A stretch of DNA of 64,000 nt from Candidatus Aminicenantes bacterium (lineage in GTDB: Bacteria; Acidobacteriota; Aminicenantia; Aminicenantales; Saccharicenantaceae). A model generated the notes under the pieces. The model was not told the DNA's origin. It ran no database searches and worked only from the letters and a program-made list of their open reading frames with translations. Below, piece by piece: positions 1-64,000 of the stretch. The position numbers and the translations under genes are program-made. Position 1 is the first letter of the stretch; every line of letters begins with the position of its first letter. The stretch is from the NCBI GenBank assembly GCA_963719985.1, contig CAVRDU010000001.1:32023-96022 (forward strand), read 5' to 3'.

Positions 1-2
1 CC

Positions 3-1070
3 TATGCCGGGACGGTCCTCAAGCTCCATTTCAAGGAGAAGGACCTGATCAAGGTCGGCCAGGCGCTCGTGACCATCGGGAAGAAAGGCGAGGTCCTGAC
101 CGAGACGGCTCCTCCTCCGGCGCCCGCCGCCGCTTCCACGCCCGCGCCGGCGCCGTCCCGCGTCGACGGGGCGATGGAAAGGCCGGGCGAGGTCCTGGCC
201 ACGCCCAAAGTCCGGGCCCTGGCCAAGGAGCTCGGCGTCCCGATCGGGTCCGTCCGCGGCTCCGGCCCGGGCGGGCGCGTCACCGAGGACGACGTCCGGG
301 CCTTCCGGCCGGCCCCCGCCGCCAAGAAGCCGGCGATCAGGGTCAAGGCGAAATACGATCTCTTCGGCAATCTCGAGAGGATCCCTCTGCGCGGCGTGCG
401 CCGGGCCACGGCCAGGAAGATGCGCGAATCGCTCGACCACGCCGCCCACGTGACCCATTGCGACGAGGCGGACGCCGGGCCGATCGCGGCGCTCCGGGCG
501 AAGATGCGCGCCGAGGTCGAGGCGGCCGGGGCGAAGCTGACCTACCTGCCGTTCATCGTCAAGGCCCTCGTCGAGGCCCTCAAGCTCCACCCCACCCTCA
601 ACGCCACGCTCGACGAGGACGAGGGCGAGATCGTCGTCAAGAAGTATTTCAACATCGGCATCGCTGTCGACGTCCCCGACGGCCTGATCGTGCCCGTGCT
701 CAAGATGGCCGACCAGAAATCGGTCGCGGCGATCGCCGCGGAGATCGGGGACCTGGCCAAGGCCGCCCGGGAGCGGACCCTCGACCTGGCCGACCTCAAG
801 GGAGGCACGTTCTCCATCACCAACGTCGGCGTCATCGGCGGCGACCTGGCGACGCCGATCATCAACTATCCCGAGGTGGCCATCCTGGCCACGATGAGGA
901 TCGCCGACCGGCCGCGCGTCGTCGACGGGGCCGTCGTCGTCAAGAAGACCCTGCCGCTCTGCCTGGCGTTCGACCATCGGGTCGTGGACGGCGCCGAGGC
1001 GGCCAGGTTCACCAAGGACCTCGTCCGCTTCCTCGAGGCCCCGGAGAGCCTGCCGCTCGAGGGCGAGTGA
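3..1070 (+). CDS. Dihydrolipoamide acyltransferase E2 of a 2-oxoacid dehydrogenase complex (5' truncated by window edge)
   Basis: Frame open from nt 3 (YAGTVLKLHF...VGQAL, end of lipoyl domain); PSBD ATPKVRALAKELGV...GSGPGGRVTEDDV; catalytic FDHRVVDG. PDH versus BCKDH specificity not resolvable. Confidence 0.93.
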   Translation, partial: YAGTVLKLHFKEKDLIKVGQALVTIGKKGEVLTETAPPPAPAAASTPAPAPSRVDGAMERPGEVLATPKVRALAKELGVPIGSVRGSGPGGRVTEDDVRAFRPAPAAKKPAIRVKAKYDLFGNLERIPLRGVRRATARKMRESLDHAAHVTHCDEADAGPIAALRAKMRAEVEAAGAKLTYLPFIVKALVEALKLHPTLNATLDEDEGEIVVKKYFNIGIAVDVPDGLIVPVLKMADQKSVAAIAAEIGDLAKAARERTLDLADLKGGTFSITNVGVIGGDLATPIINYPEVAILATMRIADRPRVVDGAVVVKKTLPLCLAFDHRVVDGAEAARFTKDLVRFLEAPESLPLEGE

Positions 1071-1089
1071 GCGGCTCGAGGAGGCACTC

Positions 1090-1929
1090 ATGGGCATGAG
1101 GCGATCGAAGCTGGACCGGCTCGAGGCCGTCCTGCGGACCCGCCCGAAGGCGGTCGTCGCCTTCTCCGGGGGGGTCGATTCGACCCTGCTCCTCCGCGTC
1201 GCCCGCGACGTCCTCGGACCGGAGAACGTCGTCGCCGCGACCGGCGTCTCCGAGACGTACACGGCCGACGAGAAGCGGGCGGCCGAGCGCTTCGCCCGCG
1301 GGCTCGGCGTCGAGCACGTCCTCATCGAGACCGGGGAGCTCGCGTCGAGCGCGTTCGCCGCCAACCCGGCCGACCGCTGCTACCACTGCAAACGGGAGCT
1401 CCTCGCGAAGATACTCGACCTCGCCCGGGCCCGCGGCATCGACGCCGTCTACGACGCCTCCAACGTCGACGACCTCTCCGATTACCGCCCGGGCCGGCGG
1501 GCCCTCGCCGAGTCGGGCGTCCGCAGCCCGCTCCTCGAGGCCGGATTCGCCAAGAGCGACGTCCGCCGCCTCTCGCGCCGGCTCGGCCTCGAGACCTGGG
1601 ACAAGCCGGCCAACCCCTGTCTCGCCAGCCGCGTCCCCTACGGAACGCCCATCACCCAGGGGATCTTGGACAAGATCCGCGAGGGCGAGGCGTTCATCCG
1701 CAAGCTGGGGTTCCCCGTCGTCCGGCTCCGCCACCACGGCGAACTGGCCCGCATCGAGGTCCCGCCCGCCGATCTCGCGCGGCTCCTGAAACCCGCCACG
1801 GCCCGAAAGATCGCCGCCAAGCTGAGGTCCCTCGGCTATCTCTGGACAACGCTCGACGTCGAAGGCTACACCATGGGCAGCCTCAATCGCGCCGTCGCCG
1901 CCAAGCCCGCGAAAAAGCGAAGGCCATGA
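1090..1929 (+). CDS. larE: LarE-family PP-loop sulfur transferase
   Basis: SGGVDS PP-loop, RCYHCK, DYRPG, WDKPANPCLASRVPYG, VRLRHHGELARIE; RBS GAGGAGG upstream. Confidence 0.9.
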   Translation: MGMRRSKLDRLEAVLRTRPKAVVAFSGGVDSTLLLRVARDVLGPENVVAATGVSETYTADEKRAAERFARGLGVEHVLIETGELASSAFAANPADRCYHCKRELLAKILDLARARGIDAVYDASNVDDLSDYRPGRRALAESGVRSPLLEAGFAKSDVRRLSRRLGLETWDKPANPCLASRVPYGTPITQGILDKIREGEAFIRKLGFPVVRLRHHGELARIEVPPADLARLLKPATARKIAAKLRSLGYLWTTLDVEGYTMGSLNRAVAAKPAKKRRP

Positions 1930-2996
1930 AGGTCGCCGTCGGCATGAGCGGCGGGGTCGACTCCTCGGTCGCCGCCCTCCTCCTGCTCAAGGCCGGGCAC
2001 GACGTCTCCGGAGTCCTGATGACGATCTGGCCCGGGCCGGGCGCGCCCGCCGGGGCCAAGAGCGCCTGCTACGGCCCCGACGAGGCCGAGGACGTCCGGG
2101 CCGCGACGGGCGTCTGCGCCCGGCTGGGGATCCCCCTCCGTGTCGTCGACTGCTCCGCGAGCTACGAGGACATCGTCCTCGCCGACTTCCGCGAAAAGTA
2201 TATCGCCGGGCTGACCCCCAATCCCTGCGTCCGCTGCAACCAGCTGGTCAAGTTCGGGGTCCTGCCCGAGGCGGCCCGGCGCTCGGGACTGGAATTCGAC
2301 CGCTTCGCCACCGGGCATTACGCCAGGATCGAGCGCGACGCCTCGACCGGCCGGTCCCTGCTCAAGAGGGCCGCCGATTCCCGCAAGGACCAGTCCTACT
2401 TCCTCTATCGGCTCAGCCAGGACCGGCTCGCGACGGCGCTCTTCCCCCTGGGGGACCTGCTCAAGAGCCGCGTCCGGGCGATCGCCCGCGAGGAGCGACT
2501 CCCCGTCCACGACAGGCGGGAGAGCCAGGACTTCTACGCCGGCGACCTCGCCGACATCGTCGGCCGGGACGACCGCGAGGGCGATATCGTCGACGGCGCC
2601 GGGCGCGTCGTCGGCCGCCACCGCGGCGTCAGGCACTACACCATCGGCCAGCGCAAGGGACTGGGCGTCGCCGCCCCCGTCCCGCTCTATGTCGTCGGGA
2701 TCGACGCCGGCTCGAACCGGCTCGTCGTGGGCCCGGAGAGCGAGACCTTCCGGCGTTCGGCGATTGTCCGCGAGACCGTCTGGGGGCCCTTCGAGGCGCT
2801 TGCCTCCCCGACCGCCGTCCGGGCCCAGGTCAGATCGGGCGGACGGCCCGTCCCGGCGACGGTCTCCCCTCTCCCGGACGGCCGGGCCCGGATCGACTTC
2901 GCCGAGCCCGTCGCCTCCGTCGCGCCGGGCCAGTCCGCCGTCTTCTACGACGGCGAGACCGTCGTCGGCGGCGGCCTCATCGAGTCGGCGGCGTGA
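1926..2996 (+). CDS. mnmA: tRNA 2-thiouridine(34) synthase MnmA
   Basis: SGGVDSSVAA, NPCVRCN, ATGHYA, KDQSY, YTIGQRKGLG, PGQSAVFY; ATGA overlap with larE stop. Confidence 0.92.
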   Translation: MKVAVGMSGGVDSSVAALLLLKAGHDVSGVLMTIWPGPGAPAGAKSACYGPDEAEDVRAATGVCARLGIPLRVVDCSASYEDIVLADFREKYIAGLTPNPCVRCNQLVKFGVLPEAARRSGLEFDRFATGHYARIERDASTGRSLLKRAADSRKDQSYFLYRLSQDRLATALFPLGDLLKSRVRAIAREERLPVHDRRESQDFYAGDLADIVGRDDREGDIVDGAGRVVGRHRGVRHYTIGQRKGLGVAAPVPLYVVGIDAGSNRLVVGPESETFRRSAIVRETVWGPFEALASPTAVRAQVRSGGRPVPATVSPLPDGRARIDFAEPVASVAPGQSAVFYDGETVVGGGLIESAA

Positions 2997-3069
2997 CCGC
3001 CCTTCCCCATGTACCCCTATCGGGGCTATAATCCCCAATGTATTCCCAAGACAGGAAGGAGAAACTTCT

Positions 3070-4020
3070 ATGACCGGTTATCTCATCGCGTTCGTACTCG
3101 GCCTCCTCATCATGGGCGCCCTCATCGCCCAGAGGGAGAGGATGGGCAGCGCCGGATTCAACACCTGGCTCCGGGCGAAAAAGGGCCAGGCGGCGGGGAT
3201 CCTCGTCGGCGTCATCGCCGTCGCCCTGATCATCCAGGCCCTGGTCACGGTCCAGGCCGGGACGGTCGGCGTCGTCAAGAGGCTCGGCGCCGTCCGCCAG
3301 GAGCTCAAGCCCGGCCTGCACGTGATCATCCCCTTCATCGACAACGTCGTCATCTTCCCGACCCTGAAGAAGACCTACGAGGCCTCCGAGGCGCCTCAGG
3401 CGAGCATGGCCGACTATCCGGACATCATCGTCTCCGCGCTGACCTCGGACGGCCAGCAGATCAAGGTCGGCGTCACCGCCAGGTTCATGATCGAGCCGGG
3501 CAAGGCCGCCTGGATCCTGCAGAACCTCGGCTCCGAGCGCGAGTACGTGGAGAAGGTCGTCAAGACCGAGATCCGCGGCTCCGGCCGGCGCGTCCCGACC
3601 AAGTTCGCCGCCTACGACCTCTACACGAAGAAGAGCTACGAGGCCCAGCAAACCCTCTTCGACGAGATCGCGCCCAAGTTCCAGGCCAACGGCCTCATCC
3701 TCGACGAGATCGTCATCCGCAACATCACCTTCACGACCGAGTACGCCAAGACGCTCGAGGAGAAGCAGATCGCCCTGGAGAACATCACCACGGAGAAGAA
3801 CAAGCTCGAGCAGGAGAAGATCCGCAAGGAACAGAAGATCGTCGCCGCCGAGGGCGACGCCAAGAGCATCGAGATCCGCCAGACCGCCCTGACCAAGAAC
3901 CCGACCATCATCCAGTGGGAGTTCGTCCAGAAGCTGGCCCCCAACATCCAGTGGGGCATCATGCCCGACAACATCATCCCCGTCATCGACCTCAAGGGGA
4001 TGGCCGGCCCGCAGAAATAG
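3070..4020 (+). CDS. SPFH/prohibitin-family membrane protein
   Basis: Two N-terminal hydrophobic segments, VQAGTVGVVKRLG, PGLHVIIPF, DEIVIRNITF, C-terminal coiled coil; AGGAAGGAG RBS before ATG 3070. Confidence 0.85.
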   Translation: MTGYLIAFVLGLLIMGALIAQRERMGSAGFNTWLRAKKGQAAGILVGVIAVALIIQALVTVQAGTVGVVKRLGAVRQELKPGLHVIIPFIDNVVIFPTLKKTYEASEAPQASMADYPDIIVSALTSDGQQIKVGVTARFMIEPGKAAWILQNLGSEREYVEKVVKTEIRGSGRRVPTKFAAYDLYTKKSYEAQQTLFDEIAPKFQANGLILDEIVIRNITFTTEYAKTLEEKQIALENITTEKNKLEQEKIRKEQKIVAAEGDAKSIEIRQTALTKNPTIIQWEFVQKLAPNIQWGIMPDNIIPVIDLKGMAGPQK

Positions 4021-4191
4021 CCGCCCGGGCGGCCCTCAGTGGCCGTGGCGATGGTCCCCGTCCGGCCGGTGGCCTTGGACGTGGTCCGTCCCCTCGTGGA
4101 CGCGTTGGTGGGCGTACGCATAGGCGACCCGGTCATGACCGTTGGCTTGGTCGACGGCACCGGTCGTCCGTATCCTCCGCGAGGGGGAAAC

Positions 4192-4220
4192 TTGAGGCGG
4201 TCGGGATTTTCCGCTATAAT
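4192..4220 (+). promoter_or_regulatory. Sigma70-type promoter for EF-G operon
   Basis: TTGAGG (4192-4197), 17-nt spacer, TATAAT (4215-4220). Confidence 0.65.
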
Positions 4221-4317
4221 GGGGCCTCGACTGTTCGATTTCGGACAACCCGCGGACCCCGCACAGGAAACTCCCCGAACATCCCGACAGCCGTCGATCG
4301 TTGAAAGGCATCGTTCC

Positions 4318-6408
4318 ATGAGCACGGACATCGCGAGGATGCGGAACATCGGCATCAGCGCCCACATCGACTCCGGCAAGACGACCTTGACGGAGCGCGT
4401 CCTCTTCTACTGCAAGAAGATCCACAAGATCCACGAGGTCAAGGGCAAGGACGGCGTCGGCGCGACCATGGACTCCATGGACCTCGAGCGCGAGCGCGGC
4501 ATCACCATCGCCTCGGCCACGACCAACGTCACCTGGGCCGATCACTCCGTCAACATCATCGACACGCCCGGGCACGTCGACTTCACCATCGAGGTCGAGC
4601 GTTCGCTCCGCGTCCTCGACTCGGCCGTGCTCGTCCTCTGCTCGGTCGGCGGGGTCCAGTCACAGACGATCACCGTCGACCGCCAGCTGCGCCGCTACGA
4701 CGTTCCCTTCATCGCCTTCGTCAACAAGCTCGACCGCATCGGGGCCAATCCCCTCAAGGTCCGCGACCAGATCGTCGAGAAGCTCGGCCGCAACGCCGTC
4801 CTCCTGCAGCTCCCGATCGGGCTCGAGGGCGGCTTCCGGGGCATCGTCGACCTGGTCGCGATGAAGGCCCTCTATTTCGACGGGGCCGAGGGCGATGCCG
4901 TCCGGGTCGAGGCCATCCCCGACGAACTCGCGGCCGAGGCCGCGAAGAGGCGCGAGGAGCTGCTCGACGCCGCCTCTCTCCACTCCGACGAGCTCACGGA
5001 GGCCCTGCTCGAGGGCCGCGCGACCGACGCTCTCGTCAAGAGCGCCGTCCGCCGCGGCGTCGTCTCCCGCAAGCTCATCCCCGTGTTCATGGGATCCGCC
5101 TACCGCAACAAGGGCATCCAGCCTCTTCTCGACGCCGTCGTCGACTACCTGCCCCATCCCGGGGAGATCGAGAACCGGGCCATCGACCTCGACGCCGGCG
5201 GCGCCGAGCGTGCCCTCTCGGCCGATCCCGCGGCCAAGACCGTCGCCCTGGCCTTCAAGCTCGAGGACGGGCCCTACGGCCAGCTGACGTATATCCGTAT
5301 CTACCAGGGCGGCCTCAGCAAAGGCGACGAGCTCGTCAACACCCGCTCCGGCCAGAAGATCAAGGTCGGCCGCCTCGTCCGCATGCATGCCGACACCATG
5401 GCCGAGATCACGGAAGCGAGAGCCGGCGATATCGTGGCCCTCTTCGGCGTCGAGTGCGCCTCGGGCGACACATTCTGCGGCCCCGGCCTCAACCTGGCCA
5501 TGACCGCGATCTACGTCCCCGAACCGGTCATCTCGCTGGCCATCGAGCCCACGGACAAGAACGCCGCCGACCGGATGGCCAAGGCCCTCAACCGGTTCAC
5601 CAAGGAGGACCCGACCTTCCGCACCCACGTCGATCCCGAGTCGAACCAGACCATCATCCAGGGCATGGGCGAGCTCCACCTCGACGTCTACGTCGAGCGG
5701 ATGAAGCGCGAATACCGGGCCGAGGTCACGACCGGCATGCCCCAGGTCGCCTACCGCGAGGCCATCAGCCAGAAGGTCGATTTCGACTACACCCACAAGA
5801 AGCAGACGGGCGGGGCAGGGCAGTACGCCCGGGTCATCGGCCGGCTCGAGCCCCTGCCGAAGGGCGCCTACGAGTTCGCCAACGAGGTCAAGGGCGGACG
5901 TATCCCGCGCGATTTCATCCCCTCTTGCGACAAGGGTTTCCGGGCCGTCCTGAAGAAGGGCCCGCTCATCGGCTTCCCCGTGACCGGCGTCCGGGCCGTC
6001 CTCCTCGACGGCCAGTACCACCCCGTCGACTCCTCGGACATCGCCTTCCAGACCGCGGCCCAAGGCGCCTTCAGGCAGGTCTACATGAAGGCCAAGCCCC
6101 AGGTCCTCGAGCCGGTCATGAAGGTCTCGGTCGACACGCCGACCGAGTTCGCCGGCAACGTCTTCGCCACGATCAGCCAGCGCCGGGGGACGATCGTCAG
6201 CTCGGTCGAGGACGGCACCTTTTCGCGCATCGACGCCGAGGTCCCGCTGGCCGAGATGTTCGGCTACTCGACCGTCCTCCGCTCCCTGACCCAGGGCAAG
6301 GCGGAGTTCACCATGGAGTTCCTGAAGTACGGCCGGGTGCCGCCGCACGTCGCCGAGATCCTGACGGAGAAGCACCTCGAAAAGGCGAGAAAACAATCCT
6401 CGAGATGA
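4318..6408 (+). CDS. fusA: Elongation factor G, stand-alone paralogue (spirochaete/deltaproteobacterial/mitochondrial EF-G1-like)
   Basis: [62 protein letters not shown]; not in a str operon; [15 protein letters not shown] segment resembles the EF-G1 clade (inference). Confidence 0.93.
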
Positions 6409-6422
6409 GGGAGTGAACGATC

Positions 6423-7155
6423 ATGACGCTCACGGTCAAGGAAGAACTCATCAAGCGCAGCCCCCTGCGCGTGCTCGAAAGCTCGATCTCCGGAGGGCTC
6501 GGGACCGGCAACATCGGCGTCCTGGCCAGCCGCAAGGGCGTCGGCAAGACGGCCTGCCTCGTCCATATCGCCGCGGACAAGCTCCTCCAGGGGAAATCCG
6601 TCATCCACGTCTCCTACGCCAGCCGCGTCGACCACATCATCACCTGGTACGAGGACATCTTCAAGGAGCTGGCCAAAAAGCCGAAGATGAGGTCGGCCCT
6701 CGACGATTTCGACGAGCTCATCCGCAACCGGGTCATCATGAACTTCAAGCAGGACGGGGCCCGGACGGAGCAGGTCCTCCGCTCGCTCGAGGCCATGATC
6801 GTCCAGGCCGGGTTCCGGGCGGAGACCGTCATCGTCGACGGGCTCGAGTTCGCCCAGGCCGGGCCCGAGGAGCTCCGGATGTTCAAGGAGTTCGCCGGGC
6901 GCCTCGGCCTCGAGGTCTGGTTCAGCGCCTCCCTCAAGGGTGAGGAGCCGCTGTTCGACGACCGGGGCGTGCCGCGCGAGCTCCAGGGCGTCCTGGGCGT
7001 CGTCGACGTCCTCATCTCCCTCCAGCACCACGGCAGACCACGTCCATTTCAGCCTCGTCCAGGACCATGGCCGGCTGGCGCCCAAGGACCTCCGTCTCAA
7101 GCTCGATCCGACGACCCTCCTCATCGCCAAGGACGTCCCGGCGCGCAAGAAGTAG
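6423..7155 (+). CDS. RecA/KaiC-like P-loop ATPase, uncharacterised; +1 frameshift near 7035
   Basis: Walker A SRKGVGKT, Walker B VIVDG; removing one A near 7035 joins LQHHG to DHVHFSLVQDHG...ARKK* (stop 7153-7155), giving 243 aa and a stop directly at a terminator hairpin. Confidence 0.75.
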
Positions 7156-7170
7156 GGCCCGGCCCTTTTT
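7154..7170 (+). terminator. Short intrinsic terminator after EF-G/ATPase operon
   Basis: AGGGC-CCG-GCCCT followed by T run. Confidence 0.45.
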
Positions 7171-7197
7171 GACTCGCCCCGGACGGTGTGCTATATC
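7169..7197 (+). promoter_or_regulatory. Sigma70-type promoter for HAD gene
   Basis: TTGACT, 17-nt spacer, TG-extended TATATC. Confidence 0.45.
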
Positions 7198-7232
7198 TGG
7201 CGTCGCGACCCCGGGGTCCACGAATCGCGGCC

Positions 7233-7919
7233 ATGACGACCCTTGATCAAGCCAGGATCTCTTTTCCCCCGGGGACCCGCTTGGCCGTCATCGATCTCGA
7301 CGGGACCCTGCTCAAGGGGATGAACGCCGAACGGATCTTCTATCTCCATCTCCTCGTCACCGGTCACGTCAGCGTCTTCCGGATGATCGGCTTCCTCTTC
7401 TCTCTCCTCGGCGACATCGTCCGCATGGGATTCCGGCCGGCCATCGGCTCCAACGCCCGGCTCCTCCGGGACAGGACCCCCGACGAGGTGCGGCAGTGGG
7501 CCAACGCCTTCGGGCACATCTTCCTCCGGAAGGCCGTCCCGGACGACCTCCGACAGAAGATCCTGAGCCTCAAGAAGGAAGGGTGCCGCATCATCCTGTT
7601 GTCCGGGTCCCTCCAGGTCCTCGTCGACCAGCTCAAGGAGCGCCTCGAAGCGGAGATCCTCATCGGGAACGATCTCGAAGTCGTCGGGGGGAGGCTCACG
7701 GGCCGGAAGACGGGGATCTTCCCCTACGGCATCCAGAAGGTCGACGCCCTTTTCCAGAGGATCGACCCCGAAGCCGTCGACTGGGCCGAGTCCTGGGCCT
7801 TGGCCGACCGGAGGTCGGACCTGCCCGTGCTCGAGCTCGTCGGGCATCCCGTCGCCGTCCACGCCGCCCGGAGGCTGCGCCGGCTGGCCCGGGAGAGGGG
7901 TTGGGAGATCATCGGCTGA
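7233..7919 (+). CDS. HAD-IB family phosphatase (SerB/PGP-phosphatase-like)
   Basis: Motif I DLDGTL, motif II SGS, motif III K (GIQK), motif IV ADRRSDLPVLELVGHPVAV. Confidence 0.85.
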   Translation: MTTLDQARISFPPGTRLAVIDLDGTLLKGMNAERIFYLHLLVTGHVSVFRMIGFLFSLLGDIVRMGFRPAIGSNARLLRDRTPDEVRQWANAFGHIFLRKAVPDDLRQKILSLKKEGCRIILLSGSLQVLVDQLKERLEAEILIGNDLEVVGGRLTGRKTGIFPYGIQKVDALFQRIDPEAVDWAESWALADRRSDLPVLELVGHPVAVHAARRLRRLARERGWEIIG

Positions 7920-7949
7920 GGGGGACCGCCCGGGATCGGGAGAATATCC

Positions 7950-9611
7950 TCAGAACAGGTAGCTCAATCCGGCGAGGGTCCGCGTCTCCCGGCTCGAAGC
8001 GCGGACGTCGCCGATCTTCCCCCAGCGACGGATGCTCTGCAGGGCGGCGAAAGCGCGCACGCCGAGCGAGGGGACCGTCCACCCGGCCTTGACGAGAAGG
8101 CGGGTCCTGGTGTCGACGACGCCGACGTTGTTCATGAGGTCGGCCTCGAAGCGGTCCAGGCCCTCCCAGGAGTCCCAGGCGTGGGCGCTGGCGAGACCGC
8201 GGACCCAGAGATTCCCCCAATCGAGGTCGACCCGGGCCGAGGCGCTGGCGCCGTAGGCGTAATGGTAGCCGTAGTAGCTGAGGGTCGTCTTCATGCCCTC
8301 GATGGGATAGGCGGCGGAGTAGGCGTTGAAGGCGAAGGCGTTCATCAGGGCGAAGTCGACGTAGGCGTCGGCTACGACCCGGACCTTCATTCCCCGTCCG
8401 AACCGGGTCCAGTCCAGGACGGGCCCGACGAGGTGGGCGACCGTCATCTTGTCCCGGAAGTCGGTGGGCGTCTCCGGGAGCGGGTCGAGCTGGACCTGGA
8501 CGCTCCGCGAGTCGTAGAGCGTGGGCCTCTTGCGGAGGTAGGTCAAGGCTGAGCCCAGCCCGAGAGAGAGGGCGTGGCCGCGGCCGAGCTCGTCGATCCT
8601 CTGCCGGTACCAGGCCAGGCCGACGACCCGGGCGTAGAGGTCGACCTCTTCGGCGGGCCCGTCCTTCAGGTGCTCTTCGCCCTCGGGACGGCCGCGCAGG
8701 GTCACCTCGACGGCGAGCTCGCTCAGGGACGTGTCGTGGAGGGTCTTGCGGACTTCCCCCGGCTGGCCGTAGCCAGGCGTCCGGACGAGCTGCGTGTCGA
8801 ACCCGATGGTGGCCGCGTCGAAGGCCCCCCGCCCCGTCTCCAAGGTGCGAATCCAACCCGCCGACAGGGTGAAGGCGTGCCAGGCCGGGGAGGGATAGAC
8901 GCGCGAGGCCGGGTTCTTGCGGTCGAGCCACTGATTGAGCTTGTTGATCGGGTTCAAAAAGCTCAGGGCCTTGAGGACGGGCGACTTCTGATGGTGGAAG
9001 TGGTCGCCCAGCTGGAACCAGGCCTCTCCGAGCGAGTAGCCGGAGAACGTGGTCAGGAACATGTCGTTGACCGAGATGACCTCGCGCCACTCCGAGACGT
9101 ACTCGTAGAGGAGGGAGGAGGAGAACGAGGCGAGGAGGGACTCGGACCAGGTCAGGTAGTTCGTCCGGCCGAACTGGTAGTAAAGGGCGCCGGCGAGGAC
9201 GTGAGTCCAGTTGACGACGTAGGCGTTCGAGTCGAAGCGGATGGCCTCGAGTGTCAGGAAACGGCGGAACTGGTCGGCGCAGGTCAGCTCGTACTGCCAG
9301 TCCTCGACCCACTCGTGATAGGCGGACCAGTACCTGTAGGTCGAATAGACCGCCAGGAGGCCGAGCTGGATCAAGGCCCGCCTCGTCTTCTTGGGCATCC
9401 CTTCGCCCGCCGGGGCGACGGAGGGCGCCGGGGCCTCGCCCGCCGCGGGCGGCCCGGCCAGCGAGAAGCCCAGGGGGGCGGGGCGGGAGTCGTACGGGCG
9501 CGCGGGAGGGGCCAGAGAGAAGGCCGGGATGACCTCCGCTCCCAGGGGCGCCCCGATGAGGACGAGCAGGGCGGCCGCGGCGGCGGCCCGCTTATGGGGG
9601 AACGCTTTCAT
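7950..9611 (-). CDS. Exported DUF3943-like protein, probable outer-membrane beta-barrel
   Basis: Signal peptide MKAFPHKRAAAAAALLVLIGAPLGA; N-x-W-T-H...G-A-L-Y-Y...L-Y-E...E...S-V-N-D...T...G...LGE pattern; beta-rich C-terminus ending in Phe. Confidence 0.6.
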   Translation of the reverse strand: MKAFPHKRAAAAAALLVLIGAPLGAEVIPAFSLAPPARPYDSRPAPLGFSLAGPPAAGEAPAPSVAPAGEGMPKKTRRALIQLGLLAVYSTYRYWSAYHEWVEDWQYELTCADQFRRFLTLEAIRFDSNAYVVNWTHVLAGALYYQFGRTNYLTWSESLLASFSSSLLYEYVSEWREVISVNDMFLTTFSGYSLGEAWFQLGDHFHHQKSPVLKALSFLNPINKLNQWLDRKNPASRVYPSPAWHAFTLSAGWIRTLETGRGAFDAATIGFDTQLVRTPGYGQPGEVRKTLHDTSLSELAVEVTLRGRPEGEEHLKDGPAEEVDLYARVVGLAWYRQRIDELGRGHALSLGLGSALTYLRKRPTLYDSRSVQVQLDPLPETPTDFRDKMTVAHLVGPVLDWTRFGRGMKVRVVADAYVDFALMNAFAFNAYSAAYPIEGMKTTLSYYGYHYAYGASASARVDLDWGNLWVRGLASAHAWDSWEGLDRFEADLMNNVGVVDTRTRLLVKAGWTVPSLGVRAFAALQSIRRWGKIGDVRASSRETRTLAGLSYLF

Positions 9612-9675
9612 TCTTTCTCGCTTTGCTTTTGATCGAAGAGGGACTAAAATAGGCCATTCGTCGCGGAGAGTCAAG

Positions 9676-10755
9676 ATGACGTTCAGGCTGTCGCGGTTCG
9701 GCCCGGAGGGAGGCGGCGTCCCGGACCGACGGAGCCGGGTCCGGACGCTCGCCGTCCGGCTCCTCGGGTACGCCGGTTTCGGCCTGTTCGTCTTCCTGAT
9801 CGTCAAGACCGGTCCCCAGGAGATCCTCAGGGCGCTCGGCCGATTGAGCCTCTGGGAGATCGGCGCCCTCATGGGGCTCCGTTTCCTCTACTGGCTCGTC
9901 CGGACGGTCAACTGGCGGGCCCTGCTCGTCGCCTCCGGCGAACGCGTGCCTTTCGTTTCCATCCTCGGCGCCCGCATCGCCGGCTATTCCGTGAGCTACC
10001 TCACGCCGGCCGGTAACATCGGGGGCGAGACCGTCCGCATCTTCGTCCTCGACTGCGTCGGGCGCAACAAGGCCCTGGCCACCGTGGTCGTCGACAAGAC
10101 CATCGAGTTCCTGGCCGGCCTGGCGACGGTCGCCCTGTCGGTCGTCTTCCTCATCACCGAGTTCGCCCTGCCCGAGCGGCAGAAGATCGGGCTCTTCGCG
10201 GCCATCGCCGGGCTCCTGCTCCTGCTCATCTTCCTCATCCTCAAGCAGAGGAAGGGCCTTTTCACCTGGGCCCTGGACACCCTGAGGAAGATCAAGATCC
10301 GCATCCCCTTCTTCGAGAGCAGGCGCGACAAGATCCTCGAGACCGACGCCCACATCTCCGATTTCTACGGGAGGAACCCCGGCCTGTTCCTGGCCCTGTT
10401 CGCGTCCTACTTCGCCCAGGCCTGGCTCTGGGCCCTGGAGATCTATCTGACCTTCCGCTTCCTCGGCGGGGCGACGCCGACGTTCTTCAAGTGCTTCCTC
10501 ATCGTCACCCTGGGCTCCTTCTACTCTTTCCTGCCCGTGCCCGGGTCGATGGGCATCTACGAGCTGACCTACGTCTCTCTTTTCGCCCTGCTGCGGATCG
10601 AGATGTCGGCCGGGATGGCCGTCATCCTCATCCGCCGGGTCGTGGGGCTCGTCTGGGCGGGGATCGGGCTCGTCCCCCTGATGAAGAAACGGGCGGCCCG
10701 GCCGGTCAACGGGCCGGCGCCACCGACGGATCCCTGCCCTTCCTCAGGAACCTGA
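9676..10755 (+). CDS. Lysylphosphatidylglycerol synthase TM-region / UPF0104 flippase-like protein
   Basis: Multiple TM helices; RTVNWRALL, TPAGNIGGETVR, VVVDKTIE, LPVPGSMGIYE motifs. Confidence 0.8.
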   Translation: MTFRLSRFGPEGGGVPDRRSRVRTLAVRLLGYAGFGLFVFLIVKTGPQEILRALGRLSLWEIGALMGLRFLYWLVRTVNWRALLVASGERVPFVSILGARIAGYSVSYLTPAGNIGGETVRIFVLDCVGRNKALATVVVDKTIEFLAGLATVALSVVFLITEFALPERQKIGLFAAIAGLLLLLIFLILKQRKGLFTWALDTLRKIKIRIPFFESRRDKILETDAHISDFYGRNPGLFLALFASYFAQAWLWALEIYLTFRFLGGATPTFFKCFLIVTLGSFYSFLPVPGSMGIYELTYVSLFALLRIEMSAGMAVILIRRVVGLVWAGIGLVPLMKKRAARPVNGPAPPTDPCPSSGT

Positions 10756-11410
10756 TCAGCTTGATGACCGTCCCCAAGGAGGCCATCAGGCCGACCCCGA
10801 TCAGGATGCCGATCGGCCAGCCGGCGACGGAGAAGACGAAGATGGCGAAAACGGCCAGGTTCTTGGCCTCGGCCCCTTCCCCGTTGTTTTGGGCGCCCAT
10901 GTAGATGTTGTTGAGGTAGTACAGGGACACCTGGAGGAAATAGAGCCCGATGGTCATCAGGCCGAGCATGAGGATGCGGGGATCGGCCGAGGCCCGGTAG
11001 AGCCCGAAGGTCACCCCCGCCAGGACGGCGAAGTCGGCGATCCGGTCGAGGAAGAGGTCGAGGAAGGCGCCGTAGCGGCTGGCCATGTTCTTGGCCCGGG
11101 CGAGCATGCCGTCGGCGTTGTCGAAGATGGCCGAGAGCATGGCCAGAAAGCCGCCGATCACGAAGAAGGCGGGCCGGCCGACCGTGTAGACGAGCCCGGC
11201 GACGAGGGCCAGGAAGAAGGACGTCAGGGTGAGATGGTTCGGGGTCAGGTTCGTCCCGAAGACCGCCCGGACGATCAGAGAGGCGGGGGGCCGGACGAGA
11301 ATACGGTCGACGGGTAAATACTTGTGGATGAACGGGTAGGACCTGACGGTCTTGAGGGATCTCTGGTATTCGAAGCGTGCTTCGGTCGGGGGAACGGGCA
11401 GTTCTGACAT
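10706..11410 (-). CDS. CDP-alcohol phosphatidyltransferase family protein
   Basis: TPNHLT and signature DNADGMLARAKNMASRYGAFLDLFLDR (D-x2-DG-x2-AR-x8-G-x3-D-x3-D). Confidence 0.9.
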   Translation of the reverse strand: MSELPVPPTEARFEYQRSLKTVRSYPFIHKYLPVDRILVRPPASLIVRAVFGTNLTPNHLTLTSFFLALVAGLVYTVGRPAFFVIGGFLAMLSAIFDNADGMLARAKNMASRYGAFLDLFLDRIADFAVLAGVTFGLYRASADPRILMLGLMTIGLYFLQVSLYYLNNIYMGAQNNGEGAEAKNLAVFAIFVFSVAGWPIGILIGVGLMASLGTVIKLIRFLRKGRDPSVAPAR

Positions 11411-11513
11411 TTCGGTCTTTATATCCCAGTCTCCCCTCACGCGTCAAGCTGCTGCCCTCGGCCCCCCTCGCTGGGAGGGCCCGACGACGACGCGGACTCG
11501 CGCCGGAGCGATA

Positions 11514-11522
11514 TGGTATAAT
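11514..11522 (+). promoter_or_regulatory. Extended -10 promoter element, flanked by inverted repeat GCGATAT-N11-ATATCGC (11508-11532)
   Basis: TGGTATAAT about 22 nt upstream of ATG 11544. Confidence 0.45.
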
Positions 11523-11543
11523 CTGATATCGCGAGGTGACCGA

Positions 11544-12437
11544 ATGAGGAAACGAGGCTGGCTCCTGATCCCCGCCCTGGCTTCCCTGGCCTTGCCCCTC
11601 GCGTCCCAGGAGGAGGTCACCCTCCGCTTCGGGCCGGCCGAGGGGAGCCGCCTGACCTACAGCCTCTCGAGCGTCGTCAACGTCGACGGCAAGAACTTCT
11701 TCGGCAAGGACCTGGCCCTCAACGCCGACTCCAGGGGCGAGATCCGGTTCCTGGCCAAGCCGTCGAGCCGGGACACCGTCCGGGCCGACCTGACCACCCC
11801 GGGGATCGACGTCAACGTCCGGCTGCCCGATCGCGTCATCTCCCAGAAGCTCGGCACGACCGACGGACAAGCCCTGGAGGTCGTATTCAACAGGACAGGC
11901 AAGGTCGAATCCATCCGCAACCCCGAGGCCCTCGGTTCGGGCAACCCGTTCAATGTCTCCATCCCCCAGATCCTGCGCGATTACTTCCCGGCCTTTCCGG
12001 TCGGGCCGATCGGCCGCGGCGAGTCCTGGAGCGAGAGCCGGCGCCTGGCCATTCCCTTCCAGGGACTCGAACTCCAGATCAACCTGGCCATCACCTACAC
12101 GCTCGACGACGTCCTCCCGGCCTCCGACGGGCGCCTGGCCTTCGTCTCCGCCGTCTACCGGGTGACGGTCTCGGGGAGCAAGGACCTCGGCGACACCCAA
12201 GGGGTCTTCGAAGGCGAAGGCGCGGGGGCGGGTTCCCTCCAGATCCAGGTCGACAAGGGCTGGTTCTCCGAGTACCGGATCGACTTCAAGACCGACGCCT
12301 CCTTCGTCATGAAGAAGGGGGCGGAGCGGCTGGCCGAATTCCCGTTCTCGTTCTCGGCCTTCGCCGAGGTCGTCCTGCTCTACGCTCAGGCGCCCGATCC
12401 CGCGATCCGGACCCACTTCTCGAGCGCCGTGAAATAG
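11544..12437 (+). CDS. Exported beta-rich hypothetical protein (DUF6263-like)
   Basis: Signal peptide MRKRGWLLIPALASLALPLA; GAGG RBS; alternating beta-strand patterns; family call tentative. Confidence 0.6.
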   Translation: MRKRGWLLIPALASLALPLASQEEVTLRFGPAEGSRLTYSLSSVVNVDGKNFFGKDLALNADSRGEIRFLAKPSSRDTVRADLTTPGIDVNVRLPDRVISQKLGTTDGQALEVVFNRTGKVESIRNPEALGSGNPFNVSIPQILRDYFPAFPVGPIGRGESWSESRRLAIPFQGLELQINLAITYTLDDVLPASDGRLAFVSAVYRVTVSGSKDLGDTQGVFEGEGAGAGSLQIQVDKGWFSEYRIDFKTDASFVMKKGAERLAEFPFSFSAFAEVVLLYAQAPDPAIRTHFSSAVK

Positions 12438-15400
12438 AGCCCCGACTCCTTGACCTTCTCTCCCGTGAGCCCGGCCCAGTAGCGGGTGTAGAGCCTGACC
12501 TGGGGGGCGTAGAAGTCCACGAGCCGGCCGAGCGCTCTGTCCCTGTCGTCCTCGGCGGCATCCGCCAGAGCTTCGGGCAGCCGGTCGGTCTTGTAGTCGG
12601 CGATGACCCACCCGTCCGGCTCGAAGAAGGCCAGGTCGACCGCTCCCGTCAGGAAGACCGCCGCCCCGGGGGCGGGTACGACGACCCTTTCCCCAGCGCG
12701 AGCGACGGAGCCGGGACACGGGGCGAGGTCCTTATAGCCGTCCGTCCCGGGCTCCACCCGGACCGCGAACGGCACTTCGAACAGGCGCCGCGCGGCCTTC
12801 ATCGCCCTTAGCCAGAACCCCGAGCGGACGATGGCGGCGACATGGCGGGCCAGGTCCCGCGAATCCGTCGGGGTCCGGCCCGCGGCGACGAGGACGTCCC
12901 GGGCCATCCGGCCGAGCGCCTCCTCTCCCGCCAGCTCCTCCGGAAGCGCCCCCGCGGCGGCCGGCCAGTTCTCGCCCAACGACTTCAACATGACGTGGAC
13001 CTCGGAGCCCCAGCGGCCCAGGCCGCCCTTGGCCCATTCGGGCGGCTCCAGGTCGCGCCTGGCGACGGAGGTCACGGTCTCGTGGAGCGTCCCGGCCAGC
13101 GCGGCCTCGGCCATCTTCCTCTGCAGGCCCACCCGGGCCCTCATCGCTTCGTCGGGTGTGACGATCCCCGGCTTCCTCGCGCGCTTGGCCGACGACCCCG
13201 TCCTCTCCGCCGCGACCGGGGGGCACGCGGGAAGCTCGGGGAGCGCATCGAAGCCCTTTTCGAGCGGCCCCCAGGCCTTTCTCTCTCCCAGGTCGCCCTC
13301 GTAAGCGCTGACGACGAGCAGGTCCCGGGCCCGGGTCGCCGCGACGTACATCAACCTGTTCTCCTCGGCCTCCTCGTAATTCCTCTCCTCGGCCGCGCTC
13401 TCCTCCCAGCCCAGGGGCTGCGACACGGTCTTCCTGGCGAAGCCGAACGGCTTGGTGAACCGGAAATGCCCTCGCGGCTTTCCGTCCGCCCGCCGGACGT
13501 GCTTGTCCGGTTCGAAATCGCGGACCCCGGCCGGATTGGCCAGCCAGACGACGGGCGCTTCGAGGCCTTTGGCCTTGTGCAGGTTCATCAGCCGGACGGC
13601 GTCGCGGCGGCCGGGGGCGAGGCTCATCTCTTCGACCGGCTGGACGCCGACCCATTCCTCCATGAACTCCACGGCGGCGGCGAAGGAAGCCATCTCCTCG
13701 CTCTCGCGCCCGCGCAGGACCTCGACGAGCTTGAGGACGTTGCCGGTCCGGCTGCCGCCCATCTCGGCCGTCACGAGGTGGTTGAGGAGCCCGGACCTCT
13801 GGAGGATCGTCTCCAGGGCCGCCGAGGGAGGGAGCTTGGCCGCGAGCTCGCGCCAGCCGGCGAGGACGCCGAAGGCCCGCCTCACCCGTTCCGCTCCCCG
13901 CTCTCCGCGGTCCGGGTCGGCGCAGCAGAACCCTCCGCCGGCCGCCCGGTGCTCGAGGAGCTCCTGGTCGCTCAGCCCGAAGAAGAGCCCGCGCAGGACG
14001 GCCACCGCGGCGACGGAGTCGTCGGGATCTTCGAGCGCCCGGAGCAGGTTCATGACCTCGCCGATCTCGCCGTTGGCGGCGAAGGCGTCGCTGCCGGAGA
14101 TCTCATAGGGGATCTCGCGCTCTTCGAGCCGCCGGGCGTAGACGCTCATGCGGTCCTTGTAGCGGAAGAGGACGAGGAAATCGCCCGGTTCGGCCGGCCG
14201 GGAGCCGCCCCGGCCGTCGTCGAGGACGAGGTTCCCGCGAAGGGCCCAGGCGACGAAATCGGCCAGCCGCCGCGAATCGGATTCGGCGATGGGCTCCTTG
14301 GCGTTCCTGGGCACGGCTGGCACCGGGCTCCGGCGGACACCGGCGAGGGGCAGGCTCCCCGGGCCGCGCATGGCCTCGAGCCTCATGAAGCCGGCCTGGT
14401 AGGTGTCCGCTCTTTCGGGGAAGAGCCCGCCCCGGGCCGGGTCGAAGAGCGGATTGACCCAGTCGGCGACCGGTCCGAGGGTCCGGAAGTTGGCGCTGAG
14501 CTCGAGGACCGCGCCGCCGGAGGCGACGACCCGGTCCTTGACCAGGTTGTAGATGTCGATGTCGGCCCGCCGGAACCGGTAGATCGACTGCTTGGGATCG
14601 CCGACGAGAAACAGCGAGCCCGCCTCGGGCTCGAGCTTCGTCCAATCGCGCCCGGCGTCGTCCCTCCGCCCGGCGAGGAGGAACAGGATCTCCGCCTGGA
14701 CGGGATCGGTGTCCTGGAACTCGTCGACGAGGATCGGGCGGAAGCGCTTCTTGAAGTAGAGACGGACCTCGGGATTCTCGCGGAGGAGCTCCGCGGCGAG
14801 CATGAGCTGGTCCTGGAAGTTGAGCCGGCCCTCGGCCCGGCGCCTCGCGGCGTAGAACGCGACGGCCGGGCCGAGGAAGGCCAGGGCCCGGGCGTGCCGG
14901 AACTCGCGCCATTCGCGGAGGGCCGGGACGGCGTGTTTTTCCTGGAAATCCTCCGACGCGGAAAGCATCGTCTCGGCGTCCTCCTTGGAGGCCCAGCGGT
15001 TCTTGGTGACCGCGAGCGTCTTGTCGAAGAGCTCGAGCGTCTCCGTCAGGCGGCGCGGGTCGGCGAATCCGATGTTGCGCCGGCGGCGGAACGAACGGAC
15101 GAGGACGGACTGGAGGGCGTCGCGGCCTTTCTCCGGACGCTCCCTCGGGACGAGTCCCTGGGCCAGGTCGAGGAGCTTCTCCAGGGCCCGGCGCGCCTTC
15201 GTCAAGTCGGGAGGTCCGGTCCGGCCGGGGACCGGCTCGACATCGGAGAAGCCGGAGAGGGCTTCGAAGGCCGACTCGAGCTCGGAGGGCTCGAGCCCGG
15301 CCTCGTCGAGGCCGAGCAGGGCGGCCGCGTTCTCGAGCCGGGCCTTGGCCTGGAACTCGTCCCAACACGCTTCGCGGAGGACCCGGTCCTCGTGCTCTTC

Positions 15401-15799
15401 GAGCTCCCGGAAGTCGGGATCGATGCCCGCCTCGATGGGCCGCTCCCGGAGCAGCCGGGCGCAGAAGGAGTGGATCGTCCCGATGAAGGATCTCTCCAGG
15501 CCGTTCAGGGCGGCGTCGAGCCGGTCCCGGACCGGGGCGTCCTTCTCCGCGGTCCGGGCCTTCTCCAGCCCGACCTGGAACCGCCCCCGGAGCTCGGCCG
15601 CAGCCTTGCGGGTGAAAGTGACGGCGGCCAGGGTGTCGATCTCCGTCCGGCCCGAGGCGAGAAGCGCGACCATGCGGTCGACCAGGCTCTTGGTCTTGCC
15701 CGATCCCGCCCCGGCCTCGACGAGGAAGGTCGTGTCGAGGTCGCTCACGATCCTGTCGCGGGCGGCCTGGTCGGGGGGAGCCTTCTTGGTCACGCTCAT
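12386..15799 (-). CDS. addA: AddA/UvrD-like SF1 helicase with C-terminal PD-(D/E)XK nuclease
   Basis: AGAGSGKT, TFTRKAAAEL, GTIHSFC, VDEFQDT, VGDPKQSIYRFRRAD, LHKAKGLE, RLMYVAATRARD, nuclease GAVDL...IADYKTD; start overlaps addB stop by 1 nt. Confidence 0.88.
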   Translation of the reverse strand: MSVTKKAPPDQAARDRIVSDLDTTFLVEAGAGSGKTKSLVDRMVALLASGRTEIDTLAAVTFTRKAAAELRGRFQVGLEKARTAEKDAPVRDRLDAALNGLERSFIGTIHSFCARLLRERPIEAGIDPDFRELEEHEDRVLREACWDEFQAKARLENAAALLGLDEAGLEPSELESAFEALSGFSDVEPVPGRTGPPDLTKARRALEKLLDLAQGLVPRERPEKGRDALQSVLVRSFRRRRNIGFADPRRLTETLELFDKTLAVTKNRWASKEDAETMLSASEDFQEKHAVPALREWREFRHARALAFLGPAVAFYAARRRAEGRLNFQDQLMLAAELLRENPEVRLYFKKRFRPILVDEFQDTDPVQAEILFLLAGRRDDAGRDWTKLEPEAGSLFLVGDPKQSIYRFRRADIDIYNLVKDRVVASGGAVLELSANFRTLGPVADWVNPLFDPARGGLFPERADTYQAGFMRLEAMRGPGSLPLAGVRRSPVPAVPRNAKEPIAESDSRRLADFVAWALRGNLVLDDGRGGSRPAEPGDFLVLFRYKDRMSVYARRLEEREIPYEISGSDAFAANGEIGEVMNLLRALEDPDDSVAAVAVLRGLFFGLSDQELLEHRAAGGGFCCADPDRGERGAERVRRAFGVLAGWRELAAKLPPSAALETILQRSGLLNHLVTAEMGGSRTGNVLKLVEVLRGRESEEMASFAAAVEFMEEWVGVQPVEEMSLAPGRRDAVRLMNLHKAKGLEAPVVWLANPAGVRDFEPDKHVRRADGKPRGHFRFTKPFGFARKTVSQPLGWEESAAEERNYEEAEENRLMYVAATRARDLLVVSAYEGDLGERKAWGPLEKGFDALPELPACPPVAAERTGSSAKRARKPGIVTPDEAMRARVGLQRKMAEAALAGTLHETVTSVARRDLEPPEWAKGGLGRWGSEVHVMLKSLGENWPAAAGALPEELAGEEALGRMARDVLVAAGRTPTDSRDLARHVAAIVRSGFWLRAMKAARRLFEVPFAVRVEPGTDGYKDLAPCPGSVARAGERVVVPAPGAAVFLTGAVDLAFFEPDGWVIADYKTDRLPEALADAAEDDRDRALGRLVDFYAPQVRLYTRYWAGLTGEKVKESGLYFTALEKWVRIAGSGA

Positions 15800-18700
15800 C
15801 ACTTGTACTCGTCGAGCCTGTCGTAGGCCGCGAAGACCTCGGGGCTCCCGTCCCTCTTGCGGACCGACGCCCTGGCCGCCTCGGGGCCGCAGACCGGGGC
15901 GAAGTCGCAGAACTTGCACTTGGCCTCGGGGCCGGCCAGGAAATAGCCCTTCCGGATCAGGGCCAGCAGGTCGTCGAGGAGGGCCGCGAGCCGGCCCCGG
16001 TCGAAGTCCTTGATGATCCTTTCCAAGCCTTCGCCGCGGCGGGACGGGAAGAGATAGCCGCTCTGGGCGACCCGCGGGCTCCCCGCCCCCGGCCTGGCCG
16101 CGAGGATCTTCTCCAGGGCGACGGCATAGAGGGCGTGCTGGATCATCCGGCCCCGTCCGAACTCGACCAGCTCCTCGTAATCCGAGGGGTTGCCCGTCTT
16201 GTAGTCCAGGACCCGGTAGGTCTCCCCGCCCAGCCGGTCGACCCGGTCGATGAAGCCCCTCAGAAGGAAGGAGCGGCGGTCGCCGAGGTCGATCCGCTCG
16301 TTCGCGATCTCGAGCTCGAACTCCAGCGGCTCGCCTCTCTCCTCGAGGTTCTCCTCGGCGGCGAGGAAGATGGCCAGGGAATCCAGGACGTTCCGCCGCT
16401 CGCTCTCGTAGATGGCCTCCGAGGGCGGCGGGACTTCTTCCTTCCAACGGGCCAGGGCCTCGCCGGAGACCTCTTCCATGAGCCCCCCATGCCTCAGGGC
16501 CGAGACCTCCTCCCCCGTCGCCTTGACCCTGGTCATGAACTCGCAGAGGACCTCGTGGAGGAGGCTGCCCCGCTGGAGGGGGTCGAGCCAGCGCGACCGG
16601 TCGAACTCGACATCCTCAGGCGCTTCGACCTTGAGCACGTGCCGCAGGAAATAGGCGAAGGGGCACCTGGCCAGAAGCTCGAGCCGGGACGCGGACATGA
16701 CGGCCCGGCCGCCGGCCAGGGGATCGATCTCGTCGCGGACAGGCCCGATGTCGACGATCCCGTCGAACTCCGTGAGCCTGTCGCCGGCCCGGGCGGCCGC
16801 GCCGGCCAAGCCCGAGGCCAGGTCGGCGAAATTGGCGGCGATCGTGCCCGGCCCGTCGGGACGGGCGCCGCTCCCCGCCAGCCGTTCCAGCCACCAGTCG
16901 ATCTCGTCGAAGGACCGCTCGGCGCCGCCGGGCAGGAATCCGGCCGCTTCGGGGACGCCCCGCTCGAGGGCCGCGTAGTCCAGCCCCGGCTCCCCCCGCA
17001 TGAGCCGGTAGGCCTGGAGCACGACCGAGGAGGGGAAGGACTCCCGGCCGTCGACGACGTCGAACGAGGGATAGCTGAAAACGACCCGGCCGCGGAGGGA
17101 GGAGAGCGTCGCGGCCAGGCCGAACAGGCCGGACCGGAGCTCGTCGGCCGACGTCGGCAGGTCGTCCGAGTGCGCGGCCCGCTCCTCGTCGAGGAGGACC
17201 GGGTCCTGGAGGCCCCGGCCGGGGAAGGTCGCCTCGTCGAGCCCGACGACGAAGGTCACCGGCCGGCCGGAATGCCCGCCGCCGGAAAAGGCGGAGACGT
17301 GGAGATGCCCGGCGAGAGGCGGCGAAGCGCCGACGCGGAGCGACGAGCCCGCCGTCCTCACGAGGGCTAGGGCCTCCTTGAGAGGCAGGTCCGGGAAACG
17401 GCCTTCCTCGCGGAGCTCGCCCAGCCGGTCGAGCAGGGCTTCGCGGGCCTTGCGGTCGAACGCCGTCTCGGCCCGCCCGTGCCCGCCGATGAGCGCGGCC
17501 AGCGCCGCGCAAACGGACCGCACGTCGGCCCGGCCTTCCGGATCGGACCCGGGAATGACGGAGAGGAGCCGCTCGACGCCGGCGGAAAGGGCGTCGATCT
17601 CGGCGATCGCCGCCGCCAGCGCCGCCCGGCGGGCCTCGTCGACGGCGCCGTCGCCTTCCCCGGTCCCCCGCTCGGTCCGCGCGAGGTCGGCCGCTTTGGC
17701 CGCGCGCAGGGCCAGGAGCCTGGGGAGATAACGCTCCCGGCCCCATCCGATCATGGCCCGGCGCAAATGGCGGCAGGCCGTCCGGGCCGGGAGCGGCGTC
17801 CCGGACGGCCCGGCGGGCAGGACTAGATCGCCGTTCTCGAGCAGCCGGCAGAGATGGACGCTGGAGAAGCCGTTCCCCAGCCAGTCGAGGGCGCCGAAGA
17901 AGAGCCTTCCCGGGGAGGTGAAAGACACGGGGACGCCCTCTCCGAAGGTCACGGGCAGGCCCGTCCGGGCCGAGAGGAGGTGGAAGATCGTGGCGTGGGC
18001 CGACCGCGGCGGGGCCAGGACCTCGGCGTGGTCGAACGGGAGCTTTTCCGAGAAGAGACGGCGCACGACCTCGCGGCATTCGTTGGCCGGCCCGAGGGCC
18101 CTGAAGATCTCGACGCTCCCTTCCCCGCGGAAGGCGGGGGCCTCGTCGGGAGCGAACAGCCAGGACAGCCGTTCCGCCCTCCCGGCCTCGTCCGTCCCCG
18201 GAGCCGGCCAAGCGTGCCGCGGCCGCTCCAATCCGAAGACCGGGTCGCCGGGAACGAGGACGAAGCGGTCGCCGGACGCGGCCCGAAGGAAGTCCCTCTC
18301 GAGCCGGCTCAACCGGCCGTCCCCGGGGCAGAGGACCCAGGCGGGCGGGAATTTCCCCAGCCCGGCCGCCCGGATGGCCGCCGCGAAAAAAGCGGCCTGA
18401 TCGAGGAGACCGTTCTCTTCGAGGGCCCGCTCGAAGCGGCCGACGAGAAGAGCGAACTCCCGGCCCTTGCGTTCGACCAGGAAGCGCTCCGGACGGACGG
18501 AGGCGGCGCTCAGGCCGGCCAGCCGGAAGTCCCGGACGGCCCGGTGGAGCGCGCGCGTCGATCCCGGGGAGAGGCCGGCCCGGCCGAAATACGCCAGCTC
18601 GCCTTCGTCGCGAAGCTCCCTCGCCACCCGGTCCGTCAGCGCGAGCTCGGCGGACGAGGTCATCGGCCTCCCCGCGGGCGCCCGGCCGCTCCTCTCCAGG

Positions 18701-18876
18701 ACCTCTCCGGCGAGCGCCCGCGGCGTGACGAAGCGGAGGTTGATCCAGGACCCGGCCTCGCGGGCCAGCGCCTCGCCGACCTGGCGACCGACGACGAAGG
18801 AGGGGCCGACGAAGACCTTTTCGTCGAGGGGGTGGTCGCGGCAGAAGGCCGCGAGGAATCGGACAGTCGCGTTCAC
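15799..18876 (-). CDS. addB: AddB-like protein: inactive helicase-like N-terminus plus PD-(D/E)XK nuclease with Fe-S staple
   Basis: SASRLELLARCPFAYF, RGSLLHEVL, RGFIDRVD, LDYKTG, IQHALYA, CKFCDFAPVC (four-Cys staple); no intact Walker A. Confidence 0.82.
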   Translation of the reverse strand: MNATVRFLAAFCRDHPLDEKVFVGPSFVVGRQVGEALAREAGSWINLRFVTPRALAGEVLERSGRAPAGRPMTSSAELALTDRVARELRDEGELAYFGRAGLSPGSTRALHRAVRDFRLAGLSAASVRPERFLVERKGREFALLVGRFERALEENGLLDQAAFFAAAIRAAGLGKFPPAWVLCPGDGRLSRLERDFLRAASGDRFVLVPGDPVFGLERPRHAWPAPGTDEAGRAERLSWLFAPDEAPAFRGEGSVEIFRALGPANECREVVRRLFSEKLPFDHAEVLAPPRSAHATIFHLLSARTGLPVTFGEGVPVSFTSPGRLFFGALDWLGNGFSSVHLCRLLENGDLVLPAGPSGTPLPARTACRHLRRAMIGWGRERYLPRLLALRAAKAADLARTERGTGEGDGAVDEARRAALAAAIAEIDALSAGVERLLSVIPGSDPEGRADVRSVCAALAALIGGHGRAETAFDRKAREALLDRLGELREEGRFPDLPLKEALALVRTAGSSLRVGASPPLAGHLHVSAFSGGGHSGRPVTFVVGLDEATFPGRGLQDPVLLDEERAAHSDDLPTSADELRSGLFGLAATLSSLRGRVVFSYPSFDVVDGRESFPSSVVLQAYRLMRGEPGLDYAALERGVPEAAGFLPGGAERSFDEIDWWLERLAGSGARPDGPGTIAANFADLASGLAGAAARAGDRLTEFDGIVDIGPVRDEIDPLAGGRAVMSASRLELLARCPFAYFLRHVLKVEAPEDVEFDRSRWLDPLQRGSLLHEVLCEFMTRVKATGEEVSALRHGGLMEEVSGEALARWKEEVPPPSEAIYESERRNVLDSLAIFLAAEENLEERGEPLEFELEIANERIDLGDRRSFLLRGFIDRVDRLGGETYRVLDYKTGNPSDYEELVEFGRGRMIQHALYAVALEKILAARPGAGSPRVAQSGYLFPSRRGEGLERIIKDFDRGRLAALLDDLLALIRKGYFLAGPEAKCKFCDFAPVCGPEAARASVRKRDGSPEVFAAYDRLDEYK

Positions 18877-19760
18877 TTCCGCCCCGGCACGCGGTAGAGA
18901 TGGATCTTGTGGTCGCGGCCGGCCTCGTCGGCGATGGCCTCGCTCAGGACGAGCCGGTCGTCCCAGCCGGGGATCATGTAGTCGTGGGAGACGACGCGGG
19001 CGCCCGGCCTGAGGTCCCGCTCGAAGACGGGCGCCAGGGCCTCAAGCGACTCCGGAAGGAGGTAGAGGGCCAGGACGGTGGCCTCGGAGAGGCGGGCCTT
19101 GGTGGCGTCCATCTCGAGGAAGCGGACGAGCTTGGCGACGCCCTCCCGCTCGGCCCCGGCCCGGCATTCGGCGACGAGGGCGGGATCGATCTCGATCCCG
19201 ACTCCGCGGGCCCCGTGGAGCTTCGCCGCCGCGATGACCATCCGGCCGTCGCCGCAGCCGACGTCGTAGAGGATGTCGTTCCTGTCGACGACCGCGGCCT
19301 CGAGCATGCGCTCGACCACGACCCGGGGCGTCGGGACGTAGGGGGCGAGGTCGGCCGCGTCCTCCCGGCCGTGGGAGCCGGGATAGACCCTGACGGAGTC
19401 GCTCGCGTCGTAGCGGAAGGAGTAGGGCTTGCCGGGATGCAGGGTATAGGTGGAGGTCCGCTTGCCGCTGTCGAACGAGATCTCGACGGGGAGGTCGGTG
19501 GCGATCCTGTCGACGGCCCCGACGGCGAGGGTCCGGGCGATCGGGACCTTGACGCCCCGGCCGGACGTGATGGCGTAGGCGATCGGCCGCTTGGTGACGT
19601 TGCGGAGGGTCGCGTCCTCCCGGAAGAGCGTCGCGGCGGTGGGCCGGGGGGCGAGGTCGATCCGGTTCTCCGCCTCCTTGTCCGCCCTTCCATAGAAGAG
19701 CGCCAGAACGGCCAGGAGGGCGAAGGAGACCGCGATCGCGGCCTTGACGGCCCGCTTCAA
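18873..19760 (-). CDS. Class I SAM-dependent methyltransferase with N-terminal membrane anchor/signal and extra beta domain
   Basis: APYVPTP, DVGCGDGRMV, GIEID, YLL, PGARVVSHDY; TTG start then hydrophobic AIAVSFALLAVLALF; stop overlaps addB GTG start. Confidence 0.82.
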   Translation of the reverse strand: MKRAVKAAIAVSFALLAVLALFYGRADKEAENRIDLAPRPTAATLFREDATLRNVTKRPIAYAITSGRGVKVPIARTLAVGAVDRIATDLPVEISFDSGKRTSTYTLHPGKPYSFRYDASDSVRVYPGSHGREDAADLAPYVPTPRVVVERMLEAAVVDRNDILYDVGCGDGRMVIAAAKLHGARGVGIEIDPALVAECRAGAEREGVAKLVRFLEMDATKARLSEATVLALYLLPESLEALAPVFERDLRPGARVVSHDYMIPGWDDRLVLSEAIADEAGRDHKIHLYRVPGRK

Positions 19761-19799
19761 GACGTTCCCCCGGCCCGAGCTGGATCCCGCATCCCTCCC

Positions 19800-19828
19800 A
19801 CGTTAAAACAGAGGGGCATCCAAGTCAA
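19800..19828 (-). promoter_or_regulatory. Sigma70-type promoter for methyltransferase-addB-addA operon
   Basis: TTGACT (19828-19823), 17-nt spacer, TAACGT (19805-19800). Confidence 0.45.
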
Positions 19829-19833
19829 CGCCG

Positions 19834-19905
19834 CTAGAAAAGGACGAGGAGCGCCGCGACCAGGACGACGACCGCCCACAGCACGACCCGCATCACCGTC
19901 TTCAT
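19834..19905 (-). CDS. Candidate 23-aa single-pass membrane micropeptide [23 protein letters not shown] (not in ORF track)
   Basis: ATG overlaps the RHH gene stop (ATGA); almost all codons end in G/C; basic N-terminus then 17 hydrophobic residues; TAG at 19836-19834. Confidence 0.55.
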
Positions 19906-20072
19906 TTCCGGTCCTCCTGTCCCCGGCGGAGGCGGCCGGCCTTGCGGACCGCCTCCTTGAGGACGTATTCCATCTGGGCGTTGATGCTGCGCAGCTCGTC
20001 GGCCGCCCACTTTTCCAGGGCGTCGTAGAGCGCCTCGTCAAGCCTCAGAAGGAACTTTTTCTTATCGCTCAC
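19902..20072 (-). CDS. Arc/ribbon-helix-helix DNA-binding protein, 56 aa (not in ORF track)
   Basis: GTG start; [56 protein letters not shown]: beta strand FLLRL, helix, RSxN turn, helix. Confidence 0.88.
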
Positions 20073-20087
20073 GGCCCGTTTTTCTCG

Positions 20088-20966
20088 TCAGGTATGGAGG
20101 GTCCCCGTGTTGACGATGGGATGCATCTCGGCCTCCGAGACGAGGGCCACGAGGAGGTTGTTGACCATGGCCGCCTTCCTCTCCTCGTCGAGCCGGACGA
20201 CGCCCTGGGCCTCGAGGCTCTTGAGGGCCATCTCGACCATGCCGATGGCGCCGTCGACGATCTGGCGCCGGGCGGCGATGATGGCCTCGGCCTGCTGGCG
20301 CCGGAGCATGGCCTGGGCGATCTCCGGGGCGTAGGCCAGATGGGACAGGCGGGCCTCGACGACGTGGAGGCCGGCGACGTCGAGCCGGTTCTGGACCTGG
20401 CTCTTGAGCTTCAAGGCGATCTCGTCCGGGTTGGCCCGGAGGGATTCCGTCTCCTGGTCGTGGGCGTCGTAGGGGTAGTGGGTGGCCAGCTGGCGAATGG
20501 CCGTCTCGCTCTGGATGGCCACGAAGTGCTGATAGCTCTCGACGTTGAACAGGGCCTTGGCCGAGTCGACGACGTGCCAGACGACGACGGCGGCGATCTC
20601 GATGGGGTTGCCCAGGGCGTCGTTGACCTTGAGCGTCTCGCTGTTGAAGTTGGAGATGCGCAGGGTCACCTTCTTCTTGACGGCGAAGGGATTGGTCCAG
20701 AAGAAGCCGGCCGTCCGGGCCGAGCCGACGTACTTGCCGAGGAAGGTGAAGACCTTGGACTCGTTCGGGTGGATGAGGAAGAAGCCGCCGAAGGTCATGA
20801 AGGCGAGGATGGACGCGCAAACGGCGACGATCATCCCCGCCGTCGCCCCGGCCTGGTCCACGTGGGTGACGAAGTGGCGGCCGCTGAAGAAGAACACGAC
20901 CAGATCGACGACGACCATGATCCAGCCGTTGAGGCCGAAGATCTGTTTCTCCTGGATGTCTTTCAT
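20088..20966 (-). CDS. SPFH (band 7) domain membrane protein
   Basis: Two N-terminal TM helices, GFFWTNPF, LKVNDALGNPIEIAAVVVW, QSETAIRQLATHYPYD, RLSHLAYAPEIAQAMLRRQQA; AAGGAGG RBS. Confidence 0.9.
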   Translation of the reverse strand: MKDIQEKQIFGLNGWIMVVVDLVVFFFSGRHFVTHVDQAGATAGMIVAVCASILAFMTFGGFFLIHPNESKVFTFLGKYVGSARTAGFFWTNPFAVKKKVTLRISNFNSETLKVNDALGNPIEIAAVVVWHVVDSAKALFNVESYQHFVAIQSETAIRQLATHYPYDAHDQETESLRANPDEIALKLKSQVQNRLDVAGLHVVEARLSHLAYAPEIAQAMLRRQQAEAIIAARRQIVDGAIGMVEMALKSLEAQGVVRLDEERKAAMVNNLLVALVSEAEMHPIVNTGTLHT

Positions 20967-20983
20967 TTGAACCTCCTTGAAAT

Positions 20984-21020
20984 TAATATCACTATAATAT
21001 CATTACGATATTAATGTCAA
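20984..21020 (-). promoter_or_regulatory. Promoter with three 8-bp operator boxes at 11-bp period
   Basis: Minus strand reads TTGACA-t-TAATATCG-taa-TGATATTA-tag-TGATATTA; -35 TTGACA 21020-21015, -10 TATAGT 20996-20991 (18-nt spacer); strongly AT-rich island in a GC-rich window. Confidence 0.75.
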
Positions 21021-21060
21021 GCGGTTTTTTTCGGCCGTTCCGGGCCCGGGCGGCCGCGGC

Positions 21061-23478
21061 TCACTCGTAGCGGAGCGATTCCACGGGATTGGCCCGGGCG
21101 GCCGCGTACGACTTGTAGCCGACGCTGAGGGTGGCGACGGCCAGCGTCAGGGCCGCGGCGAGAACGAAGGCCGCGGCGTCGATCCCGACGGCGTAGGGGA
21201 AATCGCGGAGCCAGGCCCGGGCGGCGAGATAGCCGATCGGCCAGGCCAGGGCGTTCGCGACGCCGATGAGGACGACGAATTCCCGGCAGAGGAGGACGAC
21301 GATCGAAGCCGAAGACGAGCCGAGCACTTTCCGGATCCCGATCTCCTTGGTCCTTTGCGCCGAGGCGTACGAGGCCAGCCCGAACAGACCGACGCAGCCG
21401 ATGAGGATCGCGACCGCGGAAAAGCCCCGGAAGATCGCCGCGAGGCGGGATTCGGCGGTGTGCCGGCCGTCGTAGAACTCGCCCAGGAAGAACGAATGAT
21501 AGGGATGGCCGGGGAAGATCTCTTTCCACTTCGCCTCGATCCGGGCCGCGACACCGCGGACGTCCTCCGTCTCCAGGCGCAGGGTCAGCCGCCTCACCCT
21601 GTTCTCGATGGGGCCCTCCTTCCCGACGAACTCGACGACCGTCGGTTCGATCGCGGCGTACAGGGACCTCTGATGGATGTCCCGGAAGACGCCGATGATC
21701 CGCTTCGCGACGGCCTCGCTCGAGAACGGGGCCCGGATCTCGATCTTCTTCCCGACGGGATCGTCCCACGCCAGCCTCTGGGCCGCGGTCGCGTTGATCA
21801 TCACCCCTTCGGCCTGGTCGACGAGGCTCGCCTTGGAAAACGCCTGCCCCCGTATCACTTCGATCCCGAGCGTCCCGACGAAGCCGTCGTCGACGAAGAA
21901 CTCGTCCATCCTCAGGGCCTGGTCGCGGGGATGCCCCTCGGGGAACGTCGAGACATTGAACAAGTACATCTCCCCGGGGACCATGGACGAGCTCCCGGCG
22001 CTCGCGACCCCAGGGATCCGGAGGACCTCGGTCTTGAAGGCTTCGAGGCCCCGCCTCACCTCTTCGTTGGGAACGTTCAGGACGAGCCTGTCTCCTTTGT
22101 CGAATCCCAAGTCCTTCGTCCGCATGTAGGTCATCTGGGAAAAAATGACGGAGGTGGCGACGATGAGCACGGTCATGGCGGCGAATTGGAACACGACGAG
22201 GGCCGACCGGATCCGGGCCCCCTTCGGCCCCCGCGCGAGCTCCCCCCGCGTCGCCGCCAGCGGCTTGAACGCGGACAGGACCACGGCCGGGTAGCTTCCC
22301 GCGAAGAGCCCCACGAAAAGGAAGACGCCGGCCAGGCCTCCTACGACGAACGGCGTTCCGAGAAAGCCGGCCGGGATGCCCCGGCCCGCGAGTCCTCCGA
22401 AATACGGGAGGAGCAGCCGGGCCGCGACGACGCCGACGCAACAGGCGATCAGGCTGAAAAGGAAAGATTCCCCGAGAAATTGAAGCACGAGCGACCCTCT
22501 CGGAGCGCCCAGGATCTTGCGCACACCGACCTCCCGGGCCCGGCCGGCCGAACGGGCGGTCGCGAGGTTCATGAAATTGACGCAGGCGAGGAGAAGGATG
22601 ACCCCGGCGATCGCCGCCAAAGTGGCGACGACGCGGCTGTCGCCATTCGCCCCGAGCTCCCCTTGAAGCCGCGAGCGGAGGTGGATCGTCCCGAGCGGCT
22701 GGAGGAACAGAGACAGCTCCACGCCCGTGTCCCGAAGGAGGGGATCGATGTACTCGGCCTCGAAGCCGTCGAGCTTGTTCTCCAGGGCTTCCGGATCGGC
22801 GCTCTCCCCGAGCTCGACGTAGGTGGCGAAGGAGCCTCCGCCCCACTCTCCGATCCTCGCGTCGTACTGGATGAACGTGGCGAACGAGGCGAGGACGGTG
22901 AAGGTGAAGTGGGAGTTCGCCGGGGGGGCCTGGACGACCCCGGTGACCCGGTAATCGAACCGGTTGTCCCACCTTACGGTCTTGCCGACGGGGTCCTCGT
23001 CCCCGAAGTACTTGCGGGCCGTCTCCTCCGTCATGACCATGGTAAAGGGAGCCTCGAGGGCCGTTTCCGGATCCCCTTTGACGAGCTTGAACGAGAAGAC
23101 GCTGAAGACCGAGCGGTCCGCGTAAAAGACCCCGTCCTGGAAGAAAACCCGGTCCCCTGTGGAGAAGGCCCGCCTGACCGTCGGGCTGAAGCGGACCGAA
23201 TCCACGACTTCGGGGAAATCAGCGACCATCGTCGGGCCGACCGGCGCGGGGGCCGTCGCGAACCGGTTCTCCGTCCCCTGGCTGGCGCGCGTCGAGGCGA
23301 CCCGGAAGATGCGGTCCGCGTTCGCGTGGTATCGGTCGAAGGAACGCTCGTACGCCACATAGGCGAGGATCAGGACGGCGCAGGCCATCCCGACACTCAG
23401 TCCGAAGACGTTGATCAGGGAGTAGGTTTTCTGCCTGACGAGGTTCCGGACGGCGATCCTGACGAGATCCCTGAGCAT
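21061..23478 (-). CDS. MacB/FtsX-like duplicated ABC transporter permease (orphan)
   Basis: INVFGLSVGMAC, two periplasmic domains, ACVNFMNLATARSAGRAREVGVRKILGA, RTKEIGIRKVLG, ANPVESLRYE; no adjacent ATPase. Confidence 0.9.
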   Translation of the reverse strand: MLRDLVRIAVRNLVRQKTYSLINVFGLSVGMACAVLILAYVAYERSFDRYHANADRIFRVASTRASQGTENRFATAPAPVGPTMVADFPEVVDSVRFSPTVRRAFSTGDRVFFQDGVFYADRSVFSVFSFKLVKGDPETALEAPFTMVMTEETARKYFGDEDPVGKTVRWDNRFDYRVTGVVQAPPANSHFTFTVLASFATFIQYDARIGEWGGGSFATYVELGESADPEALENKLDGFEAEYIDPLLRDTGVELSLFLQPLGTIHLRSRLQGELGANGDSRVVATLAAIAGVILLLACVNFMNLATARSAGRAREVGVRKILGAPRGSLVLQFLGESFLFSLIACCVGVVAARLLLPYFGGLAGRGIPAGFLGTPFVVGGLAGVFLFVGLFAGSYPAVVLSAFKPLAATRGELARGPKGARIRSALVVFQFAAMTVLIVATSVIFSQMTYMRTKDLGFDKGDRLVLNVPNEEVRRGLEAFKTEVLRIPGVASAGSSSMVPGEMYLFNVSTFPEGHPRDQALRMDEFFVDDGFVGTLGIEVIRGQAFSKASLVDQAEGVMINATAAQRLAWDDPVGKKIEIRAPFSSEAVAKRIIGVFRDIHQRSLYAAIEPTVVEFVGKEGPIENRVRRLTLRLETEDVRGVAARIEAKWKEIFPGHPYHSFFLGEFYDGRHTAESRLAAIFRGFSAVAILIGCVGLFGLASYASAQRTKEIGIRKVLGSSSASIVVLLCREFVVLIGVANALAWPIGYLAARAWLRDFPYAVGIDAAAFVLAAALTLAVATLSVGYKSYAAARANPVESLRYE

Positions 23479-23574
23479 GACATCCTCCTCGGACGATATC
23501 GCGTCCGATATGTCTTCAACGCTGATTTTAGCAGGATTTCAGCCTTGCCGATACCGGTGGAGCTCGTCCTCAAA

Positions 23575-23612
23575 GGAAAAGGCCCCCCGAACACGGGTTC
23601 GGGGGGGCCTTC
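23575..23612 (-). terminator. Intrinsic terminator downstream of aldo/keto reductase
   Basis: AAGGCCCCCCGAAC-acgg-GTTCGGGGGGGCCTT stem (one bulge); T-rich tail follows on the minus strand. Confidence 0.75.
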
Positions 23613-23634
23613 GAAGTCTCTAGAAATGATGAGG

Positions 23635-24867
23635 TTACGCGAAGAAGTCGCCCGGGACGCTCCGGAGGCGGCTGATGTCCCTGACCCGGTCGGCGACGTC
23701 GAAGCCCTTGGCGCAGACGGCCGTACAGGAGGCGCAGGAGCCGCACGGGTTCTCGGCGACGTCGAGCGAGCCGACGAGCTCGTGGGCGAGGCCGAGGTTC
23801 CGGTAGCCGTAGGCGTACATGTAGCTTCTCATGAGGTCGGGGATCGGGAGACCGTTGGGGCAGCCGGTTTGGCACTGGCCGCACTGCTGGCAGTAGAGCC
23901 CGGCCACCTGCTCGCCGAGGCGGAGGTCCCTGAGCTCGTCCGCGGTGAGCGTCAGGTCGGTCACGACGGAGAAGTTCTCCTTGAGCTGGTCGAAGGTCGT
24001 GAAGCCCGGGATGGCCGTCGTCACGCTCGGATCGTTGAGGGCCCACTTCAGGGCGGCCTTCATGTTGATCGGCTGCTGCTTCTCCTTGTCCCAGTAGGCG
24101 CCGGCCTGGGTCTTCATGGCCACGACACCGATGCCCGCGGCGGACGCCTCGGCCATGGCCTTGCCGATCTCGGCCCGGTGGTCCTGGCGGAAATTGTAGG
24201 CGGTGAGGACGACGTCGTAGGCCTTGGCCTCGATCGTCGCTCTGATGACGGCCGGTTCGTTGGAGTGGGTGGTAACGCCGATGAAGCGGGCCTTGCCCGC
24301 TTTCTTGGCCTTCTGGAGGGCGGCGATCATGTCCGGGTTCTGGACGTGCTCGGCGGCCGAGTTGTTGTGGAGGTACAGGACCTCGACATGGTCGAGGCCG
24401 AGGCGCTGCAAGCTCAGGTCGAACAGGTCGAGGAAGGCCTTCTGGAGGGCTTCGCCGGTCAGCCCCTGCATGGTCCTCTCCCGGTTCGGGCCGGGGACCT
24501 TGGTGAAGACCATGTAGGAATCCCGGGGTCGTCCCTTGACGACCTGGCCGATCATCTCTTCGTTCCGGCCGCGCTGATAGCCGTGGGCGGTGTCGAGCAT
24601 GACGATGCCCGATTCGAGGGCGGCCTGGACGACGGCCGGGTTGTCGGCGTTCATGACGCCCATGCTGACGACCGGGATCTTGAGGCCGGTCTTGCCGAGC
24701 GTCCGGACGATCGGCTTCCCCGCGGCCCCGGCGGCGGCCTGTCTCGTCCCGGCCGCGCCCAGGGCGGCCGCCTTGACGGCACCCGGCACGGCCCCGACGG
24801 CCGCCAATCCGGTCAGCCCTTTCTTCAGAAAGGACCTTCTCCCGAGTTCGCTTGTCGTTCTCGTCAT
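23635..24867 (-). CDS. Tat-exported aldo/keto reductase with C-terminal 2x[4Fe-4S] domain
   Basis: GRRSFLKKG Tat motif; DTAHGY, FTK, YLH AKR motifs; CQQCGQCQTGCP and CGSCASCTAVC. Confidence 0.88.
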   Translation of the reverse strand: MTRTTSELGRRSFLKKGLTGLAAVGAVPGAVKAAALGAAGTRQAAAGAAGKPIVRTLGKTGLKIPVVSMGVMNADNPAVVQAALESGIVMLDTAHGYQRGRNEEMIGQVVKGRPRDSYMVFTKVPGPNRERTMQGLTGEALQKAFLDLFDLSLQRLGLDHVEVLYLHNNSAAEHVQNPDMIAALQKAKKAGKARFIGVTTHSNEPAVIRATIEAKAYDVVLTAYNFRQDHRAEIGKAMAEASAAGIGVVAMKTQAGAYWDKEKQQPINMKAALKWALNDPSVTTAIPGFTTFDQLKENFSVVTDLTLTADELRDLRLGEQVAGLYCQQCGQCQTGCPNGLPIPDLMRSYMYAYGYRNLGLAHELVGSLDVAENPCGSCASCTAVCAKGFDVADRVRDISRLRSVPGDFFA

Positions 24868-24928
24868 TCTCTCCTCCAAAAAAAATTCCCGTTCCCCCGA
24901 CGGGTCAATTCCGACTGATCTGATATCC

Positions 24929-25014
24929 ATTGTATAGAATGGGCCGCCGTTGTCAAACGCCACCCGGGCCGGCCGGGGCCCCGGGTTTGACTTTTCCCGA
25001 CCCGGGGCTATACT
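24929..25014. promoter_or_regulatory. Divergent sigma70 promoters
   Basis: Minus: TTGACA (24956-24951)-N16-TACAAT; plus: TTGACT (24987-24992)-N16-TATACT (25009-25014). Confidence 0.5.
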
Positions 25015-25022
25015 TGCAATCG

Positions 25023-25589
25023 ATGACGAGACACGCGTCCTTTCGCTTCGTGCCGGCGGTCCTCCTCGGCCTCTTCCTCGGCGGCCCCTCGGACGGCCAG
25101 GTCGCGCGGCCTATCGACGACTTCCCGGCGAGGACCTTCTTCTCGGTCCGCTCGGCGCGGCCCGACGACGCCATCCCCGATTCCCTCCGTGAACAGTTCG
25201 AGAAGGACGACGCCGGCCCGCTGCGGTCGGTCGCGGTCGACCTCGACGGCGACGGCCGGGACGAGAAGTTCGTCCTCTCCGCCGCGCTCACGGGCTCGGG
25301 GGGCTACCAGTGGCTCGTCTACGACCCCTTCCGGGGCATCGTCCGGGGCGTCGTCGTCGGGGCCATCATCTTCGTCGGCAGCGACGCCGACAGCGGCTTT
25401 CCCCGGCTCGAGACCTACTGGAAGCAGGGCGGGGACATGTCGGTCGTCTTCCGCTACAAGTTCGACAAGACCCGCTACGGCCGTTCCGGGACGCGGGCCC
25501 TGACGCTCTGGGAAACGAGCGAGTACTTCCGGGCGAAACCGCCCCTCGACCTCGAACGGGAGCTCGTCGAGATCAAGTCGCCCTCATGA
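25023..25589 (+). CDS. Exported hypothetical protein with a DxDGDG Ca-binding-type loop
   Basis: Signal peptide; VDLDGDGRDEKF motif; stop overlaps next ATG. Confidence 0.6.
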   Translation: MTRHASFRFVPAVLLGLFLGGPSDGQVARPIDDFPARTFFSVRSARPDDAIPDSLREQFEKDDAGPLRSVAVDLDGDGRDEKFVLSAALTGSGGYQWLVYDPFRGIVRGVVVGAIIFVGSDADSGFPRLETYWKQGGDMSVVFRYKFDKTRYGRSGTRALTLWETSEYFRAKPPLDLERELVEIKSPS

Positions 25590-26596
25590 GGACCCGGCGC
25601 CGCCGAACCCTCCTCCATTCCCTCCTCCCGGTCCTGATCCTCGCCCTCCTCGCCGGGGCGGCCTGCCGCGAGCCCGAGTCCGCGGGAGCGCCCGGCGCGA
25701 GGCCCCCGCGGATCGCCGTCGTCCCCATGGGCACGACCCACGAGTTCTGGAAGGCCGTCCACGCCGGCGCCCTGGCCGCCGCCCGCGAGCTCGGTGCGGA
25801 GATCGTCTGGAAGGGACCGCTTAAAGAGGACGACCGCGACGAGCAGGTCCGGATCGTCGAGACGCTCGCCGACTCCGGCGTCGACGCCATCGTCCTCTCC
25901 CCGCTCGACGACCGGGCCCTCGTCCGCCCCGTGGCCGAGGCCCGCCGGGCGGGGATCCCGACGGTCGTCTTCAACTCGGCCCTCCAGGGCGAGGAGCACG
26001 TCGCCTACGTCTCCACCGACAACTTCCTGGGCGGGGCCCTGGCCGCCCGGGCCGTCGGCCGGGCGACGGGCGGGCACGGGCGGCTCGTCATGGTCAGGGT
26101 CAAAGCCGGCGTCGAGGGAACGACCCGCCGCGAGGAAGGCTTTCTCGAGACGCTCCGCGCCGAGTACGCCTCGATCGAGGTCCTCTCGGAGAACCAGTAC
26201 GGGGGGACGTCGACCGAGACGGCCTATCAGACGATGGAGAACCTGCTCTCGCGCTTCCCCGGAGTCGAGGCCGTGTTCACGCCGAACGAATCGACCACTT
26301 TCGGCGCCCTGCGGGCCCTTCAGGACCATGGCCTGGCCGGCAAGGTCGTCCACGTCGGTTTCGACGCGTCGGACAAGCTGATCGAGGCCCTGGCCGGAGG
26401 GGAGTTGGCCGGGCTCGTCCTTCAGGATCCCTTCGCCATGGGCGAACGGAGCCTGAGGACCGCGGTCGCCCATCTGCGCGGCGAGCCCTATGAGAAGCGG
26501 GCGGCCACGGCCGTCGTCCTGATCACGCGGGAGAACATGGACGAACCCGGGATCCGGCGGCTGCTTCGCCCGGACCTCTCCGCCCTTGATGAATGA
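25586..26596 (+). CDS. RbsB-like sugar-binding lipoprotein (periplasmic binding protein type 1)
   Basis: Lipobox LAGAAC; GTTHEFWKAVHAGA, DAIVLSPLD, VSTDNFLGG, FTPNESTT, VGFD, LQDPFAMG. Confidence 0.88.
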   Translation: MRTRRRRTLLHSLLPVLILALLAGAACREPESAGAPGARPPRIAVVPMGTTHEFWKAVHAGALAAARELGAEIVWKGPLKEDDRDEQVRIVETLADSGVDAIVLSPLDDRALVRPVAEARRAGIPTVVFNSALQGEEHVAYVSTDNFLGGALAARAVGRATGGHGRLVMVRVKAGVEGTTRREEGFLETLRAEYASIEVLSENQYGGTSTETAYQTMENLLSRFPGVEAVFTPNESTTFGALRALQDHGLAGKVVHVGFDASDKLIEALAGGELAGLVLQDPFAMGERSLRTAVAHLRGEPYEKRAATAVVLITRENMDEPGIRRLLRPDLSALDE

Positions 26597-26639
26597 AGCG
26601 TCCGGCCTCCGGGGAGAGGCGCGGATCGAGGAGGATCGC

Positions 26640-29370
26640 ATGAGCGAACGGCGACGGAAAGCTCTCGTAACGATCGCGCTCGCGGCCACGGCCGCGGCGG
26701 TCATGCTGACGCCCGCGGGGCGGGCGGCGGCGAGGGAGGGATCTGTGGGACAAGAGAGCAAGGGCGCTCCGGCCGTCGCGCCGGGCCGGCTCCACATCAT
26801 CTCCTCGAGCCACCAGGACATCGCCTGGATGGACTCGCCGGAGAAGTGCGTCGTCTTCCGCGACACGAACTGCATCACCCCGGCCTTGGCCATGATGGCC
26901 AGGGAACCCGCCTACTCCTTCACCATGGAGAACATGCTCAATCTCGCTGAATATCTCGAGCGCCATCCCGAGCGCGCCGGCGAGATCGGCCGCCTGACCC
27001 GGGAGGGCCGGATGGAGTGGGGAGCCACCTACAACCAACCCTACGAATCGCTCCTTTCGGGCGAGCAACTCGTCCGGCAGACGTATTTCGGGCGGCTGTG
27101 GCTGAAGAGGACCTTCCCCGGAGCCGACGCCACAGTCTACTTCAATCCGGACGTCCCCGGCCGGGCCGCCCAGATGCCCCAGATCCTGGCCAAAGCGGGC
27201 ATCCCCTACATGGTCATGAGCCGCTACCACGAAGGCTTCTACCGCTGGGCCAGTCCCGACGGCAGCTCCGTCCTGGCCTACTCGCCGGGCCACTACGGGA
27301 ACGCCTCGGCCTATCTCAACGCGCCCCCGGCCGAAGGGGCGAAGGCGATCGCGGACAAGGTCGCCAAGTGGAAGGGCTATTACGCCGGAAGGCGCCTGCC
27401 GTCCGAGTTCCCTTTGCTCAACTCCGTCGACTTCTCCCAGCCGACCGACTTCGGCCCGCTCATCCGCCATTGGAATGAAGCCGGGCGACCGCGGGCGCCG
27501 CGGGTCCGGTCATGGAGATATTCCACGGCCCGGAAGTTCTTCGAGGCGATCGACGTCAAGACCGCCAAGCTCGAGACCGTCAAGGGCGAGCGGCCGGGCC
27601 TGTGGCTCTACATCCACGGCCCGACCCACCACTGGGCCGTCACGGCGGGCCGCGAGGCCGCCAGGCTCCTGCCCGCGGCCGAGGCATTCAGCACGGTCCG
27701 GGCGCTTCTCGAAGGGAGCTTCGCGAGCTATCCGGCCGGGCGTTTGGCGGCCGCCTGGGAAGCGGCCATCTACCCCGACCACGGCTGGGGCGGCAAGGAA
27801 GGCCAGATCACCGACCGCCTTTTCCGCGAGAAGTACGAGTTCGCCCGGGACGAAGGCCGCGCCGTCCTGAACGACTCCTTGGCCGCGCTCGCGTCCCGGA
27901 TCGCGGTCGATCCCGCGAAAGGCGTCCCCATCGTCGTCTTCAATCCCCTGTCGTGGCCGCAGACCGGCCTCGTACGGGCGGTCGTCCCTTCGTGGGATCC
28001 CGCCTTTCACGTCCACGACGCGGAGGGACGGTCGGCGCGCAAGCAGGTCTCGACGCGGCAGCCGTCCGGCGCGTACCTCGACGTGAGCCAGGCCCGCTAT
28101 GTTCGACCCCGGACAGCCGTTCGAGTTCATCGCTACGGATGTCCCCGCCCTCGGCTACAAGGTCTATTATCTCCGCAAGGTCGAGCCTCCGACCGGGCCC
28201 GTGACCGGAGTTGTCACGGGCCCGCCCCTGAGGACGGTCGAGACCGATTTCTATCGCGTCACTCTCGCTCCCGGCGGCGTGGCCGGCCTCTACGACAAGG
28301 AGCTCGGCCGCGAGGTCCTCGACACGCGCAAGTTCCTCGGCTTCGAGGTCTTCACCATGCGCTCGGTCGGCAACGGCGCCGGCGAGTTCGGCCGGGTCCA
28401 GCAGCCGACCATGGAGGGCTTCGACAAGACGAGCCTCCACGGACCCGCCTGGCGTCTCCTGGCGGACGAATCTGGCTCGCTCAAGTACGTCTACGCCGTC
28501 GAACTGCCCTTCGCCGGGTGCACGGTCCGCCAGAAGCTCGTCGTGTATCGCTCCATCAAGCGGATCGACTGCGAGGTCTCCCTCCTCGGCTGGGACGGCG
28601 ACCCCTACCGGGAGTTCCGCCTGGCCGTCCCGGTCGCGGCCGAGAGAGGGCGGGTCGCCTACGAGATCCCCTTCGGCGTCCTCGAGGTCGGCTCGGGCGA
28701 GGCCCAGGGCACGGGCGGACCGGCCTACGGGAACCTCGTTTACGACGAAGAGATGAAGGACATCCGGCCGCGGGAGGTCCAGAACTTCCTCTACGCCGGC
28801 GACGACCGTTTCGGGCTGACCCTGACGACGAGCGTGGCCGTCAACGACTACGAGGACCCGACGGACGACCCCGTCGCCTACCCCGTCCTCCAGCCCATCC
28901 TCCTAGCTTCGCGGCGGAGTTGCCATGGGGAGGGCAACTGGTACCTGCAGGAAGGCGACCATCACTACCGATTCTCCGTGACCAGCCATGCTCCCGGCTG
29001 GAGAAACGGCTGGCGGGCCGGCGTCGCGCCGAACGAACCCCTGATCGCGATCGCCGCTCCAGAGACCGGGCCGAACGCCGACCTGCCGGAGTCGCGGAGC
29101 TTCCTTCCCTACTCCGCGCCGAACCTCGTTCTGTCGACGATGAAGAAAGCGGAGAGCGGCGACGCCGTCATCCTGCGCCTTTACGACATCGAAGGGAAGG
29201 ATTCGGGGGCCGCTCTCGAACCGTTCGTTCCGATGAGAACGGTCCTGCGGACGAATATCATCGAGGAAGAGGGGGCGACCCTCAAGCCCCTCAAAGGCCG
29301 CCTCGTCCTGCCCGTCAGCCATCACTCCGTCGAGACGGTCAAGCTCGTCCCGGACCGGGCCAAGCGCTAG
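26640..29370 (+). CDS. GH38-like alpha-mannosidase, exported; +1 frameshift near 28100
   Basis: SHQDIAW, EWGATYNQP, GEQLVRQTYFG, NPDVPG, DHGWGG; removing one T in tatgttcgac joins to DPGQPFEFIATDVPALGYK, VARYEIPFG-like and C-terminal LSTMKKAE...LRLY...VETVKL. Confidence 0.8.
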
Positions 29371-29403
29371 GCCCGACCGTCTCCCGGGCCCGCGGAGCGG
29401 CCG

Positions 29404-29679
29404 TCAGTCCTCGTAGACCCGGGTGAGCTCGAAGACGACGGGGTTGAAGGCGTCGGGACAGGCGTGCGTCAGCACGTCGGGGTTCGCGGCCCAGGGGAAC
29501 TCGGCGTTGAACATCATGGCGAAGGCCTTGGGCATCAGGCTGTACAGGGCGTGGATGCAGATCCGGCCTTCGACTCCGTGATCGGTGAACCGGACGACGT
29601 CACCGGCCTTGTGCTTCTGTTCGCATGTGCCTTCGACGCTGAGGACCTTGACCCTCACTTCCTTGACCTTCTTGGCCAT
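29404..29679 (-). CDS. TIGR04076-family small Cys protein; possible Tat-signal extension to ATG 29874
   Basis: VKVLSVEGTCEQKHKAGD, ICIHALYSLMP, CPDAFNPVVFEL; AAGGAG RBS before ATG 29679. Confidence 0.75.
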   Translation of the reverse strand: MAKKVKEVRVKVLSVEGTCEQKHKAGDVVRFTDHGVEGRICIHALYSLMPKAFAMMFNAEFPWAANPDVLTHACPDAFNPVVFELTRVYED

Positions 29680-29988
29680 GTTCGTCTCCTTCCTCGGATG
29701 TCCGCCTTCGGCCCCGCCGGGGCCGTGGTCGGGCGCTGGGGCGGTCCTTCCCCTCAGGAGCGCGGGTAGCCCGGCAAGGGCGACGCAGGACAGTCCCCGA
29801 CAGAAGGCCCTCCGGCCGCAGGTCGGCCGCCTCGTGATCTCCCTTGCCCTTCTCGCGCGGTCTACCCCAGCCATGACGGCATTATACGTCCAAACCGGGT
29901 CAGGCGAATAGGGACCTGGGCGGCTTCGTGAGAATCGGGCGGGCGCCCGGGCGTCATTGGGGGTGAATACGAAGAACGGGAGGTCCGA

Positions 29989-30276
29989 ATGAAGAACAAG
30001 CTCGGCCGGGAGGAATTCGTCAAGCTGGCCATCGCCAAGCTGCGCCTGGAGAACTACAAGGGCATCCACTCGATCTACAGCGGGTTCAACGAGGCCTTCA
30101 AGGCCTACTTCGACGGCGCGAACCCGATCGAGGCGACGGACGAGCTGGCCCGCCTGGGCAAGATCGTCATCAGGCCCGTCAAGGGCGGGGTGATGCTCTA
30201 CCTGCCCGGCGACGGCCCGGAGATGAACCGCTGCGACCTGGCCCTCAAGAAGATGGGGCTGATCGACAAGGCCTGA
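29989..30276 (+). CDS. Small basic hypothetical protein (95 aa)
   Basis: GGGAGG RBS; strong GC3 bias; YKGIHSIYSGFNEAF and IRPVKGGVMLYLP look like conserved blocks. Confidence 0.75.
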   Translation: MKNKLGREEFVKLAIAKLRLENYKGIHSIYSGFNEAFKAYFDGANPIEATDELARLGKIVIRPVKGGVMLYLPGDGPEMNRCDLALKKMGLIDKA

Positions 30277-30352
30277 TCCGCGGTCGATCCAGCCGGGCCG
30301 GTTGATTTTCAGCGGCCGTCATTCCATACTCTCCTTTAAAAGGAGAACTTCC

Positions 30353-32473
30353 ATGGAGCGATGGACGCGACGGAGCTTCATCAAGGGAACGGCCCAGGCG
30401 GCGGCGGGCGCGGCCGCGCTGGGCGCGTCGTGCGGGCCCGGCCTGACGACCCGCGACGGGGCTGGGGCCGGCGGCGAGACCGTCGTTCCCCTCGACGGGG
30501 CCTGGCTCTTCCGGACGGACCCGGACGACAAGGGCCTGGCCTCCTACTGGCACGGCCCGGGCGCGGCGCGGGACGGATGGGAGGAGACCGGCGTCCCGTC
30601 CACCTGGCAGGTCGCCGAGAAGACCACGAACTACCTGGGCCCGGCCTGGTACAGGCGCGAGTTCGACGCGCCGGAAAGCTGGAAAGGCCGGGTCGTCCTG
30701 GTCGAGTTCGAAGCCGTCTTCCACACGGCCGAGGTCTTCGTCAACGGCAGGAATGCCGGCAATCATATCGGCAAGGGCTATACGGCTTTCACGCTCGACA
30801 TCACGAGCCTTCTCGATTTCGGCGGGCGCAACACGATCGCTGTCCGGGCCGACAACTCCTTCTTCCCATCCATGTTGCCGAGGGGGAATTCCTACGATTG
30901 GACTCCCGACGGCGGCATCACCCGGCCGGTCCGGTTGATCGTCGCCCCTCCCGTCTATCTCGACAACGTCTGGATCGAAGCCGTGCCCGACCTCGCCGCG
31001 GGGACCGCCACGCTCGCCGTGACGGCCGTCGTCCGCAACGCCACGGACAGGCCGGCGAAGCTCGACCTCGCGTTCCGTGTCGTCGACGACGCCACTGGCC
31101 TGATCGTGCTGGACGCGCCCGAAAGCCCGGCGGAGGACGTTCCCGCGGGGACGACGCGGCAGGTCACCCTGCCCGGCGCCACCCTGAGCCGGCCGAAGCT
31201 GTGGCACTTCGACCATCCCCATCTCTACCGTCTCGAAACCCGGCTGGAGCAGAAAGGGCGCGCTGTCCACGGGCTCGCGACCGTCTTCGGCATCCGCAAG
31301 ATCGAGGTCCGGGGGACGGAGTTCCTGCTCAACGGCGAGCCTGTCCGCCTGGCCGGGGTCGAGCGCATGGCCGGGAGCCATCCGGACTTCGGCATGGCCG
31401 AGCCGCCCGCCTGGATCGACCACGACCACGACGACCTCAAGACGCTCAACTGCGTCTTCACCCGTGTCCACTGGCAGCAGGACCGGCGGGTCATGGACTA
31501 TTGCGACCGGAAAGGGATCCTCATCCAGGTCGAGGTGCCGACCTGGGGGCCCGCGACCTTCCGCGATCTCGACGCGGGCCGGTTCGAGGAGATCGCCGCG
31601 AACGGCCTCGAGCAGCTCCGCGAGATGATCGCCCGCGAGCGCAACCACCCCGCGGTCTTCTCCTGGGGCCTCTGCAACGAGGTCGACGGCCAGAACCCCG
31701 CCGCCCAGGAGTTCGTCCGAAGGATGCTCCGCGAGGCCAAGCGCCTCGACCCAGGACGGCTCTGCTCCTACGCCTCCAACTCCCTGCAGCGGACGCCGGA
31801 GCGTGACGTCGCCGGCGAGATGGACTTCATCGAGTGGAACGAATACTACGAGTCCTGGTTCGGCGGGGATCTCGGCACGCTGAGACGCAACCTGGAGGCC
31901 ATCCACGCGGCCTTTCCGGGGAAGCCGGTCGTCGTCTCGGAATACGGCTACTGCGCCTGCACCGCCGACCGGCCCGAGAACGACCCGCGGCGGATCGAGA
32001 TCCTCAGGACCCACAACGCGGTCTTCCGCGACTTCCCCTGGGTCGCCGGGCTCATCTTCTTCGACTACAACGACTACCGGACGCACCTCGGCGACAAGGG
32101 CCTGGGCGTTCTGAAGCAGCGGGTCCACGGCGTCGTCGACGCCTACGGCGCCCGCAAACCGTCCTTCGAGGCCCTGAGAGAGGAGTCGAGTCCGGTGGCG
32201 TCGCTCGAGATCAAGGGGGAAGGCCGGATGAAGGTCGTCGTCGTCCGGACCCGGGGGGACCTCCCGGCCTACACGCTCAGAGGCTACAGACTCCGCTGGA
32301 TCGTCTTCGGCAACGGAGGCATCCCCCTCGAGCGGCGCGAGGCTCCCCTGCCGGACCTCGGGCCCGGCCGTCAGGTCGAGGTCCCGCTGGAGATCGGGGA
32401 GAACAACGTCCGGCGCCTTCGCGTCGACGTCGTCCGGCCGACGGGCTTCCCGGCGGCGACCGCTTTCGCTTAG
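30353..32473 (+). CDS. GH2 beta-galactosidase/beta-glucuronidase-like glycosidase, Tat-exported (possible lipoprotein)
   Basis: TRRSFIKG Tat motif and LGASC; GPAWYRREF, FGIRKIE, FLLNGEPV, WGLCNE acid/base, VVSEYG nucleophile. Confidence 0.9.
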   Translation: MERWTRRSFIKGTAQAAAGAAALGASCGPGLTTRDGAGAGGETVVPLDGAWLFRTDPDDKGLASYWHGPGAARDGWEETGVPSTWQVAEKTTNYLGPAWYRREFDAPESWKGRVVLVEFEAVFHTAEVFVNGRNAGNHIGKGYTAFTLDITSLLDFGGRNTIAVRADNSFFPSMLPRGNSYDWTPDGGITRPVRLIVAPPVYLDNVWIEAVPDLAAGTATLAVTAVVRNATDRPAKLDLAFRVVDDATGLIVLDAPESPAEDVPAGTTRQVTLPGATLSRPKLWHFDHPHLYRLETRLEQKGRAVHGLATVFGIRKIEVRGTEFLLNGEPVRLAGVERMAGSHPDFGMAEPPAWIDHDHDDLKTLNCVFTRVHWQQDRRVMDYCDRKGILIQVEVPTWGPATFRDLDAGRFEEIAANGLEQLREMIARERNHPAVFSWGLCNEVDGQNPAAQEFVRRMLREAKRLDPGRLCSYASNSLQRTPERDVAGEMDFIEWNEYYESWFGGDLGTLRRNLEAIHAAFPGKPVVVSEYGYCACTADRPENDPRRIEILRTHNAVFRDFPWVAGLIFFDYNDYRTHLGDKGLGVLKQRVHGVVDAYGARKPSFEALREESSPVASLEIKGEGRMKVVVVRTRGDLPAYTLRGYRLRWIVFGNGGIPLERREAPLPDLGPGRQVEVPLEIGENNVRRLRVDVVRPTGFPAATAFA

Positions 32474-32480
32474 CGCCGGC

Positions 32481-33218
32481 TCAGGCGGCCGGGGCGGCGG
32501 CCTGTCCGGGCTGTTGCTCCATGTACTGGATGTAGAGGTCGGTCAGGTCCTCGTGGGCCAGCTCGGCGGCCGTCTTGAGCATGACCAGCTGGCCCCTGCG
32601 CATGAAGCCGATCCGGTCGGCCATGAGCTTGGCCCGGAAGATGTCGTGCGTCGACATGAACACGGACTTGCCCTTGTCCCGCATCTGGACGAGGATCTCG
32701 AGGAACTCCCGTCCCGACTGGGGGTCGAGGCCCGAGGTCGGCTCGTCGAGCAGGACGTTCGGCGCGTCCTTGACCAGGGCGATGGCGATGCCGAGCTTCT
32801 GGCGCATGCCCTTGGAGAAGTTCTTGATCCGCCGGTCGAAGGCCTCCTTCTGGAGGCCGACCCGCTCCAGGACCTCGGCGTAGTCCTTCTTGGCGAGCGT
32901 CCGTTTGCCGGCCAGCTTGCTGAAGTAGTCGAGGTTCTGGATGGCCGTGAAGTTGCCGTAGAGCATGACGTTCTCGGAGACGAACGAGACGTGGCGCTTG
33001 GCCCGGAGCGGGTCCTTGGCCACGTCGATCCCTTCGACGAGGGCCGTCCCCGACGTCGCCGGGATGAAGTTCAAGAACAGGTTGATGGTCGTCGTCTTGC
33101 CGGCGCCGTTGGCGCCGAACATGCAGAAGATCTCGCCCGGCTCGACCTTCAAGGTCAGGCCGTCGAGGGCCAGTTCGCCGTCCTCGTATCGCTTGGTCAG
33201 TCCGATGGCTTCGATCAT
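32481..33218 (-). CDS. ABC transporter ATP-binding protein (ABC-2 exporter)
   Basis: GANGAGKTT, FSKGMRQK, LDEPTSGLDP, STH. Confidence 0.93.
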   Translation of the reverse strand: MIEAIGLTKRYEDGELALDGLTLKVEPGEIFCMFGANGAGKTTTINLFLNFIPATSGTALVEGIDVAKDPLRAKRHVSFVSENVMLYGNFTAIQNLDYFSKLAGKRTLAKKDYAEVLERVGLQKEAFDRRIKNFSKGMRQKLGIAIALVKDAPNVLLDEPTSGLDPQSGREFLEILVQMRDKGKSVFMSTHDIFRAKLMADRIGFMRRGQLVMLKTAAELAHEDLTDLYIQYMEQQPGQAAAPAA

Positions 33219-33229
33219 GGCGTTCCTCC

Positions 33230-34636
33230 TTAGCGGACGTCGTAGCGCAGGAACGAGACGTATGCGCCGACGAAAAAGACGATGATCATGACCAGGAGCA
33301 GGGCGAAGTCGGGAACGGTCCGGACGAACGACCGGCTCAGCCACTGCGGCTCGTAGATGTGCTGGGGCATGTCCTCGATGTTGATCTTGGACTGCTCGCC
33401 CGTCTGGAAATTGATGCTCTCGCCGAGCTTCGAGTTGAGCCACTTCGTGTAGATGGGCTTGTAGGCCCGGACCGAGGCCAGGAAGCGGTCGAAGTCATCG
33501 ACGCCCGTCCGGGCCAGGGTCATCGTGCCGAAGGTCAGCGCCGAGGCCGGAGAGACGCGGGAGAGGTTGATGGCCAGGCCCTGCTGGGCCCGTTTCTTCT
33601 GCTGGTAATCGCGCTCGAGGGCGGCGTTGTTCTCGTCGATCTTCGTGGTCAGGTTCTGCTGGAGGTCCGTGATGTATTTCTGGAACTTGTCCTGGAAGCC
33701 CTTGGGGTCTTTGGCCGCGTCGGCCTGGTTCTTTTGGACCCATTCCCGGGCCTCCTTCTGCCCCTCGACCTGGATCTGTTGGAGATACGCGTCCTTCTTG
33801 GCCGTGATCTCGTGGACCGAAGGGATGGGCCGGACCTGCCCGGCCGTGATGACCGCCGCCTTGGGGATGACCATGACGAAGACCACCCAGATGAAGAGCA
33901 GGACGAGGAACGACGTCGACGAGCGCGTCGTCCGGGCCGAGACGAACAGGCCCAGGCTGAAAAACACGGACAGGTAGAGGAAGAACATGAGGAAGATGAG
34001 GAGCAGGCGGGCCCAGTCCTGCCCGCCGAGCGAGATGTCGGGCGTGATGAGCAGGATGAGGAGGCTCAGGACGAGCGGGACGAGCAGGGGCAGGAGGAGG
34101 CTGATGTAGCCGCCGATGGCCTTGCCCAGGATGAGCCGGTCGCGCGGCACGTCGTTGGACAGGGCCAGTTTCAGCGTCCCCTTCTCCTTCTCGCCGACGA
34201 TGGCGTCGTAGGTGAAGAGGATGGCGAAGAGGCTGAGGACGATCTTGACGATGAACATGAGGTCGAGGGCGCCGAAAACGGCGAAGACGGGGTTGCTGCT
34301 GTACTTGGAGTCGACGAGGTTGGGGTCATAGGCGATGTTGACCGGGGCGACCCGGCCGACGGCGTCCTCGATGCCCGTGACGACGGTGCTCAGGACCTGC
34401 GGCGGCTTGCTGATCTTGACCCCGATCCCGGCCATGGAGCTGTAGTTCGGCTGGCTCTCCAGGTTCTTCTTGTTGAGAGCCAGCGAGGCCGTGTACTCCT
34501 TCTTCTCGGCCCGGTAGTTGGCCACCCCGGTGTAGACCGAGAGCAGGATCAGGACTGTGCAGAGCAGGAAGGTGAAGACGAACTTCGGGCTGGTGATGTT
34601 GTCCAGGATCTCTTTTTTGATGATGTCTCGGAGCAT
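33230..34636 (-). CDS. ABC-2 type permease with large extracytoplasmic loops
   Basis: IIKKEILDN, LFAILFTYDAIVGEKEKGTLKLALSN, LGKAIGG, C-terminal FLRYDVR. Confidence 0.85.
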   Translation of the reverse strand: MLRDIIKKEILDNITSPKFVFTFLLCTVLILLSVYTGVANYRAEKKEYTASLALNKKNLESQPNYSSMAGIGVKISKPPQVLSTVVTGIEDAVGRVAPVNIAYDPNLVDSKYSSNPVFAVFGALDLMFIVKIVLSLFAILFTYDAIVGEKEKGTLKLALSNDVPRDRLILGKAIGGYISLLLPLLVPLVLSLLILLITPDISLGGQDWARLLLIFLMFFLYLSVFFSLGLFVSARTTRSSTSFLVLLFIWVVFVMVIPKAAVITAGQVRPIPSVHEITAKKDAYLQQIQVEGQKEAREWVQKNQADAAKDPKGFQDKFQKYITDLQQNLTTKIDENNAALERDYQQKKRAQQGLAINLSRVSPASALTFGTMTLARTGVDDFDRFLASVRAYKPIYTKWLNSKLGESINFQTGEQSKINIEDMPQHIYEPQWLSRSFVRTVPDFALLLVMIIVFFVGAYVSFLRYDVR

Positions 34637-34721
34637 GGCGGCCTCCCTCGGGAGAAACTCGGATCGTGGCGCGCCCCGCGTGCGGGCGCCCCTTGATTAT
34701 ACGCCAAAAGGGACCCGCGGT

Positions 34722-36296
34722 TCACGGATATCTCAGGGACCCCCCCGGATCGAAGTAGAGCCCGAACCGGTCGCGCGCCCACCGGGAGTCCCGGCCCCGC
34801 GTTCTCAGGATGCGCACCCGAACCTTGGCCGTCTCGACGGCCGGGAAACGCAGGAGCTTTTTCCAGCCCACCGTCGTCCCCTTGGCCGCTTCTCTCCACG
34901 CCGCTCCGTCCCAAACGTCAACGGCAAAGGCTTCGATCTTCTGCCCCTCGCGGAGGTCCTCCCGGAGCATGGCGACATTGAAGGTCTTCGCACCCATGAG
35001 GTCGAGTTCCACGGTATCGACGCCATCCACCGGGCGCCCCGTGGCATCGACGGGCTCGCCGACTCCGTCAGCGAGGGTGTTTTCGAAGACCATCGTCGTC
35101 TTGGCGGAAGCCGCCAGATTCTCGGTGAAAGTCGCCCGGAGGCGGTCTCCGAGCTCTTTGAGCCGCCGGACGTCGTTCTCGTGGACGCGGCCGCGCTTGT
35201 CGGGCGGGATATTGAGGAGGAGCTGGGCGTTGCCGCCGACCGAGGTGTAGTAGATGTCGAGAAGGCGCTCGAGCGACTTGACCGCGCCGTCCTCGGCCGC
35301 GTGGTAGAACCAGCCCGGACGGATGGAGACGTCGACCTGGCCCGGATACCAGAGGAGCCGGCCGCCCCGGCGCGCGACCTCGGCGATCCTTCCGAACGAG
35401 CCGAGGTCCTCGGCCTGGGCGTCGAGATGGGCGATGCCTCCCGGGTTCTTTTCGTCGGGCAGGTCGTCATCTCCGGCGACGGGGATGACGCTCCACTCGC
35501 TCTCGCGGGCGACGCCGGCCTCGTTGCCGATCCAGCGGGCATCGGGGCCCATGATGGAGATGACGGCCCCGGGCTGGAGCTCGCGGATGAGGGCGAAGTA
35601 GCCGGCCCAGTCGTAGACCTGGCGCTTGCCGTTCGGGCCCTCGCCGCAGGCCCCGTCGAACCAGACCTCGGAGACCTCGCCGTACTGCGTCAGGAGCTCC
35701 CGGAGCTGATTCTTGAAGTGCGCGTTGTAGCGGGACGAGTCGCCGTAGGACGGCTCGTGCCGGTCCCAGGGCGAAAGATAGACGCCGAAGGCGAGCCCAC
35801 CCTTGCGGCAGGCCTCGGCCACCTCCCCTACGACGTCGCCCTTCCCGTCCTTCCAGGGCGAGGCCTTGACCGAATGCTCCGTGAACACGCTGGGCCACAG
35901 ACAGAAGCCGTCATGGTGCTTGGCCGTGACGATGAGCCCCCGGATGCCCGCCGCCTTGACCGCTTCGACCCACAGGTCGGCGCTGAGATCGGTCGGGTCG
36001 AAGAGCTTCGGGTCTTCCGTCCCCTCGCCCCACTCCCGGTCGGTGAAGGTGTTCATGCCGAAGTGGACGAAGGCCTGGAACTCGAGCGCCTGCCAGCGGA
36101 GCTGTCGTTCGGACGGGACGATCCCCGCAGCCTTCGCTTCGAGCCCGGCGATCGAGTCCGCCGGCCCGATCTCCCCGGCGCCCGATACGGACCTTGTTCC
36201 CTCCACGTCGGCCGGCTTCGAACAGCCGAACCAGGCCGCGGCGACGACGGCGGCGGCCACGAACACCCTTCGCTTCGATCGGATCCGGGTCCCCAT
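34722..36296 (-). CDS. GH29 alpha-L-fucosidase, lipoprotein
   Basis: AAWFGC lipobox; FVHFGMNTF, TAKHHDGFCLW, YLSPWDRH, VWFDGA, DVSIRPGWFYH; C-terminal F5/8-like module. Confidence 0.92.
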   Translation of the reverse strand: MGTRIRSKRRVFVAAAVVAAAWFGCSKPADVEGTRSVSGAGEIGPADSIAGLEAKAAGIVPSERQLRWQALEFQAFVHFGMNTFTDREWGEGTEDPKLFDPTDLSADLWVEAVKAAGIRGLIVTAKHHDGFCLWPSVFTEHSVKASPWKDGKGDVVGEVAEACRKGGLAFGVYLSPWDRHEPSYGDSSRYNAHFKNQLRELLTQYGEVSEVWFDGACGEGPNGKRQVYDWAGYFALIRELQPGAVISIMGPDARWIGNEAGVARESEWSVIPVAGDDDLPDEKNPGGIAHLDAQAEDLGSFGRIAEVARRGGRLLWYPGQVDVSIRPGWFYHAAEDGAVKSLERLLDIYYTSVGGNAQLLLNIPPDKRGRVHENDVRRLKELGDRLRATFTENLAASAKTTMVFENTLADGVGEPVDATGRPVDGVDTVELDLMGAKTFNVAMLREDLREGQKIEAFAVDVWDGAAWREAAKGTTVGWKKLLRFPAVETAKVRVRILRTRGRDSRWARDRFGLYFDPGGSLRYP

Positions 36297-36429
36297 GCTC
36301 TCTCTCCTCCTCGCGTTCCTCGGCGACTTGGCGAACACACTATAACAAGAACGGGGACACCTACCAAGGGCGCATGTCCCTGCCAGAAGGGCGCTCCCCT
36401 GTCAGCGCAGGGACGGCCCCCTCCCGGCG

Positions 36430-36458
36430 TTGACATCTCCGGGGGCGTGCATTATGCT
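36430..36458 (+). promoter_or_regulatory. Sigma70 promoter for SSS transporter operon
   Basis: TTGACA-N17-TATGCT. Confidence 0.65.
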
Positions 36459-36505
36459 CACCCGCGAAACGGGACGCCCGCCGTCCCGGACGAAAGGAGC
36501 GCGCG

Positions 36506-38123
36506 ATGGCCCCGGTCATCACCCTGAACCTGGTCGACTACGCCATCATCGGCGGCTACATCCTGGTCATGATCCTCGTCGGCTATTCGCTCAAGAAATA
36601 CATGAAGACGGGCGAGGATTTCTTCCTCTCGGGCCGCTCCCTGCCCGGCTGGATCACGGGCCTGGCCTTCCTCTCGGCCAACCTGGGGGCCCTCGAGGTC
36701 ATCGGCATGGTCGCCAACTCGGCCAAGTACGGCATCGCCACCGTCCACTTCTACTGGGTCGGGGCCATCCCGGCCATGGTCTTCCTGGGCATCTTCATGA
36801 TGCCGTTCTACTACGGCAGCCGCGTCCGGACCGTGCCCGAGTACCTCAAGCTCCGCTACAACGAGGCGACGCGGGGCCTCAACGCCATCTCGTTCGCCGT
36901 CATGACCGTCCTCATGAGCGGCATCAGTCTCTACGCCATGGCCCTGCTCTTCAAGATCATGCTCGGCTGGTCCCTCACCGGGAGCATCCTCTTCGCCGCC
37001 GTCGTCGTCCTCCTCTACGTCTTCTGGGGCGGCCTGTCCTCCTCGATCTACAACGAGGTCATCCAGTTCTTCCTCATCTGGCTCGGCCTCATGCCCGTCG
37101 TCTTCCTCGGACTCAAGCAGGTCGGCGGCTTCGCCGGCTTCACGGCCAAGCTCCAGGAGACCCTCCTCCACTCGGTCAAGTACCTCGGCACGAGCAACAA
37201 TCCCCTGGGCGTCGACTGGTTCGGGGTCGTCATGGGCCTCGGCTTCGTCCTGTCGTTCGGCTACTGGACGACCGACTTCCTCGTCGTCCAGCGGGCCCTG
37301 GCCTCGAAGAACCTCGACGCCGCCCGGATGACCCCGATCATCGCCGCGTTCCCGAAGATGCTCGTCCCCATCTCGTCGTCATCCCCGGCCTCGTCGCCCT
37401 GCTCGTCCTGCCCGAGTTCGGCCAGGCGGCCCTGCCGACGGCCGACTACAACTCGGCCCTCATCCTGCTCTGAAGCACTATCTGCCGAACGGCGTCCTCG
37501 GACTGGCCGTCACGGCCCTGCTGGCGAGCTTCATGTCGGGCATGGCCGGCAACGTCACCGCCTTCAACACCATCTGGACCTACGACATCTACGGGACCTA
37601 CATCCGCAAGGGCCGGTCCGACTCCCATTACCTGAAAGTCGGAAAATACACGACCGTCTTCGGCATCGCCGCGAGCGTTGGCACGGCCTACATCGTCCAG
37701 TCCTTCCCGAACCTCATGGACTACATGCAGCTCATCTTCTCCTTCTTCAACGCCCCGCTCTTCGCCACTTTCCTCCTGGGCATGTTCTGGAAGGGGGCGA
37801 CGCCCTGGGGCGGTTTCTGGGGACTGCTCGTCGGCATCCTGACGGCGGCCGGCCACTACATCCTCTACCGGGCCGGCGTCCTCAGCTACCACAGCGACAT
37901 GGCCGCCAACTTCTACCAGGCCTGGTGGGCCTGGCTGGCCGACTTCGCCGTCACGATCGGCGTCAGCCTCTTTACGGCCAAGCGCGATCCCAAGGAGCTC
38001 GCCGGGCTCGTGTTCGGCCTGACGCCGAAGCCAAAGGCCGAGGCCCGCTGGTACGCCCGGCCCGCCGTCTGGGGAACGCTGGCCATCGTCCTGGCCGTCC
38101 TCCTCAACGTCCTCTTCTGGTGA
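36506..38123 (+). CDS. Sodium:solute symporter (SSS); two apparent single-C deletions near 37372 and 37470
   Basis: EDFFLSGRSLPGWITGLAFLSANLGALE, TVPEYLKLRY, YWTTDFLVVQRAL; frames rejoin as (L)VVIPG..., (L)KHYLPNGVLG..., MSGMAGNVTAFNTIWT. Confidence 0.85.
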
Positions 38124-38152
38124 TCGGGACCGCGACCCGCTAGGAGCGAACC

Positions 38153-38416
38153 ATGAGCGACAAGATCGAACACGGCGAACAGGGCGCTGGAATGAGGGAG
38201 GGGCACGCCCTCGACCTCAAGCTCCCGATCGGCTGGCTCCTCGGCGCCTACGGCGTCCTGCTCGCGGCCTACGGCCTCCTGACCGGGAAGGAGATGTACG
38301 CGATCTCGCTCGGCGTCAACCTCAACCTGATCTGGGGGGTCCTGATGCTGGCGATCGGCGGCGGATTCCTCCTCACCGCGCTCGTGAAGAAGAAGAAAAA
38401 GAAGAAGAAAGGATAG
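38153..38416 (+). CDS. Small two-TM protein accompanying SSS, with poly-Lys tail
   Basis: LDLKLPIGWLLGAYG and VNLNLIWGVLML segments; C-terminal Lys run. Confidence 0.75.
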   Translation: MSDKIEHGEQGAGMREGHALDLKLPIGWLLGAYGVLLAAYGLLTGKEMYAISLGVNLNLIWGVLMLAIGGGFLLTALVKKKKKKKKG

Positions 38417-38429
38417 GGCCGGCCGCCGG

Positions 38430-39242
38430 CTAGTCGCGGCCCTCGCGCAGGCGGATGTAGATGGCCGCGCCGCCGCCCTCCTCCCCCCTCGACTGGATCT
38501 CGAAGAGGGTCTGCTGGCTCTTGATGAGCTGAGAGAGCTGCTTGAAGCCGTAGGTGCGGGGGTCGAAGCCGGGGTCGAGCTGGCGCAGGGTGAAGCCGAT
38601 CTCGCCCAAGTTGGCCCAGCCGTCCTCGTGGACGGCCATGTCGAAGGCGCCCTTGAGCAGGGGGACGGGGTCGTACTTGGGGCCCTTGTCTTCGCGCTCC
38701 TCGGGCTCCTCCCGGACGTCCTTGCCGCCGCCTTTGCGCGGCGAGGCGCCCCGGTCGCGCCGCCGCGGCTCCCGCTCGCGTTCCCGCCGCGGGACGAGGT
38801 TCTCGGTGTAGATGAAGATGTTGCAGCCGTTGACGAAGGCCTTGGGCGTCGAGCGCTTGCCGATGCCCATGACGAAGAAGCCCATCTCGCGGATGCGGGT
38901 CGCCAGCCGGGTGTAGTCGCTGTCGCTCGAGACGATGCAGAAGCCGTCGACGAGGTGGCCGTGGAGGATGTCCATGGCGTCGATGATCATGGCGCTGTCG
39001 GTGGCGTTCTTGCCGATCGTGTAGCGGAACTGCTGGATGGGCTGGATGGCGCTGTCGTGGAGGGCGTTCTTCCAGCCCGACATGTTGACCGTCGTCCAGT
39101 CGCCGTAGATGCGGCGGATGGTCACCACGCCATACTTCCCCGCCTCGGTCAGGATCTGGCCGATGAGCGAGGGCTGGGCGTTGTCGCCGTCGATGAGGAG
39201 GGCGATCTTCCGGGCTTTTTGCTCGATGAACGGCTCGGCCAT
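38430..39242 (-). CDS. NYN (LabA/DUF88, PIN-like) domain protein with OST-HTH/LOTUS domain
   Basis: LIDGDN, RIYGDW, GKNATDSAMIIDAMD, SSDSDYTRLA; C-terminal GWANLGEIG...DPRTYGFKQLSQLI. Confidence 0.9.
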   Translation of the reverse strand: MAEPFIEQKARKIALLIDGDNAQPSLIGQILTEAGKYGVVTIRRIYGDWTTVNMSGWKNALHDSAIQPIQQFRYTIGKNATDSAMIIDAMDILHGHLVDGFCIVSSDSDYTRLATRIREMGFFVMGIGKRSTPKAFVNGCNIFIYTENLVPRREREREPRRRDRGASPRKGGGKDVREEPEEREDKGPKYDPVPLLKGAFDMAVHEDGWANLGEIGFTLRQLDPGFDPRTYGFKQLSQLIKSQQTLFEIQSRGEEGGGAAIYIRLREGRD

Positions 39243-39341
39243 GGAGATATCCTTTCGTTCGCTAGCGATTCCCCCGCTATCCTATCTCATAACGCATGTT
39301 CGTTCAATATTAAGGGGAAGCCCGAAGCGAGGCGACTTTTA

Positions 39342-40910
39342 TCAAGCTTCCTCGAGGACGCTCCAGCCGAGGGCGTCGGCCAGCGCGTAGACCGGCTTCC
39401 TTCAGGTCGCCGTAGACGGTCACCCGGTGCCAGCCCCACTGGTCCCACTCGGCGAAGAGCTTCTCGATGTCGCCGACCGGCTCCACGGCGAGCTTCGTCC
39501 GGCAGGCCCGGTCGTCGGGGTCGTTGGCCACGGCCTTGCCCTGATGGAAGAGGATCGTTCTCTTCTCGGGAGCGAACTCGAGCGTCGTGGTCATGTAGCC
39601 GAGCGGCAGGAGCGACCGCACGGACGCGCCCTGGCGGTCCTCGGAGTGGGTCAGGATCTCGAAGGGGTTCGCCGGGCCTCCCGGACCGAAGGCCCGGTTC
39701 GAGGCGACGCAATGGGCGTAGATGATCTGGCGCGGCGGAAGTGTCGATGACCGGATCGGAGATGTAGCCGGGGCGGCCCTGGGTCAGGGCCGTCAGGGCG
39801 ACCATGGTCGCCGTCGAGCGCACGTCGCACTCGCAGGCGCCGATCAGGCCCTCGTTGGTGAGCTCGTGGAAGCCGAGGCAGGGATAGGCGTGGATGTGCC
39901 CGCCGTAGAACCCGCCGAGGCAGTTGATGGTGATGGCGTTGGCGCCATGCTTCTTCAGCACCGCCTTCTGGCCGAGATACATGGCCGCCGAGGTGTCGAG
40001 CGTTGCGCCTGTCGACGCCCTCGACCCGGGCCGCCGTCGCGGCCCAGCGGTCGGCGATGGCCGCGGCTTCCTCCTTGTCGGCCGCCTCCCAGGCGTCGTT
40101 GACCTCGGCGAAGGGCACGTTGACGACCTCGATGCCCATCCCCTCCTTCACGGCCGGCGCGAGACCGGGCCAGTTCCCGCCGACGGCCAGGATCTTCGAC
40201 TCCCGCATCTTCCGCAGGCAGTCGCCGGCCGCGAGGCAGACCAGGCCGTCGGCCGCGACGGAGAGGTCGCCGGGCGCGGGCGTCGCCGCCCGCCGGGAGG
40301 AGGCGACCAGGGCGCCGAACTCGTCCGCCGCCGCGCCTCGCTTGACCCGGTCGAAGGCCCGGCAGGCGGCCACGAGGTCCTCGCTCCTCGATGAGGCGAC
40401 GAAACCGAGGTTGGGCGTCTTCTTGCGCAGGAGATCGGCCGTGTAGACGAGGAAGCCGCCGCTGCCGCCGTATTGGAAATCGACGTAGAGCGTCGGCTTG
40501 CCGGTGGCGGCGACCGTCTGGACGACGCGGTTCCAGCAGTTGAGCTGGCAGACGAGGTAGCCGTCCATCGGAGCGGCCGCGTCGGCGGCCAGGATCTTCT
40601 TGGTCTCCTCCGGGCCGTTGGCCATGGAGGTCGCGAGCTCGCATCCGGGAAAACTCTCGGAGAGCGTTCCGGTGATCCGGTCCATGACCGGCTGGAAATC
40701 GAATCCGACGTTGGGCCAGTCCGGGCCGGGCTGGACAACGGCGTGCAGGGCGTAGATGACGCGGACGCGGGTCTTGGGGGCGGATCCGCAAGACTGGAAG
40801 AGGCCTGTCGAGGCCAGCGTCCCCAGGGCTCCGGCCGAGGCCGTGGCCAGGAAACGGCGGCGGCTCAAGGGGCATCCGGCGCAAGGGACGGATCGCTGTT
40901 GTCTTTTCAT
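39342..40910 (-). CDS. Tat-exported L-fucose/L-arabinose-isomerase-like protein; about three +1 frameshifts (near 40008, 39745, 39400)
   Basis: SRRRFL Tat motif; ITINCLGG, AYPCLGFHELT, ACECD, GYISDP, YAHC, CRTKLAV, WHRVTVYGD; repaired end LKEPVYALADALGWSVLEEA*. Confidence 0.65.
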
Positions 40911-40964
40911 CGGGCCTCCTCGTACGTTCCTCGCGGCCGCGGCCGCCGCGGTCCGGTCGCTCAG

Positions 40965-41036
40965 ATACTAATTCCGGGCCAGAGCCCCTGTCAAGGAAAG
41001 GGACGGTTGACCCGAAGCCGGGAATGCGGCTATAGT
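40965..41036. promoter_or_regulatory. Back-to-back divergent sigma70 promoters
   Basis: Minus: TTGACA (40994-40989)-N18-TAGTAT (40970-40965); plus: TTGACC (41007-41012)-N18-TATAGT (41031-41036). Confidence 0.55.
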
Positions 41037-41045
41037 TGGTCCGCT

Positions 41046-41936
41046 TTGAGGACGATCTCCCGGAGGGCCTTCCTGGGCGGCGCCGCGGCGGGCGCGGCCG
41101 CGGGCGGCGCCCTGGCCTGGACGGCCCGCGCCGGGAAGAGCGGGTCGTCCCCGCCCACCCCCCTCCCCCGTTTCCGCCTCGGCCTCGCCTCCTATACGTT
41201 CCGCGAGTTCGACCTCGACGCGGCGCTGGCCATGGCCCGGCGGCTCGACCTCGGCCGCGTCTGCTTGAAGGACATGCACCTGCCCCTCGCGAGCTCCGCG
41301 GAGCTCATCGGGTCCGTGGCCGAAAAGATCCGCGCGGCCGGGCTCGACCTCTACGCCTGCGGCGTCGTCTACATGACGAGCGCGGCCGAGGTCGACCGCG
41401 CCTTCGCCTACGCCCGGACCGGGGGGATGGAGATCATCGTCGGCGTCCCCGAACACGACCTCCTCGGCCGCGCCGCCGAGAGGGTCCGGGAGACGGGCAT
41501 CCGGTTGGCCATCCACAACCACGGGCCGGGCGATCTCCGCTACCCCACCGCCGCCTCGATCCTCGAGAGGATCTCGGGGCTCGATCCCGGCGTCGGCGTG
41601 TGCCTCGACATCGGGCACGCGACGCGCTCGGGAGTCGATCCCTCCGAGGCCGCCCGGCAGTGCGGCCCGCGCTTGCTCGACGTCCACCTCAAGGACGTGA
41701 CGGCGGCGACGGCGGACGGCTCCACCGTCGAAGCGGGCCGAGGGATCATCGACCTGCCCCGCTTCCTGCGGACGCTCGCCGAGGTCGATTTCCGGGGCAC
41801 GGCCGCCTTCGAGCACGAGAAGGACGGCCGGGACCCGCTGCCCGGCCTGGCGGAATCGGTGGGCTATATCCGGGGGATCCTGGCGGCCTGGGCCGGATCA
41901 GGGGACCGGCCGGACCGGGATCATTTCGAGAAGTAG
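41046..41936 (+). CDS. Tat-exported sugar-phosphate isomerase/epimerase-like TIM barrel (AP endonuclease 2/xylose isomerase fold)
   Basis: TTG start (tentative), SRRAFL Tat motif; HNHGP, CLDIGH, VHLKD, FEHE metal-ligand motifs. Confidence 0.85.
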   Translation: MRTISRRAFLGGAAAGAAAGGALAWTARAGKSGSSPPTPLPRFRLGLASYTFREFDLDAALAMARRLDLGRVCLKDMHLPLASSAELIGSVAEKIRAAGLDLYACGVVYMTSAAEVDRAFAYARTGGMEIIVGVPEHDLLGRAAERVRETGIRLAIHNHGPGDLRYPTAASILERISGLDPGVGVCLDIGHATRSGVDPSEAARQCGPRLLDVHLKDVTAATADGSTVEAGRGIIDLPRFLRTLAEVDFRGTAAFEHEKDGRDPLPGLAESVGYIRGILAAWAGSGDRPDRDHFEK

Positions 41937-43153
41937 CCGATCCTGTTCACGACATCGCAGCCGGGGCGGCCGACCCGTACCTCGATCGATCTGAAGACGC
42001 CGGGCGGCGCGGCCGCGTCGGGAACATAGGAGAGGATGTAGTAATCGCTCGAGGCGTCGGCGGCGCGTTTGAAGGTGGTCGAGGGGTTCTGGGAGCTCTC
42101 GGCCGTCCCTCCGGTCGCCTTGGCGATCTGGACGAAACCGGGGAAGATGTCCTCCGACTGCTCGCGCATCGTGGCGCCGAAGACCCGCTGCGATTTCTTC
42201 TCCATGAAGATGAAGTGGAAGTCGATGCCGGCGTCGGCGAAGGCTCTCTTGACCCGGTCGGCGTCGAATTTGGTCTCGCGCTTGTAGAACTGGAAGAGCT
42301 CCATCAGGTTCTGCAGGATGTCGAAGTTCTCCTGGTACAGGGCCATGAGGCGGTTCATCGTCCCGGCGCTGATCTCCGGCCGGTACTCCCTCTGGTAGAA
42401 GAGGACGACCGTCTTCTGCCCCCGGACGGTCTTGAGCGACTCGGCGAAGGCGACAAGCTTGTTCTCGTCGACCAGGCGGATACCGTCCAGCTTCAGGAGC
42501 GTCGAGCGATAGCGGTCCATCTGCATCTCCAGGCCGACGCCGCCCATGGCGTCCATCGTCGGGTCCGTCGCCAGCTCCTCGTCGAACGCGGACGTCCCGC
42601 CGGAGATGGCCTTGGTCAGGCGCTTGAGATCGCTGATGAGATCGCGGTATTCCCCGCTGCCCCGCGTGATGTCCTTGCGCAAGGTCTCTTCCATGCCCTT
42701 CGCCAGCTCGTCCTTCGACTTCAGGGCCAGGGCGTCGCGCTGAAGCCGGTAGGGCTTGAACGGGGTGACGAGCGTCATTTCGTCCCCGGGCTTGAGGACG
42801 GCGCCGAAGAGATAGTCGATGACCCCGGCGAGCTTCGGGTCCCAATCGACGGCTTGGAAGAGCAAGGTATAAGACCGCTCGAGGGGCGGGCCGCCCAAGC
42901 CGCCGCCCTCGCGGCGGACGACGCTCCCGCCCCGCACGAGGGAGAGGGCGGCGACCGACTGCGGGAACCCGTCCTCGAGGAGCTGGAAGTCCTCGATGGT
43001 GAGGTCGTCCTGGAACTTCCCCCCGGCCGAGACATGGACACGGACCTCGACGGAGGCTGGCGCGAGTGGCGGAGCGCTCTGAGCCGCGATGGCGGCGACC
43101 GCGGCCAAGACCGTCAAGGAGAGGAACCATGGGATCGACCGGCGGACGCTCAT
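41921..43153 (-). CDS. VWFA-related Acidobacterial-domain exported protein
   Basis: Signal peptide; DDLTIEDFQLLEDGFPQSV N-terminal motif, GQKTVVLF, IAKATGG, YYILSYVP...FRSIEVRV C-terminal motif. Confidence 0.7.
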   Translation of the reverse strand: MSVRRSIPWFLSLTVLAAVAAIAAQSAPPLAPASVEVRVHVSAGGKFQDDLTIEDFQLLEDGFPQSVAALSLVRGGSVVRREGGGLGGPPLERSYTLLFQAVDWDPKLAGVIDYLFGAVLKPGDEMTLVTPFKPYRLQRDALALKSKDELAKGMEETLRKDITRGSGEYRDLISDLKRLTKAISGGTSAFDEELATDPTMDAMGGVGLEMQMDRYRSTLLKLDGIRLVDENKLVAFAESLKTVRGQKTVVLFYQREYRPEISAGTMNRLMALYQENFDILQNLMELFQFYKRETKFDADRVKRAFADAGIDFHFIFMEKKSQRVFGATMREQSEDIFPGFVQIAKATGGTAESSQNPSTTFKRAADASSDYYILSYVPDAAAPPGVFRSIEVRVGRPGCDVVNRIGYFSK

Positions 43154-43268
43154 TTTCGCCTCCTGGAGACCACGACATCCAGTATAGCACATCGGCCCCC
43201 GCGGGTCAGGGCGGCCGGCTTCACAGGGCTTGGCCTCGGTGTTAGAATAGGAAGGAGGGGAGATCGCC

Positions 43269-44187
43269 ATGTCCATCAAGCGAATCGTCGTCGCCGCGTC
43301 GGTCCTCGCCGTCCTGGCGGCCGGCGCCGGGCCCGCGACCGCGGCGGCCAAGGAAAAGCTCGATCCCGAGAGCAAGAAGTTCTATCAGACCGCCCGGCTG
43401 ATCATGACCAAGGAGGAGGCCAAGATCTGGAACCGCCTGCCCGACATCGAGTCGCGCAAGGAGTTCATCGCCGATTTCTGGCTCAAGCGCGACCCCGATC
43501 CGGACACGGAGGCGAACGAGTACAAGCAGGAGTTCGAGGCCCGCGTCGAGTACGCCACCAAGCGCTTCCGGGAAGGCATCAAGGGCTACAACACCGACCG
43601 GGGCCGCGTCTACATCTTCATGGGCCCGCCGGACAAGTTCGAGGAGTTCTTCCCCCCGCCGGGTTCCCAGGACCGCGGGATCATCTGGTGGATCTACTAC
43701 GACTGGCAGCTCGGCATCGAGTTCGCGGACGAAAAGGGCGACGGGAGCCTTCAAGATGCGCGAGTACACCGGCGATTTCTTCGGCGCCATGGACATCTTC
43801 AGGCTCGGCCGGAACGTCCGGGTCGACGACGTCTTCGGCAAGAAGTTCTTCAAGTTCGAAGCCTCCTACGACCAGGAAAGACGGGAGATCGAGGTCCGCA
43901 TCCCGACCAAGTCCCTGATGTTCCGCGAGAACGCAGAGGGCCGGCTCCAGGTCGATCTGAGGTTCACCTTCTACATCTACCCCGACGAGGGCAAGCGCAA
44001 GGAGAGTTTCGCCGAAGCCCGCTCCGTCGTCATCTCCGACGACGAGCAGGAAACCCTGAAGACGGTAGACCTCCGCTTCGCCCGCGCCCTCTCGCCCGGC
44101 ACGAGTTACGTCGACGTCATGATCCAGGGCAAGGAAGGGACGCAGGGCAAGATCCGCCAGATCTTCGAGATGAAGGTCAAGAAGTAG
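43269..44187 (+). CDS. GWxTD-domain exported protein; +1 frameshift near 43747
   Basis: FIADFWLKRDPDPDTEANE...RVEYA...GYNTDRGRVYIFMGPPD; removing one A joins DG-AFKMREYTGDF...KVKK*. Confidence 0.82.
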
Positions 44188-44200
44188 CCCGGCCGTTCGG

Positions 44201-44230
44201 TTGACAAGCCCCCCGGGCATCCGATAGTAT
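44201..44230 (+). promoter_or_regulatory. Sigma70 promoter for DUF47-pit operon
   Basis: TTGACA-N18-TAGTAT. Confidence 0.55.
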
Positions 44231-44257
44231 GCCCCTCTCGGGTATCGGAATCGATTC

Positions 44258-44884
44258 ATGAAGCTCAACTTCTTCCCCAAAGAGCACAAGTTCTTCGAGC
44301 TCTTCCGCCGGGACGCCGCCAACGTCCGCGAGGGCGCCCTGGCCCTCCAGGAGCTCGTCGAGAACTACGAGGACGTCGAGAGGAAATACGAACGGATCAA
44401 GGGGATCGAGCACGTGGGCGACGACATCACCCACGAGATCTTCACCAAGCTCCGCGACACCTTCATCACGCCCCTCGAGCGTGAGGACATCCACGGCCTG
44501 GCCAGCGGCCTCGACGACGTCCTCGACTGCATCGAGGGCGTGGCCAGCCGGATGTGCTACTTCAAGCTCGTCCGGCCGACGCCCGAGGTCAGGAAGCTCG
44601 TCGACATCATCCGCAAGGCCGTCGAGCAGATCTTCGAGGCCATCAACAGCCTGGAGACCCTCGGCCACTGCCACACGTTCTGCAAGCAGATCAACATCCT
44701 CGAGTACGAGGCCGACGTCGTCTGCCGCGAGGCCATCGCCGACCTCTTCGTCAAGGCGGAGACGCCCGCGGAGATCAAGGACCTGATCAAGCTCAAGGAG
44801 ATCTACACCCGGCTCGAGGTCGCCGCCGACCGCTGCGAGGACGTGGCCAACGTCATCGAGGAGATCATCGTCAAGTCGACCTGA
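44258..44884 (+). CDS. DUF47 PhoU-like Pit accessory protein
   Basis: EHVGDDITHEIF...FITPLEREDIHGL...LDDVLD, LEYEAD, LKEIYTRLEVAADRCEDVANVIE. Confidence 0.92.
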   Translation: MKLNFFPKEHKFFELFRRDAANVREGALALQELVENYEDVERKYERIKGIEHVGDDITHEIFTKLRDTFITPLEREDIHGLASGLDDVLDCIEGVASRMCYFKLVRPTPEVRKLVDIIRKAVEQIFEAINSLETLGHCHTFCKQINILEYEADVVCREAIADLFVKAETPAEIKDLIKLKEIYTRLEVAADRCEDVANVIEEIIVKST

Positions 44885-44889
44885 GCCTC

Positions 44890-45900
44890 ATGCCCGACGC
44901 CGGCTTCCTCTTCGTCGCCTTCATCATCCTCCTGGCCCTCGTCTTCGATTACACGAACGGGCTCAACGACGCGGCCAACTCCATCGCCACCATCGTCTCG
45001 ACCCGGGTCCTGAAGCCGCGGCAGGCCGTCGCCTGGGCCGCGTTCTTCAATTTCGCGGCCTTCCTCATCTTCGGCACCGGCGTCGCCCACACCATCGGCC
45101 GGGGGCTCATCGAGATCTCCGTCGTCACCCCCGCGGTCATCTTCGCCGGCCTCATCGGCGCCGTGGCCTGGAACACGGCCGCCTGGTACCTGGGGCTGCC
45201 CATCAGCGCCTCCCACGCGCTCATCGGCGGCTACGCCGGGGCGGCCGTCGTCAAGGCCGGCGTGGACGTCATCATCGTCAGCGGCTGGGGCAAGATCTTC
45301 CTGTTCATCTTTCTCGCCCCGATGATCGGGCTCGTCCTCGGCGTCATTCTGATCTGGATCGTGACCTGGCTCATCCACAAGAAGCACCCCGTCCAGATCA
45401 ACAAGTGGTCCAAGCGGCTCCAGCTCTTCTCCGCGGCCCTCTACAGCCTCGGCCACGGCGGCAACGACGCCCAGAAGACCATGGGCATCATCGCCAGCCT
45501 GATCTTCGCCGCCGGCTGGATCGATACGTTCTACGTCCCGCTCTGGGTCGTCCTCTCGGCCCACGCCGCGATCGCCCTGGGCACGCTCTCGGGCGGCTGG
45601 CGGGTCGTCAAGACCATGGGGCAGAAGATCACCAAGCTCCGCCCCATCGACGGGTTCTGCGCGGAGACGGCGAGCGCCGCCAGCATCTTCCTGGCGACCT
45701 ACATGGGCATCCCGGTGAGCACGACGCACGTCATAACCGGGGCCATCTCGGGCGTCGGGGCGGCCAGGAAGCTGTCCGCGGTGCGCTGGGGGGTCACCCT
45801 CAGGATCGTCTGGGCCTGGATCTTCACCATCCCCGGCTCCGGGTTGCTCGCGGGCCTCTCGTATTTCCTGATCCACCTCGTCTTCCGGAGATTCGTCTGA
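44890..45900 (+). CDS. pit: Inorganic phosphate transporter, PiT family
   Basis: Signature GLNDAANSIAT and GGNDAQKTMG; GLPISASHA, GIPVSTTH. Confidence 0.93.
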   Translation: MPDAGFLFVAFIILLALVFDYTNGLNDAANSIATIVSTRVLKPRQAVAWAAFFNFAAFLIFGTGVAHTIGRGLIEISVVTPAVIFAGLIGAVAWNTAAWYLGLPISASHALIGGYAGAAVVKAGVDVIIVSGWGKIFLFIFLAPMIGLVLGVILIWIVTWLIHKKHPVQINKWSKRLQLFSAALYSLGHGGNDAQKTMGIIASLIFAAGWIDTFYVPLWVVLSAHAAIALGTLSGGWRVVKTMGQKITKLRPIDGFCAETASAASIFLATYMGIPVSTTHVITGAISGVGAARKLSAVRWGVTLRIVWAWIFTIPGSGLLAGLSYFLIHLVFRRFV

Positions 45901-45901
45901 C

Positions 45902-46411
45902 GTGAGACGATCGGGGTCCCTTCTTCTCGCCCTCTTGGCCCTGGCGGGCCCGGCCGGCTTCGCCGGGACCGCCCAGGGGGCCGGGCCCTCGCCCGTCCGG
46001 GGCATCCTGCCGGTCGAGGGCCTGATCGCACAGAGCGTCGTCGAATTCCGCGACCAGGCGGCCCTCGATCCCCATTACTTCCTGGCCGACGAGACCGCCC
46101 TCGGGCTCGACGGGAAAGCGGCGGCCGTCTTCGCCCGCTACGGCCCGGGGGGCGCGGAGGCCCTCGTCCTGGCCGTCGCCTACCCGGACGCGGACGCCGC
46201 CGGGCGCGTCCACGAGCGTTTCGGCCGCGACTTCTTCTCCCAGGAGTTCGATCCGAAGCCGGCCCGCTTCGTCGAGAGGCTCGAGTCCGGCGATTTCGCC
46301 GGGATCGCCCGGGCGGGGCCCGTCCTCGTCGTGGTCCTGGAGGCTTCGTCGCGCAAGGGCTGCGACGACCTCCTCCGCCGGCTCGAGGCGAACGCGAAAG
46401 CCCTCTACTAA
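45902..46411 (+). CDS. Exported hypothetical protein
   Basis: GTG start 1 nt after pit stop; signal peptide; GC3-biased codons. Confidence 0.6.
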   Translation: MRRSGSLLLALLALAGPAGFAGTAQGAGPSPVRGILPVEGLIAQSVVEFRDQAALDPHYFLADETALGLDGKAAAVFARYGPGGAEALVLAVAYPDADAAGRVHERFGRDFFSQEFDPKPARFVERLESGDFAGIARAGPVLVVVLEASSRKGCDDLLRRLEANAKALY

Positions 46412-46420
46412 GGAGGTCCC

Positions 46421-47785
46421 ATGACCGACCCCGCGACCCCCAAGCCGAAGTTCCCGGCGACCTTCTGGACGGCCAACACGATCGAGCTCTTCGAACGGGC
46501 CGCCTATTACTCCATGGCCTCCTTCATGGTCATCTACCTGAAGGAATCGCTGGGCATGACCCCGAGCTTCGCCACCTTCCTCAACGGCACCCTGCTCTGG
46601 GGCATCATCTACTTCATGCCCATCCTCTCGGGGACCCTGGCCGACAAGTTCGGGTTCAAGAGGTCCCTCTCGGTCTCGTTCGTCCTCATCTCCCTGGGCT
46701 ATTTCGTCATGGGCAACGTCCAGCGGATCTGGCCGGGCCTCATCGGCAAGGGAGCCGCGGAGGCCGTCGACTTCACCGTCCCCGTCGTCCTCGGGGCCGT
46801 CCTCATCGCCATCGGCGGCTCGATCGTCAAGCCCTGCATCGCCGGTACGGTCCAGAAGACGGCCGGGACTCGGGCGACGCTGGCCTTCGGCATCTTCTAC
46901 ATGGTCATCAACATCGGCTCGATCACCGGACGGGGCGTGTCGTACTTCATCCGGACGAGCCTGGGCATCCCGGCCATCTTCACCTACGCCGCGACCTCGT
47001 TCGCCCTCGTCGGGCTCCTCGTCACGCTCTTCGTCTACCGGGAGCCTCAGTACGTCAGCGACGGCGTCAAGGACGGGCAGAAGGCCGAGAAGCGGACGCT
47101 CGGCCAGGCCCTCATGGGCATTTTCGTCGTCCTGGGCAACGTCAAGTTCGTCTTCCTCATCGTCGTCCTGGCCATGTTCTGGTTCCTCTATATCCAGCTC
47201 TACAACCTCATGCCCCTGTTCATCCGCCACCTCGATCCCAACGCGCCGATGGACCTCTACACCCTGGCCAACCCGGTCATGATCGTCTGCTTCCAGTTGC
47301 TCATCACCCGGCTGGTCAAGCGCTGGCTGCCGATCCGGACGATCATGTTCGGGGCCATCGTCATGACCGCGGGGATGCTGGTCATGGCCCTGCCGTCCCT
47401 GCTCTACGCGGACCCCGGCCAGAAGACCAGCCTGCTCGGGTTGAGCCTGCCCATCGCCGGCGTCTTCATGATCGTCTCCATCGCCGCGATGGCCGTCGGC
47501 GAGATGATGGCCTCGCCGCGCGTATTCGAGTACATCGGGGCCATCGCCCCCAAGGGGCAGGAGGGATTGTACCTCGGCTACCAGAGCCTGCCGATCGCCC
47601 TGGCCAGCATGATCGGCGGACCGGTCGGCGGGCGGCTCTTCGAGCGGTACATCGATACGCCCTTCAAGGAGGGACGGCCGGTCGACACGGTGACGATGTG
47701 GCTCATCATCGCCGGGATCGGAGCCGCCTCGGTCGTCGGGCTGTGGATCTACGACCGGGTGGTCGTCAAGGGAAAGAAGGCCTGA
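46421..47785 (+). CDS. POT/PTR-family MFS oligopeptide transporter
   Basis: ELFERAAYY (ExxER motif), GTLADKFG, FYMVINIGS, 12 TM pattern; AAGGAGG RBS. Confidence 0.88.
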   Translation: MTDPATPKPKFPATFWTANTIELFERAAYYSMASFMVIYLKESLGMTPSFATFLNGTLLWGIIYFMPILSGTLADKFGFKRSLSVSFVLISLGYFVMGNVQRIWPGLIGKGAAEAVDFTVPVVLGAVLIAIGGSIVKPCIAGTVQKTAGTRATLAFGIFYMVINIGSITGRGVSYFIRTSLGIPAIFTYAATSFALVGLLVTLFVYREPQYVSDGVKDGQKAEKRTLGQALMGIFVVLGNVKFVFLIVVLAMFWFLYIQLYNLMPLFIRHLDPNAPMDLYTLANPVMIVCFQLLITRLVKRWLPIRTIMFGAIVMTAGMLVMALPSLLYADPGQKTSLLGLSLPIAGVFMIVSIAAMAVGEMMASPRVFEYIGAIAPKGQEGLYLGYQSLPIALASMIGGPVGGRLFERYIDTPFKEGRPVDTVTMWLIIAGIGAASVVGLWIYDRVVVKGKKA

Positions 47786-47794
47786 GGCCCGCGG

Positions 47795-47989
47795 CTACTT
47801 CTTCTTGGTGCCCGTCCCGTCGTCGCAAGGAAGGTCCTCCTTGTAATTCCGGGCCATCTCCGGGACCTGGGCGGTCGTGCAGAACGGCAACGGCCCCATT
47901 TCCCTATTGCAGCACAGGGGCACGGGCTTGCCCTTCTCCGCTTTGATCTGCTTGCCGCACACCGAGCATGTATAGACGATCTCGCTCAT
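47795..47989 (-). CDS. 64-aa Cys-rich protein with desulforedoxin-like CxxC...CC motif
   Basis: MSEIVYTCSVCGKQIKAEKGKPVPLCCNREM...PFCTT...PCDDG; AGGAG RBS; upstream TTGAAC-N18-TAAGAT promoter. Confidence 0.72.
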   Translation of the reverse strand: MSEIVYTCSVCGKQIKAEKGKPVPLCCNREMGPLPFCTTAQVPEMARNYKEDLPCDDGTGTKKK

Positions 47990-48164
47990 CGCACTCTCCT
48001 CAGGTTTGTCGGGACCTCTCCATCTTAACACCTCTCCGCCCTCCCGTTCAACCTCGGTGGGGGACACATATTCTTGACGGAACGGCGTGAAAAATCAGCC
48101 CAGCGAGCGGAAACGATACCCGAGACCCCTCCGCGGCCGACGGCAGGGGCCGGCGGCGGGCTGG

Positions 48165-48193
48165 TTGACGCCCTGCCGCGATTCGGGTACGGT
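48165..48193 (+). promoter_or_regulatory. Sigma70 promoter for kinase, positioned for a leaderless transcript
   Basis: TTGACG-N17-TACGGT; ATG 6 nt after the -10; no SD. Confidence 0.5.
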
Positions 48194-48199
48194 ATCGCC

Positions 48200-50359
<2,160 letters not shown>

Positions 50360-50370
50360 GCGGGCGGCGC

Positions 50371-51288
50371 ATGGCGATCCTCGTCACCGCCTCGGGACTG
50401 ACCAAGACCTACGGCGATCTCGTCGCCGTGGCCGGCATCTCCTTCGACATCCGCGAGGGCGAGTGCTTCGGCTTCCTCGGCCCGAACGGGGCGGGCAAGA
50501 CGACGACCGTCCGCATGATCCACTGCGTCTCGCCGTTGACCTCGGGGACGCTCACCGTCGGCGGGCTGGCCGCCGCCGTCGACAACCGGGCCCTGAAGAT
50601 GATGACGGGGGTCATCCCCCAGGAGATCAACCTCGACAACGACCTGACCGTCCGCGAGAACCTCGTCCTCTTCGCCCGCTTCTTCGACATCGGCCGGCGC
50701 GAGGCCAAGGCCCGGATCGCCGAGCTCCTCAGCTTCGTCGAGCTCGAAGCCAAGGCACGGAGCAAGATCTCGGAGCTGTCGACCGGGATGAAGAGGCGCC
50801 TGCTCATCGCCCGGGCCCTGATCAACCGGCCGCGGCTCATCGTCGCCGACGAGCCGACGACGGGCCTCGACCCGCAGGCCCGCCACCTCATCTGGCAGAG
50901 GCTCCGCCGGCTCAAATCGCAGGGGACGACCCTCGTCCTGACGACCCAGTACATGGAGGAGGCCCAGCAGCTCTGCGACCGCATCGTCGTCATGCACCAG
51001 GGCCGGATCCTCAAGGAGGGGACGCCGGCCAAGCTCGTCGAGGAGGAGATCGGGCGCGAGGTCGTCGAGGTCCGCGTCCCGGCCGAGGACGACGCCCGCG
51101 TCCTGGCCCATCTCGCCGAATTCCCCTGCGTTCCCGAGCGGGTCGGCGACACGCTCTATTTCTACTGCCGGGACGGGCACGGGCTCATGCGCAAGCTCCT
51201 CGAGCTCGACCTGCCCAACACTCTGAACAGGCCGGCGACCCTCGAGGACGTCTTTCTCAAGCTGACCGGCCGGAGCCTCCACGAATGA
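50371..51288 (+). CDS. NodI-like ABC exporter ATP-binding protein
   Basis: GPNGAGKTT, LSTGMKRR, DEPTTGLDPQAR, ATLEDVFLKLTG. Confidence 0.9.
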   Translation: MAILVTASGLTKTYGDLVAVAGISFDIREGECFGFLGPNGAGKTTTVRMIHCVSPLTSGTLTVGGLAAAVDNRALKMMTGVIPQEINLDNDLTVRENLVLFARFFDIGRREAKARIAELLSFVELEAKARSKISELSTGMKRRLLIARALINRPRLIVADEPTTGLDPQARHLIWQRLRRLKSQGTTLVLTTQYMEEAQQLCDRIVVMHQGRILKEGTPAKLVEEEIGREVVEVRVPAEDDARVLAHLAEFPCVPERVGDTLYFYCRDGHGLMRKLLELDLPNTLNRPATLEDVFLKLTGRSLHE

Positions 51289-52052
51289 GGCTGTCCTACC
51301 GCGTCGCCTACGTCTTCCTGCGCAACCTCTATTCCTACAAGCGGTTCGTCCTGCCCACGTTCATCGTCAGCCTCGTCGAGCCCCTGTTCTACCTCATCAC
51401 CTTCGGCGTCGGCATGGGCGCCTACATGGGCGCCTTCGGCGGCCGGCCCTATCTCCACTTCCTCGTCCCCGGCGTCCTGGTCACGGCCGTCATGATGTCC
51501 TCGTCCTTCGAGTGCCTCTACGGGACCTATATCAAGATCGTCCACGAGAAGGTCTACGACTCGCTCATCGCGACCCCGGTCTCGGCCGACGAGGCCGTGG
51601 CCGGCGACATCGCCTGGGCGTCGTTCCGGGGCCTCGTCAGCGGCGCGCTGATGATGATCGTCGCCCTGGCCATGGGCGTCACCCCGGCCTCGCCGTTCCG
51701 CCTCGTCGTCCTCCTCGTCTTCATGGTCTTCATGGGGGTCCTGTTCGGGGCCCTGGCCATGATCGTCACCTCGGTCGCCCCGAGCTTCGATTTCTTCAGC
51801 TACTACACCGAGCTGGTCATCACGCCCATGCTCTTCTTCTCGGGGGTCTTCTTCCCCCTCGACAACTTCCCCGGCTGGATGAAGACGCTGGCCGGGGCCC
51901 TGCCTCTGACCCACGCCGTCCGCATATCCCGGGCGGTCTTCACCGGCGAGCCCGCGCCGGGGCTGGGCTGGAGCCTCGGAGGCCTCGTCGTCCTGGCGGC
52001 CGTCGTCTTCACCGTCTCCACCCGGATGATGAGGAAACGGCTGATCAAGTAG
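51285..52052 (+). CDS. NodJ-like ABC-2 permease
   Basis: SLVEPLFYL, YLHFLVPG, DSLIATPV, TPMLFFSGVFFPL, LPLTHAV; ATGA overlap. Confidence 0.9.
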   Translation: MRLSYRVAYVFLRNLYSYKRFVLPTFIVSLVEPLFYLITFGVGMGAYMGAFGGRPYLHFLVPGVLVTAVMMSSSFECLYGTYIKIVHEKVYDSLIATPVSADEAVAGDIAWASFRGLVSGALMMIVALAMGVTPASPFRLVVLLVFMVFMGVLFGALAMIVTSVAPSFDFFSYYTELVITPMLFFSGVFFPLDNFPGWMKTLAGALPLTHAVRISRAVFTGEPAPGLGWSLGGLVVLAAVVFTVSTRMMRKRLIK

Positions 52053-52061
52053 GAGAGCCCC

Positions 52062-54823
52062 ATGAACGTCCGATCCCTCCGTGTCCTGGCCGCGGCGGCC
52101 GCGACGGCGATCCTGGTCGCGGGGCCCTTGGCCTGCCGGAAGGAGCCGCCTCCCGCCCCCCCCGACACCGAGACCTTGGGCGTCAAAGATGGAGGGCGGA
52201 CGGTCGTTCCGGTCAACCAGGTCGTGACCCCGGCGGGCCTCCAGGTCGCCCTGCCGGGCCTGCGGCCCCAGGCGCTCGCCCTCTCCCCGGACGGCCGCTT
52301 CCTGGTCGTCTCCGGGAAGACGAGCCGAGCTCGTCATCCTCGACCCGGCCACGGGCGAGGTCCGGCAAAGGTCGGCCTGCCCGCCGAAGACGCAGGGCGA
52401 GCCCGCTCCCGAGGCCGCGTCCCGAACATCCTCGAGCCCGACAAGAAAGGCCAGCTGAGCTACACCGGCCTCGTCTTCTCCCCCGACGGCCGCCGCGTCT
52501 ACCTCAGCAACGTCAACGGCAGCGTCAAGGTCTTCGCCGTCGGCCCGGACGGCGCCGTCGCGGCCGTCCCACGCCGATCCCCCTGCCCGCCGGCCGACGC
52601 CCCGCGGCGCGAGGAGGAGATCCCGGCCGGCCTCGCGCTGTCCCGCGGACGGCACGCGGCTCTACGTCTGCGGCAACCTGTCGAACCGCCTGCTCGAGCT
52701 CGACACCGGCGACGGGCAGCGTCCTGCGGACGTTCGACGTCGGCGTCGCCCCCTTCGACGTCGTGCTGGCGCGGCGGCAAGGCCTACGTCAGCAACTGGG
52801 GCGGGCGCCGGCCCGGGCCCGGCGACCTCACCGGACCGGCCGGCCGCGGCACCGATCGTCCGGGTCGACCCGTGCGCCACGTCGCCAGCGAGGGCTCCGT
52901 CAGCGTCGTCGACCTCGCCTCGCGGCGCCCTCGAGCCGAGGTCGTCGTCCGCCTCCACGCCTCCGCCCTCGCCGTCTCGCCCGACGGCCGCTACGTCGTC
53001 TGCGCCAACGCCGGCCAGCGACAACCTCAGCGTCATCGACACGCGCGACCGACGCCGTCGTCGAGACGATCTGGGCCAAGGCCGAGCCCGGCCGACCTCT
53101 TCGGCGCCTCGCCCAACGCCCTCGCCTTCGACCCCGGACGGCAGGACCCTCTACGTCGCCAACGGCACCCAGAACGCCGTCGGCCGTCGTGTCGCTTCGA
53201 TCCCGGCGACCGGCGACGTCGACGCCTCGCCGGCCTCATCCCCGTCGGCTGGTTCCCGGGCGCGCTCGCCTTCGACGCCCGCGCCGGCACGCTCGCACGT
53301 GGCCAACATCAAGGGCCACGCCGTCGAGCCCGAAGACCTACGAGCACGACGGGAGCGCCGGGCTTCAACTCGCACCACTACCACGGCTCGGTCTCGCTCG
53401 TGCCCGTGCCCGAGGCGCAGCGAGCTCCGGCGGCTGATCGAGGCGGTCGCTGACGACAACCTACCGCCGCGAGCGCATCGCCGAGGCGCTCCTGCCGCCG
53501 CGGCCCGGCCAGCCCGCCCGCGCCCGTCCCCGAGCGGATCGGCGAGCCGAGCGTCTTCAAGCACGTCGTCTACGTCATCAAGGAGAACCGCACCTACGAC
53601 CAGGTGCTCGGCGACGTCGCGGAGGGCAACGGCGACCCGGCGCTCTGCATCTTCGGCGAGCAGGTCACGCCCAACCAGCACAAGCTCGCCCGCGAGTTCG
53701 TCCTCCTCGACAACACCTACTGCGCCGGCATCCTGAGCGCCGACGGCCACCAGTGGATCGACGACGGCCTTCGGCACCGACTACCTGGAGAGGTCCTTCG
53801 CCGGCTGGCCGCGCAGCTATCCCGACGGCATGGGCGCGGACGAGGTCGACGCCCTGGCCTACTCGCCCACGCGGGCTTCATCTGGGACAACGCCCTCCGG
53901 CACGGCGTGACGCTCCGCGAACTACGGCGAGTTCATGATGCCCGCAGTGCGGCTGGACGCGACCCGGACCGCGAGGGCGAGCCGAGCTGGACCGACTTAC
54001 TGGCGAGCGAGTACCTGCACGGCCGGCGGCGAGGTCGTCATCGGGAGCCGGCCCGATGATCGAGACCATCGCGCCCGTTCTCCCCGACCGAGACACGTCG
54101 GCTGGATCATGGAGGTCCCCGACGTCTGGACGGGCCCGCTTCATCGTCGACCGGAGCTCGCCGCGTTGGGAGACAGGACGGCCGAGATTCCCGCAGCTCA
54201 TCCTGATCTGCCTGCCCAACGACCACACCAGCGGCACGAGCGAGGGCTCCCCGACGCCCGGGCGCCTGCGTCGCCGACAACGACCTCGCCTTCGGCCGGA
54301 TCGTCGAGGCCTTCAGCCACAGCCGCTTCTGGCAGGAGACGGCCATCTTCGGCATCGAGGACGACCCGCAGAACGGCTGGGACCACGTCAGCGGCTACCG
54401 CACGACGGCCTACGTGCGTCAGCCCCTACACCAAGCGCGGCGCCGGTCGTCGAGCACCCAGTACAACACGACGAGCATCCTGCGCACGATCGAGCAGATC
54501 CTCGGCCTGCCGCCGATGAACCAGTTCGACGCCACGGCGACGCCGATGTTCGACTGCTTCACGGACACGCCCGACTTCACGCCGTTCGTCGCCGTCCCCA
54601 ACAACGATCCCGCTCGACGAGATGAACCCGCCGCCAGGACAAGATCGCCGACCCCGGCTGCGCCGCGAACGCCGCTCGCCTCGGCCAGGCTGAACTTCCG
54701 GCGGATCGACGCCTGCCCCGGAGGACACGCTCAACCGCATCCTCTGGCACGCCATCAAGGGCCGCGGACGCTCCCTATCCCGCCTGGGCCGTGACCCTCG
54801 TCCCCGACGACGACGACGACTGA
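52062..54823 (+). pseudogene. YVTN/YncE beta-propeller fused to phosphoesterase (alkaline-phosphatase-like) lipoprotein; many frameshifts, probably sequence errors
   Basis: Lipobox PLAC; propeller repeats (VYLSNVNG, LYVCGNLSN, YVSNWGG, LYVANG); FKHVVYVIKENRTYDQVLGD, LLDNTYC...SADGHQW, EDDPQNGWDHV, QYNTTSILRTIEQILGLPPMNQFD in shifting frames; ends PDDDDD*. Confidence 0.78.
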
Positions 54824-54834
54824 AAGGAGAGGCC

Positions 54835-56605
<1,771 letters not shown>

Positions 56606-56609
<4 letters not shown>

Positions 56610-57772
56610 GGGACCGGGCCGGACGGCGCGCGGCACCCCGCCTTCGGACGGTCCTGCCCGGGCTCGTCCTCGCGGCGCTCGCGGCGGCGCTCGCCGCGGG
56701 CTCCCCCGACGCCCGGAGAACGCAACAGGTCGCCCCGGGCGTCGAGCACGTCGAGATCCGCCGGGGGGACTTCGGCCGCGGCCTCGGCCCCGACCGCTGG
56801 GTCATCAACGTCCTCGTCTGCGACCCCGCCAAGGTCCGGATCGGCCTCGGCCGGGCCCGCGACCAGGGCGTCGGGACCGAGACGACGAGCGCCATGGCCC
56901 GGCGCCGCGGCGCGGTCGCGGCGACCAACGGCGGCTACTTCCGGACGGACGGGCCCTACCGGGGGGAGCCGGCGGGGATCGTCATCGCGGCCGGGAAGGT
57001 CCTCAGCGAGCCGTCCCGCAAGCGCCCCGGCCTGGCCGTGTCCAACAAGGGCCCGCGGACGAGGCTGGCCGTCGTCGACGCCGCGCTCAGGCTCGAGGCC
57101 GTCGCCGCGAACAAGGCCCGCCGCCGCATCGACGGCGTCAACCGGCCCCGTCTGGACGACGAGCTCATCCTGTTCACGCCCGAGTTCGACCGGACGACCC
57201 TGACCGGCCCCCAGGGTGTCGAGGCGATCGTCGAGCGGGGCCGGGTCGAGGCGATCGTCGAGGCGGCCGGCGGCGCGGCCATTCCCCGGGAAGGGGCCGT
57301 TCTCTCCGGCCACGGCGAGGCGGCCGCCTGGCTCCGCGCCAACCTCGCCAAGGGCGGCCGGATCGAGACGACGAGCGACGTCGGCCTCGCGCCCCGACCG
57401 TCGTTCACGCCGGACTTCGTCATCGGCGGCGGGCCGCGGCTCGTCCAAAGAGGCCGGGCCTCCGGGCCGCCCGACGCCGGGACCTACCCGTCGGGCTTCG
57501 CCGACTCCCGCCACCCCCGGACGGCCGTCGGCGTCCGGGCCGACGGCCGCATCCTCCTCGTCACCGTGGACGGCCGCCAGCCGGAGATGAGCGTCGGCAT
57601 GTCGATCGCCGAGCTCGCCGCCCTCCTCCTCGAGCTCGGGGCGGTCGAGGCCATCAACATGGACGGCGGCGGATCGACGACCATGGCCGTCCACGGCAAG
57701 GTCGTCAACAGCCCGTCCGACATCACCGGAGAGCGGCCGGTCGGCGACGCCCTGCTCGTCTTCCCCCGCTGA
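56606..57772 (+). CDS. Phosphodiester glycosidase family (NAGPA/DUF2233) exported protein
   Basis: TNGGYF, HPRTAVG, LVTVDGRQ, NMDGGGSTTM; ATGA overlap with SSS stop. Confidence 0.9.
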
Positions 57773-57779
57773 AAGCGGA

Positions 57780-57808
57780 TTGACGGCCGGCGACGGCGTT
57801 GGTATAGT
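57780..57808 (+). promoter_or_regulatory. Sigma70 promoter for S9 peptidase
   Basis: TTGACG-N17-TATAGT. Confidence 0.65.
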
Positions 57809-57851
57809 CCCGTCTCATGCTCTTTTCTTCCCCACCTTCAGAGGAGGTCCC

Positions 57852-60789
57852 ATGAACAGGAAGCCCGCATTCTCTCTCGCGAGGATCGCCGTCCTCGTCG
57901 CCCTCGTCCTGCCGTTCGTCTTGACGACGGGCGCGGCCGCGGGGGCGAAGAAGCCCCTGGGCTACGACGCCTACGACGGTTGGCGCTCCATCCAGGGGAC
58001 CCAGCTCTCGCGGGACGGCCAGTGGCTCGTCTACGCCCTCGTCCCCCAGGACGGCGACGGCGAGCTCGTCGTCCTGAACCTCAAGACGGACAAGGAGCAT
58101 CGCGCCGCGCGCGGCAGCCGTCCCGTCGTCACCGTCGACGGCAGGTTCGTCGTCTTCACGGTCGCCCCGGTCAAGGCCGAAGTCGACAAGGCCAAGAAGG
58201 ACAAGAAGAAGCCCGAGGAGCAGCCCAAGAGCGCCCTGGGCATCATGGACCTGGCGACGGGCCAGGTGACGACGGTCGAGCGGGTCAAGAGCTTCAAGGT
58301 GCCCGAGGAATCGGGAGCCTTCATCGCCTACCTCTGCGAGCCGCCCCTGAAGAAGCCCGACGAGAAGAAAGAGGAAGCGAAACAGGAAGAGGCCAAGAAG
58401 GAGCCCGAAGCGAAGCCGGAGGCCAAACCCGAGGCCAAGCCGGCCGCCAAGCCGGAAGAGAAGAAGGCCGAGGAGCCCAAGAAAGAGGAGAAGAAGAAGG
58501 AGCCCGGGACCGACCTCGTCGTCCGCGAGCTCGCCTCGGGCAAGGAGACCAGGATCGCCGAGGTCGCCGACTACGTCTGGAACAAGCCCGGCGTCTGGCT
58601 GGCCTACGCCGTCTCTTCCAAGACGCCCGAGAACGACGGCGCCTTCGCCCTCGAGGCGGCCGCGGCCAGGACTGTCGCCCTGCTCAAGGGCCTTGGCAAC
58701 TACAAGAACCTGACCTTCGACGAGAAGGGCGCGCAGCTCGCCTTCGTGAGCGACCGCGACGACTACAAGGCGGAGAAGTCGGCCTCCAAGCTCTATCACT
58801 GGGCGGCGCCGGCCGCGGCGGCCGCCGAGCTCGCCCCGGCCGCGGCCAAGGGCTTCCCGGCCGGGATGTCGGTGAGCGAGAACGGGCGGCTCCAGTTCTC
58901 GAAGGACGGCGGCCGTCTCTTCTTCGGCATCGCCGAGACGCCCAAGGCCGAGCCCAAGGACGCCCCCGAGCCGGTCAAGGTCGACATCTGGAACTGGAAG
59001 GACCCCTACCTCCAGCCCATGCAGAAGGCCCAGGCCGAGGAAGACCAGAAGCGGACCCTGATGTGCGTCGTGCACTTCCTGCCGAAGGAGAAGAGGTTCG
59101 TCCAGCTGGCCACGGCGGAAGTCCCCGACATCGCGCTCTCAGAAGACGCCAAGGTCGCCCTCGGAACGTCCGACCTGCCCTACCGCCAGCTCGTCTCCTG
59201 GGACCAGGGCTACGAGGACGTCTATGTCGTCGACGTCAACACGGGGGCCAAGAAGAAGGTCCTCGAGAAGAGCGCCGGCCGCGCCCGCCTCTCCCCCGGC
59301 GGCGCCTGGCTCTATTATCACAGCCCCTCCGACGACGACTGGTACACCTACCGGATCGCCGACGGCCGGACGTTCAACCTGACCGCCAAGATCGCCGTCG
59401 CCTTCGCCGACGAGGAGAACGACTCGCCGGGCGACCCGAACCCCTACGGCGCGCCCGGCTGGACCGACGGCGACAAGGCGCTCCTCGTCTACGACCGGTA
59501 CGACATCTGGGAGTTCTCGCCCGACGGCGCGAAGAGCCGGACGGTCACGAACGGCGCCGGCCGCCGCGACAGGCTCGTCTTCCGCTACGCCCGCCTCGAT
59601 CCGGAACAGACGACCGTCCCGGCGAGCGGCCCGCTCGTCCTCCAGACGACGAACGACAAGACCAGGGCCACGGGCGCCTACCGCGTCGATCTCTCGAAAC
59701 CGACGGCCGACCCGGCCAAGGTCGTCATGAAGGACAAGCAGTTCGGGGGCCTGCAGAAGGCCAAGAACGCGGACGTCTACGTCTTCACCGAGCAGCGCTT
59801 CGACGAGTTCCCCGACCTCTGGACGAGCGGCGCCGACTTCGCCGCGGCCGCGCAAGGTCAGCCAGGCCAATCCCCAGCAGGCCGAGTACACCTGGGGCAA
59901 GGCCGAGCTCATCGAGTACACCAACGCCGACGGGAAGCGCCTGCCCGCCGTGCTGATCAAGCCCGAGGACTTCGATCCCTCGAAGAAGTACCCGCTCATG
60001 GTCTACATCTACGAGACCCAGGCCCTCGGCCTCCACCGCTACTACGCGCCCTCGCCGGGGACGAGCATCAACTTCACCCGCTACGTCAGCAACGGCTACG
60101 TCCTCCTCAGCCCCGACATCGTCTACGAGGTCGGCTACCCCGGGCCGAGCGCCGTCAAGTGCGTCCTCCCGGCCGTCAACAAGGTCCTCGACATGGGCTT
60201 CATCGATCCGAAGCGGATCGGCATCCAGGGCCACAGCTGGGGCGGCTACCAGATCTCCTACCTCATCACCCAGACCGACATGTTCGCCGCCGTCCAGGCC
60301 GGGGCCTCGGTCGTCAACATGACCAGCGCCTACGGCGGCATCCGCTGGGGCACGGGCATGTCCCGGGCCTTCCAGTACGAGAAGACCCAGAGCCGCATCG
60401 GCGCGCCGCTCTTCGACCGGGTGCTCCAGTACCTGGAGAACTCGCCCCTCTTCTGGGCCGAGCGGGTCAGGACGCCTTACCTCTCCATCCACAACGACGA
60501 GGACGACGCCGTGCCCTGGTACCAGGGCATCGAGTTCTTCTCGGCCCTGCGCCGTCTGGGCAAAGAGGCCTACATGTTCAACTACAACGGCGAGAAGCAC
60601 GGCCTCCGCCAGCGGGAGAACCAGAAGCACTGGACCGTCCACCAGGACGAGTTCTTCGACCACTTCCTGCTCGGCCAGCCCAGGCCGGAGTGGATGGAGA
60701 AGGGGGTCCCCTACCTCGAGCGCGGCAAGCGCGATGTGACGCCGCTCTACAAGAAGCCCGAAGAGAAGAAGTCAGGAGGGCTCAAATGA
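57852..60789 (+). CDS. S9 (prolyl oligopeptidase/acylaminoacyl-peptidase) family exported peptidase; +1 frameshift near 59850
   Basis: Signal peptide, beta-propeller, KKYPLMVYIYE, GHSWGG (Ser), HNDEDDAV (Asp), GEKHG (His); frames rejoin at RKVSQANPQQ. Confidence 0.9.
58345..58500 (+). repeat. Low-complexity K/E/P/A linker with imperfect 12-bp repeats encoding KPEA-like units
   Basis: KKEPEAKPEAKPEAKPAAKPEEKKAEEPKKEEKKKEP; synonymous variation between units. Confidence 0.7.
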
Positions 60790-61199
60790 GTCTGAAGCAG
60801 ACGGCCCTACTTTACGGCATCACGCTGGCGATCTTCTTCGCCGTCGACATGGTCTGGCTGGGGGTCGTGGCCAAGAATTTCTACCGCAAGCACCTCGGCT
60901 ACCTGATGGGCCCCAAGGTCGTCTGGCCGGCGGCCGTGCTGTTCTACCTGCTGTTCATCGCCGGGCTCGTCGTCTTCGCCGTCCGGCCCGGCCTGGCCGC
61001 GGGCGCGCCGCTCCGGGCGCTCCTCCTCGGGGCCTTCCTGGGGCTGGTGTCCTACGCCACCTACGACCTGACCAACATGGCCACGATCAGGGACTGGCCG
61101 CTCGTCGTCACCCTCGTCGATCTCGTCTGGGGGACGGCCCTCGGCGGGCTCGTTTCGTGGCTGAGCGCCGTCGCCGGGCGAAACCTGCTCAAGCTTTAA
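60786..61199 (+). CDS. DUF2177 family membrane protein
   Basis: VDMVWLG, FYRKHLG, YATYDLTNMATIRDWP, DLVWG; ATGA overlap with peptidase stop. Confidence 0.88.
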   Translation: MSLKQTALLYGITLAIFFAVDMVWLGVVAKNFYRKHLGYLMGPKVVWPAAVLFYLLFIAGLVVFAVRPGLAAGAPLRALLLGAFLGLVSYATYDLTNMATIRDWPLVVTLVDLVWGTALGGLVSWLSAVAGRNLLKL

Positions 61200-61959
61200 A
61201 GGCCCAGGCGATCATCTGATCCTCGGGCGTTCGCAGGGGCCGGCCGTCGAATCCGCCGAGGAACTCGGCCCGGGCGAAGCCCGCGGCCCGGAGGAGGAGT
61301 TCCAGCTCGAACCGGTAGACCCAGCGCTGGTGGGTCGAGAAGCGGTGGGCGGCGACCGGGCGCTCCGCGGCGTCGAGCTCGTAGATCTCCACCTCGGAGT
61401 CCTGGCGCTGCCCCACGACGTCCTTCCGCCGCGTGTCCCAGAGCTGGAGCTTGCCGCCGTCGGCGAGCGGCGCCTCGTGCTCGAGGACGGGCTTGCCCTC
61501 CTGCTCGGACCAGTAGGACGGCCCGGGATACGACATGTGGACGACGAGCGCGCCGTCGGGCTCCAGGTGATCGAGCGCGCGGCGCAGGGTCGCGAGCTGG
61601 TCTTCGATCGTCTCGCAATGGGCGAATCCGTTGAATCCGCAGAAGATCCGGGCGTAGCGCCGGCCCATCGCGAAGTCCCTCATGTCGGCCACCTCGGCCC
61701 TGACCTCGAGGCCGGCGGACCCGGCCCGCTCCTTCAGCCGGGCGATCATGGCCGGGCTCGCGTCGAATCCGTCGACGTCGACGCCGGCCCGGCGGAGGGG
61801 CAGGAGCAGTCGGCCCGTGCCGCAGGCCATCTCGAGGACCGGCCCTCCGGCGCCGCGGCCGACCTCGAGCCAATACGGGAGGTCGAAGTCGAGCGAATCG
61901 AAGAGCCGGTCATAGAGCTCGGGCGCCTCGTAGGGTGAAGGCTTCGACGGATCGCGCAT
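61189..61959 (-). CDS. Class I SAM-dependent methyltransferase
   Basis: GPVLEMACGTGRL, GFDASPAM, ADMRDF, LEPDGALV. Confidence 0.88.
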   Translation of the reverse strand: MRDPSKPSPYEAPELYDRLFDSLDFDLPYWLEVGRGAGGPVLEMACGTGRLLLPLRRAGVDVDGFDASPAMIARLKERAGSAGLEVRAEVADMRDFAMGRRYARIFCGFNGFAHCETIEDQLATLRRALDHLEPDGALVVHMSYPGPSYWSEQEGKPVLEHEAPLADGGKLQLWDTRRKDVVGQRQDSEVEIYELDAAERPVAAHRFSTHQRWVYRFELELLLRAAGFARAEFLGGFDGRPLRTPEDQMIAWAFKA

Positions 61960-62117
61960 GCGAGCTCCTTTCCCCGGCCCTCCCCCTCGAGCCGGCCGGC
62001 CGTCATCATAACCGAGTCGACGCCGCCAAGCAAAGGCATCGGGCGGCCAGGTCCCGACGTGGAGGCACCGGACCCGGTTGTGCTAGGATAGGCGGAGAGG
62101 ATCGAATGGAGGTTCCC

Positions 62118-62915
62118 ATGGGCAAGCCCATTTTTCAGGTCGACGCGTTCGCCGAGGAGCCGTTCCGGGGCAATCCCGCCGGCGTCTGCCTGATCGGCGG
62201 TCAGGCCGAGGCCGCTTGGATGCAGAACGTCGCCGCGGAGATGAACCTGGCCGAGACGGCCTTCCCCCTCGCCGAGGGCGACGGCTTCCGCCTGCGTTGG
62301 TTCACGCCCAAGGTCGAGGTCAAGCTCTGCGGCCACGCGACACTGGCGACGGCCCACATCCTCTGGGAGCGGGGCATCCTGCCGCCGGGGCGCGAGGCGC
62401 GGTTCCAGACGCTGAGCGGGCTGCTCACGGCCCGCCGGGACGGGGACCTCATCGAGCTCGACTTCCCGGCCCGGCCTCCGCTGCCGCGGCCGCCGGACTG
62501 GGCCGACGCGGTCGTCGGGGCCCTGGGCATCAAACCCGCCTATGTCGGCATGAGCGCCGAGGACGTCCTCTTCGAGGCGGCCGACGAGGCGGCCCTGCGC
62601 TCGCTCGATCCGGACTTCGCGACGCTCCGCTCGCTCCCCGCCCGGGGCGTCATCGTTACCAGCCGTTCGGCCGACAAGCGCTTCGACTTCGTCTCGCGTT
62701 TCTTCGCCCCGGCCGTCGGCGTCGACGAGGACCCGGTGACCGGGTCCTCGCACACCGTGCTCGTGCCCTATTGGGCGGCCAAGCTCGGCAAGAAAGAGTT
62801 CACGGCCTACCAGGCCTCGGCCCGGGGCGGCGTCCTCCACCTCCGCCACGACGGCGACAGGGTCAAGATCGCCGGCAAGGCCGTGACGGTCATCGCCGGC
62901 GAGCTCCTCGCTTAA
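62118..62915 (+). CDS. PhzF-family epimerase/isomerase
   Basis: VDAFAEEPFRGNPAGV, EMNLAETAF, RWFTPKVEVKLCGHATLA, EDPVTGS; GGAGG RBS. Confidence 0.92.
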   Translation: MGKPIFQVDAFAEEPFRGNPAGVCLIGGQAEAAWMQNVAAEMNLAETAFPLAEGDGFRLRWFTPKVEVKLCGHATLATAHILWERGILPPGREARFQTLSGLLTARRDGDLIELDFPARPPLPRPPDWADAVVGALGIKPAYVGMSAEDVLFEAADEAALRSLDPDFATLRSLPARGVIVTSRSADKRFDFVSRFFAPAVGVDEDPVTGSSHTVLVPYWAAKLGKKEFTAYQASARGGVLHLRHDGDRVKIAGKAVTVIAGELLA

Positions 62916-63058
62916 GGTCTCCCTTAGGACTCAGCTCAGGGTATTGCCTCTAGCTCCCCGGCCCCCCGGGAACCAGTCGTCCGGTTCCCCCCTTCGGGTC
63001 CCCCCTCCACGGACGGGGATCGTCGAGGCAACACCCTTCGCCGCCTTGCGGGAGACTT
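62915..63058. ncRNA. Candidate structured RNA or stem-loop element between convergent phzF and ybaK; class and strand unresolved
   Basis: Nested pairings 62915-62923/63050-63058, 62939-62950/63025-63036, 62955-62960/63014-63019, apical 62968-62974/62983-62989. Confidence 0.45.
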
Positions 63059-63073
63059 CAGGATCGGAAACCG

Positions 63074-63559
63074 CTAGGCGGTGGCGACGCGGACGGTCGT
63101 CGGCTCGAGGAGGCGGACGAGGTCCGCCGGCGTGAGGCCGACGATGAAGCCGCGCTTGCCGCCGTTGATGTAGATCCGGGGGAGGTCCAAGACCGTCGCC
63201 TCGACGTAGATGGGCATGGGTTTGCGCAACCCGAAAGGCGAGGTGCCGCCGACCATGTAGCCGGAGTGCCGCTCGGCGACCTCGGCCGGGCAGGGGTGGA
63301 CGGACTTGACGCCGAGGACGCGGGCCAGCTCCCTCGTCGAAACCTGCCGGTCGCCGTGCATGAGGACAACGAGCGGCCGCTTCGCGTCGTCCTCCAGGAC
63401 CAGCGTCTTGACGACGGCGTGCTCCTCCACCCCGGCCTGGGCGGCGAACTCCGCCGTCCCCCCGTGCTCGACATAGGCGTAGGGATGTTCGGTGAACGGC
63501 GCCCCGGCCTGACGGAGGACCCGGACCGCCGCAGTCATCGGTGTTCGCCCGTGTCCCAT
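63074..63559 (-). CDS. ybaK: YbaK-family Cys-tRNA(Pro) deacylase
   Basis: VVKTLV (conserved Lys), GYMVGGTSPFG, YINGGKRG. Confidence 0.9.
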   Translation of the reverse strand: MGHGRTPMTAAVRVLRQAGAPFTEHPYAYVEHGGTAEFAAQAGVEEHAVVKTLVLEDDAKRPLVVLMHGDRQVSTRELARVLGVKSVHPCPAEVAERHSGYMVGGTSPFGLRKPMPIYVEATVLDLPRIYINGGKRGFIVGLTPADLVRLLEPTTVRVATA

Positions 63560-63561
63560 GG

Positions 63562-63999
63562 TCAGTCGATCTCGGGCTCCGTATGGACGAGGACCTGCTC
63601 GATCGCCGGGACGTCCCGCTTCAGGGCCTCCTCGATCCGCGAAGACAGCCTATGGGCCTCGATGACCGGGAGGTTCCGGTCGAAGCCGCAGTGGAGGGAG
63701 ACCGCCAGCCGGTCGATCTGACGTCTGATGAGGATGTTGTGGCAGCAGGCCCGCCCGGTGACGCCGTCGGCGATCCGCCTGATCTGCTCGACGAGCGGCC
63801 CCTCCTCCGCGGTGACGTCCCGACCGGCGCCGACCCCCGTGCCGCGCGACTCGATGTGCGTGTTGACCCGCTTGACGACCGGCAGGTCGGCCTTGAGGTC
63901 CCGCTCGATGTGGGTGGCCAGGTCGTGCGCCTGGTGGAGGAGAAGGTGGTCGTCGACCTCGAGGTGGAGGTCGACGTGGATTTCGCCGCGGTCGTCGTG
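63562..63999 (-). CDS. C-terminal part of a cation diffusion facilitator (CDF) transporter with tandem dimerisation domains (5' outside window; not in ORF track)
   Basis: IHVDLHLEVD...HQAHDLATHIE...VNTHIES and VSLHCGFD...EAHRLSSRIEE...VLVHTEP*. Confidence 0.75.
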   Translation of the reverse strand, partial: HDDRGEIHVDLHLEVDDHLLLHQAHDLATHIERDLKADLPVVKRVNTHIESRGTGVGAGRDVTAEEGPLVEQIRRIADGVTGRACCHNILIRRQIDRLAVSLHCGFDRNLPVIEAHRLSSRIEEALKRDVPAIEQVLVHTEPEID

Positions 64000-64000
64000 G

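What the first reader, a model, noticed from the sequence alone, without database searches (positions are those of the whole stretch)
19834..21020. Candidate autoregulated membrane-microdomain operon: SPFH protein, Arc/RHH regulator and a 23-aa membrane peptide
Seen: one promoter drives SPFH (20966-20088), a 56-aa RHH protein 15 nt later, and a TM micropeptide starting inside the RHH stop codon. The last two are missing from the ORF track. Known: SPFH proteins scaffold membrane proteases and small partner proteins (HflK/HflC are followed by the small membrane protein YjeT), and RHH proteins repress their own promoters. Inference: a compact membrane-stress or quality-control system with a built-in switch; the three-part form may be undescribed.
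Basis: partly seen in the sequence, partly recalled or inferred. Interest (0 to 1): 0.72.

Follow-up and report, generated by a model that had tools for sequence, protein, structure and literature searches.

The report
Self-repressed SPFH operon with membrane micropeptide
A membrane-scaffold (SPFH) gene is followed by a tiny Arc-type repressor whose probable DNA target lies on the operon's own promoter, a pairing kept across at least 15 bacterial phyla and not found in the papers I could search, and this lineage (Aminicenantes) adds a 23-residue membrane peptide as a third gene.

Summary
The SPFH protein (Pfam Band_7, stomatin-like AF2 model) and the 56-aa protein (Pfam Arc above cut-off; its family profile hits phage P22 Arc) are not a local oddity. 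In 160 related loci from metagenomes and named genomes, SPFH is followed by this RHH in about 148, spanning at least 15 phyla including Bacillus, Deinococcus and Parabacteroides.

Upstream of SPFH lies a conserved array of TGATATCA-type boxes at an 11-bp period over the -35/-10 region. Exact GATATC is 57 times denser there than elsewhere in the loci. Two loci without the RHH also lack the boxes. This supports autorepression, but no binding has been shown.

The 23-aa peptide is specific to Aminicenantes. A 22-23-codon ORF starting in the RHH stop (ATGA/GTGA) is kept in 15 of 18 distinct lineages and was lost by deletion in 3. It has T at 68% of second codon positions, and no comparable ORF occurs in about 130 other loci. 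It is probably a real accessory membrane peptide.

Other phyla put different membrane proteins in the third position (bPH_5, CPBP protease, tail-anchored proteins). I found no paper on the SPFH-Arc pairing. Physiological role and co-transcription remain inferred.

The parts
21015..21020 (-). -35 hexamer TTGACA of the operon promoter
   Evidence: Promoter scan: 11 of 12 matches, and the only site in 19600-21200. TTGAC(A/T) sits at the same place in most related loci.
20991..20996 (-). -10 hexamer TATAGT, overlapping operator boxes 2 and 3
20984..21013 (-). Probable RHH operator: three 8-bp boxes at an 11-bp period (TAATATCG 21013-21006, TGATATTA 21002-20995, TGATATTA 20991-20984), variants of TGATATCA
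   Evidence: It is the only three-box match in the 64-kb window. The same array (consensus gaTaTCAaaaTGATATCATt.TGATATCA) lies upstream of SPFH in 126-130 of 143 loci, with GATATC 57 times denser than in the rest of the loci. It is also present in the B. thuringiensis and Deinococcus records, with a derived two-box form in the Parabacteroides record. It is absent in L111 and L141, which lack the RHH.
20972..20978 (-). Shine-Dalgarno AAGGAGG for the SPFH gene
   Evidence: Read from the sequence.
20088..20966 (-). SPFH/Band-7 membrane scaffold protein, 292 aa, stomatin-like, with an N-terminal helical hairpin
   Evidence: Pfam Band_7 2.5e-19. AF2 model pLDDT 90.4, with helices 14-36 and 42-59, the SPFH domain, and helices 214-253 and 261-277. 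Foldseek top hit is human stomatin at 1.8e-14, followed by HflK/C, prohibitin and QmcA. 784 clusters at 50% identity have E<=1e-30.
19902..20072 (-). Arc-type ribbon-helix-helix protein, 56 aa, GTG start; probable autorepressor
   Evidence: Pfam Arc 23.1 bits, above the 20.4 cut-off. The family profile hits P22 Arc (pArc 2.6e-6, Arc 0.0047) and shares its RSVN motif. AF2 gives an extended N-terminus, helices 13-25 and 30-44, and a disordered tail. It follows SPFH in about 148 of 160 loci.
19834..19905 (-). 23-aa single-pass membrane micropeptide ORF ([23 protein letters not shown]), coupled to the RHH stop by ATGA, with AGGAGG 7 nt upstream
   Evidence: A 22-23-aa hydrophobic ORF sits at the same overlap in 15 of 18 distinct Aminicenantes lineages. 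T at codon position 2 is 68% and GC3 is 91%. None of about 130 non-Aminicenantes loci has a comparable ORF.
19800..19828 (-). Next promoter (TTGACT 19828-19823, 17-nt spacer, TAACGT 19805-19800) for the methyltransferase-AddB operon; it marks the 3' boundary of the cassette
   Evidence: Read from the sequence. The same TTGACT..TAnnnT arrangement follows the peptide stop in relatives. Only a weak terminator-like hairpin lies at 19832-19815.

Best explanation
This is an autorepressed SPFH operon. A sigma-70-type promoter is overlaid by three phased 8-bp boxes, which are variants of TGATATCA spaced one helical turn apart. The transcript encodes three products. The first is a stomatin-like SPFH protein anchored by an N-terminal helical hairpin, which by analogy with solved relatives forms an oligomeric cage at the membrane (side not established). 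The second is a minimal Arc-type RHH protein, poorly initiated (GTG/TTG start, no strong SD). Its dimers bind the boxes side by side, as Arc does on its operator, and occlude the -10 region and transcription start, so that SPFH output is held at a set level. The third, in Aminicenantes only, is a well-initiated 23-residue single-pass membrane peptide translated by ATGA coupling. It most likely inserts next to or inside the SPFH assembly as a small partner or client. Other phyla fill this position with bPH_5, CPBP-protease or tail-anchored membrane proteins. Shown here: gene identities and folds; cross-phylum linkage of SPFH, RHH and operator; conservation of the peptide ORF. Inferred: DNA binding and repression, co-transcription, peptide translation, SPFH-peptide contact and the physiological role.
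For: Anatomy and promoter.
Family assignments.
Linkage: the RHH is found downstream of SPFH on the same strand in nearly all loci that extend far enough, 73 of 80 metagenome loci and 75 of 80 named genomes from at least 14 phyla. It is also present in the Bacillus, Deinococcus and Parabacteroides annotated records. Gaps are often -4 to +20 nt.
Operator: GATATC occurs in the 100 nt upstream of SPFH in 126 of 143 loci, a 57-fold enrichment, with an 11-bp phased consensus. It is unique in the window. L111 and L141 lack both the RHH and the operator. RHH proteins with a beta-strand xPLR go with two exact GATATC 11 bp apart in 14 of 15 loci, against 6 of 100 for xLLR (probably one clade, so weak evidence).
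RHH conservation: K5, R10, W22, R28, S29, E35 and L38 are invariant across phyla.
Peptide. It travels with SPFH-RHH even where the downstream gene differs (melibiase versus methyltransferase).
Transcription: the SPFH gene is covered by sediment metatranscriptome contigs.
Against: There is no experimental binding or expression data for any member. No RNA contig spans SPFH-RHH or RHH-peptide. About 10 loci with the RHH show no clear operator within 150 nt; four of these have one about 230 nt upstream. For the peptide, pN/pS is 0.72, so the constraint is on hydrophobicity and length and not on residue identity. Three lineages deleted it, so it is dispensable. A 56-aa RHH has no sensor domain, so what relieves repression is unknown.
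Confidence: 0.7

Rival explanations
1. Membrane-state feedback switch. The RHH is not a constitutive autorepressor. Instead it is captured or released by the cytoplasmic face of the SPFH assembly, as PspA does with PspF, or it is degraded by a protease that the SPFH cage controls. Operon transcription would then report scaffold load or membrane damage, and the third-position membrane protein or peptide would act as sensor or adaptor. This extends the best explanation and does not exclude it.
For: The RHH core is unusually conserved across phyla, 45-75% identity over 47 residues with 7 invariant positions, more than a simple autoregulator needs. The RHH has no ligand domain. The model's paired N-terminal helices would put the SPFH domain on the same side of the membrane as its N-terminus, which is cytoplasmic only if the N-terminus is inside; that is not established here. 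The third position is nearly always a membrane protein.
Against: No interaction evidence exists. The RHH C-terminal tail, the obvious docking element, varies in length and sequence. Strong conservation could reflect the conserved operator alone.
Confidence: 0.2
2. The 23-codon ORF is not a functional gene. It would be a by-product of termination-reinitiation at the RHH stop, or a spacer kept open by GC-rich composition. The functional unit here would be only SPFH, RHH and operator.
For: pN/pS is 0.72. Three lineages deleted it. It is absent outside Aminicenantes. There is no proteomic or Ribo-seq evidence.
Against: Start overlap, length (22-23 codons) and an SD-like GGAG are kept in 15 lineages despite pS of 0.49. 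T at codon position 2 is 68%, against 25% in the RHH gene, and GC3 is 91%, as in coding DNA. One alternative frame carries 1-4 stops per sequence; the other is also open in all 15. No comparable ORF occurs in about 130 other loci. Losses are by deletion, not by decay.
Confidence: 0.2
3. Toxin-antitoxin or abortive-infection pair: the RHH is an antitoxin and SPFH a membrane-acting toxin or effector. NCBI names the Bacillus partner 'HicB family antitoxin'.
For: RHH proteins are common antitoxins, and there is a weak ParD_like hit at 19.3 bits, below cut-off. The annotation appears. Some copies lie on large plasmids or chromids.
Against: PADLOC gives no hit for any of the three proteins. The RHH has no conserved toxin-binding extension, only the fold plus a variable tail. 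SPFH is a conserved scaffold fold, not a known toxin. The cassette is single-copy and widespread, and in Aminicenantes it sits in conserved chromosomal synteny. 24 of 30 plasmid records are non-mobilizable large replicons.
Confidence: 0.03

Closest known systems
Phage P22 Arc repressor and its operator (Arc/MetJ ribbon-helix-helix superfamily, Pfam PF03869)
   Same: Similar size (56 versus 53 aa). The two align end to end and share the RSVN turn and the K-x-GR C-terminal helix end. The predicted topology is beta-alpha-alpha. The DNA boxes are spaced 11 bp apart over a promoter, the same spacing as Arc's two dimer sites (my own knowledge of Arc).
   Different: It is chromosomal, not phage-borne. 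It is linked to an SPFH gene across phyla. The operator has three TGATATCA-type boxes instead of Arc's 21-bp two-site operator. The beta-strand residues differ (KKFLLR versus PQFNLR). Binding is untested.
Prokaryotic stomatin-type SPFH operons with an NfeD partner (E. coli QmcA-YbbJ, P. horikoshii PH1511/PH1510; SPFH1/2/5 of Hinderhofer et al. 2009, PMC2636767)
   Same: A stomatin-like SPFH fold with an N-terminal membrane anchor and a C-terminal helix. It lies in a compact operon with a small partner gene.
   Different: The operon has no NfeD gene; the conserved partner is a DNA-binding RHH. The sequence profile is only distantly related to solved SPFH proteins (best 4e-5). The 2009 classification reports conserved operons only for the NfeD-linked groups, calls subfamilies 6-12 undocumented, and never uses the term 'DNA-binding'.
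HflK/HflC modulators of FtsH (with yjeT downstream in E. coli)
   Same: SPFH fold (Foldseek 2e-12).
   Different: It is not an HflK/C equivalog (TIGR01932/01933 at 19.2 and 17.2 bits against cut-offs of 134 and 159). There is one SPFH gene, not a pair. The model's paired N-terminal helices, rather than the single N-terminal TM of HflK/C (my own knowledge), imply a different membrane orientation of the SPFH domain. No ftsH linkage was seen in the operon.
Small regulatory membrane peptides of bacteria (e.g. KdpF, AcrZ, MgtS, CydX; recalled from my own knowledge)
   Same: It is under 50 aa, with a single hydrophobic helix after a short basic N-terminus. It is encoded inside an operon with its presumed partner and is missed by gene callers.
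   Different: No sequence relation to any of these. Its partner and its translation are unproven. It is restricted to one bacterial class.

Membership tests
SPFH / Band 7 superfamily (Pfam PF01145) | Sequence match to the SPFH domain above the curated threshold | tested here: met
   70.4 bits against a cut-off of 23.6, residues 65-233.
SPFH / Band 7 superfamily (Pfam PF01145) | SPFH alpha/beta fold followed by a long helix, with an N-terminal membrane anchor | tested here: met
   AF2 pLDDT 90.4, with a helical hairpin at 14-59, strands at 62-132 and 200-212, and a helix at 214-253. Foldseek: stomatin 1.8e-14, HflK 2e-12, QmcA 3.4e-10.
SPFH / Band 7 superfamily (Pfam PF01145) | Assembly into a large ring or cage on the membrane | not testable with these tools
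   No multimer prediction was available. Inferred from solved relatives.
HflK / HflC (NCBIfam TIGR01933 / TIGR01932) | Equivalog-level sequence score | tested here: not met
   17.2 and 19.2 bits against cut-offs of 159.4 and 134.4.
Stomatin-NfeD operon (SPFH1/2/5 type) | NfeD-family gene adjacent in the same operon | tested here: not met
   The genes following SPFH are the RHH and the peptide. No Pfam NfeD hit on operon or flanking ORFs. The same holds in related loci, where third genes are bPH_5, Rce1-like or unknown.
Arc/MetJ ribbon-helix-helix repressors (Pfam PF03869 Arc) | Sequence match above threshold and similarity to P22 Arc | tested here: met
   Arc 23.1 bits against 20.4. Profile of 61 homologues against the PDB: pArc 2.6e-6, Arc 0.0047.
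Arc/MetJ ribbon-helix-helix repressors (Pfam PF03869 Arc) | Beta-strand, helix, helix topology | tested here: met
   The AF2 monomer has an extended 1-12, H13-25 and H30-44. The strand pairs only in a dimer, which was not modelled.
Arc/MetJ ribbon-helix-helix repressors (Pfam PF03869 Arc) | Binds repeated operator sites at its own promoter and represses | not testable with these tools
   Comparative support only: conserved phased boxes over the promoter, joint absence with the RHH, and beta-strand/operator co-variation.
Type II toxin-antitoxin module with an RHH antitoxin | Adjacent toxin-family gene and an antitoxin with a toxin-binding extension | tested here: not met
   No toxin family in the operon. 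No PADLOC hit. The RHH tail is short and variable.
Bacterial small membrane proteins (<50 aa) | Short ORF with one transmembrane helix, conserved across related genomes | tested here: met
   15 of 18 lineages keep it. T2 is 68%. Maximum hydropathy is 2.9-3.5.
Bacterial small membrane proteins (<50 aa) | Demonstrated translation | not testable with these tools
   No Ribo-seq or proteomics exists for this uncultured lineage. RNA contigs do not cover the ORF convincingly.

The most novel reading that the evidence does not exclude
The SPFH-Arc cassette is an ancient, cross-phylum membrane-state sensor. The assembled SPFH cage would hold or release its sensor-less Arc-type repressor, or control its proteolysis, so that transcription reads out scaffold occupancy or membrane damage. 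The variable third-position membrane protein, reduced here to a 23-residue peptide, would be the client or adaptor that sets the switch. That would give this SPFH subfamily a defined signalling output and make SPFH function directly testable through a reporter on the TGATATCA promoter.
Probability: 0.18. Interest if true: 0.85.

Novelty: new variant of a known kind. Interest (0 to 1): 0.62.

Why it matters
Bacterial SPFH proteins are ubiquitous, but their functions are poorly defined. The only well-known conserved operon partner is NfeD. Here a distinct, large SPFH subfamily (784 clusters at 50% identity with E<=1e-30) has a dedicated Arc-type regulator and an operator conserved from Bacillota to Deinococcota to Acidobacteriota. 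That provides three things: a simple reporter (the TGATATCA promoter) for finding the conditions that induce the scaffold; tractable hosts (B. thuringiensis/cereus group, Deinococcus, Parabacteroides) for genetics; and a list of lineage-specific third genes as candidate clients of the scaffold (micropeptide, bPH_5 proteins, CPBP protease). The Aminicenantes micropeptide is also a clear example of a conserved gene that annotation pipelines miss.

Tried and rejected
I therefore could not search the window's own genome for further operator sites or a second SPFH/NfeD, nor do a structured taxonomic survey. I used the search for related loci on metagenomes and GTDB genomes instead.
- RNA evidence for co-transcription: metatranscriptome contigs from four sediment or soil runs cover parts of the SPFH gene at 90-100% identity, but none spans a gene junction. 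Inconclusive.
- Origin of the peptide by duplication of the N-terminal TM anchor of the downstream methyltransferase: amino-acid identity is only 13-30%, no more than generic TM likeness. Rejected as unsupported.
- Anti-phage defence: no PADLOC hit.
- Rfam: only a chance-level SAM riboswitch hit inside the SPFH CDS (18 bits against 44).
- Classical dN/dS on the peptide is weak (0.72). Composition periodicity and the background rate of such ORFs are the informative measures.
- Literature searches (SPFH or stomatin with ribbon-helix-helix, Arc-like, CopG; TGATATCA operator; the SPFH classification paper and the 2026 Pseudomonas SPFH survey) gave no description of the pairing. The library covers open-access papers only.

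Full report
**Observation**

On the minus strand the window carries a near-consensus promoter: TTGACA at 21020-21015, an 18-nt spacer, and TATAGT at 20996-20991. It is the only promoter-like site in 19600-21200, where shuffled sequence gives 0.2 on average.

It is followed by AAGGAGG and a 292-aa ORF (20966-20088). After 15 nt comes a GTG-initiated 56-aa ORF (20072-19902). A 23-aa ORF (19905-19834) follows, whose ATG overlaps the preceding stop as ATGA and has AGGAGG 7 nt upstream.

Family scores:
- The 292-aa protein is SPFH/Band_7 (70.4 bits against a cut-off of 23.6).
- The 56-aa protein is an Arc-like RHH (23.1 bits against 20.4). RHH_5 at 23.5 bits is just below its own cut-off.
- The SPFH protein is far below the HflK and HflC equivalog cut-offs.

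Names attached to near-identical proteins place the organism in Candidatus Aminicenantes, Acidobacteriota.

**The conserved unit is SPFH + RHH + operator**

I fetched 80 metagenome loci and 80 loci from named GTDB genomes using the SPFH protein, with SPFH identity running from 88% down to 47%.

In 73 and 75 of these loci respectively, tblastn finds the RHH downstream on the same strand. Most of the exceptions are loci that end too early. The gap between the two genes is usually -4 to +20 nt. In some clades one or two extra genes (0.3-1.8 kb) sit between them.

The named genomes cover:
- Aminicenantes and other Acidobacteriota
- Kryptoniota
- Ignavibacteriota
- Bacteroidota
- Deinococcota
- Spirochaetota
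- Cyanobacteriota
- Krumholzibacteriota
- Verrucomicrobiota
- Planctomycetota
- Gemmatimonadota
- Myxococcota
- Chloroflexota
- Gammaproteobacteria

Annotated records add three more cases. In Bacillus thuringiensis the partner is named 'HicB family antitoxin'. In Deinococcus it is 'hypothetical protein'. In Parabacteroides distasonis it is 'Arc family DNA-binding protein'.

The SPFH subfamily is large: 784 clusters at 50% identity have E<=1e-30.

**The operator**

I aligned the 110 nt upstream of the SPFH start in 143 loci. This shows a recurrent array of TGATATCA-type boxes between and over the -35 and -10 hexamers.
- Exact GATATC occurs in the 100 nt upstream of SPFH in 126 of 143 loci. That is 10.8 per kb against 0.19 per kb in the rest of the same loci, a 57-fold difference.
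- The anchored consensus is gaTaTCAaaaTGATATCATt.TGATATCA, three boxes at an 11-bp period.
- In the window the boxes are TAATATCG (21013-21006), TGATATTA (21002-20995) and TGATATTA (20991-20984). No other three-box match exists in the 64 kb.
- The same array precedes the B. thuringiensis and Deinococcus genes, with a derived two-box form in Parabacteroides.
- Two loci with ample downstream sequence but no RHH (L111, L141) also lack the boxes. Four Verrucomicrobia loci have the array about 230 nt upstream.
- RHH proteins whose beta-strand reads xPLR go with two perfect GATATC 11 bp apart in 14 of 15 loci, against 6 of 100 for the xLLR type. This is probably one clade, so it counts as one event.

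Together this is strong comparative evidence that the RHH recognises these boxes and represses its own promoter. Binding itself has not been shown.

**The proteins**

*RHH.* It aligns end to end with phage P22 Arc and shares the RSVN turn. A profile of 61 homologues hits Arc entries in the PDB, at 2.6e-6 for the tandem pArc and 0.0047 for native Arc. Seven positions are invariant across phyla. The AF2 model (pLDDT 83) has an extended N-terminus, helices 13-25 and 30-44, and a disordered tail. Tails vary in length and sequence across loci. All Aminicenantes copies start with GTG or TTG and lack a strong SD, which fits low-level synthesis of a repressor; this last point is inference.

*SPFH.* The AF2 model has pLDDT 90.4. 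It shows a helical hairpin (14-36, 42-59), the SPFH domain, a 40-residue helix and a further helix. Foldseek ranks human stomatin first (1.8e-14), then HflK/C, erlin, prohibitin and QmcA. By sequence the family profile is only remotely related to any solved SPFH protein (4e-5). If both N-terminal helices span or re-enter the membrane, the SPFH domain lies on the same side as the N-terminus. That is probably the cytoplasm, where the RHH is; this is inference.

**The micropeptide**

I combined the loci above with eight look-ups of RHH variants. Among distinct Aminicenantes lineages:
- 15 of 18 keep an ORF of 22-23 codons starting in the RHH stop (ATGA, once GTGA). It begins M-K/R-T, continues with about 18 hydrophobic residues and then stops.
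- 3 lineages (L003, L171, L175) lost it by deletion. In L171 and L003 the downstream membrane-anchored methyltransferase gene begins 4 nt before the stop of the short ORF left after the RHH stop.
- The sequence evolves fast (pS 0.49, pN 0.35, pN/pS 0.72, against 0.34 for the RHH).
- T occupies 68% of second codon positions, against 25% in the RHH. GC3 is 91%. One alternative frame carries 1-4 stops per sequence; the other is also open in all 15.
- An SD-like GGAG persists upstream although the RHH tail sequence varies.
- As a background control, no small hydrophobic ORF (<=60 aa) starts within -14 to +40 nt of the RHH stop in any of about 130 non-Aminicenantes loci.
- The peptide stays with SPFH-RHH where the next gene differs, for example melibiase versus methyltransferase.
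- Gene callers never report it.

I conclude that selection maintains a short transmembrane helix here. It is a real but dispensable accessory gene, at roughly 0.75-0.8 probability. Translation is not shown.

**What other lineages put in the third position**
- Verrucomicrobia insert a 2-TM bPH_5 protein between SPFH and the RHH.
- Deinococcota and others have a bPH_5 protein after the RHH.
- Ignavibacteriota and Bacteroidota have a roughly 170-aa tail-anchored protein, either before or after the RHH.
- Lysobacterales-type loci have a CPBP/Rce1-like intramembrane protease or a 67-aa 2-TM protein, often starting in the RHH stop.

The recurrent theme is a membrane protein of variable identity. This fits the idea that it is a client or adaptor of the scaffold; that reading is inference.

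**Mechanism**

The best-supported reading has four steps.
1. The promoter drives SPFH, the RHH and the third gene.
2. RHH dimers bind the phased boxes on one DNA face and block the -10 region and transcription start.
3. This sets SPFH dosage by negative feedback.
4. The peptide inserts into the membrane with the scaffold.

What relieves repression is unknown, because the RHH has no sensor domain. The most interesting reading not excluded is that the SPFH assembly itself, or a protease it controls, titrates the repressor.

A toxin-antitoxin reading is unlikely. There is no toxin family, no PADLOC hit and no conserved toxin-binding tail, and in Aminicenantes the cassette sits in conserved chromosomal synteny.

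**Comparison with known systems and novelty**

The RHH passes the tests for Arc-family membership that could be run here. The SPFH protein is a member of the superfamily, but it is not HflK/C and not an NfeD-linked stomatin operon.

The 2009 classification of prokaryotic SPFH proteins reports conserved operons only for the NfeD-linked groups. It calls subfamilies 6-12 undocumented, and the term 'DNA-binding' does not occur in its text (PMC2636767). A 2026 survey of Pseudomonas SPFH proteins mentions no such partner either (PMC13086221). Full-text searches pairing SPFH or stomatin with ribbon-helix-helix, Arc or CopG, and searches for TGATATCA with 'operator', found nothing relevant.

Earlier AI notes of this scan describe the same cassette in other genomes. 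They agree with my results but are not independent evidence.

I rate this a new variant of a known kind: an SPFH operon whose conserved partner is a dedicated Arc-type autorepressor, here with a lineage-specific micropeptide.

Noticed in passing
window 18873-19760 (-) and 15799-18876 (-): A 295-aa protein has an N-terminal TM anchor and a methyltransferase domain. Its best NCBIfam hit is archaeal protein-lysine N-methyltransferase NF041081, at 115.9 bits, below the cut-off of 200. Its stop overlaps by 4 nt the start of a 1025-aa AddB-like PD-(D/E)XK nuclease. The SPFH-RHH-(peptide)-MTase-AddB order is conserved in many Aminicenantes contigs.
   Followed up: partly
L171:1668-1705 and L003:3584-3655: In lineages that deleted the micropeptide, the membrane-anchored methyltransferase gene moves up to the RHH. 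In L171 it starts in the stop (ATGA) of an 11-codon remnant of the peptide ORF. The methyltransferase may then become the third gene of the operon.
   Followed up: partly
L124:3882-4370, L103 downstream of the RHH, L070/L051/L119/L122 downstream of the RHH, L016:3382-3890: Other phyla place different membrane proteins in the cassette: 2-TM bPH_5 proteins, CPBP/Rce1-like intramembrane proteases, roughly 170-aa tail-anchored proteins of no known family, and 67-aa 2-TM proteins. These are candidate SPFH clients.
   Followed up: partly
L034, L043, L050, L051, L067, L070, L072, L076, L116, L119, L122, L127, L138 (upstream of SPFH): A sub-clade whose RHH beta-strand reads K-A-Y-P-L-R-I has a two-box operator (two perfect GATATC 11 bp apart, with T-rich flanks) instead of the three-box form. 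This may be protein-DNA co-variation.
   Followed up: partly
window 20122-20962: Contigs from sediment and soil metatranscriptomes (runs X25-X28) match the SPFH gene at 92-100% identity. The gene, or a close relative's copy, therefore appears to be expressed in situ, although DNA carry-over cannot be excluded.
   Followed up: partly
window 19815-19832 (-): Only a weak terminator-like hairpin (6 bp, 3 of them G-C) lies between the peptide stop and the next promoter, whose -35 starts 5 nt after the stop. Read-through from the SPFH operon into the methyltransferase-AddBA operon is possible.
   Followed up: no
window 21061-23478 (-): An 805-aa MacB/FtsX-type ABC permease ends 40 nt upstream of the SPFH promoter. 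In most related Aminicenantes contigs the upstream neighbour is instead an aldo/keto reductase with Fe-S motifs, so the 5' flank is not conserved.
   Followed up: no

Follow-up and report, generated by a model that had tools for sequence, protein, structure and literature searches.

The described systems that come closest to the one analysed here are the repressors Arc of phage P22, MetJ of E. coli, and CopG and omega (pSM19035). The Arc operator overlaps the promoter, and its subsites, with centres ~11 bp from one another, are occupied cooperatively on the same face of the DNA. MetJ binds 8-bp palindromic boxes, two to five per array, cooperatively and with one dimer per box; the boxes follow one another directly, with a period of 8 bp, and MetJ depends on S-adenosylmethionine as corepressor. 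CopG and omega are small ribbon-helix-helix (RHH) dimers that polymerise on repeated subsites over the -35 and -10 elements and repress their own operons. Omega recognises 7-bp heptads, and CopG a pseudo-symmetric element of 13 bp.

We analysed three 8-bp boxes upstream of an operon that encodes an SPFH membrane protein and a 56-aa RHH protein. The operon lies in a 64,000-nt stretch of DNA from a Candidatus Aminicenantes bacterium, the whole of which is referred to as the window. Like P22 Arc (PF03869, Arc/MetJ superfamily), the RHH protein is ~53–56 aa long; it can be aligned with Arc from end to end, has R10 at the position of Arc R13 and keeps the R-S-x-N segment. As in Arc-type operators, the boxes are repeated short subsites on one helix face and lie over a predicted promoter. 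In contrast to Arc at Pant, which has two subsites, the array in the window consists of three boxes and those of relatives of two to five, and each box is itself a palindrome of the TGATATCA type. In place of Arc N11 there is Leu or Pro, and in place of Arc Q9 a variable residue (K6 in the 56-aa protein). The gene is chromosomal, proposed to be autoregulatory and tied to an SPFH membrane protein, whereas Arc belongs to a phage immunity region. The likeness to MetJ lies in the 8-bp palindromic boxes and their number per array; unlike met boxes, those of the window and its relatives do not abut and recur at an 11-bp period with 3-bp spacers, and the 56-aa protein has no ligand domain. The RHH protein would resemble CopG and omega as a small dimer on repeated subsites over a promoter, but the subsite length and phasing of those two differ, and they serve plasmid copy number or partition and not an SPFH gene.

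A second point of comparison is the SPFH–NfeD operons (QmcA-YbbJ, PH1511-PH1510), in which a fixed partner is kept over wide phylogenetic distance (Hinderhofer et al. 2009, PMC2636767). The operon in the window likewise pairs an SPFH gene with a fixed partner; unlike in those operons, the partner is a DNA-binding RHH protein and not NfeD. No NfeD-family gene was found in the operon: the SPFH gene is followed by the RHH gene and a 23-aa ORF, and then by a methyltransferase gene. That survey of prokaryotic SPFH operons makes no mention of ribbon, CopG, repressor or DNA-binding, and a full-text literature search brought up no description of an RHH partner of SPFH proteins or of a TGATATCA operator. 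The mechanism appears to be that of a standard Arc/MetJ/CopG-type autorepressor, of which this instance appears to be undescribed. On the sequence evidence, we put at roughly 80% the probability that the three boxes serve the 56-aa Arc-like RHH protein as the operator through which it regulates its own operon.

Promoter, boxes and operon in the window

The array was read on the minus strand. From 21020 to 20984 the DNA runs TTGACA-T-TAATATCG-TAA-TGATATTA-TAG-TGATATTA, followed by AGGAGG and the ATG of the SPFH gene. The wider interval 21031-20964 (minus strand) is AAAAAAA CCGC TTGACA T TAATATCG TAA TGATATTA TAG TGATATTA ATTTCA AGGAGG TTCAA ATG. The features, in the direction of transcription, are as follows.

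21025..21031, minus strand: A7 tract directly 5' of the -35 hexamer, presumed UP-element-like
21015..21020, minus strand: -35 hexamer TTGACA (promoter scan; in 21/21 same-genus orthologues, TTG-like in most distant loci)
21014, minus strand: single T between the -35 hexamer and box 1
21006..21013, minus strand: putative operator box 1, TAATATCG (6/8 matches to TGATATCA; ATAT core invariant in the genus)
20995..21002, minus strand: putative operator box 2 (central), TGATATTA (7/8 matches to TGATATCA)
20991..20996, minus strand: predicted -10 hexamer TATAGT, 18-nt spacer (promoter scan, prediction only)
20984..20991, minus strand: putative operator box 3, TGATATTA (7/8 matches to TGATATCA)
20972..20977, minus strand: Shine-Dalgarno sequence AGGAGG of the SPFH gene (GGAGG invariant in the genus alignment)
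20088..20966, minus strand: SPFH/Band_7 gene, 292 aa, first in the operon (PF01145, E 2.5e-19)
19902..20072, minus strand: Arc-like RHH gene, 56 aa, proposed repressor (PF03869 Arc; family-profile match to P22 Arc)
19834..19905, minus strand: 23-aa hydrophobic ORF, possible third operon gene (ORF list)

The minus-strand reading confirmed the three 8-bp boxes described in an earlier note on this DNA, with 3-bp spacers (TAA and TAG) and an 11-bp period measured start-to-start. The range given there, 20984-21020, covers the array but also takes in the -35 hexamer; the boxes proper occupy 20984-21013. A promoter scan of 1.6 kb detected one sigma-70-type site, TTGACA-18-TATAGT, with 11/12 matches. 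The last two bases of box 2 are the start of the predicted -10, and box 3 begins on the final base of the -10 and ends at the expected start of transcription. Since the predicted -10 lies at 20996-20991, the boxes fill the spacer, overlap the -10 and extend to the expected start. Their placement between the -35 and the start, which the earlier note had proposed, is thus borne out against the predicted promoter, with the overlap of the -10 in addition. This near-consensus promoter with its upstream A-tract is predicted to drive SPFH, RHH and possibly a 23-aa membrane peptide.

Most same-genus orthologues have an A-rich run at the position of the A7 tract (consensus AAAAAACCnCTTGACA). In relatives, the A-tract comes after a canonical terminator of the upstream gene; the hairpin 5' of the A-tract in the window is followed by A's, not T's. 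The outer boxes had also been described as arms of a 9-bp inverted repeat. The repeat is real and longer than that: its arms (20976-20990 and 21007-21021) measure 15 nt and are 93% complementary. Immediately 5' of the ribosome-binding site, TTTCAAG mirrors the CTTGACA of the -35 region, and the promoter-operator therefore forms an imperfect palindrome of ~46 bp centred on box 2. The extension of the inverted repeat is partly kept in same-genus relatives and may be a coincidence.

The genome measures 3.4 Mb at 67% GC, and the promoter region is AT-rich. The pattern TRATATYR-N3-TRATATYR-N3-TRATATYR had zero expected matches in shuffles of the window. As promoters in GC-rich genomes are AT-rich, we added shuffles of the AT-rich core only: the box triple appeared in none of 200,000 shuffles of the local 35-nt core, and ~0.1% of the AT-core shuffles equalled the real sequence in 11-nt self-similarity, scored without reference to the motif (p ~0.001). 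Across the whole 3.4-Mb assembly, this was the only site with two or three boxes in 11-bp phase. It scored 20/24 against three TGATATCA boxes, and the next-best site scored 17. No further operator sites that could form a regulon were found in the assembly, so the regulon would consist of the SPFH operon alone.

The RHH ORF begins 15 nucleotides past the SPFH stop, and the start of the 23-aa ORF overlaps the RHH stop (ATGA). The 23-aa ORF is possibly a third gene of the operon, overlooked by gene callers; comparable small hydrophobic ORFs were seen 3' of the RHH gene in L019 and L020, two loci from other families of the order. Metatranscriptome contigs of relatives, which are without the 5' end, cross the SPFH/RHH junction, and this fits co-transcription of the two genes. 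DNA runs with the locus came from marine-sediment, estuary and soil metagenomes.

The 56-aa protein matched the Pfam family PF03869 Arc over residues 1-48 of 56 with 23.1 bits (cut-off 20.4); its RHH_5 score was just under the cut-off of that family. A profile built from 30 RHH family members matched P22 Arc (1arq, 1par) at E 2e-4, with residues 1-48 on Arc 4-51, and single-chain Arc at 1.2e-8; 1par is the entry of the Arc-operator complex. In 30 diverse members, K5, R10, W22, R28, S29, N31, E35 and L38 were invariant. The alignment places R10 on Arc R13 and the R-S-x-N segment at the start of Arc helix B. An AlphaFold2 model of the monomer (pLDDT 78) had one helix, at 13-44, and no strand; a monomer model is unable to show a dimer-only fold. 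A Foldseek search of this model against the PDB gave no match. Because the model has no strand and Foldseek found no match, the RHH fold is assigned from sequence. An NCBIfam search gave only far-sub-threshold matches, to HflK/HflC and TprA.

Conservation of the array

We searched 41 related genomes, in which same-genus orthologues had 82-88% protein identity, and aligned 21 upstream regions. TTGACA followed by three boxes at an 11-bp period was present in all 21 same-genus orthologues. The -35 hexamer had a pairwise identity of 1.0. The 30-nt box block, in which the ATAT/TAT cores were invariant, reached 0.83, and the 40 nt 5' of the -35 reached 0.48. Box 2 was the best conserved of the boxes (0.88). 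The DNA 5' of the -35 was essentially unalignable across the genus, and the terminator hairpins differed by genome. Four-fold degenerate sites in the gene reached 0.80, and the value for the box block is barely above this. As GC3 codon bias keeps silent sites similar, the genus footprint alone is only moderately informative.

Three loci from other families of the order (L019, L020 and L023, with 54-67% SPFH identity) also possessed three boxes at an 11-bp period and an RHH gene 3' of SPFH. The arrays were CAATATCA-TAG-TGATATCA-CTT-TGATATAC in L019, CAATATCA-TTG-TGATATCA-TTC-TCATATCA in L020 and TGATATAT-AAA-TGATATCA-TAT-TGATATTT in L023. The L023 array lies ~11 bp, or about one period, farther from TTGACA, and the array thus behaves like an element in its own right, distinct from the promoter hexamers. 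The RHH protein of L023 (L023:2404-2826) is 140 aa long and carries a C-terminal extension with two CxxC pairs (CPKCQ...CGQCG); this zinc-ribbon-like addition could be a sensor or an interaction domain.

A scan by SPFH alignment, with one genome per species, yielded at least 80 loci with 49-66% identity. They came from the Acidobacteriota, Ignavibacteria/Bacteroidota, Bacillota, Gammaproteobacteria, Verrucomicrobiota, Planctomycetota, Chloroflexota, Actinomycetota, Myxococcota, Deinococcota and others, more than 10 phyla in all. Among the matches listed, an RHH homologue was present 3' of SPFH in 76/80, and an exact TGATATCA was found within -120..-1 of the SPFH start in 64/80. In an unbiased 8-mer count, the same word was the most widespread upstream of SPFH (64/80 among the matches listed). 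The 295 kb of listed loci held 74 exact copies, of which 69 fell in the -120..-1 zone; the background elsewhere in these loci was 1.1 per 100 kb. The palindrome that the earlier note had guessed from three imperfect copies, TGATATCA, is thus the exact cross-phylum consensus. Phylogenetic footprinting bore out the motif in orthologous promoters at every depth: 21/21 within the genus, the other families of the order, and an exact copy in 64/80 among the matches listed.

The phasing was conserved along with the word. The match to the palindrome was 5.4/8 at -11 from the central box and 5.7/8 at +11, with 59% and 66% of the listed loci, respectively, reaching at least 6; other offsets gave ~2/8 (range 0.1-3.7), with small peaks at -22 and +22. 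The consensus reads GATATCA-AnG-TGATATCA-TTn-TGATATCA, and a TTGACA-like hexamer lies three bases 5' of box 1. In this consensus, the central box plus the T that follows reads TGaTATCAT, an extended -10, 17 nt past the TTGACA-like -35. The -35 of the window is two bases nearer the boxes than in the consensus architecture, and its best -10 is therefore TATAGT at the box 2/3 junction.

The number of boxes varied by lineage at a constant period: two in a gammaproteobacterial group, three in most lineages and five in L060. In the gammaproteobacterial loci L056, L057, L070, L079, L082, L084, L090, L091, L097 and L105, the beta-strand of the RHH protein reads YPLR, as against FLLR in most lineages. 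These loci have two boxes, often TGATATCT, and the -35 (TTGCA) takes the place of box 1. Covariation between beta-strand variants (FLLR, FPLR, YPLR) and box sequence was considered and rejected. There is no specificity switch, because every beta-strand class shares the consensus TGATATCA and only the number of boxes differs. In L036, L043, L045, L047, L048, L053 and L054 (Ignavibacteria/Bacteroidota) as well as L074, L078, L086 and L065, the RHH gene is located 520-1150 bp past SPFH, and in those lineages one or more further genes must therefore lie between RHH and SPFH.

Identity of the box-binding protein

We compared loci in which one member of the SPFH–RHH pair is missing. SPFH genes without an RHH gene (L052, L077, L112 from Listeria and L113 from Enterococcus) had no boxes; this comparison rests on small numbers (4-5 loci). 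Conversely, a viral contig from IMG/VR (L164:1429-1608) encodes a stand-alone RHH homologue with ~47% identity and no SPFH gene, and there the array TGATTTTA-AAA-TGATATTA-TAT-TCATATCA places three phased boxes directly 5' of the RHH ribosome-binding site. The L164 homologue is divergent from another gene. In a Bacillota class, L123 is a natural SPFH deletion that has kept the boxes and an intact RHH gene. In L123, L130 and L137, a C-terminal remnant of ~28-31 aa is what is left of SPFH (fused to the first codons in L123), and RHH is intact; in L130 and L137, the RHH gene is without boxes after deletions that took the promoter region. A search for stand-alone RHH genes in this class, with 46 matches fetched, gave 41 that adjoin a full or contig-truncated SPFH, four that adjoin a short SPFH remnant and two without an SPFH match. 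L034 is an exception, with boxes ~1 kb upstream, ahead of an extra gene. In L063 (Thermus), where an RHH gene is present, no boxes were found in the 1 kb examined. The association between boxes and RHH gene holds in both directions, in small numbers.

The neighbouring genes of the pair were not constant. The pair is preceded by an FtsX permease gene in the window; it is flanked by DUF2892 and purD in B. thuringiensis, and by an ABC permease gene and a helicase gene in Deinococcus. In the loci compared, no DNA-binding protein other than RHH was seen to accompany the boxes. The earlier note had proposed the downstream RHH protein as the binder. From the co-occurrence of boxes and RHH gene, the conservation of the motif and the homology to Arc, we infer that it does bind them.

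An unlinked transcription factor, for example a global regulator, could bind the boxes instead, with the RHH protein having another target or role. Short AT-rich palindromes suit many protein families, and the identity of the binder is a matter of inference here. We nevertheless consider an unlinked factor improbable: the motif and its phasing accompany the SPFH–RHH pair across more than 10 phyla while the compared neighbours differ, and the boxes are gone where RHH is absent and present before a stand-alone RHH homologue. A single multi-box site in the genome does not fit a global regulon either.

We regard it as very unlikely that the conserved element is only a strong promoter moving with the cassette, composed of an extended -10 (TGnTATnAT), an AT-rich spacer and an UP-like A-tract, with no repressor involved. 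The central box plus T does read TGaTATCAT at 17 nt past a TTGACA-like hexamer, the region is AT-rich in a 67% GC genome, and part of the conservation of the central box could be due to promoter function. However, a promoter has no need for the same palindrome to be repeated at exactly -11 and +11, and the C that completes the palindrome is conserved although TATAAT would serve a promoter better. The shift of the L023 array by one period relative to TTGACA, the variation from two to five boxes between lineages and the lack of the motif in RHH-less SPFH orthologues also argue against a bare promoter.

The B. thuringiensis orthologue (L111, NZ_CP151870.1) is labelled 'toxin-antitoxin system HicB family antitoxin' (WP_001085171.1), a PGAP name, and that of Deinococcus sp. 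NW-56 (L114) 'hypothetical protein' (WP_104992565.1). The former name raises the possibility of a toxin-antitoxin-like or abortive-infection module, in which an RHH antitoxin binds the boxes with, or is titrated by, an SPFH toxin (conditional cooperativity). A small RHH autorepressor with a larger partner and a phased operator resembles type II loci of this kind, and the cassette is present on some plasmids and viral contigs. We judge such a module highly improbable. Pfam searches of the operon proteins for HicA and HicB gave no match, no other toxin domain was found, and PADLOC returned no defence-system match for either the SPFH or the RHH protein. The 56-aa protein consists of the RHH region only, without the HicB N-terminal domain, and its neighbour is an SPFH/Band_7 protein, unlike in HicAB. 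Moreover, SPFH needs no neutralisation, since close orthologues (L052, L077 and those of Listeria and Enterococcus) exist without an RHH gene. The HicB antitoxin label is probably wrong, because L111 and L114 both carry the three-box operator.

Least credible is an RNA-level element, in which the inverted repeat that spans the region (15 nt, 93% complementary) would form a hairpin in the 5' leader and control translation or stability. Most of the repeat is upstream of the predicted start site, and the 8-bp palindromes and 11-bp phase are what is conserved across phyla and not long-range pairing. This explanation was dropped, an Rfam scan of the region having given only a sub-threshold miRNA match.

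Proposed autorepression and its significance

With the RHH protein as repressor of its own operon, each box would bind one RHH dimer through a two-stranded beta-ribbon inserted in the major groove. The ribbon would bear the invariant residues K5 and R10, of which R10 aligns to Arc R13, and the symmetric pair of arginines would recognise the G at box position 2 and the C at position 7. A centre-to-centre spacing of 11 bp would place neighbouring dimers on one helix face, as in the Arc tetramer-operator complex, and the three dimers would therefore bind cooperatively. An occupied array across the spacer, the -10 and the start site would shut out RNA polymerase; where the central box coincides with the extended -10, as in the consensus, sigma factor would face competition from the repressor for these bases. 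As the repressor is made from the transcript that it controls, the circuit would be one of negative feedback, and it may hold SPFH output steady from a strong promoter.

A more tentative proposal, attractive but in our view rather unlikely as a whole, is that the SPFH assembly controls its RHH repressor. At its cytoplasmic face, the scaffold would sequester or free the 56-aa protein, like PspA with PspF, and the state of the membrane or scaffold would set transcription via the TGATATCA array. As part of the same joint proposal, the cassette would be an ancient or widely transferred self-contained circuit. If true, control by the scaffold would explain why a protein free of a ligand domain is locked to one membrane partner and one operator across more than 10 phyla.

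To our knowledge, it is rare for a regulator and its DNA word to be retained jointly across bacterial phyla; the textbook examples are HrcA-CIRCE and the NrdR boxes. In the present case, a single 8-bp palindrome with a single phasing rule is found with the same gene pair in more than 10 phyla, so that regulator and operator are conserved together. The analysis also corrects a recurring public annotation of the RHH gene, as 'HicB family antitoxin' or 'hypothetical protein'. For an uncharacterised SPFH subfamily, it provides a handle in the form of a defined promoter/operator, a repressor with one proposed target, and tractable carriers, among them the Bacillus cereus group and Deinococcus.
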